Assembly (NCBI GenBank): GCA_965649765.1
Contig: OZ287756.1
Span: 744,001 to 808,000, forward strand
Source of the DNA: Bispira polyomma
Taxonomy: Eukaryota
Length of the DNA: 64,000 nucleotides
Direction of reading: 5' to 3'
Shown: positions 1 through 64,000 of the stretch, in pieces
Position numbering within the stretch: the stretch's first letter is position 1
Layout of the letters: each line of letters begins with the position of its first letter
Program-made: the position numbers and the translations under genes
The notes under the pieces: generated by a model
Database searches by the model: none
The model's input: only the letters and a program-made list of their open reading frames with translations
Told to the model about the DNA's origin: nothing

Positions 1-269
1 TTAATTTTATGTGTAAAGCAATTTTGGGGCTTTTTGATCTTGCCTTTGTGCAGAACTAGATGTCAAGATGTGACAACACTTGTGACCTGTTGTAATTCTT
101 TTAAACAATACATATTTACGTGATGTGTGTTGACTCACATATATTCATATTAATTGCTATCTTATCATAATGCGTCACATACAACCAATGACATATCAAA
201 AGATCCATAGTAAAAATTAAATCTAGTGAACTGTTCCAAAGAGATTTTTTTTGCCAAAAAAACTAATAC

Positions 270-800
270 ATTGTTGAAGGAAGTGAAGGTGAAGTTAGTA
301 TTATATTTTTTACTTGAACTGTAAACCATTGGAAGTACAGAACACTATTATGCCTGCTTTGTAACCACCATCCTTAGAAGTGAGAAGAAAGTGATTATGC
401 ATTGGTAGTCCTAGGCTGTTAGGCCAAGCATTAGTTAGACTTCCATGTCACAAAGACGTCTGAATACATTTTCTTTTAAAACACTCAATATTGTTAAAGT
501 TTGTACTTTTATTGGGCCACAATCGTTGACCAGGCATCCCTTGTGCCGAACATCCTAGTTGATAGAAAAAGAATAGTCCCAAAACAGGTTTGTAATCAGA
601 GTCAAGTCATAACCAGCAAGTTTGTATATATAGTCCACCACTGTGATATCCTTATTTCTGATTGACCTGACTGGGATACAATTTTTAACATGTATTTGGT
701 TAGACGTTAAAACCTGGATTTACCTGAATATCACCAGATAAAGACAGGTCTAAAGAATAAATTATAGAAGGTTGGATCCAGAGTGTACATGGTGATGGTG
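270..800 (-). mobile_element. Decayed L2/CR1-type LINE ORF2 N-terminus (2A-like motif + AP endonuclease remnant)
   Basis: Minus strand reads ...LSLSGDIQVNPG (712-747). After a frameshift it reads VRSIRNKDITVVDYIYKLAGYDLTLIT (APE motif I/II-like), and further on GGYKAGII...FTSF. Many stops and frameshifts. Confidence 0.6.
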
Positions 801-2329
801 ATCCTTTGACAGTTGGGGCTAATCTAATCCACATAAAGGCAGCACAGTAAACCTGGAGCAGGTGAGTACTTCACCTCTCATAAGTGACTTAGTGAATCAA
901 TAAACACATAGAATCAGAAAAGCATCCTGTTTTAGTCATGCAAGTAATAAGTGTTGCCATTATTGAGCATGCAGCAGGCATTTCTGACGGTGTCTGATAG
1001 GTTTCCGCTCAAATGCTTTGGCTAAGCTGCACATAAATCTGTGCTTCATCAGCATAGAAATTATACTTAAATAAACTATAAGAGGAGAACTAGTCACAAT
1101 ATTTTTAAATGTCAATTGTAGTGCTAATAGTATTGTTATACTATGTCCAACCTAAGCCTTAAGTGCAGTCAATCAGAGGCTGTAATTAATTATTTTATTT
1201 AATAAAATTGAAGTCAATCACCATCAATTCCACACCAATTAGAATTGCTTGGACATCACACAATATAACTTGGGAATTATAAGCCCTTGGAGTAATTCAC
1301 TTTGTCATACACACTAATATATGTTAGTCGAATCACCAGCACACGCCAGACTTTATTCAATACTAACTTTACTCAGGGACAATTTCTTAGAGAAAATAAG
1401 TCTTTTCAGCAGAACAATAGATGCATTGCTATGGCAAGTTGCAATAACCCAGATATTATTGAGGTAGTGGATTTTGTTAGTAACTCTAGCTTTGTGTGTG
1501 ACTGTGTTGTATTAAGGTGTTATTGGTGTGAGGCCTTGGCTTGTCTTACCCAATGATTTGATTTGTATGACAAATGACCAGAATGGGGAAGAGGGGGGGG
1601 GGGGGTGTCTGACACAGCTGTGACACAGATACATATATAACTAGTAAAGATAGAGGATAAGTCTGGATTGATAAAAACATCTGTGCATTTGAGAAAAAAA
1701 ACACCCAAGGTGCTGGCATTTTCATTCATGGTCAAAAGTCAAACCCATTTTTGCGGCATATACACAAGACAATTAGACTTCATTGCATTAGAAAGATAAT
1801 TGGATGGAGATCTTATGTTAAATTAAGTTTCGTCCAAGCCAAGCCAACAGAATCCTTGATTGCCTTTTCTAGAAATGACCATTCAACCCACAGAGGACAG
1901 AATGGGATTTAATTTAGCAGTGGCATAAATCATGATATATCCTTACATTGCACCCAGCTGACCCCAAGGAAGTTTTAGCTGAGGACTGAAGGATTGTCCC
2001 CTGTCAACAGAGGGGCTTTAAGCTGGTCAAATACGCATGAGCAGAGCTTGCTACTGATTGCTTGTCCATGGTAATTCGTTGACAACCTTTCGGTTGGTGT
2101 GCTGTAATATTACTGTACCAAGCGATCAGTGAAATTTACCTTACATGTTGCAATTGTTCGTCAAATTTAATCAAAAAGCTTCACTATGGAATTATATTTA
2201 GGTTTGATACAGATTTGTGAAACACAAAGGATGTTACGCCAATTTTACAGGTATTTGCAGATATTCTGTTCAGATAACTGTTCATCAAATGGCCATTTTA
2301 TTTGACTTGGTGAATAGACCAGACATAAT

Positions 2330-2650
2330 TACTTATTGTTGTTGTCCTTGGTCTGGTTGGTAAGATAGGCGCTTTGGGAAACAGAAGACCTCATGGGTTT
2401 GATCCAATCCTGGGGACACAGAAGTCTTAGATGATCATACTTTACATATTGATCCTTGTTACTGGGTTCTATGCCCATTGATCCCATTCTGGGGACACAG
2501 ATGACTTGGATAGCCATACTTGGATAGTCATACTTAACATACTGATCCTTGTTACTGGGTTCTATGCCCTTTGATTCCATACTGGGGACACAGATGGCTT
2601 GGCTGACATACTTAGCATACCGGTCCTTGTTACTGGGTTCTATGCATAGT
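2330..2650 (-). repeat. Diverged ~85-100 bp tandem repeat (3 units), exon-like
   Basis: Unit containing gatccttgttactgggttctatgc and ctggggacacaga recurs three times. Minus-strand translation gives (G/C)IEPSNKD(Q/R)Y(V/A)KY three times. Confidence 0.75.
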
Positions 2651-3279
2651 GATCAGGCTGAAGAATCTTAAACATTGATTTAAATAGTGTCATCCTCAAT
2701 AGTTTTACTTCAGTGTTCTGGGACTGACAGTTACTGGTGCGTAAAGTTAAAGCTACTTCCAGACAGAGAGGACACAGTTATCTTTATTTGTTGCAAAAAA
2801 CAACATTTAAACATTTAGTGTCGAAGTAAAAATAAATCACGACTTATTTTGTAAGGGTCATTAGAACACGTTAATATAAATTCCAAATGAAGGTTACATT
2901 GAAATATCTGACAAAAATTCACTTAAGGAGAACTATTACAAGTTGAAAGCATCACCTGCACAAACAGAAATTACACAAGGTTTCTGTCTGTTCATTATCC
3001 AACTAAGTGGGCCGATTTCCAGGAGTGTTTAAAATAGGAAACAAATCTAAATACATCCCTAGTGTATAGATATATCTTCATTAACCTAAATACACCATGC
3101 TGTTGTATATTTCTCAGTAAATCCAGGACTATTTTAGCCCACTGGGTGATTTGGATGCTTAGTCTATAAATCACAGTAAGAAGCCCACAGAAACAGTTTC
3201 GTAATTTGGGGCAATTGTCACTAAATTGTACCCCCCTCCAAAAAAAGCAATCCAGTATATAATTAGTCAATATTTACAT

Positions 3280-3412
3280 TTATTTAAATGACCTGCCTTT
3301 AGCTAGTGTGTTGTCAAGTGTTGTCCATGTGTGGGCCAGTAGTGGAGATTTGAACACGTAATTGCAGAGATGGGAGTCAAAGATTGTTACCTTCACACTA
3401 CTGAGACATCCA
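3280..3412 (-). mobile_element. tRNA-derived SINE head (decayed)
   Basis: Minus strand reads gtctcagtagtgtgaaggtaac...gtgttcaaatctcc, with A-box-like and B-box (GTTCAAAT) elements at tRNA-like spacing. Confidence 0.5.
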
Positions 3413-3624
3413 GCTGGCCATTGAAAACCCAAGTTCAACTTTTACCAAACACTTCGAATGAAGCCTGTAAGCTAAATACACATATACATACCCTGGCTAT
3501 TATTATTATTATCACGTCAAACTTTTTAGCGCTTGTTTTTACGCTGTAACAAATTCTAACGTGCCAAAAAGCCAAAACCAGAATCAAAAATCATTAATGA
3601 TTGACAGAAAGAAGTTGTCATCAA

Positions 3625-4240
3625 TGTTACATATAAGAACATTGTGGTATGTTAAAGCACTCTGCTAGAGTGATCTATTTATAGATTTGGGGAAACCCCT
3701 AAGCTTCTAGAAGCTGGTTCTATTTTGTTTCTGTTGTTATTAAAGTTGTGTTAATATATGTTTAAATTTCATCTCTAGAATGTTCTAGCAATTGTTCACA
3801 TATTCTAGAGCCTTCTCTAGCAGTTGTATATATAAAGGTTGACAGCCTGGCCACAGACCAGAGTTTATTGAGTTGGTGTGCTATACGAACTGCTATACTG
3901 TGAAACATTTTATTTCTTTTCCTGTGGATATAAACTGATTACTACATATGTTTTTGTGGTGAACTCATTAGAGTGAACTAGATAAAAGTTGTGGATCTAC
4001 CATTGATTGGATTTACTGCAAATTGGATATTTTTGCATCCTGGATTGGATAGCTTAGTTGTGCAGACTCTCTGGATATATACATTTTGTGTTCGTGGACA
4101 CCAAACGAATAACAGGATACAGGCATTGTGTGGACACTGAGCGGATCTCAAAATTTGTTAAGTGAAACTTTTTGTCTTTATCTGTTACAACCTCAAAGCA
4201 ACCGGTAATTGCTACCACGCTTGCTCCCGTGACCGTAACA
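3625..4240 (+). mobile_element. Solo LTR (Gypsy-like), 616 bp
   Basis: Ends are TGTTAC...GTAACA, flanked by tcaa/ttaa (4-bp TSD with 1 mismatch). Internal TATA box tatatataaa at 3827-3836. It splits an L2 3' end. Confidence 0.65.
3704..3836 (+). promoter_or_regulatory. Cluster of heat-shock-element-like motifs upstream of the LTR TATA box
   Basis: cTTCtaGAAg (3704-3713), aGAAtgTTCta (3777-3787) and TTCtaGAg (3803-3810), followed by TATATATAAA. Confidence 0.45.
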
Positions 4241-6310
4241 TTAATATGTCCACTGAGGACAGAAAAAAACTTTAAAGGTAATGTATCATTGAACAAACAT
4301 AGATATTTAAACTGGGCAGGAAAGGAATGCAGGGATGGGACTGTTCTGACTTGGTGAGGTCAACTATTCCATAGAGTTGAAGCATCATTTGTAAAGTTTT
4401 TACTAAGGTAAAACTTCGATTTGTGTGTACTTTGGACTTATATTTTGGAACAAGAAGTAATTTATTCTTGGGAGCAGCTCGCCTTGAATTAACATTACAC
4501 TTGTAGTACCACGTCTGGTAGGTATTTAGGCAAACCAGAATCAGTAAACGAGTATACTATTGCAGCATTCTGAAAAACACACCAAGGTCTAACGTTTGTA
4601 TTTACATTGGCCACACAGATTTCTTTAGCCCTCTAGAGAACCAGTCAAATCTTTGTAGTTTTGTAACTTTTCTCCTGCTGCAAAAGGGTTTTTTTACCAG
4701 CCAGTAATGTATGACAGACCTCAGACCACTCTACCTCCCAGAATCCCTCTCTTGTTGTTTATAGCTGTCCCTAAGCCCCGCCAGGGTTATATAAACCAGC
4801 TAGTGGATGGATTGTCCTAGTAATCCCCCTGGGTTAACCCCGGGGACAGTAGAGGGATCCAGCTTGGAAGAAAGTTCTAAGTAGGTGGATTTTGTGAAAG
4901 GGGAAGTGGCTCAAATGTGCCCCTCCCCCCAGAATGTACCCAACCCTAACCACTCTTTTATGGTGGTATTTCTTTAAAGCTATTTTTTCTGATTTGTGTT
5001 TTCTCTCTCTCGCCTCAGGCCTAGTTTGTCATATAAATATAGATAATTCCAATAGACTAAATGTACACCTGAATAGGTCGATGTCCCCTTGTAAGTCTTA
5101 TGTTTTAATATCAGGCTGTCATAATAATAATAATAGAAACATTTATATAGCACAAAAATTGATAAACATACTCTAATGCGGTGAATTCCAAAATGATTGT
5201 CCATTATTTAGCAAGGGTTGTTACCAAGTAAACATTTGAGCTTTCTACAGGTTTAACAACTGTAAACTATAAACCATAGATTTCTGGGATGTAAATATTT
5301 TGTCAGTTCTATAATCGTCTTTTTTCTTTGCAGAAAATTTAACACATAAACAATGTGATCATTACATCCACACTTCTTCACACTAAAATGTCGTGTCACT
5401 TGTACTTGATATATTAAACCTATGTAATATTTTTATTTTATTTTTTTGCTGACACAAAGGGGACTTAGCAAGGCTAGCATTCACACTTCCCACCACATAA
5501 GTGCAGACTTCTGTTCCTCTCACTTTTTGCACTTCTAACGCTCCCGTGCACTCAAATGGCACCATTTTTTCTGCATACCCTAGGTGGTATATTTAAGCTT
5601 TTTCATGTCGCTCGTTAGCAATCCACACGTTCCATTTAGGGACCTTTAATTCTACAGGTTCAACAACTGTAAACCACTATTACTGGCACTAATTCCCCAG
5701 GGATCCATCCGGCCTTGTGATCCTTCATCTACTTAAGGGATTGTGGTGTCTTTTATACAGAAGACATTCTGATGTTGAAAGCAAACAATCCCAATCATGT
5801 GGTTTACTTCCTAAATGTCACGTGACTCTTTAAAGCGTTGTCTGCAAGCAATGAATATGAGTTCATGATTAATGTTTTCGGTAAATTGTAAAATTGAATA
5901 CAGAATACTCTACATGACTAGTTGTTCCCCATGTAGATATGTATGTGTAGTTCTTTAATTTAAATTTAATATTCACGTTATTTTCATTGACTCTCTTTCA
6001 TTTGGACATTTCTCTTGCAGTAACCTGTACCATCATTGTAAATAAACAACAACTAAAGTGAAGTTTGTGATATAAAACACGACAAACCAAATGATATTGG
6101 ATTCCCCAACCACTAGGCCAATCAACGAACTTATATTGACCCAGATCAATATCTCTTGGTAATGTAACCACACCAGATCATTGTAGTGAATCATCACTTG
6201 TATCAACTAGAAAGACAAACACTAGGTCTCTATCAAATTTGATGTCAATTAGTTCAGTACTTTTTATATCAGCGTGGTGGCACCAAACAAAGATAACCAA
6301 CAACATGCAA

Positions 6311-6490
6311 CCAGCATTGTCCAAAACATATACCTTTGTCAGATATAATTCAAAATCAGCATTGTTCAAAACATATTCCTTTGTCCGATGTAATTCAAAA
6401 CCAGCATTGTCCAAAACATATACCTTTGTCAGGTGTAATTCAAAACCAGCAGTGTCCAAAACATATACCTTTGGCAGATGGAATTCAAAA
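6311..6490. repeat. 45-bp minisatellite, 4 copies
   Basis: Unit ccagcattgtccaaaacatatacctttgtcagatgtaattcaaaa starts at 6311, 6356, 6401 and 6446. Confidence 0.9.
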
Positions 6491-7186
6491 CTAAGATTAA
6501 AAGAACTAGTGAAATTAAATAAACAACTCCAAACACATTCCAGTTTTGTAATTTGGATTTGTCAAAATGCAAAATTAGATTTTCAAATCTAACATCATGA
6601 AAATGATAACGTCAGACATTTGACATGGATTTCTTCAAATACATATTTAAAAAAATTAAGGACATAAATGGCGACTAAAGATAGAATTGATTACTGACTT
6701 TTTGTATGCGTATGAGCATAAGATTGGCCTGATTACTTTTTTGTGGCCCCAATACACACTAAACAAGCCTGTATGGGAACGTTATTGGCCCAGAATCTGC
6801 AACAGTATATTGTTATTACATTCAACTAACTTTTGTATTTTGAATTTGGTTTTGTCAGAATATTAGTGTCAAATTGTTGTTATTATTTATGTGATACGAT
6901 ATATCTAATACATACATATATATACATTGATTTGCAGTACCACTGACAATTTTTATACTAATAAATATTATGGTTTCAATAAATTTCTCCCACTCCAATG
7001 AGGTTATTTATTTCTGAAACCTAAATATGCAGATGTCTTTCACATAAAATTTAGATTTATCGTCAGTTCAATGTCATCCTTAACAACAGTATCACTTATA
7101 TCGCAAGAAGCACTTTATTGCTTGACTAACTTAGTAAATTATAGTTGGTCCAGGTTTACTGCACTAGCTGAGATTAACTTAAACTT

Positions 7187-7426
7187 AAAACTGTACCATG
7201 AACCTGGTAATTCATGATGGTAGGTATGTCCTCTACAGGGTATCCTCCTAGTGTAAAACTGTGCCATGAACCTGGTTATTCATGATGGTGTAGGTATGTC
7301 CTCTACAGGGTATCCTCCTAGTGTAAAACTGTACCATGAACCTGGTTATTCATGATGGTGTAGGTATGTCCTCTACAGGGTATCCTCCTAGTGTAAAACT
7401 GTACCATGAATCTAGTAATTCATGAT
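7187..7426. repeat. ~70-bp tandem repeat, ~3.5 copies, with internal inverted repeats
   Basis: Unit aaaactgtaccatgaacctggttattcatgatggtgtaggtatgtcctctacagggtatcctcctagtgt. Confidence 0.9.
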
Positions 7427-7892
7427 AGAATAAACTATTACAGACAAATGTAACCCATTTAGTATATAAATGTATACAAATTACCTAACTATAACAACCT
7501 TCCATAAGTATGCACCATATGTGTATAACACAGGTTTGAATATTCCACAGGTTTTTGTATTGTAAACCTCAACCTATCGAATTATATGCATGTGTGCATT
7601 ATGACGACATTATGCCATCATCTCTTAAATGTTTGTTTTTTAAATATTTTTCTTAATGTTTGCCTCTTCGAGAAGTGTATGCCACTTAAACTTGTATAGG
7701 GTTTCCCTTTTATTTACTTACATCATGTTTATCTGTATAAATCCACCTTGTATAAACAGTATGGTCCTCTATTTTCAATAGAGTACACGTATTTAAAATG
7801 AACGATAAATAATTTCATAGTCTGTAATACCTCCTGACCTCAATCACTGTACTCTTCTGTCTACCCCGAAACAGTAACTTGGACACTAACCC

Positions 7893-8080
7893 ATACTTAA
7901 TGTGATATTCTCTATTTGTAAATCTGGTGTAGCTCTATCATACTTTATCTGATGTTTTCTGTGTGTAAGTCTGGTGTAGCTCTATCATACTTAATGTGAT
8001 GTTTTCTGTGTGTAAGTCTGGTGTAGCTCTATCATACTTAATGTGATGTTTTCTGTGTGTAAGTCTGGTGTAGCTCTATC
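7893..8080. repeat. 47-bp minisatellite, ~4 copies
   Basis: Unit aagtctggtgtagctctatcatacttaatgtgatgttttctgtgtgt at 7920, 7967, 8014 and 8061. Confidence 0.9.
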
Positions 8081-9149
8081 CTCTAATGGCCACTGTGGCT
8101 TTCAGTTTTACAGAAATTATTATTACTAAAACAGCCCAAAATAACAGCGACAATACAAATCTTACATGGGGGCATTATGACGCTGTGGTCTGGAACATCC
8201 AGATTATGATTGAACTTGGAGATGTAATGGCAGTCACAGTTTGACAACGGTTGAACTAATACACTCTACACTCTATAAGATATTCAAAATAATAACATTA
8301 ACCTATTCATGTCCATTTAGCCAATAATTTGTTTGTGTAGATAATATAAATGTCACAATTGATAGATCTCACTCTATGTTATGACACTGCCTTGTGGTGC
8401 TGTTTTAACAATGGGTTCAACATTTTGGAAGTTAGATTTGGATATCGACAAGTTTTAAAAACAGGATGAATATATACAAATATTATATAAATCAAAACAG
8501 CTACATGCCTCCGTCCTTTTCCCGTTCATAAATTACTGTTATTCAGATTTAAAACTTCATATTATGTGTAAAGCATGCAGATGTAACTTACAATAGACAT
8601 AAATTTATTAGGAATAATCACACCCAGCAGCCATTTGTCTGTTTTTTTGTTTTTTTTTTGTCATATCTGTGTAATGCAGTCTAACAATAAAACTCCAACA
8701 CAGAGCTTTTAGTCTAGTGAGTTGATCTATGGGTCAACTGGGACTACCCTTGTACTTACACTGCTTATATCTGACAAACTGCAGCTTGCCCGGCTGTAGT
8801 GGTGTATTGAACTACAAGAAAAATCTAGTATGGTTTGACAAGCAGCTTGGGTAATGCAGTTACATCCCTATGATAAATGGAAACAAGAGTTGTCTTTTAT
8901 AAAAGGACACAGGCGCACAGTGTGAAATTTACTATATACTCAGGTACCAGGCTGCACGTGATAACACTAATTCTAACAGCTCTCACATTTTGTTATTATT
9001 TCTATTATTATTATTATTTTTTTTATTATTATTATTATTATTACGCATTTTAAACGTACTTTATTGATGCTAACCAAAGTGTATGTAATGATCTGAGGTC
9101 GACTGGGAGACTGTTACAAAACAAAGGAGCTGCAATTGAGAAAGCTCTG

Positions 9150-9315
9150 GATCCAGCCTTTTTTCACACTTGCTATGAACTACATTGGTTGCCTCAAAGC
9201 ATAGAATAAACTTCAAAATGGACACACATTCATACTACCTATTTGACAACAAGTGCCTGGGATGATACTATATACATTTGGCGTTAAATAAATTATTCTA
9301 TAATAATAATAATAA
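9150..9315 (+). mobile_element. L2 LINE fragment with (TAA)n tail
   Basis: ELHWLP...RINFK motif (L2 ORF2 LHWLPxxxRIxFK) followed by ggcgttaaataaa...(taa)n. Confidence 0.55.
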
Positions 9316-12299
9316 AGCCTTGCACGAGCGATAACTCCAGTGGTAGCATTAAAATCAACCAGTGAATTAGTTACTAACAGCGCTGATACCTATCCACAAA
9401 ACAAGGGCTGATTGTTTTCATACTTTGGAACAGTGTACCAGTTAACATTACAAAAATCAAAAACTCATTCAAGATTTTGTTCAATGAACTTTCATGAAAT
9501 ATTTTAGCTTGTGATAACCGTGTTACAAATTCTAATAATTATACTATTTTCTGATAAAATATATGCCCTCTGAACAGAAATGGATATAAAGGAAATATTA
9601 TTGTCTTCGCAAATGGCATTAAATTCTACAAACCATCGAAGCCAATAAATCATTGCAGCCTCTATCTTTGAATTATTTGACATTTGACAGTATCAGTATT
9701 GACCCTACTATGACAGCAGGGCTATTATGTTGCCTTATAGAGCTGACAATGAAGAATATAATGAAACACTGTCATTATCTCAGCAATCTGTGTCCTCGGA
9801 CTTTAAACTAACCTTTTACGTCAATCATATGTGGCCAAACTGATTATTGAACCTGTTCTGAGGCCCTATGACATCACATCCTGTTTGGAAGCCAACTATA
9901 GTTTCTTGATGACAAGGGATTGCCCATTCGGTGGACAAAAACCCTGTCACTGTTGGCTTCCAAAGAAAGTGTGGACAGATGGTGGACCATGTTTGGTTTG
10001 GTTTGAAAGCCACTAAAAGATATATAATACCACAGAGTGTAAACAATCCAAATTCTGAATAGATACAATAATATTTTTTCTTATAATAAAATTATAGTTA
10101 CAGCTAAACTAATATCAAACCTTAACCTTTCTATAGTTCAAACCTTGTTAACTCCAATTGCCAAAATCCAGCTTAAGTAATTTCTTTGATTGCCTACACT
10201 GGCTAACAAATGTAACTCGATTACACTCTTTAATTAAGTTTCATTAACTACATTACACATTTATTACCACCAATGAATTTGATATCCTCTGTAAGATCTC
10301 CAAAAGAAGAAGTCTGAATAAATAGAATGACATGGTAGACTCACCTAATCAGTAATTGATGCCTATCAGGTAGAGTTTCCAATGTTCTGCTCTAAATGAA
10401 TTTATTGTAGAACTAATGTAATACTCCCTTATACGGGTGTAACAATATCACCAGCAATTATTATGTACATTTGTTCAATCTGACTCCAACATTACACACT
10501 TCAATTCATCATATTACAAATGAAACATAATTTTGAGCAAAGTGTCAAAGTGATACTATGGATATTAGAGTGTAACTTTAAGACCACGTGGACGTGATTA
10601 GAGTTAAGTATGAGTTCATTCGACGTTTGTTTTCTGACTTTGATTAAATCATTATTTACCACTGGATCCATATTCCATAATTTTTTTTTCTGGGCTTTGG
10701 GTTAAATGTGAAGAATCTTACATGTTACATGTGGAGTTTGTTGTTGTGCTTGTTAATAGTATTCAACAGACAGCAGAGTCTAGTTTGGGCTTGAAGTCAA
10801 GGGCAAGACAAGTGAATGAATGTTAAACTTTGCACATGATGTCTTATCCTTTGCCTACATTCTTGTCCAAATCACATCACTTAAAATACTTTTTGTTGTC
10901 GTCTGTATTTTCAATAACTATCATGAAAACATCTCAATAGATCTGTTGGTATGCTAACATACTAATCAAACATATTGATTAAAGAGAGCGTCATTTACAA
11001 AGTCATGATTCGTTAATGTCTTTGAATTCATGCTAACATTGACGACCACTAACTCACGTTCTGTGAATACCAAATTCACAAAATGAATAGTAGTTATACG
11101 TCTGTGCCAAGGGAAAGTTTAGTAAATCACCTTGTCCACAGCAAACCTGTGGTCATCAAACTCCTAGCTATGCTATAACAAAAACCCTCAGAGACTCATC
11201 TTCAATCAGGAATTGTCAGGCAACTAAAATAGAAAAAAATGATGTCAAATCTTTAACTTCATTACAGCCATTTGTCCTGATGCTAGATAAGTAGAAACTT
11301 CAGCTGGTGTTTTTCTACCATGACAATAGAATTAAGTTTGACTTACATTTTATTAATTTGAAATATAAATATAACTTTCAAAAGGAATTAATTTTCACTA
11401 GCATAGGTTGTTAGAGTGAATTAATCTGAATTAATAAGTACACTTTTACTTTTGCAGCATGACATTGTCTGAATAAGGCTTAGAGTGTAAAGAATATATG
11501 AAATAAAATATACTACATCTTGCTGCAAATGTGCTGTTATTATACTTTATATAAGATGTAATCAGATTTCATATACAAGTTGGTTAGTTAAAAATTATAT
11601 ATATATATATATCTCTAGTTGTGACCAAGTGGGTAACACACTGACCTAAGGACATAGATACCCTGGCTCTCCCTGGTACAGACAGAACTTAGTGAGTCAT
11701 ATGACCATTCAATATAGTGGTGTCCCCTGTCATTCCTATTCTCAGTGTTATCATCAAGATTTTCTGGTTAACAAGTGAGGTGCCAGTTTTATAAAAAAAC
11801 TATTTAGGTCTGAAATGTATATAATTCAATTTACCTAAAGCTAGCAATTAATGAAAGTCGATCAAGATTCTTCAACATAATCAAAACATTATGCCACAAA
11901 TATGTAGGGTTTAGCGTGCACCAGTTAAGTAGCATTTTAAAATTTACATCTCATAAATCGGCTAATTTTTACTGGTACCTCCGAGTTATGGCTTAAAAAC
12001 AACACACCTTTTTTCTTTTATCATATTTACTTTGTTTGACTTTATACAGTCGTTTTTAGCATTTATCACCTAGGTGTTTAACCTTCTGCCATTATCGCTC
12101 ACATTCCCCATTTTACACATTTGTTTTTTTCTCCAAATTTTGCATTTCCTTTTCCACTATGTGACTTTTCTCACATATTTTTATACTACAAGTACTTTTA
12201 CATACAATAGGTTACATCTTTCATTTTGATACTGTCTAGCTGTGATTTTTTTTTTTTTTATTTTCTATGTTTAGTTCTTTTTACTTTTTCTTGCTACTG

Positions 12300-15210
12300 C
12301 TCCTTCACCTCTGAGATGTGGAAGTTCTGTTTTACACTTCTCCCGTGTATCATTCTGGCTGGTGTCAGATTACATAAATGGAATGCCTGCTCTCTCACAT
12401 TACCCACAGTCCTAACCCCAGGGTTAACAGTATTTGGATCCCTCTGCTGACCGCTCTCTGCGGAGACGTCAGCATAAATCCTGACCCCCCCAGCATCCAT
12501 GCTTAAGATTGGTGCATTTAACGCCCGTTCCTCGTGGAATAAGGCGTCTGCGGCTATCGACTTAATCATTGCCCAGGAACTGGATATTGCTGCCGTCTCC
12601 GAGACGTGGCTCAGCAGTAGGGATACAACATCTTTTTTGTCGGATATTACTCCTCTGGGTTACAAGTTTCTTCAGTTTCCCAGGTTACACAAATGCGGGG
12701 GATGAGTTGGCATTTTTGTAAAAAATACTCTTTCCTGTGAAATTCTAAAAAAAACAGTCCTACTCTTCTTTTGAACACATTTCATGCAAAATTTCAAATG
12801 GTTATCACTCATTCCTAGTTTCCTCCTTTTACAGACCACCCATCCCTTCTTTAACTACTTTTACTCAAGAGTTATCCAAATTTCTAGAGACCCTTAACTT
12901 TCTCCCATTTGAAGCTATAATTCTTGGTGATTTCAACATCAAGGTCGGCATAGAAAATACTATGACAAAAGATTTCAAGGTTCTCACAGTTTATCTCCAC
13001 TTCAACCCACATCCACAATCACATACTCGATCTGGTAATCGCAAGACCAAATTCAAATCTCATCAGAGAATCATGGGTAACTGACGGGATTTCAGATCAC
13101 CTAGCAACCTTTGCCTATTTAAATTTACCTATACCTGCCTCACATAAACCTTGTGTCATAAAATACAGAAACATCAGAAAAATCAATATAAACAAATTTA
13201 GAGACGATATCCTGGAAACTAATCTCATCAAACATCCATGCAAAAATGCTGAAAGTCTTAACTTACAATACAATCACCGCCTTTCTACTATCCTTGATAA
13301 ACATGCGCCATGGGTATCTAAAACCCTTCCCACAACTAACCATCATGAATGGACCAACGCCGCCATTACAGAGGCCAAAAGACGCAAACGCCAACTTGAG
13401 CATCGATGGCAACGCACAAAATCCTCCTTAGATAGAAGCCGTTACTGTATCACCACAAATAATTACAACAGGCTAATAACTGATGCCAAAAAGCAACATT
13501 ACGACTCCATCATCACTGAAAATCAGGATAATCCCAAAAAGTTATGGGCCTCCATAAACAAAATTCTACATCGAACATCAGAGAAAGTTCTCCCCATAAA
13601 CCACTGCCTTACTTTTTTAGCTGAAAAATTTGGAAAATTTTTTATAGAAAAAATCAGCAACATTCGTGATGCCTTCCCAACGATACATCACTTCAATCCT
13701 TGAAGTTCTGAAACTGATCAAATCCTCTACTATTAAATCTTGTGACTTAGATTCCATCCCAACAGTTATTCTAAGTCAAGTCTTGACATTCTAGTCACAC
13801 CCATAACAAACATATTAAACTTTTCTCTTCGGGATGGTGTTTTTCCCACATCGAAAATCGCCACCAGTCTGCTTATAGAAAATTTCACTTTACATAAAGT
13901 GCCCTTTTTTCCATCAGCAATGATATCAATCTTGCACTGGACCGCAATGACACATTGGCCCTCACCCTTCTGGATATCTCAGCTGCATTCGACACTATTG
14001 ATCATGTCCTGCTCTGCGACACTCTCAAGCAGTGGTTTGGTATAAATGGCTGTGTCCTTAAATGGATCAGATCCTACCTTACTCTTAGGGCACAAAGAAT
14101 TAAACTAGATGATCATCTATCATCTTCCATAAAGCTACCATATGGGGTACCCCAGGGATCCGTCCTTGGCCCTCTACTTTTCACTCTTTATACACATCCT
14201 CTCAGCACTGTTATCAATAAACACAGTAAAAAACACCACATATATGTAGGTGACACTCAAGTCTATCTCTCTCTCAATCCACAAAATGCAAATACTAACA
14301 TAGACCTACTTGCAGACTGTCTGTCTGATGTCCAGGCGTGGATGAACTACTCCAAAGTAAAATTTAATCCTGACAAAAAAGAATTCATCCTCATAGGAAA
14401 CAAGAAAAACAACTCCTATAATCTCTGTTTGCCATCTCCCTGCTGGAAAAAGACATACTACCTTTTGAAAATGCTAAAAACCTGGGTGTCACTTTTGATT
14501 CAGCTTTTTCGTTCAATACTCATATTGCCAACATCTGTCGGCTATTACCACATACGCGACATCAAAAGAATCAGAAACGACTTGTCCATGGACACAGCAA
14601 TAACTGTGGCAAATGCCCTTGTGAGTAGCCGCCTCGATTACTGCAATTATCTCTTGTACGGAGCAAACAAGTCACACATTAAAAAGCGCTAGTCCATCCA
14701 ATACTACCTATGTAGGGTCATTTTCCGCCTGGGTTGTCGCACAGATATCACTCCTTACCTCAAAAAATTACACTGGCTACCCATTAAATCTCGCATTTTG
14801 TTTACGATTCACGTTACCACTTTTAAGGCTGTAGTCACTCAACAGCCCCCCTACCTTGCCTCCCTTCTGTCCTTCAGTAACCACAAGAGAGGCAACAGAC
14901 TCTCGGTCACTTCGGTCAGACCAATCAGAAAGGCCGGATTCAGAGCGTTCTCCACTGCAGCTCCACGGTTATGAAACAGTCTCCCAGTTGACCTTAGATC
15001 AGTTGACACACTTATCTGTTTTAGGAAAAAGCTTAAAACCTATCTTTTTAATCTTGCCTACCCACCTTAGCTTTCCTCGTGCACGCTCCCACTTTCTTCC
15101 TTGACTTCGCAATTTCCATGGACTTAATGATTGGACCAATGATTCTGCTGTTGCGCTTTAGAAGATGCCTAGCATCAATAAAGCGCGTTAAAAATCTATA
15201 ATAATAATAA
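12300..15210 (+). mobile_element. L2-clade LINE, near-complete ORF2 (APE + RT), frameshifted and internally deleted
   Basis: APE motifs FNARS...SETWL...GG*VG, YRPP, GDFNI and SDH. RT motifs LDISAAFDTIDH, GVPQGSVLGPLLF and YVGDTQ (decayed YADD), then SRLDYCN and LHWLP. (TAA)n tail ends at 15210. Confidence 0.93.
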
Positions 15211-15999
15211 TTGATAAAAATAATTTACCTTTAACAAAACTTAATTCTGCTGTAAGTGTAATGAGGAAATCATTTAATGACGAAAATAGTACACACTCTG
15301 CTGTTTGTAGCCACGTTGTAAGGGACAATAAAGACAAACAGAGTCTACAATAATAGTGAAATTATGAATATAATGAATTGTGCATGTTTAGCATAATGTG
15401 TTGCAGAAATATTGCTTTTTTGTCCTTTTGTTTACCATACCTTATTGTACATTACTTGTATTTGTATGAAATGAAAATAAATAAAAAATAAATGAATTGG
15501 TCTGTATCTGTCCAAATTATAACCATATATAGTTTCTTATTTGTGGGTTTCTTAAAGCGTCTCTAGTGTTATGTTCCCCCACAACAGAAGACTTTCTTTT
15601 AACATTTCCTCAGTAGAAATTTTAGAGCGACAGTTTATACACTGTCTCCTTCCTCCCACATCATACCCTTCTCTCTCCCACAAACAATGTTGTCACTAAT
15701 CAGCCTTATCACCTCCCACCTTGTCTGATAAATACATGAGGGCAGTCTACGAGTAGACTTATATGTATCATATCTACTACCTCTACAAACCCTACATCAA
15801 ACCAGTGAGTGTAAGGCTGTTATCATTTGTCATCCTTCTGTGGTCATATATCTAATGTAAATGATGCAATTATTCATAGAGGTTCTAGTGGCTAGCCCTT
15901 CCCATGGAGGTATAAGTAAAAAATTACCCAATTTATTAAAAAGGTCATTTAAAGGAACAAAATTTTGGTTTATTACCTCCTAATAATGTTTTAATACTA

Positions 16000-16022
16000 C
16001 CCCCCCCCCCCCCCCCCCCCCC
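16000..16022. repeat. Poly-C tract (23 nt; potential G-quadruplex on minus strand)
   Basis: Uninterrupted C run seen directly. Confidence 0.85.
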
Positions 16023-16114
16023 GATCCCCTTTGACTTCCCCCATTAGTTTAATATCTCTTTCAATGACTTTGTATATGACATCACCCACTAAAGACCCTT
16101 TAAAGCAATGGATT

Positions 16115-19100
16115 GGCAAGGTAGCACCTCAGCGATAATAGGGTGAGTTCCAGGGGACCAGCTACTATTATGGGATAACTTATCTGCCTATATAAGCCAT
16201 CCCCACAAAATTTTCCCACCTTTTAACTAGTGTTTACAGTATTGCAGCAGAGTAAAAACATAATACTTCGTTTGGGTGACAAATAGTGGGAGTTTTTTTA
16301 TGTTTTTATTTTTATGGTTTTAATCTTACACTCTGTACTCTTTGACTGTGATAAGTTTCTTGGTAAGCTCAAGAGGTCCGTGGGCAGGAACTGTACTGTT
16401 GCTGGATCTGATGACTCTATTTTTGACCCGAGTGAGGTGAACTTGCTGAAGACAGCTTCTGATAGGAACTCAGTCTCAATTGCAATTTTGAAACAACTGC
16501 ACTCACTTAACCAAGTGATGGAGTGAATGGACCAGCCGGTGTAGCTCACAAAGGCAGCTCTAGCACAGAACCACACCAGTAACCAGGCCAGTAATTCACC
16601 TAGTAATGCTTAAACTTTTGATACTATAAATCTAGTAACTGACCCCACAGGTACTAGTAGCAAGGAGTTTTGAAATCAAAATGTACAAATACAGACTCAA
16701 GTCAAGCAAAGATTACCTGAGCTCAAGAACTTGAATGAGCCATCCTCAGGTGAAATTAAATTCCAGAGGGGAGGCGGTACTAAAGTATTAGCCAAAATAA
16801 TTAGTCGATTGGCTCTAGCATCACATATTAACAGAATGTTCTAAAACTCAGCCTAGCTATGATGACCTGTCGCTAGTTCAGTGGGCGTGATTAAAAGCGC
16901 TATGCTAGAGTACATGGTAATCAGATGGAGGATGGATACAATTTTTCGTGGGAAGTGAAGATGGAAAATTGAAATTGACATATTTGACTGACTTGATCTA
17001 GGGAAAGTGGATCGAGTCCGCCGTGTGCAGACGCAGCGACACATCATTCCTACCCAGACCTTGGCTAGTAGTAGTCTTAAAAATTCCCGAACTGCCAAGA
17101 AAAATGGCAGAAGTAAGCAAGGATCTGTTTCTTGCTGATTTTTTCAGGATCAAAATTGTCAATTCCCCAGTAGTCATAGAACAGGGGGTCAGCTTTATAG
17201 ACATGTATGTAAAAGTCACAAGACTAGCAATTGTACAAAAAAGGGTTAAAAAAACTAAGAAACAACTGCAAAAATGCAGTGGAAACTAGTCAGGGCGATA
17301 ATGTAATACATAGTCGAGTTGTGTTTAACACAGATTTTAATAATTTCAAATTGTTTGACCCGGCAATGGTAAAAAATGTGTACATATAACAAGAGCAGAT
17401 GTTCTTGCGTTAGTTATAGCCAAATATTGAAATCAAATGCTTTAAATTACAATGTACAAGAAGTAGTTGTGAAAAGGGTGGCTGTGAGATAATAGTTCAC
17501 AAACTTGGGGTATAACAACTTTCAAGCAAAGTGTCAAAAGAAACAATTCTAAAAAGAACGTTAGCATCTTTCACCTTGGTTCAAAAAAACCTGTAAGGGT
17601 GACCCCTATTGTTAAACCACTATAAAAGAACTGGGCCACAAGAGGTGTCCCCCTTAAAAACAATCAGCAAGGTGACAGAAATAACCTAACCTCACAATAG
17701 GTTCTTGCATACTTGTATATTCTTGTTCCTGTATACAATACCAACAAAGACAATGCTCTGATGGAGGGGCCGTTCATACGTCACCACACTCCCGTCCTCG
17801 GCCGAAACCAAAACCTATTTTCAACATTTAGGGCAATAGTATTGACAAATGTGTAGCCACAGATAAGTATGCATGTGCACTAAGACAAAAAAAAAACAAA
17901 TGTGACCTCTCAGCAATGCTACCTGCAGACAATGGCCCGGGCAGAGTGAATTTACTTATTGGTTCACACCCCTTTCAGATCCGGGTAATCGTATTGTTGA
18001 CAAAGGCAAAGCTGCCAGTGAACTCAGCATTATTAAGATGCATAATTGTTTACGAGCCCACGGCCAACACATTTATACAGGCCTTCAAATACCCGTATAC
18101 TAACAATTAAAAGCTACTGCTTGGCAGAAGTACTTGCATTATTATCGGACTTTGCAATTGCCTCTCTTAATCAAATACGGTTTTCCTTTGGATTTTTGTT
18201 GCAGTAATGTAACCCAATGCAATGTGAATTTGCCCAACACTTTGATATTGATTTGAAAGAGGAATGTCAGCTGGAGCCATGTTGAAAAACTTCCCATTAC
18301 AAATTTGCATTGTTCTCCTCTGATGACAAGGGACAAATCCAGTTCCAGCAATAAACATATCATTGTAGATCTGAGTTGGCCTCAGGGCCTATCCGTTAAT
18401 GCTGGGGTCTCACCAACCATGTATCCAAAAAACAAATTTTTACTATCTTATCCGTCCATTGACCATTTGACCAGTAACATCAAAAAATGGGGAGAGGTTG
18501 CCAGATATTCAAAGTAGACAGTAGTAGGGCGTTCTGTCACGTCTCTATTGACACTGGTGACATAGATCTTTTAGGTTATAATTGGAAGTCCTATTATGTG
18601 GACAGATCTTTGCCGTTCGGTTACCAAAACAGCTCAACTATTTTTCAGCATATTTTGGATGCCATTCGGTTTATAATGAAGGGTAAAAGTCACACCAACC
18701 GCAACTACATCAATGATTTTCTATGTGTATCGCTCCCCAGCAAAATTCAGCAAACTTTGATTAAATTACAAGAGTTGCTTTCTGAACTGGGGCAAGATGT
18801 TGGTCATTCCTAGCACACAAGTGATATGCATGTGTATCTTAATTAATACAGTGGATTACACAATCTTGATTCCAGCCGGAAAATTGCAAGAAATCAAGAA
18901 AAAATCAGGAAAGCAAAACAATACTGCACATATCATGAGTTACAATCCTTTCTTGGGCTCCTTTTATACGTAGCAAAATGCATCAGGTATGCTAGGGTCT
19001 TTCTTGACCAAATGCTATAACTATTGAGAGATAATTATACCCAGAAGCGTATAAAAATTACAGAGGAATTGAGTAAAGTTCTCAATTGGTTCAGAATTTT

Positions 19101-20457
19101 CATTGAAAATTTCATACAAATACATTACAAGTACTCGCCTATTTGGAATTTCTGGTTTATAACAAATTCACTGCCTCCCACATTGCTAACCAGTTATCAG
19201 GCATAAAAGCCGAATGTGTATTATTCAATATTGATGTACAACCTTTTGCCGATCAAAGAATTGTCTATTAAAATAGAGCCCTTTAGCGCCACAGGCCTTT
19301 CCAAGCTAATCTTAATTCAAATATTTACCTACCCTTGTTCAGAGCTCTGGTGGGTAAATGTGATCTGACGTATATGGCCAGATATTCAAAGCGGTGTATC
19401 TTACTAGCTTTATCAGTTTCCTTCGCTTGTCAAACTTATGTCTGTGTGAATGCTTGCCAGTTTCTCTCCTCCTAAACAAATGGCCAGATGGGATATCTTT
19501 TTTAAACTGGGTTGTGCAGTCCTTATGGTTAAATGGTCGAAAACTTGCAGTTTGATGCAGTTCCTTTGCTAACCAAACCAGGTTTACCTAATTCGCCCTT
19601 GTGACCAGTAACAGCCTTCGGGAACGTACTAGAATTCACCCGGGTCGGACATCTTGCCCTTATTTTAATATAGGCTGGGTGCTACCTGGGATCCGCTTAC
19701 AAATTCGAGAGTCCGTATGCAGCTAAAAAATGCCCTCAAATTGTCTGATTCTGTTTGCCTTTCCACACAATTCGGTGTTCAGGTGCCACACTGGCTTTCA
19801 ATAATAGCGTCAACATCCAGAACATTCATAAACACGGCACCTGGACGTTCGACTGTGTATGGTACTATATCCCGGATTCTGCCCTTACTGGCTCTAAGGT
19901 TGCAGATTGCTTTGGCTCTGTAATACTACCAACTTCCTAGAGAATATGGTGTTTGGTGGTTTGACGAAGTGAGTCGTCTCTTCAAAATTATAGAATAACT
20001 TACTTAATAACAGTGTATACAAAATTTCCTTTCACAGGAAACAAAGTTTCCTTCCTGGGGTATAAGGTTCCCCTTCATTCTTTCGAGTACATAATGTACT
20101 CCTTTATTTCAATTTTAATTTTAAAACCTTCATGTCCAAATTTCATTTGACATTTCAATTTCAAATTTGAAAACTTTAAGTCTAAAATTTAATTTAACCT
20201 AAACTTATTTCATCAGAAAGTTTAGGCTTAACTTAAACAAAATTCACATTAAGCCTTAACCTAATTTGTCTCTGTAAATTCAGGCTTAACCTTTTTTCAC
20301 AAACTTAGACTGAACTTAAGGTGACCTTATGCCTTTTTATGCTTTATATATAATAAATATTTAACTACAGCCTTTTTTTTACTTCTGTGTTTCATCAAAT
20401 GTCACAAAAGTTAAAAATGTTAACCTCTGAAATTTGTCCCTGGAGAAACTGAGGCAA
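16115..20457 (+). mobile_element. Tyrosine-recombinase retrotransposon (Ngaro/DIRS-like), element 1, decayed
   Basis: gag remnants 16314-17289. RT motifs YGFPLDF, IIVDLSWPQGLSVN, D.SRAF, LPFG and NYINDF (18130-19000). YR FHTIRCSGAT...HGTWTFDCVWYYI (19755-19940). Boundaries are fixed by the empty site in paralogous exon C, and GGCAA is duplicated at both ends. Confidence 0.88.
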
Positions 20458-23400
20458 TAACTGTTATTGCATTTACTGACAGAAGTTCTCTCCCAAGACA
20501 ACAGTTCTGAGCATTGCATGCAAACTGAGCCCTTCTGGGGAATTAATCATGTCAACATTTTTACACAGTTAAACGTAATAAGGCTTTTCTTGACAGTGAA
20601 ACAGGGCCAGTTTTGTGTGGGATGCAATATCCAAAAAGGTTTAAATAATGTGACAATTACAGAAAGTCGCATTTACACTTTCAAAACGGTTTTTATTCTA
20701 TATACACAAACGTTTGCATAAATGTAGGTGTAATATATAAAACACAACCTATTCAATTAGTAACTGATAGCATCCTTGCTAATTATTTACCTTACTCCAT
20801 ACAGTACATTCATAAATAATCAGTGTTATAATTTACACGTGTCATAGATTGGCATCTAAAACGACACCCATATTTTAACAATATCTGCAGGAATGACCTT
20901 GATGTCCAAAGGATGAATAAAAACTCTTGTACAAAATCCATGGTTGGGTATCACCAGCTACTAAGCACTGTATTATTGAATTAATGCTGATAACATTTGA
21001 TGTGAAAACTTTAACAATAGTTGAATACCAATACCGTTACACATAGTACAAACTGTACATAGCTTTTAAAACGATTTTTTAAATTTGTTCTCAGTATACC
21101 TGAATAATTGATAGTACACTGTGTTGTATCCTGTTAATGACATTAATGTGTACACAATGCAAACCATATTCCACACACATATAGATTGTTTGTGTGAGAA
21201 GTAAGGCCTTCCTCTGTGACGTCACATTAAGGACATTACTTGCATTTAGACAAAAAACACATTGTAAATAAATGAAGATGAATGCAGGAGCAGATGGGTT
21301 GTGATTTGGGCCATACATCATTGTCTTCTAAAAATGGCCATTACTTTTAGCTTGATAAATGAGTTTCAAATCTTAAGCTAAGGTGCTATTCGATTAAGTC
21401 CACCTCTCAGCCCATTCAGTGAACACAGGCTATTTGTACTGTTTATGTTGACACTTATGCGAAAGTATCAGCTAATTCTTCTGAGCTTTTACTTAGCTTT
21501 TATTTTATCATCCAGATATATTTTCAATCAAACCCCCCATTTCAGAAAAGTATTGCTGATTTACTTTCACTGAATGGCTATTTTTGTGTAACTTAATGTG
21601 TTACACAAAGATTCTTCTCCCAGAGGGGTATAATGACATGTATTTTTCTGGATCAAGAAATCGCTAATTATCACACTGTAAAATCTGCAATAATCTGGAT
21701 GTATTGCCAAATCTATTAAAATAATTATGATTTGGATTTGCATTTTCATGATAAAATTCATACACAAATAGTTATAATGTATTTAGTAGTCACATGTAGT
21801 TGGACAATTGATAAATTCATCAACCAGTTTTAATTAAACAAAATGTCATCTTTGATACGTCTAAGTTAACAAAAGCTTCACAATATGACAAGATGCTTAC
21901 CTTTACTACATTATTACTTACGGTTTGTTATGAGAGAGAAGTAATATCATTTTTAAAGTGCAATGGGAATGTGTATCATGTGTGGTACAACATTTCTGGA
22001 AGTGACAGTAAATAACCCACATCTAAAGTAGATATTGAACTTTTCACCATTTAATGTGATACAATTTTCAATCTATCCATATGTTACGTAATGCTGATAG
22101 CTTCACAGTGCCAATATAATGTAAAATAATTGTTATGGGCGATAGAAATCTCCAGAAAATGGAATCTTCTAAAGATATCGAACTGCTATCAAAGTGTTGA
22201 CAACTATAGATTTAGTTATATATTTCATTTTATTGTCAATTTTAACTACTATTTATTATATCAAGGTGCATTAGCTTATTGGTGGATGAACAAAACTGGT
22301 AGTCAGTCAAAATTTCTTAACTTAAATAAACTGCTGACTTTCCCACTTAGATAATGTGGCCAAGATTTGACCCGATAACTGTACCACTTGGCCCCTCTTG
22401 ACAAATGTCCATGTTAGCATTATATTTTGAATTGTTTAATATGAAATATTTTGGAGCCTTCTCAAAAATCAACTGGATCTATCGACAAAAAAGGACAAAA
22501 AAGACATCTACATGTCATTGTAAAACACCAACCCACCTACTTGTGTGATGTGTCCTCAATTAGCTACGGGTATTGATTGTCTATAAAACATCTCCCTCAT
22601 GACTAACAAAACAGTTTGTGATTTTCAGCCCCACAACCCAAGAGGTCCTGAAAGTGTGAATCCATAAACTGGTTTCTATTGGACATCGGTTTGGAAAAAG
22701 GTCAATCTATTTCATAATAATACAAGTATATTGAGGGATGTTTGGGAGACATCGATTGAGAGGAAAAACATCTTCCTCGTGACTAACAAAACAGTTTGTG
22801 ATTTTCAGCCCCATTACCCATGGGGTCCTGAAAGTGTGAATCCAGAATCTGATTCCTTGACATTGGTTCCGTAAAAGGGCATTCTATTTTGTAATACAAC
22901 AAAAATGGATGTTTGGTGACATCGATTGAGAGGAAGTTGTGATTTCCATTGGGATTGTTATTACAAAGATACAGTCTCGGTTCAAGACAGTAATTATATA
23001 TAGAATATGTTTATGTATAAATAGTTAGCTCAACAATAATTAAGCTGTTGTTAGTAAGAATTAACAGGACACTGTTGAAACTACTACGGTAAGGTGTTGT
23101 TAACATAGATGTTATGTATCTATCTAAAATAATCGTCTAGTTAAAGCAGTAGGACTTACAGGTACATGTAGAGACATAGTGGCTTGAACGACCACTTGGT
23201 CCTTTGTCAGTGTGTGTTCTCTACAGGATCAATATAAAGATTATTGGAGAAGTTGATAATTAGTGTCAAGCCTCTGTATCAATGAATTGATTACTAGATT
23301 ACTAGAACTGACTCTGTTACTTGAATTAAGGAAAAATTGAATTACCTTAAGACAAAGTAAATAATAGGACTAAGTATAAATTAGAATATGAATATCATCA

Positions 23401-24879
23401 GCAAATTGTGAAACATTAAACATTATAAATGTACAATTTGTTTAATGACTGCCATGGGTGGTGCCAAATTGATGCTAAAACTTCCTTCAGTGTGCTTGTC
23501 CTGTACAATAGTTGTATTCTACAACATAGCATTGGTCATCATCTAACAGCATTGGTCTGTTCAGTTGTGTTGCCCAATGATGTCGCCCCCTTATTACCAA
23601 TGCGGCTTTAAAATTCAGCTAAACCAGGGTCCCAAGATAATAAGATTAATTTCCTAGCCACTAAAACCGTGCCTGATATTGGTTTACATTGAAACATGTG
23701 GCCAACTATAGTATTTGAATGGTCATATAATTGAAATTATATTGTTCACTGAATAGACCAGTCGGATATGAATATTTTTAGGTATAATAATTGCAACTTT
23801 CTTCCCTATATTTTAAACAGGAACATATGAACAACATTTCTATCTGGCACATACATGATATATTGCTCTACTGTTTACTTGATGAAGAAAAGGGGTAATG
23901 TTGCCGAACAAATAGGACCTTAATTGGTATTATTATGATACTATGTATCCCACAGTTCGTTAAATGATAGTCCAACAATTACAGATTAAACTTTACAAGT
24001 TTAGCTAAATTTAGAAATTGTTGAAAACATAAACAATTGTAATGAGGAGCAAGTTCCGCCTTGTAATATGTGGGGTCGGAGGTGTATTTCCAGCTAATTA
24101 CAGAAAAATACTGCAATTTAATACTTTGACAGTATAAAATAATAAATTAGTTACCTGCAAACATGTTTAAATAAAACTTCATCAAAGTTATTACTTTCTG
24201 CAACTGAGGAAATGGAAGATATATATAAATAGAGTGCAAAAAGAAAACAAAGTTCACTCACAGACCGAGCGTATAACACTGCCTGTTCAGGAGGTTCTAT
24301 TTTGACATGTATCCATGGTTTGTTAGTTTGTTTCTTTTTCACCAGTTAAACTGATTTACATAACTTTAGACAATCATGGGGAATGGGCTAATTAAGAATT
24401 ACATACATTTTGAAAGGGATCCGGTTTGTGGTTTAACACAATGTCCTTTGAGTTTTGAACAATGTATATTATATCCTATTCATATTATGATCATTAAAAC
24501 CTGTTCACCACTGGGAAAAAGTAACTGCCAAAAACTGATGGAATTTTGTTGGCAATAGCTTCCAGATACGTTATTAAAGTTATTAAACCACACACCACAA
24601 AAAAGGTATATATTGGATGTTTTTCGACTGAAAATAATTTAAAAATACAAAACTATTTTCTTATTTTAAAAGGGTTAATTACATTTTTCTCACTTCACAC
24701 AGGTGTATAAATGGATACCAGGCCAACTAATGGCTGTCACTGCACTACAAGTGACAGTATGGCTAAGATGAATTGGGGGAATGATTCGAAAAAAAATTAA
24801 AATAACATGGTCACTTAAGATGGTAGTGGTGTCCTCTGGCATTCGGTCATAACTCCAGTGTGTACATCCTCAAGTATCT

Positions 24880-27800
24880 CGCCTTAGTTATCTGGTTATT
24901 TGCTCACTCCCACCACTCTACATACAGCAGTTTTTTTTTACTAGTGCCCTACTCTCCATCAGTAATGATATTCAGCTTTGCATAGGTCGTAATGAAATTG
25001 TAACCCTCACCTTCTAGATCTACTATTCACCACCCTAATACACTAGTTTGGACTAAATAGCATCGCATTATAAAGGCACATAAAACATCCAAAATGCAAT
25101 ACAATTTGTCGGTGATCTGTCTGGGACCATATTTTCCCTTTGATTTGTAGGTTTTATAAAGTACTCTTGTCCTGATGTTTCCCTGACAACAGATGGCCTC
25201 CTAGTAGACACCCCATACCAGACAGGTTCATACACTGACTCCTTCCTCCCCTTGTCATGTCCTTCCTCTTCCCACACACAATGCTGTCACTAATCAGCCC
25301 AATCATAGCCAACCTTGTCTCATACAAAAAATAAGGTATATCAAGGAGTTATGTATATGTACTTATACTACTAGCTCAAACCCTAAATGAAACCAGTGTA
25401 AGATAGGCGTCTCCATTTGTCACCACTGTAAGGTCACAGGTCGAAAGCAAATTACCCCTTGAGATTGTAGCGACTTGTTCTGACAAGTCCTTAGCATGCA
25501 GCTGTACGTAAAAATTCCCTATTTATTTTCAAAGCCATTTACATGAACAAAATTATTTATGTCTATTACAGCAATTAATTAGTTTTACAGTGTCCAATGC
25601 TGAATAAGTTTTAGTTACAAGTACTAAATGAGTTTCAGTAACTCTACAAAATACTAAGATAGTGTTTATTAACTATACCACACATTTGGGTAATCGCAGT
25701 AGGTTACCATACATTAAGTTAGCTTTAGTAACCAAACATTAAGTTAATTTTAGTATTTCAACCACAAATGATGTTTTAGTAGTACCCATTTGCTAATCCC
25801 TAGGGATTTCCCAATTTCAGTGACCTTGTATATGACATCACCCACCAAAGACCTATTACAGCAATGGATCAGGCAATAACTGCTATTGTGTTTACTGACA
25901 GAAGATCCCTCCCAAGATAGGAGTTCTTCTAAAATATTGTCTATTTGATCTAAACTTTGCATGCAAACTGAGACCTTCTGGGGAATTAGTCTCTGGTCAA
26001 CATATCTACACAGTTACATCTAATAAGGCCTTCCTTTAAAGTGAAACACAGGCAGTATTGTGTGAGATGGAATATCAAAGATAAATTTGTATAATGTAAC
26101 AATTACATACACTCACATGTACACTTTCAAACAGTTTTTATTCCATTTACACAATAGTTTATATCGATGTAGCTCTAATATAAAACACATTATATTCATT
26201 CATACAGAATACTCTAAAACATAGGTTTAAAATCTATATTTTTATTTCGCTCACGTCATAAGTGTACCTAAACAGATTAGGTTTAAGCTACAATTTCTGA
26301 CTGAAAAAATTCCTTTATCAAACGTATTCATTATAATACCTCACAAATACAAAATGTATTTAACGTTTAATGCCTTTGAAGAAAAATTCAATCCTCAAAA
26401 TTCAGACAATACTTAGTATCCATATTGGTCCTACGGCTCCCTCCCTTTTGAAAATAGTTATAAAATGTCATAATATGTCTTCATGCTGATAGTTGTACAA
26501 AGTTAGTCTATGAGTTAAAAAAGAAAGAAGATAAATGAACCTGTTTTATTGTAAAAACAAATACTCACTATGATACCAGGCTAATTGACAGTTTTCAGAA
26601 ATGTGTGACACGAGAGGCTGTTAGACATCTAAAGAGAAACCCACATTTGAACAGTATCAGCATAAGTAACTGGCTGTTCAAAGGATGGAAAATAAACTCT
26701 TGCAAAAAACACATCGCTAGGATCACCAATTAGTTTAAGGTCTGTTTTATTATATTAAGGTTAATAACATAAGATATGTAAACTTTAACAGTAGCTGCAA
26801 AGGAGTTGAATATCTGCAACACAGTACAAAATAGACAAAATGACTTTTAAAACGATTTTATGATTCTATATATGTTTACTTATGATTAATTCATACTATG
26901 TTGTGTTGTGTCCTGTTAATCACATTAATGTGTACATAATGCAAAGGAGATCCCACCCATATTGTATGTTTTTGTTTGAGAGGCAAGGCCTCCCTCTGGG
27001 ACGCCACAATACAGACATTACTGGCATTTAGAAAAAAGCATTGTAAATAAATGAAGATTAACTCAGCACGGAATGAGTTGTAGTTTGGGCCATATATCCT
27101 TTTCTTCTAGCGATTACTTTTAGCTTGATAAATGGGTATGAAACCTGAAACGGAGGTGCTATTCAATTAATTCCATCTTTCAGTCCACTCATTGGACACT
27201 ATTTCTAAATTGATACAATCTGAGTTATATATGCTGTTTATGTTGGCAATTATTGGAATGTTTACAAGAACAAATCGTGTTATTGATGACATACATACAT
27301 ACACCCATACCCAGAAAGGAGTAAAATGCTCTACATGATACCGTTCTTGATTCTATTTAAAACAAACGGTGATAGTTACAATTAGCTAATCACATTTTGT
27401 ATTAAAAAAGTTTTAGATATTTAAAAAAAACTAACAGTTAAAATGTACGTAGTTTGGTAGTCTGCTTGGTTGACAACTGTACAAAATCAACAAGTTTTAT
27501 CCATTCTATGAAAAAAATATGTTTTTTTATTTATCTAGTGCAGCAAAAGTGCATCAGTTTTAGCTGAAAATAATCAAACAAAATGTTATCTTTGATATGT
27601 CTCAGTTAAGAAGGTCTCAGTTAAGAAAAAAATTCAAAATGTGAGATGATGTTTAAATTCATAACTTAACTACATTATTACTTGGATTTATGATGTCAAG
27701 TACAATAGAGTGCAATATTCGTGAAATATGCCACAAAGATGATTTCATATCTAAAGTAGATATTGAGCCTTTTACCAATAAATGTGAAACAATTTTCAAT

Positions 27801-28420
27801 CTATCCAAATGTTATGCAATGTTGATAGCTTCATAGTGCCAATATAATGTGAAAGCATTATTACGGGTGATACAAATCTTCAGAAAAAGAAATACTCTGT
27901 TTAAATTTAATATCTCTATGGTGACAGGTGTACATTTAGTTTTTTCTTTTAATTGTAATGTAATTTTCAACTACTGGAAATTATATGAAAGTGGGCAGTT
28001 TATTGAAGTCTATTAAACTTCAAATGGAGACAGCGTCAAACAAGGAAAACAAATTAAGGCACCTACATGTCACTGTAAACCACTTACCTTGCTATGTGTG
28101 CAATGTGTCCCCAATTAGCTACAGACATTGTTTGTGTATGAAACATCTCCCCCTCATGACTTTTTGTTATTTTCAGCCCCATAACCCAATGGGTCCTGAA
28201 AGTGTGAATCCATAAACTGCTTTCTGGTGAACATTGGTTTGGAAAAAGGTCATTCTATTTTGTAATAAAACAAGGATATTCGAGGATGTTTGTAAGACAT
28301 CGAATCAGAGGAAATTGTTAGTACCATTGGGGTTGTTATTGGAGAGATATAGTCTGGGGTAAAGACAAGATTCATAAGTAGGAGGTTTTTGGTAAAATAT
28401 TTAATTCAACAATAATCAGG
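24880..28420 (-). pseudogene. Copy 2 of the unidentified multi-exon gene family (decayed)
   Basis: Blocks F (28088-28420, donor gcaag|gtaagt), E (~27665-27897), D (~26570-27200, donor |gtgagt), C (25800-26190: LCRYVDQRLIPQKVSVCMQSLDQIDNILEELLSWEGSSVSKHNSSYCLIHCCNRSLVGDVIYKV) and B (25068-25501: DKVGYDWAD**QHCVWEEEG). Confidence 0.72.
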
Positions 28421-28594
28421 CGAGTAAGAAACTAATACAAATATCTTTAACCAAGTCATCTTTTCCAATGCCGAGGTCCTGTTTATATAGACAAATATAT
28501 TGTATTGTATTGCAGACAAAAATATAACTATTGACGAAAAGAAAAGGCAAGAAACAAAAAAAAAAATAATATAATATAAACGATGATCTATTAG

Positions 28595-28860
28595 ACATGC
28601 TAAATCACTGGTTTGGACTAAATGCCAATGTCCTTGAATGGATTAGAACCGATCTGGCTCTCAAAACCCCCCGAAATCAAACTGGATGAGCACTTTTTAT
28701 CATATTTTAACTGCCCTCTAACTGGTTTCTCACCTGTCTTCTATTAAACCTACCAAGAGGCTGGATTTATTTATTTCTCTATTCATATTTATATGTTATG
28801 GAATAGTCTGCCTGTTGAGCTTAGATTGCTTAGGAAGAAATCTAAAACCTAATTTTTCAA
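28595..28860 (+). mobile_element. Internally deleted L2 fragment
   Basis: MLNHWFGLNANVLEWIR...IKLDEH matches the L2 at 14030-14120. 28810-28860 matches its 3' part at ~15000-15050. Confidence 0.6.
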
Positions 28861-28959
28861 ACCCGGGTACCCCCTTAGTTGCCTCCTTGAACACGCCCTA
28901 CATTTTTTTTAATATTTTTTTGGCAATGGTTTTTTACTTCCCCAGTGGTAATTCATTCT

Positions 28960-29660
28960 GTTATTGTGCTTTAGATGATGCATAACATTAATAAGGCACA
29001 TTACAAATCCAAAATACAATACAATACAATTTGTTTGTGATTGAACCAAAATATGACCATATTTGTATTCTGTGGGTTTTCTAAATAGCCTTTGTCCTGA
29101 TGTTTCCCTGACAAAATATGACGCCTTCCTCCCATCGTCATGTTCTTCCTCTTCCCACACACAATGCTGTCACTAATCAGCCCAATCATAGCCAACCTTG
29201 TCTCATACAATAAATAAGGTATATCAAGGAGTTATGTATATGTACTTATAGCTACGTTAAGTTACTTTTAGTAAGTCAACATTGGTCAACATATCTACAC
29301 AGTTACATATAATAAGGCCTTCCTTTAAAGTGAAACACAGGCAGTTTTGTGTGAGATGGAATATTAAAGATAAATTTTTTAATGTAACAAGTTAATAATG
29401 TTATGTATTTAATGCAAGTATAGATTTTTAAACATTTATGTAATAGTATATTTTTGATGTTAGACTGTGTATTGATGCATTTATTGTTGTAAGCTTATCA
29501 CTATGAGATTGTTTTTGTTTAATTGTAGATACAGTATAACACTGTATCTACAATGGTTACTATAACTTGCAAATGTCTCGTTTGTGCTATATAAAATATT
29601 AAAAAAAACAGTCACACAACAGTTTACATAGATGTAGCTCTAATATAAACACATCCTTTT
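28960..29660 (-). pseudogene. Copy 3 (collapsed, deleted derivative of copy 2)
   Basis: 29130-29250 is almost identical to 25250-25367, and 29284-29390 is almost identical to 25994-26100, with intervening DNA deleted. Confidence 0.75.
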
Positions 29661-29802
29661 TAATCAGTAAGTTTTTCCTTTCTTGTTATGTAAATGTCCT
29701 GTTTTTATTTATTTTATAAAAAAACAACAACTCGAAATCGTTGCAAGTGTTTCCCTATTTGCGAGACACATTGGGTGCATTGATTTTTCTTGTCATTAGC
29801 AT

Positions 29803-30082
29803 GAGTATTGAATGTTGAACTTTATCCCACTTATAGGTGGTTAAGTGCTGAGATGGAGCTGTGTCACTTGCACTGATGGTTATATACCCAAGTGAATAAT
29901 ATAAAAATTTGTTTGAACTTGGTGCAGGTGACAGGAGTAATCTGACTGCCTTATATATTAATATTGGTTAATATATTTCGAACTCCTATGGGTATTCTCA
30001 TCAGAGACTGCATTAGAATCACATTATTTTGCCTTAAGGTGGCAAAAAAGGTGATTCTAATACAGTTCAACATTCAATACTC
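29803..30082. mobile_element. MITE-like element with 18-bp inverted repeats and an internal 60-nt hairpin
   Basis: gagtattgaatgttgaac (29803-29820) is the perfect reverse complement of 30065-30082. Hairpin at 30007-30066. Confidence 0.5.
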
Positions 30083-30559
30083 CAGAGCCAGGTACACGTA
30101 TACCTGACAACAGATTGAGTCATCATACTCTGAGCCTACTGGAAGAAGCTGCAAAAAAACTTGTGGCTCCCCCAAACCCATCAAAAGTCCACCCCAGTTT
30201 TCAGGCACTTTAGTCAGAGACAACACTCTGCCATAAATATGGAGTTCAGTATTGTTTATTGGTTAGGCTTGGATAATGAGGCAAATAGTACAGAGAGACG
30301 CAGATGTCAAGAACTGTACTATATTTGGTCCTTTCCTACCCTCTACCCCAACTGGGATTAATGTATTTGTGTGATGAGGCCCTCTTACTTGGCACCCTTA
30401 CACTAGTGCCCCTGTACCCTTTATGATGACATAATATGTCAAAACTTTAACAGTGTTTGACAGTGATACCACTCTTTGTGATGATATTAGACAGGATACC
30501 CCACTGCTGTATCTACTCCCAAATTACTATACAGTACCCCTTAGCTTGCTTGCCAAATT

Positions 30560-32060
30560 CTCGTTATCTCTGCTGACAAAAGAGCACAATCCAGCAACCC
30601 CAGTTTTTGAAGACAGAAAAATGTTTAGGGACAAAAACATTTCCATTAAGGAGCTACTGTAAAATACATATGAAAAAAGTAAAGCAACCATAACACCTGA
30701 AAAAGGTAAAAGCAATAAACAGAGCAAGGTTAGTACTACTCCTAGTAATAACAGAGACACTGGTTGACCACATCCAGTGAGACAATGACGGATTTATACT
30801 GGTTACAACTATGGAACTATACTGGACTAAAGAGGAAGAATATGTTTCATGTTATGAATTTTGGTGAATTTTAACTTAATGATTGTTCAAGTTTATGAAT
30901 ATAGACTGAAATTGGACTAGAGAACAAGAAACCGCCTTTATGCTAAGAATACTTGTTTTATTAAAACATTTAAATATCATATGTTTTAGCATATACCATG
31001 AATGCATTTTAGGATCATTATCAGTGTCGACTATCACACTAATTCAAGATTACTATCTATTTTCTGCATTGTTGGTAACTAATTTAATCAAAATTAAATA
31101 TATGTTATACATATGTGTCGAAATTACTCATTAATAAATGCTAATTTATTGACAGTAATGTCTATATTAATATACTATAATGACAAAAGTTAATAAGTTT
31201 TCCTTTAAAATAAATGTTGCCACTTTAAATGTTCGTGGCCTAAGGAATAGAAGTAAAAGATTGAAATTGTTTCAATGGTGTGAGGATAAAGAAATAGATA
31301 TATTGCTTCTCCAGGAAACATTTTGCAACAGTGATATAACACAAGCAGTCTTAGGCAATTGGGATAGAAAGTCTTTTTATGTACCCACTGATTCAAATCA
31401 CAGTAGAATGGTTCTTATAGCTAAACATTTTCAGTTTGACCAATAAATGAATATAAAAGCCCTGATGGTAGGCTGATACTTATAAATATAATGCATCAAA
31501 ATGAGAAATTGACATTAGCATTAGCATTGACATTTTTTAACAATATTAAGTCCATTGTTAAACAAAGAGCTATTGATTATGATAACATAATTCTAAGTGG
31601 AGACCTAAACAGTATTACTGATCCCATCGCTCTTCTGGTGTATTTTATTTTTTTTTATTTGGATATTAAACGTCTACTCTAGTACCTGTTTAGGTTATAT
31701 TGGGACGAGTAGTTGGAAATGCTGGAGGAAGCACTGCATACAGCTCTTCTGGTGTAACTGATATTGGCAAACAACACTTTATTAATATGAAAGAATACCT
31801 TGGTCCGACAGACTCCTTGAGATTCTATAACAGTGACAAAATTGACTTTACATATTTGAATAGAAATAATCAAAAAAGTAGCAGTAGAATACATTATATT
31901 CTTCTTTCAAAGTTCTTAAACTCCTAAAACTCTGTTAAAACTATGTTGCATGTTACAGCCCCAGTTCCGGATCACAAGGGAGTATATGTGAAAATAGATT
32001 CTTGTAACAAACAATGTGCTCATGGATACTGGAAGCTGAATATGACTGTCCTAGATATAA
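30560..32060 (+). mobile_element. Tx1/L1-clade LINE, 5' part (ORF1 tail + APE domain), decayed
   Basis: ATLNVRGLRN...LLLQETF, DGRLI, LSGDLNS, SRIHYILLS, PDHKGV and GYWKLN. The element continues after the inserted YR element at ~37715. Confidence 0.82.
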
Positions 32061-32629
32061 GACAAGAGCTAAAAGAACCCAATTGGGAAATATTAATCTT
32101 TTAATTCTATGTTAATATTTTCTACATATATGTACATACCGGGTAGGCCCACTTTAAGGAGTTTAAGTGTGGGCCACTTAAGGTGACCTTAACATAAATT
32201 TTGATGAATTTTAAAATTAGGTTTGGTGTCACTTTATGGTGACCTTAAACCAAGATAAACTTAATTTAAGTTGAGATTGTGGTTAATTAAGTTGCCCTTA
32301 AATTGATGTAACCACAAGGTTTGGTCATTTAGGTTGATCTTAACTTCAAGTTAACCCAGATTGAGTTAAATTTTGGGGATCACGTATGGTGATCTTAACT
32401 GAAGGAAAGTGTAAGAAAGTTAAAAGTTTTTAAGTTAAGTAAACTTGAAGTAATATGAAACGTATATTTAAGTATACAATATTTACGTAAAATGGTAAAA
32501 TAAATGTGATATATAAATGTAAGGTGGCCCTAAATATAGACATGTTAAAGTTTTAGTATGCAATATGTGAAAGTTTGTTACAGGAGTTGGAAAAAAAGGA
32601 GCCCCAAACCCCAACTAGTGAGTAGAAAA

Positions 32630-33616
32630 CTACGAAAGGGCTGATTTGAGGGCCAGCGCTACCTGGTCAGTGGTGTTGTGATCCGGATTAATGTACCTCC
32701 ACACACAGTCCAACGTCCAGGTGCCATGAGCCTGGATGTCCTAAATGGGCACATTATGATTGAATGCATAAGTGGCACCTAAACGCCGGAAGGAGTGAAA
32801 GGTTATGTTTGAGGTTTGACAATGTAGACGAGTAAGAATGGTGTGCAGATTGGTTCTAACTCTTGAGTCTGTAAGTGGGATCCATTTTAGATTTAACTTA
32901 AACTGAAACAATGGTGAATTATTGGTACCAGGAGTGATGGCAAGCAAGTTTTTCACAGCCCTTACGGGACACAGGGGAGATGGGCCAAGGTGAGGTAACT
33001 TAATAATTCTGATTGTGTCTTTGGATTGAAGAATTTTAGTCCATTTAATGATAATGTGCATGCCAGGAGGTGAAAACAAGATGTCACCCCTGGCAAGCTG
33101 TTGAAGGGGGCAATAGGAAGCCACACTATGTGGAACAAGGTTGGAAATTCTAAGAAAAGAATAAAATGCCACCAAATATAGGGCCTTGAATACCTGGCCC
33201 ATATACATTGAGTCACATGTGAAGATTATGTCTGTGAGCAGTGGAATATGAATGATATTTTTCAGCTTTGCCCTAAATGGTTTATTGAGCAATATTGCTT
33301 TTTGGTAATATTTAATACGCTGGTCAGCGAAGCAAGAGGTGTCCACTCCGAATAATGCCATTTTTGCTTTTATTGCTGAAAGATAGTTGGTAATAGATGA
33401 GTTTGAGACATTACTTGTAACAAGCACTTCCAAAAATGCCAGTATGAATAAGGGAGTAATATTTTGTAGTCTAACCTTTGTGAAGCAGGTGAAAGCAAGG
33501 AAAAGTCTAAACATATGTGTGTAAGCCATTTGTGTGGAGGGTCTAAAAGCTTGGTGGGCCCTGGAGGCAGCCTTGGCTGCCACGGATACTAGTTGTGGAG
33601 GGAGACCTACAATCAA
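32630..33616 (-). CDS. Tyrosine recombinase (YR) of element 2 (one in-frame TAG at 32741-32743)
   Basis: FLRISNL (catalytic R), IKWTK and FHSFRRLGAT (HxxR). After the stop it reads DIQAHGTWTLDCVWRYI (H/W and catalytic Y). Confidence 0.92.
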
Positions 33617-33639
33617 ATAGACCAGTCTATGTTTAATGT

Positions 33640-36204
33640 ATTATCTTTCACCTCTACCAATTCTGGTTCTGCATAGCTAGCCTACTCTGGCTGTCTGAAT
33701 ACAAATGCCACCTGGATAATAGGTCAGCCACGACGTTACTTTTCCTAAGATATGAATTGTGCTAAAGCTAATGTCAGCCATTGCTGTTTCCATATGGATA
33801 TTTCTGGCTATGGCAGCCAAGGTACGGTCTTGAGTTCTACCTGAGTTAAGTATTGTAACCACAGCCTCATTATCACAATGTACTAATAACCGTTTGCCTC
33901 TCCATTGGTCTTTCCATAGCCTAACTGCGACTAGTATATTGAGCATTTCAAGGTGAGTTATGTGGTAACTATTATAACCTCTGGGAATTTGCTTTTTGTA
34001 TACCTGGCCTTTACAGCGACCCCTAGGCCCTCAAGACAGGCATCTAGCTCTATGCAATCAGTGATTGGGCGATGGTCAAAGAAAGCTTTGCCATTAAAGG
34101 TGGGTAAAAATGTACAGAACCAGTTGAGATCCTGACAGAATTCTACTTCTAGGTTTATTACATGTGCACTATAAGCTGATCTCAGTACCTCTAACATTCT
34201 GTTGAGAAATAACCTTGAAACTTTCACACATTTTGAGATGTATAGTAATTTGCCTAGTAATGACTGTAGGTCACGCTTTTTACATGTATGTTTGCCTTGC
34301 CAGGATTGACATAATCCCATGATTTCTTGTAGTTTTTCCTGAGGAACTGAGACTGTGAAGTCTTCGGTGTTTATAAGCACCCCTAAGTAGACTACCTGTG
34401 TATTTGGACGCACAATTTTCTTTTCACTTATGTCAAAACCTAGGTCATGGAGTACATGATGTAACAAGTCGAAAGAGTACTGTATTTTAGAGGGAACGCC
34501 ATAGCTTATAGTGTCGTCTATGTAGTTAGTGACGTCACAGTCATGACGTTGCATGATAAAGCGTACAGCGTCACTTAGACACTGGAATATGGCACATCCG
34601 TGACGAAATCCGAATGGGAGATAAGTATCAACAAAGTACTGTTCATGTTTGAGACCCATAAGGTTGTAGTCCACAGGGTCCATTTTGACGTGACGAAAGG
34701 CCCTACTAATATCTGTCTTATATAGAAGTGAACCACGTTCCAATTGACGCACTTTTTGAGTAATGGTATCAATTCTAGGTAGTGTTAACACAAAAGGAGT
34801 ATTCAAATACTCATCTTTGGCTACCCCTGAATTGACCGAACTACCCTGTGAGAAACTGAGGTCTATTATGACCCTCCTGTGGACTGCCCCAGGCTTTTCT
34901 CGGGTCATAAACGGTCCCTACATGGTGGTGCTGAGTATGGACCCAACATGGCCCCAAATTTAACTTCTTCATCTAGATAAGCCTTGATATCATCTGGGAA
35001 ATCAGTTGCTGACTTATGATTTTCCTCTTTATGTGATAGTTGTTTATTGTTGTCGAAGTCAAATGGGAACCCATATCTGATAAGGTAAGGCAACTGCTTA
35101 TCCCAGTAACCCTGGAGGTAGAAATCTCACCTGTCAGCATTAAGCTGAGATTTTACTTGAATTTGTTCCCCCCTGAAGTTTGGAAGATTTGAGTTTTTGA
35201 TCTGTTCATGTATGTCAAACAAGGGAGCTGTTGATTTATTTCTTGTATCAAATACAGGAATTGTGAGGTCTCCCATAGGAATAAAGCCAAACTTGTCTTG
35301 TGTTTGGGTATCCCAATTTTGAAAACATTTGTTGGTACGAGCTAACTTCATGAGTTCTTTACTCTTAGGTCTGGCATGCAGTTGTAAGTCATACTTGTCT
35401 GAGTTTTGAATTACACTACTTAAGCCCGGGTTTGTGTTACTACCCTGCCGACAGTGGTTGTTTGCCCTAGTGTGAGTCACACTTAAGGTTTTCTTTTTTG
35501 AACCTGTCGCATTAGTGTGAACCGCACTTAAGGTTTCATTGTGTTCAGTGTCACCAAGTGTGTCCCCATCCTCCTCATTTACCAACGACAATGGAAGAAA
35601 TCTGTTATGAAAAGTCCCCACATTGTTTCTCCCAATTTTGGGTTTCACACTTTGCCATTGTTTTCTGAGGGAGGTGCGACTTTGTTTCACAATAGGACTA
35701 ACCATTGTGTTGGGGGATTTTTTGACACCTTGTACTTATGCGTCGGTGTGTTGCGCTGAAAAAACATTATTGGTTTCTTTCCTAGACCCATATACTTGTG
35801 GCCTAGGTACATTGTAAATACAACTTTTATAAACATTTAAACAAGAACCACTGGACTGTTGCTTTTTGACATTTGAACATGTTAAGTGACAATTGGAAGT
35901 ATTGAACACTCTTTGTTGTTTTTTTTCCTTCCAAAGTACCTGTGATTTTGCTGAAACCATTTGAAAGTATTTGGGCATATGTTTTGCCTTGAAACCTTGC
36001 CCAGTCTGCTTTCCAATTGTCACTGACATTATGTACACATACACTATTTTGAATCACTCTGGTTCTAGTATAAGCATTATTATGTACACTTTCTTTACTT
36101 CTATGATTTAGTCCATTTTCATTGCTTGTTTTTAAACTTTTCACAGTAATTTCAGAACATTTACTATTGGGCACTGCACTACTGCAGTGCCCTACTCGTT
36201 TTTT
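33640..36204 (-). CDS. pol (low-complexity N-terminus + reverse transcriptase + RNase H) of element 2, frameshifted
   Basis: RT motifs RVIIDLS..SVN, DISRAFRH, LPFG, NYIDD and YLGVLI. RNase H motifs ELDAC, EMLNILVA, HCDNEAVV and HILG. Confidence 0.9.
36169..36204 (-). promoter_or_regulatory. Candidate -1 programmed ribosomal frameshift signal (A AAA AAC + 10-bp stem-loop) at the gag/pol junction
   Basis: Element strand reads gcA AAA AAC gag ta GGGCACTGCA gtag TGCAGTGCCC. The -1 frame is open into ORF 36174-35827. Confidence 0.72.
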
Positions 36205-37184
36205 GCACTGCTGTTTCTACGGCAGTCTTTAGCCGAGTGTGGGAAAGAACGGCCTGTGGCATGACAGTTTGCACATACATGCGCATACAATTGTCCCTTG
36301 GTCTCGTGGTCCCCTTTCTGGGGACACAAACCCTTCTGGAAGAATTTACACGGGATGGATTTCTCACTATTTCTCTTGGGTACCCCAGAGCCCGAAGTTT
36401 GACCCGCAAAACCTTTTGGGCATGAGCCCTTCTCAGCCTATCGATTTTTGAGGTATCTTGCCAAGATAATTTCCCCTCTTCCATCTTACATGTTAACACC
36501 GCATAGCTACCTTTTGCCGCTACCCAAGTGAAATAGTGAGTCTTTCATTAGGTCAGACATATACTCAAGCATTTGGTTTTTTGTTTCAATGTTTGTTTCT
36601 TCTCTAATTATGGAACTAAACCCAGCCACCCACTGGGCCATTGACAACACATCGTAGGACATTGTGGACTTATTGCTACCACCTAGAATAAAGTTTTGGG
36701 GCCAGGGTACCTGACGCTTCACCCATATTGTTTCCTGACCGCCTCTTTGTGACCGGAATGTACCTTATTCATTGACTTGTTGTAGTTCTCGCAGTCTCTT
36801 GTCCACGGCCGCCTGTAGGTCTGTAGATTGCCTCAGGGTCTGCAAGGACGGCACCACAGTCTCGCTCATCTGGGGTGCACTGGATGCTGCCAGTGCTGTC
36901 GCTGCCTGTGATGCCTGGACGCTGACAGGAATCACACTAGTGTGTGTCCAACTCGGCTCCGTAACACTATTCTGTTCATATTTGTCCATGCGTGAACTCA
37001 AGTCACTTAGTTGTTTTAGAATCAACAGATTTACCTCATTTGACGAGATATTCCCTGAGTTTGTATCACTGTTCACTACAGAAACACTGTCCGTTTCTCT
37101 TAATACCACTTTACATTTCTCGTTTATAGGCTTTTGATGGTGTCCACCACATGCCTCACAATAATATGTTATTCTCAGTGCCAT
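36192..37184 (-). CDS. gag-like ORF1 of element 2 (frameshifted)
   Basis: N-terminal CxxCxxxHxxP...C. Central WPQNFIL...SYDVLSMAQWVAGF...LEYM. C-terminal zinc fingers CKFFQKGLC...H...HVCANC...H...C, ending AKNE*. Confidence 0.82.
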
Positions 37185-37714
37185 CTGTATAAAAATATGA
37201 TACGGCTGTTTTGATACCTGTGAATATTTTAGAGGTTTATTTTGTCAGAATTTGAAATAAAATACCGAATGATGGTGTGAAAACTGTATAAAAAGCCTGA
37301 TAACGTCCCTCTAATATTGCCCCAACAAGTTGAAGCCAATAATCACAAGACTCAAAACAGAGTTATTATAGCACAGGAGCGCTGCAACCACTGGATCCAC
37401 AAGCACAATCGAGTCCTTCTATAGACATCTATTTGATTAAAATACTAAAATAAAGACTAAAATGACTAAGATCCACGAAAAAGTTCAGCAAATATATTTT
37501 TGTGTATTTGCTTAAAATGGCGTCTTGCCACTTCAGATTTAGTTTTTAAAGTGAGGCAAACGTGTATTTTGGCGCCAGGCTAGTATTTAATGAGGGCAAG
37601 TTACACCAATGAATCTGGGGTCAATTGGTGAGGGCTACATGCTAGTATTATGTTACCTGAAGCACTGAACCCACTAGCACCTTCGTGCTACCTAGCACTC
37701 AATGTAGTGAACAT

Positions 37715-38030
37715 GTTGATCCTAGACAATTGCTTGATTTTCTTAAATTACCAATTAAAGAATTTTCTATTGTTTTTGTGTAAATAAAAGTAAGCAAGAC
37801 AAAAATGTAACTTTAAAATTGGAATCAGAAATAAATAAAATTGATGCTTCCATGAGGAATGATATATTTGGTCATGAAGAAACTAATTCGCTCCTAGATC
37901 ATAGAGAACATTAAGGTTACAATTAGAAACAAGGAGAAATGGGAACAGCTTTCTTTCGTCGCCTTGAAAAACAACATCAAAACTTTAATAAAATTTATTC
38001 ATTGAAAACAAAACAGGTATTGTAACACAG
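37715..38030 (+). mobile_element. Tx1/L1 LINE continuation
   Basis: LDFLKLPIKEFSI and QGEMGTAFFRRLEK...IYSL (Tx1 post-APE GEKxTxYFxxLEK-like motif). Confidence 0.65.
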
Positions 38031-38034
38031 ATTG

Positions 38035-38461
38035 AAAGCGAACGCCCTCAGCATTCTCGGCATCAGTTCTGGCGTACAAGGCTGATCACTACTATGGGAT
38101 AGATAGGCGAGTAAATAAGCCCATCCCCCTTTTCAAATTCTCCCGCCTTTTTACCATTTCGTCAGCAGAACAAATAGGAAATTTTAGAACATGGTTTGGG
38201 TGACAAAGAGAGTTGGGTTCTATAGTTTATTTGGCTCCTTCAAGTAAAATTAAATCTCAGAGAACTGGGGTAAATGATGTGATTGTGAAAAAAGTGGTTG
38301 GGTGGCTACAGAATTACGTGTTGATGGGTAGTGCTAAAACGCGCCCAAGTTATGATGACTTAACCTTAGTACAGTGTGTTTGTGGCTTCACCCGGATCGC
38401 ACATGAAGAGAAATTGACTGAAATTAAGAATGCAATGTTAGACTATATGGCTTCCTTCTAA
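38035..38461 (+). mobile_element. YR retrotransposon 5' fragment (element 4)
   Basis: gag KIKSQR...WLQNYVL...PSYDDLTLVQCVCGF...MLDYM is homologous to element 2 gag. The 5' leader (ctcagc...ctactatgggata...ataagcccatcccc) resembles 16128-16205. Confidence 0.8.
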
Positions 38462-39423
38462 TATAGACGTCGGCATAAAAAATTATATATTCTGCAATTA
38501 CATCAATGGTTAATATTAATTATTAATAAAAAAAGACTGTAGTACCTCTAGCGGACAAAACCCAAACCATTGTCAAGTACACAGATAGATATGCACCTGT
38601 TGTTTACTTTTCTCTAACGACCTTTACACGAAATTGACAATGCAGTGTGTATATATAAGCAAGGAAGTTTATAACAAATAAAACGAACAGAAATGGTTGG
38701 AAATATAATGGTATAATTTATTTTTTAATATAATTAACTAAATAACCCTGCCTTGTTGTACACCATTTCTGCGCTTTATTTATTCTCATACTTCAAATAT
38801 CATGCACTAATATATGTTCCCCAGTCAAAGATCAAAGCCATTTTCACGTGACAGCATTATGACATTTCATATACAGTACATGTGCTTCATGTCTTTGACA
38901 AATAAAAATATATATATCGAGCCATTATTAACAACAAATGAAATAGGAAATGGCTGGAAATCTGAAAAGAAGTAAGAAACAATATTTTACCATATATCTT
39001 CACGTTATTTCCATAATATTTCCTTATTCTGATTCCTGCAAATATATCAATATCGCCCCTGTCAGGGACAGAATCCTAGCAAAATATTTTTACTTTCTTA
39101 GTATACACAGATTTCAACCTCTCAGAATATCAGCTGATATGTGCGTAGTTTAAAATATGGATTCACAATTCAATTTCCTTTGTTAATTCGATGCGGTTTA
39201 CTTAAATAAAACATAAATAATATTTACCTTATGTATATAAGGCCTGCTTAAAATTATTTACTTTGTTGTTAAAGGGTGAGATTTCCATTGAACTTTTGTT
39301 CTAATTGTGACCAAAATATTGAAATAAAATGGCGTCTGTACTGTTTATTTAGGGTAAGTGAAAATATAAGATGTTTTGTACAAACTAGTTGGCCAATACA
39401 GCTCCATCTTCTCGACCAGTGTC

Positions 39424-39606
39424 TACATGGGCGGTCACAATAGTGTCCGGGTCACAATATCGATTGATGCACGTAGATTTCTCAAAAATAAAATATAGTA
39501 TTGTTTAACTTAATTTATAGGCATAAAGTATCATGTATTTTCAATATTAATTTCTGTCAGTAAGTTCTTTAAAAATAAAACTAACACTATTGTGACCACC
39601 CATGTA
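39424..39606. mobile_element. Tc1/mariner-type MITE (~180 bp)
   Basis: TA-catgggcggtcacaatagtgt ... acactattgtgaccacccatg-TA: 21-bp TIRs with 1 mismatch and a TA duplication. Confidence 0.8.
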
Positions 39607-40099
39607 GTCCACTATTTTTGTACTTTTTAGCAACTTTTTATCTCGATTTGTGGTGACCACTGTTTCACTGTGTTCTTGTTTTTGTCCTGTTTTCAAAAGA
39701 GAGGGGGGAATTGGTTGTAAAATTTCTAAACATGAGGACATGTACAGGTTTGGGGAGTTTCGTATTAAATCATGTTGAAATTGTTTATTAAAGCTGTATG
39801 ACAGCTACTTCATTTATACATTTCTAAATTTGTATTTTATGCTGGTTTAAGTTTTGTATGATTAAATTGTATTTTGTGCACATAAACCCAGAGGCAATGT
39901 TACCGATAAATAGAACATTGCTTCGTGAAATAGATTAAACAGAACATTTCACCATACAAAACCATCTAATACAAACTATAACCTACATTTTAGAATTTGA
40001 ATGTACATCAGTGAATCAGTTCAGCAATAAGGTGTTCGGTCTACAACACTTGATAAGAAAGTGAGCATTCTAAGTAAATGGTCTCATCTAAAGTCCCTC

Positions 40100-43000
40100 T
40101 CTTCAGTTATCTGGTTGGCGTTCTATCTATTGGTGTGTGTACCAAAACCATCAGATGGCAATCTGTCTTCTTATTTGTAGGCAGAAGTGTCAGTATCCTG
40201 ATGTATTCTCGAAAACAATTTTATATAGTATAAAATAGTGTCTCCTTCCTTCCTCGTTATGCCCTTCCCCTGCCACGAACAATGTTCACAGTAATCAGCT
40301 CAATCACCTCCAACCTTGTCTGAGACAATGAACCAGGACAGTGTAGGAGTTATGTATAGGTATATATCTACTCCCCACAACCCCTTAATCAAACTGTTTT
40401 GTGTAAAGCTACCATTATTTGTCATCACTCAAAGGTCACAGTCCTGAAGTAGATTCTTCCAAGTCCTTGCCTTGTCATCGTGTAGTGAAAATCTTAATGT
40501 ATTGAGGATGTCCTTTAGCTGGTTGAAATATTAGTAAAATATTTATAGTATGCAAGCCTTTGGTTGAATTATGTTTATTTTATATTTTGTGAAAAATTGA
40601 TTAGACTAATTTTGTACAGTACAATCTAGCACATATCAGCCCCATCACAAATTAGTTACTTTTAGTAAGACCCTCAAATAAGATTTAGTAGCTACAGCAC
40701 TCAAGTAATTTGATAGTCATAGCAAAATCTTTCTTGACACCCCAATTTACTTCAAATAATTTCATTTATTACCTAAACATTATTTATGGTGACCAATTAG
40801 ATACTTTTCTCTTTTCAATTTCCCTATTCTGTTTACTTTTTCTAAAAAGTTGGTACTGTAAACCTCTAGTCTTTGAAAGATTAACTTGCCTTGTCCACTC
40901 GTTTTTGAAAGATTTTGGTTCATCAGTGGTATGGTCAGGGTTTTTCAGGTTGTTTTTGCCTGATGTATAACCCCTTCCCTATGTCATTATAGCAATATTT
41001 TTTTGCAACTACTGATTATAGACAATTATTTAGATGGTTATGTAAAATGTTATATTTATATATTAACAAATACAGTTTTAGTTAAAACTCAAAGTTGTGT
41101 GCTTCACTAATTTCTGCTTATTGATTCACCTTTCTTGACATTTATAAAATAGCATTAGGGAACTGAGTTTTATAGCTTTTGACAAAGAATAAGTTAGTTT
41201 TAGTATTTTTCAACAAATAATTAATCAGTAATAAGTAACTTTAATACCTAATATGTTAGTTTACCTGGCTCCAGCACAAACATTAATAACTACAACGCAT
41301 ATTAAGTTATTTTTGTTAAGTCTGATTTGGTTGTGATACACATAAAACTAGTCCCATTACCTACTACACATATTAAACTAGTTTTATTAACTACACTTCA
41401 CAGTTACCTAGCTTCAGTAGCTCTACCACATATTAAGCTCAGTACAAGAAGCTTTAGTACTACTCCTTACTGAACCCTCAGTCGTTTCCCCATTTGACTG
41501 ACCTTGTATATGACATCCCCACTAAAGCCCCATTACAGCAATGGATTAGGTAATAACAGTTATTGTGTTTACTGACAGAAGAACCCTCCCAAGACAACAG
41601 TTCTTCTAAAACACTGTCTCTTTGATCAGAGTTTTCCATGCAAACTGGGACCTCATTGTGAATTAGCGAGTCAAACATATCAATACTGTTTACTGTAAAA
41701 CAGGCCCCACTGTGGAGAGAAACAAGCGGAGTTTTATGTGGTTATGGCTAAAAGCCAAAATAATAGAGTGACATAAATGCATTTTTATATTTATAGTATG
41801 TAAAGAAGTGTCACATTTCACCTAATTCCTGGAAATCTGGGCTAGACTTTTCTTTCCAAATATAGTCGTTCATTGTAATCACCTCTCAAATGTAGGGTAA
41901 CCTTCAAGACACATTTCCAAATACACTATTTCAATTCCACAAAATTAAGATCAAAAACCAGTAATTTCTGATTTGGTAATGAAATAGTAGCTCGGATTCC
42001 ACCAAGCAAGTGCTGACGACCAAAAATAACATAGAAACACAGTCTTTGCACAAGTTGTGATATTGAGGTGAGGTTGACGTTTAGGTCATAGAGGTCAAAT
42101 CTGTTTGGGATATTTATTTATGTATGTAAAACCTTGCCTCTATGTGCAACTACATAGAAATGTTAAGCAATGATAAATTTTAAAAGAAATGCCAAAATAG
42201 CAATAAAAGTACGTAAATACATTTAAAGGGTGATCATACAACCTTAGCATAGGGAGTAATGCAACCCTAGCACAGAAAAGTGCCGAAGAGGGTTGAGGGT
42301 TTAGCCCAACCACCTTGGCAGTTACCTATACAATATGAAAATTTGTGGGTAGTATGACCTCGGTGCAATTAAATATGTAAACCTTTAATCAGAGGGTGAG
42401 GGGAGATGGGTTAAATTTCCAATGCTAGCACTTTAGCTTTTAACCTTATTGTGACCCCACAATGCTTTAACTGTGACCAAACAATGCTTCCCCATAGTAA
42501 ACAATCAGTTCTTGGCGTTGCACTCATCGATCAGGTGATGCTTGTAAACAGTCTGTTGTTACGTCAGATGTAGTAAGAGGGTAAATTGTGCCCGCGACTG
42601 AAGGGTTATGCTGTGGCCCACAGTGCAATTTGTAGCGTCAATATTTACTCCTGTTAATCTTAAAGACTTGATTTAGGCCGGATTGTAATATTTGTAACTA
42701 ACTGGAGGTTAATCATTGTTGGGTTGAAAGCCGGTGTAAGCTCTTGAATTGTGTAGTTGTGTTTGATAACCTAGGGATTTTAATGATTCCTCCACACAGA
42801 CAATTTTTAATTGAAATGGAGTGTACTTTAATTTATAGTGATTACAGTTTTACCCAGTTTTCTTATAGTATCAGTAGCAGTGACAAAATAATAATAAACC
42901 CATCACTGTTTTTCACAAAAAAACATAAAATCTATTCTACCAGATAAGTTTGATAACTTTGTCATCTTTAAGTAAGTTATAAGACAACTTTGACCAAGGT

Positions 43001-44194
43001 TGGAATATTTTACAAATTCTACAGAAGCAGTCTTTTAAAATGATTTTACGAGTTCTACAATTTTTACTCATAATTAGTAAATATTACAGTCGTCAGCAGT
43101 GTTGAAATAAATAATGAAAATGAGAACATTAGTTCCATCAGAAAAAAAAAACATTGTAAATAAATGAAGATTAATTTGAGTCCAGATGGGCTGTGATATG
43201 AGCTAAAAATCCTTGTCTTTTAGAAATGGCCATTACTTACCTAAGCTTGATGAATGAGTTTAACAACACGAAGCTGAAGTGTTGTTGGATTAAGTCCATC
43301 TTCCACTCCCATTTATTGGACATACCAGTCAAGCTATACTATCTGTGACATTAATACTGATTATTAAACCTTTTACAGCAACAACTACTTAGGGTTGGGC
43401 AATTCGTCCTGGGGTCACTTGGCCATGCTGGTTGTAGTTTAGAAAATCCCTTGCCACCAGTAAAGTTGAATATCAGTAAAGTATGACTAACGAAAACTGT
43501 AATAATATTATATGGATACTTTTACGGCACCAAGATAACCCTGCAATAACCCCCTGTTCCCAATGTAAACTTATCATTGTAGTGGCGACAAATTGAGAAC
43601 AACTTCTGCAGAGTAGTCTGTCAGGGTTTCTCAACCCATAACTAACAACCTTCAGCAGGCCAACTTTCCTATATACATGACCAAGTTTTAGAACTGCAGG
43701 GGTTGGATGTCACAGTGTTGACTTTATACTACCAAGGCTGCACATACATCAATAGTGTTTTGTTAAGTCCTTGTCACGTATTTATCAAACATGAACTAGA
43801 TGAGCTGATATACAATACCATGCCTTGAAGCATCCAAATGGCACTGTAAAAACATTTTAAAACCTCCAGGTCCCCCACTGGCGTGATGTGTTCTCAATTA
43901 ACTACACCCATTGCAATGGTAAAAAACATCTACTCCGTCTTTCAAAACAGCCTGTGATTTTCAGCTCCATAAACCAAGGGGTCGTGAAAGTGTAAAGACA
44001 TAAACTGCTTCATTGAAGATATTGGGTCAGGGTATGAGGTGATTTTATTTTGTAATATGCCAAGACTATGGGTGTTACGGGGTCATCGATTGATTGGAAC
44101 TTGTGAGCTACAATAGAGGTTTTTCAAAAATACACTGTGTTTAAGATAGGATTCATTAGTAGGAGGTTCAGTTAAAGTGTTTAACTTAATTAAG
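40100..44194 (-). pseudogene. Copy 4 (most diverged) of the unidentified multi-exon gene family
   Basis: F (~43875-44194, acceptor aatacag|; KQFMSLHFHDPLVYGAENHRLF), D (~43020-43320), C (41480-41750; VLEELLSWEGSSVSKHNNCYYLIHCCNG) and B (40230-40450; GLWGVDIYLYITPTLSWFIVSDKVGGD*ADYCEHCSW). Confidence 0.7.
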
Positions 44195-44266
44195 CTGTAT
44201 TGAATACGAAAGTAATGCATGGTATAAAATAACATAACAGGAAACAGGATAAACTATACACAGTTC

Positions 44267-47200
44267 CAACATCTCTATTTTCTATCTTTAGCCTTAGCGA
44301 CAGAGTTACTTCATCAACACGTACAGCACCACACAAGAACAATATTGGATTACTAGTTTATCTACAGAAATATCGTCAACAACCCTCTGTAAATAAGCAC
44401 CATATGCTCTTAAACTTGTGTTTCTTATATTTCCTTCATGTTGCAAATTTGTTTACTTCTACTGTAGAGAGATCCAATGAAACACAACCATATAACGATA
44501 TACCATACCTTCTGGTACCATACAGCCATACAGCTATAACACTTCCATCCACATTTCCATATCACATATTTACCTCAGACCCTTCTGTGCTCTGGGTTGG
44601 ACAACGAAAGGGGTAGGGTTAACATTTTGACCATTATTCTACAGCAATCCACAGAGAGGATTTGAACACCAGACCTATCTTAATGTTTTTTACAAACTTC
44701 CGTCTGTGATTTAAGGCTGTCGCTATAATGTTTGACCCATCCTTACTTTAAGGTAAACATTGACTTTAAACTGATAAATGTGTGTGTTGCGAAATTGTGA
44801 ATAGTCCCTGACCTTAAGTAACCTCAGAACATATAAATTACATATAAGTGTTTGTTTGTAATATTATATTGAAAAAATTACTTTTTCACTGAAACAAAAC
44901 CAAACAAAGTCATTCTCGAGAAATATGTTCCTTTGTGTAGAAAGTAACATCATGTGCATTGTTGTGGACATTTACAGTAATACATGTGTCAGTGATTGGA
45001 TGGTAAGTGACACACACTTCCCTTGTCACTGTGTTAAAATGATAGGTCTGACTGACTAATACTAATCCAATAAACAACTACAGAAGGAAACATTTTAGTC
45101 TGTTGCAGCAGAGAATAAAAGAGTGACTGCAGGAATAAAGAAAGCTGAACACTTATTTTATGAACAGTTTAGTAAAATTAACAGTTACTGCTTCATCGCA
45201 ATGGGTAACTGGGATCCTTGTTATCAAACTGTGTTTCTGCTATGCACAATATAAACTGAAGTAAACTATCTACACAATATAAAGACTTAAATGTTCAAGA
45301 AAATAGCAAGAACAAAAATGGAATAAACAGGTACCTTCTCATTAATGCACTGTTTACATGTTGTTGTTTTTTTGTTGTTATTTCATATTCATGTTAACAT
45401 GAAGAATTTGGGTTCTATTATCTACTGATTAGACAGTATCAGTTTTCTTAAAAAGAATGATAAAAATAGAAAGGATGTTGTAAAAGCGATAACTGACATA
45501 GCACGAATAAGGAACTGAAAACCTTGTCAGAATTGGGACATTCAAGTCAAGTATACAGTGATTGATAACACAAAGAGGTTTTTCAGAGAAATCAGGCATT
45601 GCTCCTTGTGACAACATTATAAATAGTAAAAGAGTTGCGACATTTGTGAAATTGCTACCTGACATGATGATTTGGCTATTTGTAACATGTTTCATCCAAC
45701 TCGAAGGCCATTTATTAAATTCGATAACCCAGCCAATCGCCATAGTGCCAAAACTGGAAGTATGCTCTTGCTTGTCCCATGTCACACCTCCATTAAGGTA
45801 AATTTGGTGTAATCCTAGTGATACACATACAAGCAAATCATCAAAAAATGCAATCTACACAAGCGAAACATGACTTCCTTGGCGAAGGTAATAAATCCTT
45901 TCCCCCAATTTGTCACACAGAATTCATAAAAAGTTTAACATGGATGGAGACACTATTTAAATATTCTAGTAACAGTTAAATGAGCTAGAAAATACAACAA
46001 TTTTATCCAGTAGATCCATACCACCAATCAATCACTAATCAATGTTTGAAGAAAGAAAATTGCAACTCTAATATGTTTGTTGGAATTATGTAGTTTGTAG
46101 ATATGCCTAAGCAGCTAAAATAAATGTTGAAAAGTAGACAAATCACTTTGTTGTGTTCTGGGATGGATTTAACTTTGTGGATATTTCACCTGACCTTTTG
46201 TCCTTGAACTTCTTTTATTATAATATCCCATTGGAATATTTTGCCTACACACTTAAGTTGGTGTGTTTAAAAGTTAACTTATTTTATGTCACTAGTATTG
46301 TACTTTAACTTAGTGTGTCAATACCACCTTGGTTACTTTATGTTATTGAAACTAAATTAGACTGGCAACCCGAATATGTTTGTTGCAATTCATCCTGTTA
46401 ATCAAGCGATCTATATTGTTACATTTAGAACCCTCTCACAACAAGTTTAGTACTCTGTCACAAAAAAAGTATGCCATCACAAATAATGTAAACATCTTTA
46501 AACAAGGCCTTAGACAGAAGCAAAAATATCAGGTCTTAATTACCCTGAATGTTTACATGTCATAGCCTACATCAATCTTGAAAAAATACATTTAACAATA
46601 ATAGTTTATTTCTGTACTCATAATACGTAGTTACTACATGTATGACAAACAGATAAAAAAGACAAACACACAAAAACTGAGAAAGTTGGAAACAGACAAA
46701 TTATTTACAACAGCACCGTAAGTGTATAACAAAATAAGAGGGCACTTTACATGTACAATTTAATTCAAACTTGTTCTTCATAGAGATTATTTAACATAAA
46801 ATTTATTTTATTAATTGTAAATGTTGTAGTGTTATTATTCCTTAGATACAGAAAGTCCTTAATATTATCAATAATATGACATTCATTTCTCTCATTCGTA
46901 CCATTTTTACAGGTCTTAAAAATTTTGTTACTGTAGGTCTCACAGAGTTTATTATTACTGACATTAGAGGTATTCCCTAACAAAGCCATCTTAGCACAAG
47001 TGTAGATGACATAGTTTGTACCACAAATAAAACTCTGAAAAAATTGTAAAAATCTCTTATACATCTGAATGTCACATTTGATATTTGATTTCATATTAAT
47101 GTTGTTTCGGTTTAATGCTTTGTCATTACCTTAAGTTAACATCACATTAAAATATAACAGTTCTACATTGAATTGACTATTTCATCATCCTGATGTATAC

Positions 47201-48516
47201 TTGATTTTCTTACAAATTAATTGTCAATATATATGTCTCATATATCTCATGTCTCACATATTTTTCATATATACTACCAAGCTTAAATGGGCATATGGCA
47301 AGACATTCCCAACTGAATATCTTGGATAAACTAATTACAATAATTGGTGAATCAGAGACAGAGAATGTAACCAATATTTGAATGAGAGATATATAATGGT
47401 TACATCGGATTGCATGACAGTCCTATTAACCTGCATAACAGGAAAGTTCACCCTAAAGTGGAAGGGTTTCTATTTATCACTTTTATGACTCTAACAATGC
47501 AGCATCAAAGTGTAATGGTATGTTGACAAAACATACATAAATAATTGAAGAGATTTTCATTGCTAAAACTATTCCACACCATAAATATGATTTTGCGGTT
47601 TTACACCAATTATATGTGCTACAGTAAAGGATATCAAGTAGAATAGCATTATTACAATAGACATATCTCAGAATTCAAGCTAAAACTTATTGTAGAAAAC
47701 ATTTCAATAACAAGGAGCATTATAGGTTTTAAAAGGCTGTTTTTATGGAACATATAGTCTGATTATGCACAAAACTCAAAATCAAAACACAGATTTATGC
47801 ATCTAGTTTGATTGAATGGTGAGTGACTGGAAACAAGTTAACACTCCGGAAATACTAGATAAAACCAAATTTAAGGACAAGAGTAGGTATTGTGAAAAAA
47901 CAGTTGCAGTTGTTTATTTTTTTATTTATTTATACACAAGGTATAATATTACAAATACAGAATACAAAAATGTTAAATATATATTATATGTGGGTTGTGG
48001 GGTGTTTAGGATCACATTAACAATGTATACCTAATATATAGCCAGTTAGGACCAAAAGGCTTAATGTAGCTAACATGCTAGCTGTGTACTGAGATTTAAT
48101 GAGAGTCAGAATTACAAGTAGTGTCAAATACTGATTCAGATGGTAAAGAAATATTCACTGTCAGTTCTTATATTCACAGAATACGTTTTAGAGGGAACCT
48201 TTGATTCCTGTTGTAGTATTGATAACACTTTTAAAAGATGCAATTTTTACAGATTCGTTAGACAGATATTGGGACATATATATTACCTAAGGCCAGGAAT
48301 AGATGCCAGTAGGGCATTACATATGAATAAATCAGATGATTCTGTTTTGGCTGGCATATACCATTAGTCAATACTTTGCATTACACATTATATTTATCTG
48401 TTTCTATTTCTGAAATACTTGATGTAACTCTTTTAGTATCATAATAATGCTATGTAGTCTTACTTAGGTAGACTTTTAAAGGAGCCCTTGTATTTTAGTT
48501 TTACTGATCAGAAAAA
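44267..48516 (+). repeat. Recent tandem segmental duplication, unit A (~4.25 kb)
   Basis: Near-identical to 48530-53473 (offset 4769 at the 45429/50198 ORF pair). Both units end in actgatcagaaaaact. Confidence 0.95.
45430..45895 (-). mobile_element. Non-autonomous Helentron/HINE-like element (duplicated at ~50200-50664)
   Basis: Minus strand starts ttattaccttcgccaaggaagtcatgtt (hairpin cctt-cgcc-aagg), then ...ggattacaccaaat...acatgggacaagcaagag...ttttgg. This layout resembles widespread animal HINE-type repeats. Confidence 0.5.
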
Positions 48517-48529
48517 CTACAACATCTAC

Positions 48530-60869: not shown

Positions 60870-63800
60870 ATTGTCGGTTGGTTGTGGGATGTTTGGTATC
60901 ACATACTAACAATGTATACTAAATTAAAAGTATTATTCATTTATCTGTTTCTAATTCTAAAATACTTGTAACTAATAACTAATGTAACTCTTACCATTTT
61001 AAAAATAAAGTCATATTTAGTTAGACTTTTAAGGGAGCCCTTAGATTTTAGTGTTACTGGTCAGGATAACTTAAATCATAAAGTTACTGTTAATATAGTA
61101 GACTACCCCATTAGTCCTTCCTTATTAAACATGTTACCCCAATATAAAATAGGTGATGCATGGTATAAACATAAGTGACATATCTGTGTAATTGCAAGTT
61201 GGTGACTTTCACACAAATGAGCTGGTAAGATATATTCATTACAATTTGAGTAAGGCACACTAGCCAGAGTGGATCTATTCTCGCAAACAATGAGGCTGTG
61301 GCTGAATACAGTTTACAGATCACATTCTTGCTGCAAGAATGTGTGTTGTTGGTATTGATATTACTAAATGTTAATGTACAATCATGTGATCACAAAATAA
61401 TTAAAACACAAAGACATGCAACAACTATAATAACAATAAAATGCTGTCATTATGTGCAATGTCAGAAAACTATGTGATAAATATATTTAATAATTTTAGT
61501 TTATTTCATACTAAATCTAATCTAATTTTTATAGTGCTTATCTCTGTTCTAGTGGATTCTGAGAGCCATGAGTCGGGAAACTCATCTTCATTATTTAAGA
61601 TAGCCATTGAACGTACAGTGGTCATGACAGTAGAGACGCCGGAAATGGTAAGCTTGTTGAGCTTCTGTCTAAAGCAGGTAAGGGAAGAGGCAGAGCGAAT
61701 ATCATGGGGCAGGTCATTTCAGAGCTTACCAGTAAATTTACGAAAGAATACAGAGGAAAGTGGTTGACAAGAAATAAAACTTTAAGTATAAAATACTTGC
61801 CCCACACATACATCTATTTTATTACCAAACTCGAGACAATGAAAACAGTTCAATCTGTGTTATATAGATGTTGTTGCCATATAATTAAACATATTCATAG
61901 AACCAAGTTTAAATAAAGCATGTCTGTTATTTTTTCTGTAAATTTGTATTGTGATCTGATTAAAACATATTGAACATCAAAGAAATCCAGCAACTGAAAT
62001 CAATATACAGCTTAACAAGGATTACTTTTATACTAGTAGGTATCTCCACTGTAAAGGGCCACCTCTATTCTTCTATCATTTGACACAGAACATACTTTTT
62101 AAAGCACATTCTTTGTATTTTGTTGCAGACATTACACCAATTCAATATGAAATGAAAACCTCAGTAAAAATCCCTTCTTCCATTAGCACTGGGTTTAGAA
62201 AGATATCAAGAAAAATGGAAATTAAAGGGATTTTTTACGTGTCTAGCAAAAGGCTTGTGTTCAGTAATATAAATTTGCCCTTATATCACAGGAAACTTAG
62301 GGTCTGCACCAATGCATACATTATTACAATAACATGAAAATGATATTTCAACAACTACATGTATGAGATATAAGAAGTAAATCTTTATTTGCAAAGATTT
62401 TGGCACTTTTTCAATAAATTTCATCAATATATAACATCGCAACTAAATTAGATTAAATTAAAAAATTAAAATTAAATTAAAAAATAAACGATTGAGCTAC
62501 AACTTACAGTGATTAGTTAAAACAACAGACAGTTTCACAAAACTTTAAGGTTAGTGAGTGTGTACTAATCTAACTTTTTATTGGCAATAAAAACAAAACA
62601 TATTTTTGTTGAATTTGATTTTTTACTTCACTGTGTAATACACATGCTAAAAGGCGTTACACAACTTTAGTACTAAGTGTTGCATTAAAATTTATGAAAC
62701 CATTAACCTGAGTCACCAGTTTAAATATCTACAAGAATAGTTCATAAAAAGTGTTATCTGTCTTCAAAATGTGACTTTGCTACTTTCTATATTTTTCTAC
62801 ATTTCTATAAATTGGGTATGATATTTCCTACATTGCTGAGCTTTTCACTGATGGCTCTTTGATTGCATGATTATATGAGTATTTGAAAGACATTTTGTCA
62901 TTTTTGTATCAGGTTTTTATTTATAAAACCAAACCTGTTTCTTTCACATGAGGTTCACCAACGTCTTTCAAAGTGTGACCCAAATACATAATATCACCCC
63001 CTCCCCACCCACTTCCCCCTAAACCACCCCCAATCAAAAACCCCCAAAATCACTAATATTACTCAGAGTCCAAACCACTTGCTTTGTCTTGTCACTGAAA
63101 ATTAATCAGTCTAGTAAAAATATGCATTGGTTTACAGGACAGAGAGCCCTTAAGCTACACTTTTCAGCAGACAGTTATACTATTGTACACTTTATAACTG
63201 TACAGCTAATTTGTCTTACTTAACACATCTCAGAATGTGTCAGCATTTTAGTTGGTGATGTTATGTGGGTAACAAATTTACAATAATATTGTGTACTGCT
63301 TGAATGCATTAAAATACTTTGATATGCTTTAAAAAGTGGCAACTAACCTAGGCTTTGATGTTGTTATTCAGAGATAAACACATGTTGTCTAGTAGAGTAG
63401 AAGTGACAAATGTAAGCTTAAAAGATTAATGATTTGCAGGCTTGTATTCAGCAAAACTTTAGGTGCTGACTCTGGACCAGCTGTGGCGGTATTCACAAAA
63501 ATGGATTCAGATCAAATTGATATTCACATGGCGGCAAGAATGTGCTTGAATGGCATCCATATGAATTAAGCTTGAACTACGTTTTAGGAAAAAATAAAAT
63601 AATTTTAGTTTTATGATTTTATATTAATTTGTGTCAGAGTAATTAGGCTAATGCATCGAACCAGTATGAAATTGACAAATAGTTGTTTATTCTCTTTAAC
63701 AGAGTTACTGTTTTAGTTTTTAAAGCTGTAACTTTCTTACTCATGCTAAAAATAGATAATAAAACTACAACATTTCGCTTGCAATGTTAGGTATTATGGT

Positions 63801-64000
63801 TACAGCAATTTCAGTATGAGCCATTTTTTAATGCACACTTGAAATAAACTACACAAATGTGGATTTGGTAATTTTGAATTTAAAGCACAAATAATAAAAA
63901 AAATGGTTTATTATGTACTAATCAAATGCCAAATACTGTCCAAATCCACATATATTTAATTAAACAAATGTAACATCACAGGACAAGAAATACATAAAAC
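60870..64000 (+). repeat. Older segmental duplicate of ~52760-58900
   Basis: 60930-61520 matches 53345-53882, 61820-62835 matches 55663-56350, and 63968-64000 matches 58866-58895. Confidence 0.85.
61515..61800 (-). mobile_element. L2 LINE 3' fragment with (ATTAG)n tail
   Basis: Minus strand reads GKL*NDLPHDIRSASSLTCFRQKL, then ...gcactataaaaattagattagattt. Confidence 0.7.

Follow-up and report, generated by a model that had tools for sequence, protein, structure and literature searches.

The gag and pol genes of a Ngaro-like tyrosine-recombinase (YR) retrotransposon are very probably joined by –1 ribosomal frameshifting at the slippery heptamer A AAA AAC, as judged from sequence comparison. 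The junction under study lies in the window (the whole stretch of 64,000 nucleotides that was analysed) and is part of a decayed copy of a multi-copy element. In the proposed mechanism, most ribosomes would halt at the gag UAG, and a minority would pause on A AAA AAC with tRNA-Lys and tRNA-Asn, probably held by a hairpin 5 nt downstream, slip one base back and continue into the reverse transcriptase/RNase H (RT/RH) frame, so that Gag-Pol would be made in a low, fixed proportion. In related lineages, a leaky UGA would serve instead, mostly in the context UGA-CUA. Less firmly, we lean towards a wider scheme in which Ngaro-like elements make Gag, Gag-Pol by recoding and Gag-N/recombinase by splicing, and in which recoding has flipped at least three times within one clade between A AAA AAC and UGA-CUA.

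Organisation and state of the element

On the – strand, the main element carries gag (37184-36192), RT/RNase H (to 33613) and a tyrosine recombinase (to 32630), in that order, all on the same strand and without long overlap. The gag-like ORF1 (36192..37184), broken in the window copy, was matched by the gag profile in four pieces (E 5.6e-35 to 8e-12), and has an N-terminal CxxC..H motif, a helical core, a C-terminal CCCH and CCHC zinc knuckle, and a tail ending in ...SAKNE*. A structural model of Gag (pLDDT 76, pTM 0.43) matched no PDB entry at E≤0.001 (best Z 5.4) and retrieved only unnamed Atlas clusters, and no credible Pfam match was obtained for either the gag pieces or the N-terminus of pol; because these searches returned no named match, the 'gag' label rests on position and zinc knuckle. 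Pol (33613..36204, – strand), equally broken, lies in the –1 frame and consists of a conserved NW[RK]xDW motif near 36010, a long low-complexity linker, RT, RNase H and the C-terminus ...NIDWSI*. The recombinase ORF (32630..33606, – strand), with a premature stop at 32743-32741, has an N-terminal SAM-like integrase domain, and H-S-F-R-R and W-R-Y motifs were read in it by eye. In Pfam scans of the window pieces, RVT_1 (E 8e-10) and Phage_int_SAM_5 (E 6.7e-5) passed the cut-off and RT_RNaseH (E 3e-4) fell under it, with no rve match among the 11 pieces scanned; the element thus combines an RT/RNase H ORF with a tyrosine recombinase, without a DDE integrase.

This organisation is that of Ngaro elements (order DIRS, YR retrotransposons), which the available text of PMC8547959, PMC3266345 and PMC7192593 defines by gag, RT/RH and YR, no methyltransferase region and little ORF overlap. 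The main element shares the order and the small overlap, and it lacks a methyltransferase region after RNase H, pol stopping at ...DWSI soon after, as in most long homologs; among the 338 long pol homologs, the best 120 have no MT family listed. The definition also includes split direct repeats (A1-[ORFs]-B1 A2 B2), and self-BLAST of 30500-39500 revealed no split or terminal direct repeats in the window copy. Contig depth was ~2-3x higher at both element ends (37584-37817; 32202-32669), and one joint connected 37698 to 32099, which fits split direct repeats without demonstrating them; some related loci have direct repeats at their contig ends. One such locus (L001:1-7824) is a whole eukaryote-type Ngaro-like element with direct repeats that fills a contig of a bacterial MAG, likely as contamination.

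Each of gag, pol and YR contains stops or frame changes in the window copy. In gag these are a stop at 36767-36765 and frame changes near 36537 and 36402. The –1 frame of pol meets a stop at 35829-35827, 125 codons past the heptamer, followed by stops at about 35737 and 35128, and changes frame near 35918, 34913, 34019, 33740 and 33680, so that the stop-free passage into the RT ORF originally described does not exist in this copy. The host appears to be an AT-rich eukaryote, probably invertebrate, and the family was present in three DNA runs of one study. In run X1, long contig pieces were 1-4% off the window, with a depth of about 100-400 over the element against 14 for the flanking piece, which points to a young, multi-copy family and an older copy in the window. 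Abundant sister contigs differed from the window by indels at 36537, 36402, 35918, 34913 and 34019, which are five of its frame breaks. The comparison covered 12 of 82 rows for indels and 40 of 1,065 for substitutions, too few to speak to the constancy of heptamer and stem or to the absence of the remaining breaks. Each of the five indels fits the frame step seen against homologous proteins, so that, in these sister copies, RT is in phase with the frame that starts at the heptamer. Three contig joints from diverged or deleted copies ended exactly at the heptamer start 36204/36205 (to 36265, 36290 and 36409); these may be diverged subfamilies regaining similarity, or could alternatively be deletions.

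The window holds several further features. Directly upstream of the main element, and oppositely oriented, is a gag fragment at 38204-38458 (+); the 3′ part of an RT/RNase H region is found at 55060-54239 (–). ORF pieces at 12966-14692 (+), with an RVT_1 match (E 1e-18) and unmatched by the Ngaro pol profile, are probably fragments of a non-LTR element. A strongly skewed tandem array of about 50 copies of a 38-bp unit occupies about 56256-58200, and 44658-48518 and 49413-53474 are tandem duplicates of each other, 97-99% identical and repeating at about 4.77 kb.

The gag/pol junction in the window

On the – strand, gag ends in GCA AAA AAC GAG TAG. The heptamer A AAA AAC (36198..36204) stands in gag phase (X XXY YYZ), and the same heptamer is found at the gag end of 10 related families. 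It is followed by a 5-nt spacer (36193..36197), with the gag stop TAG at 36194-36192, and by a perfect 10-bp stem with the 4-nt loop GTAG (36169..36192; arms 36192-36183 and 36178-36169), a candidate frameshift stimulator. This layout is exactly that of the original prediction. The hairpin was present in both the MFE and the centroid structure (z –3.7 over 121 nt, with 1 of 200 shuffles as good), and the 60 nt directly 3′ of the heptamer gave z –5.2. Although AAAAAAC occurs 43 times in the window (24 on +, 19 on –), only the match at the gag/pol junction has a perfect 10-bp hairpin 4-10 nt downstream.

In the pol frame, the stem region encodes G-H-C-S-S-A-V-P. The first ATG of the –1 frame lies 108 codons past the heptamer, beyond the break at 35918, and the 95 codons between heptamer and break are without ATG, yet contain the conserved pol motif. 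No acceptor-like splice site was found within 200 nt of the heptamer in the window.

A further Ngaro-like element, from another family, older and more heavily decayed, lies on the + strand at about 16340-19860 of the window and is 30-37% identical to P0081. Its junction signal (17249..17280, +; z –1.6) reads A AAA AAC TAA, with the heptamer at 17249-17255 and the TAA extending to 17258, and is followed 9 nt past the heptamer by a 6-bp stem, ACTGCA/TGCAGT, the same core as in the main stem.

Gag and Pol proteins of the window's clade

The clade of the window element was compared via read contigs and via proteins (of ENA source where shown, and possibly from few species), the DNA loci described further below being more distant relatives. 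The gag search yielded 189 representatives, 58 of them with a complete knuckle, of which 51 had a tail of ≤25 residues. Among these short-tailed homologs, 41 of 51 carry KN within the last 11 residues (one match, P0332, being spurious) and 33 terminate in KN or KNx, against a background of 96 KN in 12,619 positions (0.0076 per position). Four of the 58 (P0028, P0262, P0266, P0331), and also P0053, read on into the pol frame.

On the Pol side, the best 120 of 338 long homologs were examined. The gag profile matched none of these 120, and 46 carry the motif NW[RK]x[DE][WY] in their first 90 residues. Seven start M.HC at the stem, 30 start MP, 10 start MQ, and 10 read through KK[RL]..C; we infer, from protein records only, that many of the MP and MQ starts are a GTG in the 3′ arm of the stem picked by a prokaryotic gene caller. 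The –1 frame of the window matched 29 of these 120 N-termini (E≤1e-3) and the 0 and +1 frames matched 0 of 120, both control frames containing stops. Pairwise matches of the –1 frame (E 1e-10 and 9e-14) begin at the heptamer and stem residues, and coding constraint therefore starts there, upstream of any ATG. The pol frame contains no conserved ATG.

Two junction types among related loci

Of 57 loci with 30-45% pol identity, 19 without the junction were dropped. The remaining 38 comprise 20 in which A AAA AAC stands at the end of gag (10 families; its phase in six decayed copies was assigned by homology only), one mutated copy (L047), and 17 whose gag ends in TGA and is a candidate for readthrough (L001, L003-5, L007, L009, L014, L016, L021, L023, L025-28, L032, L042 and L055). 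The two types are mutually exclusive: the final 48 nt of gag in the TGA-type loci contain no X XXY YYZ in frame, and K-N is absent from all 17 of their gag ends. In-frame A AAA AAC has a background of 2 in 8,049 gag codons. Where pol is open for ≥500 codons, the 20 junctions consist of 5 families in –1 with the heptamer and 15 junctions in frame 0 with TGA, with no +1 junction and no stop-free fusion among them; the –1 frame is open for 637-701 codons from the heptamer in the five families. The corresponding Fisher test (5/5 vs 0/15 for the heptamer in –1 and in-frame junctions, p 6e-5) overstates the case because the families are related, and the tree gives about three independent contrasts. 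Every cleanly –1 relative thus has the same heptamer in gag phase, which is the conservation that the original prediction had called for.

The two types also differ in their stops. The gag stop of the heptamer type varies (TAG 6, TAA 3 and TGA 2 of 11), and that of the other type is TGA in 17/17, followed by C in 14 and by CTA in 10. UGA readthrough is the likely mode in these relatives. In-frame gag and pol, which had been set against the frameshifting proposal, did not show up in the window's clade as a gag-profile match among the 120 long pol proteins, and are seen, around TGA, in about half of the more distant relatives; the frameshift is therefore a trait of some Ngaro-like lineages, not of all. 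Among individual loci, the –1 frame closes 4 codons past the heptamer in L041 and after 25 in L045, both decayed; L042 is ambiguous, in that it lacks the heptamer, has TGA-CTC and takes up pol again in –1 beyond a gap; and pol is fragmentary in L055. The first pol-frame ATGs lie 3 to 258 codons off, with no common place.

Several other features of these loci were recorded. The L013 family has a TGATG stop-start overlap. A pyrimidine tract with an acceptor-like YAG, 29 nt from the heptamer start and in phase 2 in pol, is present at L013:272-310, L018:1461-1495 and L040 near 1468. Very long pol ORFs (L002:732-3818 and L003:3010-6294; 1,029 and 1,095 codons) extend about 500 residues ahead of the RT-associated region. 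No relative was confirmed in viral contigs with RT, gag or pol queries, and the gag scan of metagenome contigs found none among 562 stretches.

The distribution of the two types was mapped onto an unrooted RT/RH tree of 33 unnamed rows and 550 columns (LG+G4 without mixture, no named Ngaro reference), which left out L040, L045, L048, L055 and family duplicates and in which L042 was 47% filled. Three changes between heptamer and TGA types are needed, and the starred branches force three. The heptamer-type rows form three groups (the window; L013/L018/L022; L010/L024/L033/L041), with nine protein-only rows clustering with the window. Because the tree is unrooted, gain and loss of either type look alike on it. 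The –1 slip and UGA readthrough, both candidate modes, would thus replace each other in related lineages.

The pol/YR junction

At the junction of pol and YR, the frame varies among related loci (0, –1, +1), and no heptamer stands in frame there in any of 37 related loci. A second –1 site considered at this junction (A TTA AAC near 33630) was rejected: the heptamer is invalid, none exists in the 37 relatives, and the frames vary.

Splice-like signals of consistent phase were found instead. A candidate phase-1 donor lies in gag (G/GTACAT, 36758..36764, – strand, cut 36764/36763), and a candidate phase-1 acceptor, identified by eye, lies directly past the pol stop (..TTGATTGTAG/G, 33606..33625, – strand, cut 33607/33606), with a second phase-1 acceptor site, scored by script, 24 nt past the pol stop. 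A pyrimidine-rich YAG in phase 1 of YR, ≤150 nt from the pol stop, was found in 19 of 22 junctions tested, the window among them, in a scan that counted the first three sites per locus, scored none in L001 and L003, found phase 2 only in L005, and met a phase-0 site first in L013, L015 and L016. A phase-1 G/GT at the G-K..K-S motif of gag was found in 9 of 24 gags scanned, again including the window, with 10 gags missed by the motif pattern and 5 matches lacking GT. These signals make it likely that YR is produced separately from a spliced RNA in which the 5′ half of gag is joined to YR. The pol/YR junction then serves as an internal control, because neither frame nor heptamer is constrained there, where splicing is likely. 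Immediately 5′ of the gag ATG, a pyrimidine tract and a CAG (37200-37184, –) suggest an intron in the 5′ leader.

RNA structure 3′ of the junction

In the 60 nt 3′ of the junction, median z was –1.4 after the heptamer (12 families) and 0.05 after TGA (17; Mann-Whitney p 0.003), against 0.55 in a control 150 nt further on (p 0.005 versus after-heptamer); at 90 nt, the difference between heptamer and TGA persisted (p 0.005) and that to the downstream control was weak (p 0.07), all p-values treating families as independent, with kinship uncorrected. A z of ≤ –2 was reached in 4/12 heptamer families and in 0/17 TGA-type junctions, the latter having no stable structure in the 60-90 nt after TGA. 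Strong stems stand 5-10 nt past the heptamer in the window, L022, L033 and L045, the first three unrelated in sequence, and the folds of L013 and L040 do not surpass those of shuffled sequences (z +0.7 and +2.4). RNAalifold on L024/L033/L041 gave 15 pairs, of which 5 were changed on both sides and 8 were broken in one sequence (covariation term –0.34), and on eight L022/L045 copies gave a covariation term of 0, without recovering the single-sequence stem. The stem that had been predicted is thus present in the window, but a strong one occurs in only 4/12 families, and the covariation expected of it was not found by RNAalifold.

Alternative explanations

Several other readings of the junction were weighed against ribosomal frameshifting. 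Transcriptional slippage, in which one extra A inserted by RNA polymerase into the six-A run would put gag and pol in frame in some RNAs, is very improbable. The motif is indeed an A6 run, and the four of 58 complete-knuckle gag homologs that continue into the pol frame, together with P0053, are what a changed run length would give; however, in 11/11 junctions the run has the same codon phase and AAC at its end, neither of which a polymerase slip needs, and the read-on proteins looked up are single-member clusters of 202-485 aa, as expected for mutated copies or homopolymer read errors. RNA polymerase II, moreover, is not known to slip often on A6. Hardly better placed is the idea that pol expression depends on splicing or on re-initiation close to the gag stop, with the heptamer a by-product of a conserved K-N peptide. 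The elements appear to splice for YR, acceptor-like sites exist 29 nt from the heptamer in L013, L018 and L040, the L013 family has its TGATG, and the seven M.HC starts among the best 120 of 338 Pol proteins mean that some could use a real ATG. Yet those acceptor-like sites are in phase 2 in pol against phase 1 of the gag donor, the window has none within 200 nt, and pol-frame ATGs, 3 to 258 codons off, share no position. A K-N peptide would leave the codons AAA AAC and the preceding A free to vary, and it is absent from the 17 TGA-type gag ends, while splicing would free the frame, as at pol/YR. That the heptamer is a chance match in a dead element has next to no probability: the copy is decayed and lies in an AT-rich window with 43 AAAAAAC matches, but the heptamer is conserved across 12 families, against the background of 2 in 8,049 codons, and excluded from the in-frame type, so that the comparative counts refute this reading.

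Ribosomal frameshifting, the preferred explanation, is supported by KN gag ends, a conserved –1 frame and a shared heptamer, and the Gag-Pol fusion originally put forward finds support in comparison in that sense. Within it, we consider the hairpin fairly likely to be the frameshift stimulator. In a variant of the same explanation, its probability counted inside it, the frameshift would be real and the hairpin would have another role (packaging, dimerisation or a DNA-level function) or reflect the HC..AV peptide. This variant is rather unlikely. It would account for z above –2 in 8/12 heptamer families and for the lack of covariation in RNAalifold, and since the stem in the window's clade also encodes the conserved HC..AV peptide, protein constraint may contribute; it sits poorly with unrelated strong stems recurring 5-10 nt past the heptamer, and with 0/17 TGA junctions at z ≤ –2.

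Relation to known systems and implications

The arrangement in the window shares with retroviral and animal LTR-element –1 frameshifting the X XXY YYZ heptamer in gag phase, a short spacer, a downstream structure and pol in –1. MMTV and HTLV gag-pro use A AAA AAC. The parts of PMC5009743 available to us report pol in –1 in 28/51 animal LTR elements, place A_AAA_AAC among the heptamers most shift-prone for mammalian ribosomes, and contain 0 matches for DIRS or Ngaro. Unlike these systems, the window element has a tyrosine recombinase rather than a DDE integrase, no protease was seen, the stimulator would be a plain hairpin, and one heptamer serves all 12 families seen.

The TGA-type relatives, not the window element, resemble readthrough systems such as MuLV, whose gag-pol junction is a UAG (PMC5009743, same excerpts), and Candida Tca2, in that gag and pol are in frame around one stop, here in the context UGA CUA(G). 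UGA CUAG is a context that favours readthrough (bioRxiv 10.1101/2021.04.18.440353, available text). In contrast to those systems, the TGA of the relatives lacks stable structure in the next 60-90 nt, and two modes alternate on one RT tree. The gag-UGA-pol junction of Tca2 alone did not direct readthrough in yeast, according to the accessible part of PMC2194720; a UGA junction therefore need not act as a simple leaky stop, which is a warning for the UGA half of our claim.

Poulter and Butler (2015), as quoted in the available text of PMC13003380, considered a frameshift probable at the RT/RH-YR overlap, whereas in the loci studied here frames vary and splice-like signals occur at that place, and the candidate slip site lies between gag and pol. 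Neither a slip site nor readthrough at gag/pol is described for YR elements in the accessible text of PMC8547959, PMC3783388, PMC6681497, PMC3266345, PMC9210276, PMC7192593, PMC8905726, PMC13003380, PMC5009743 and bioRxiv 10.1101/2021.04.18.440353. Nor did any of the papers retrieved describe how the reverse transcriptase of YR retrotransposons is expressed, in keeping with the view that pol expression in YR retroelements is poorly characterised. Poulter and Butler (2015), Goodwin and Poulter (2004) or Repbase may already mention a gag/pol overlap, and element annotations in literature supplements could bear on novelty. The mechanism itself is of a known, textbook kind; the Ngaro-like setting, the exclusive UGA alternative and the repeated switching are what was not found in print.

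For annotation, gene callers cut these pol ORFs because they have no true start codon, and the YR ORF is likely annotated without its first exon. The analysis provides testable signals, namely one heptamer with its stem, one leaky-stop context and one donor/acceptor pair. If the reading is true, the frameshift of the 2015 review would move from the pol/YR to the gag/pol junction. Ngaro-like elements would then show a retrovirus-like control of the Gag to Pol ratio outside LTR elements and would have switched repeatedly between two modes of recoding, offering a natural, replicated experiment on the conditions under which frameshifting and readthrough can substitute for each other.
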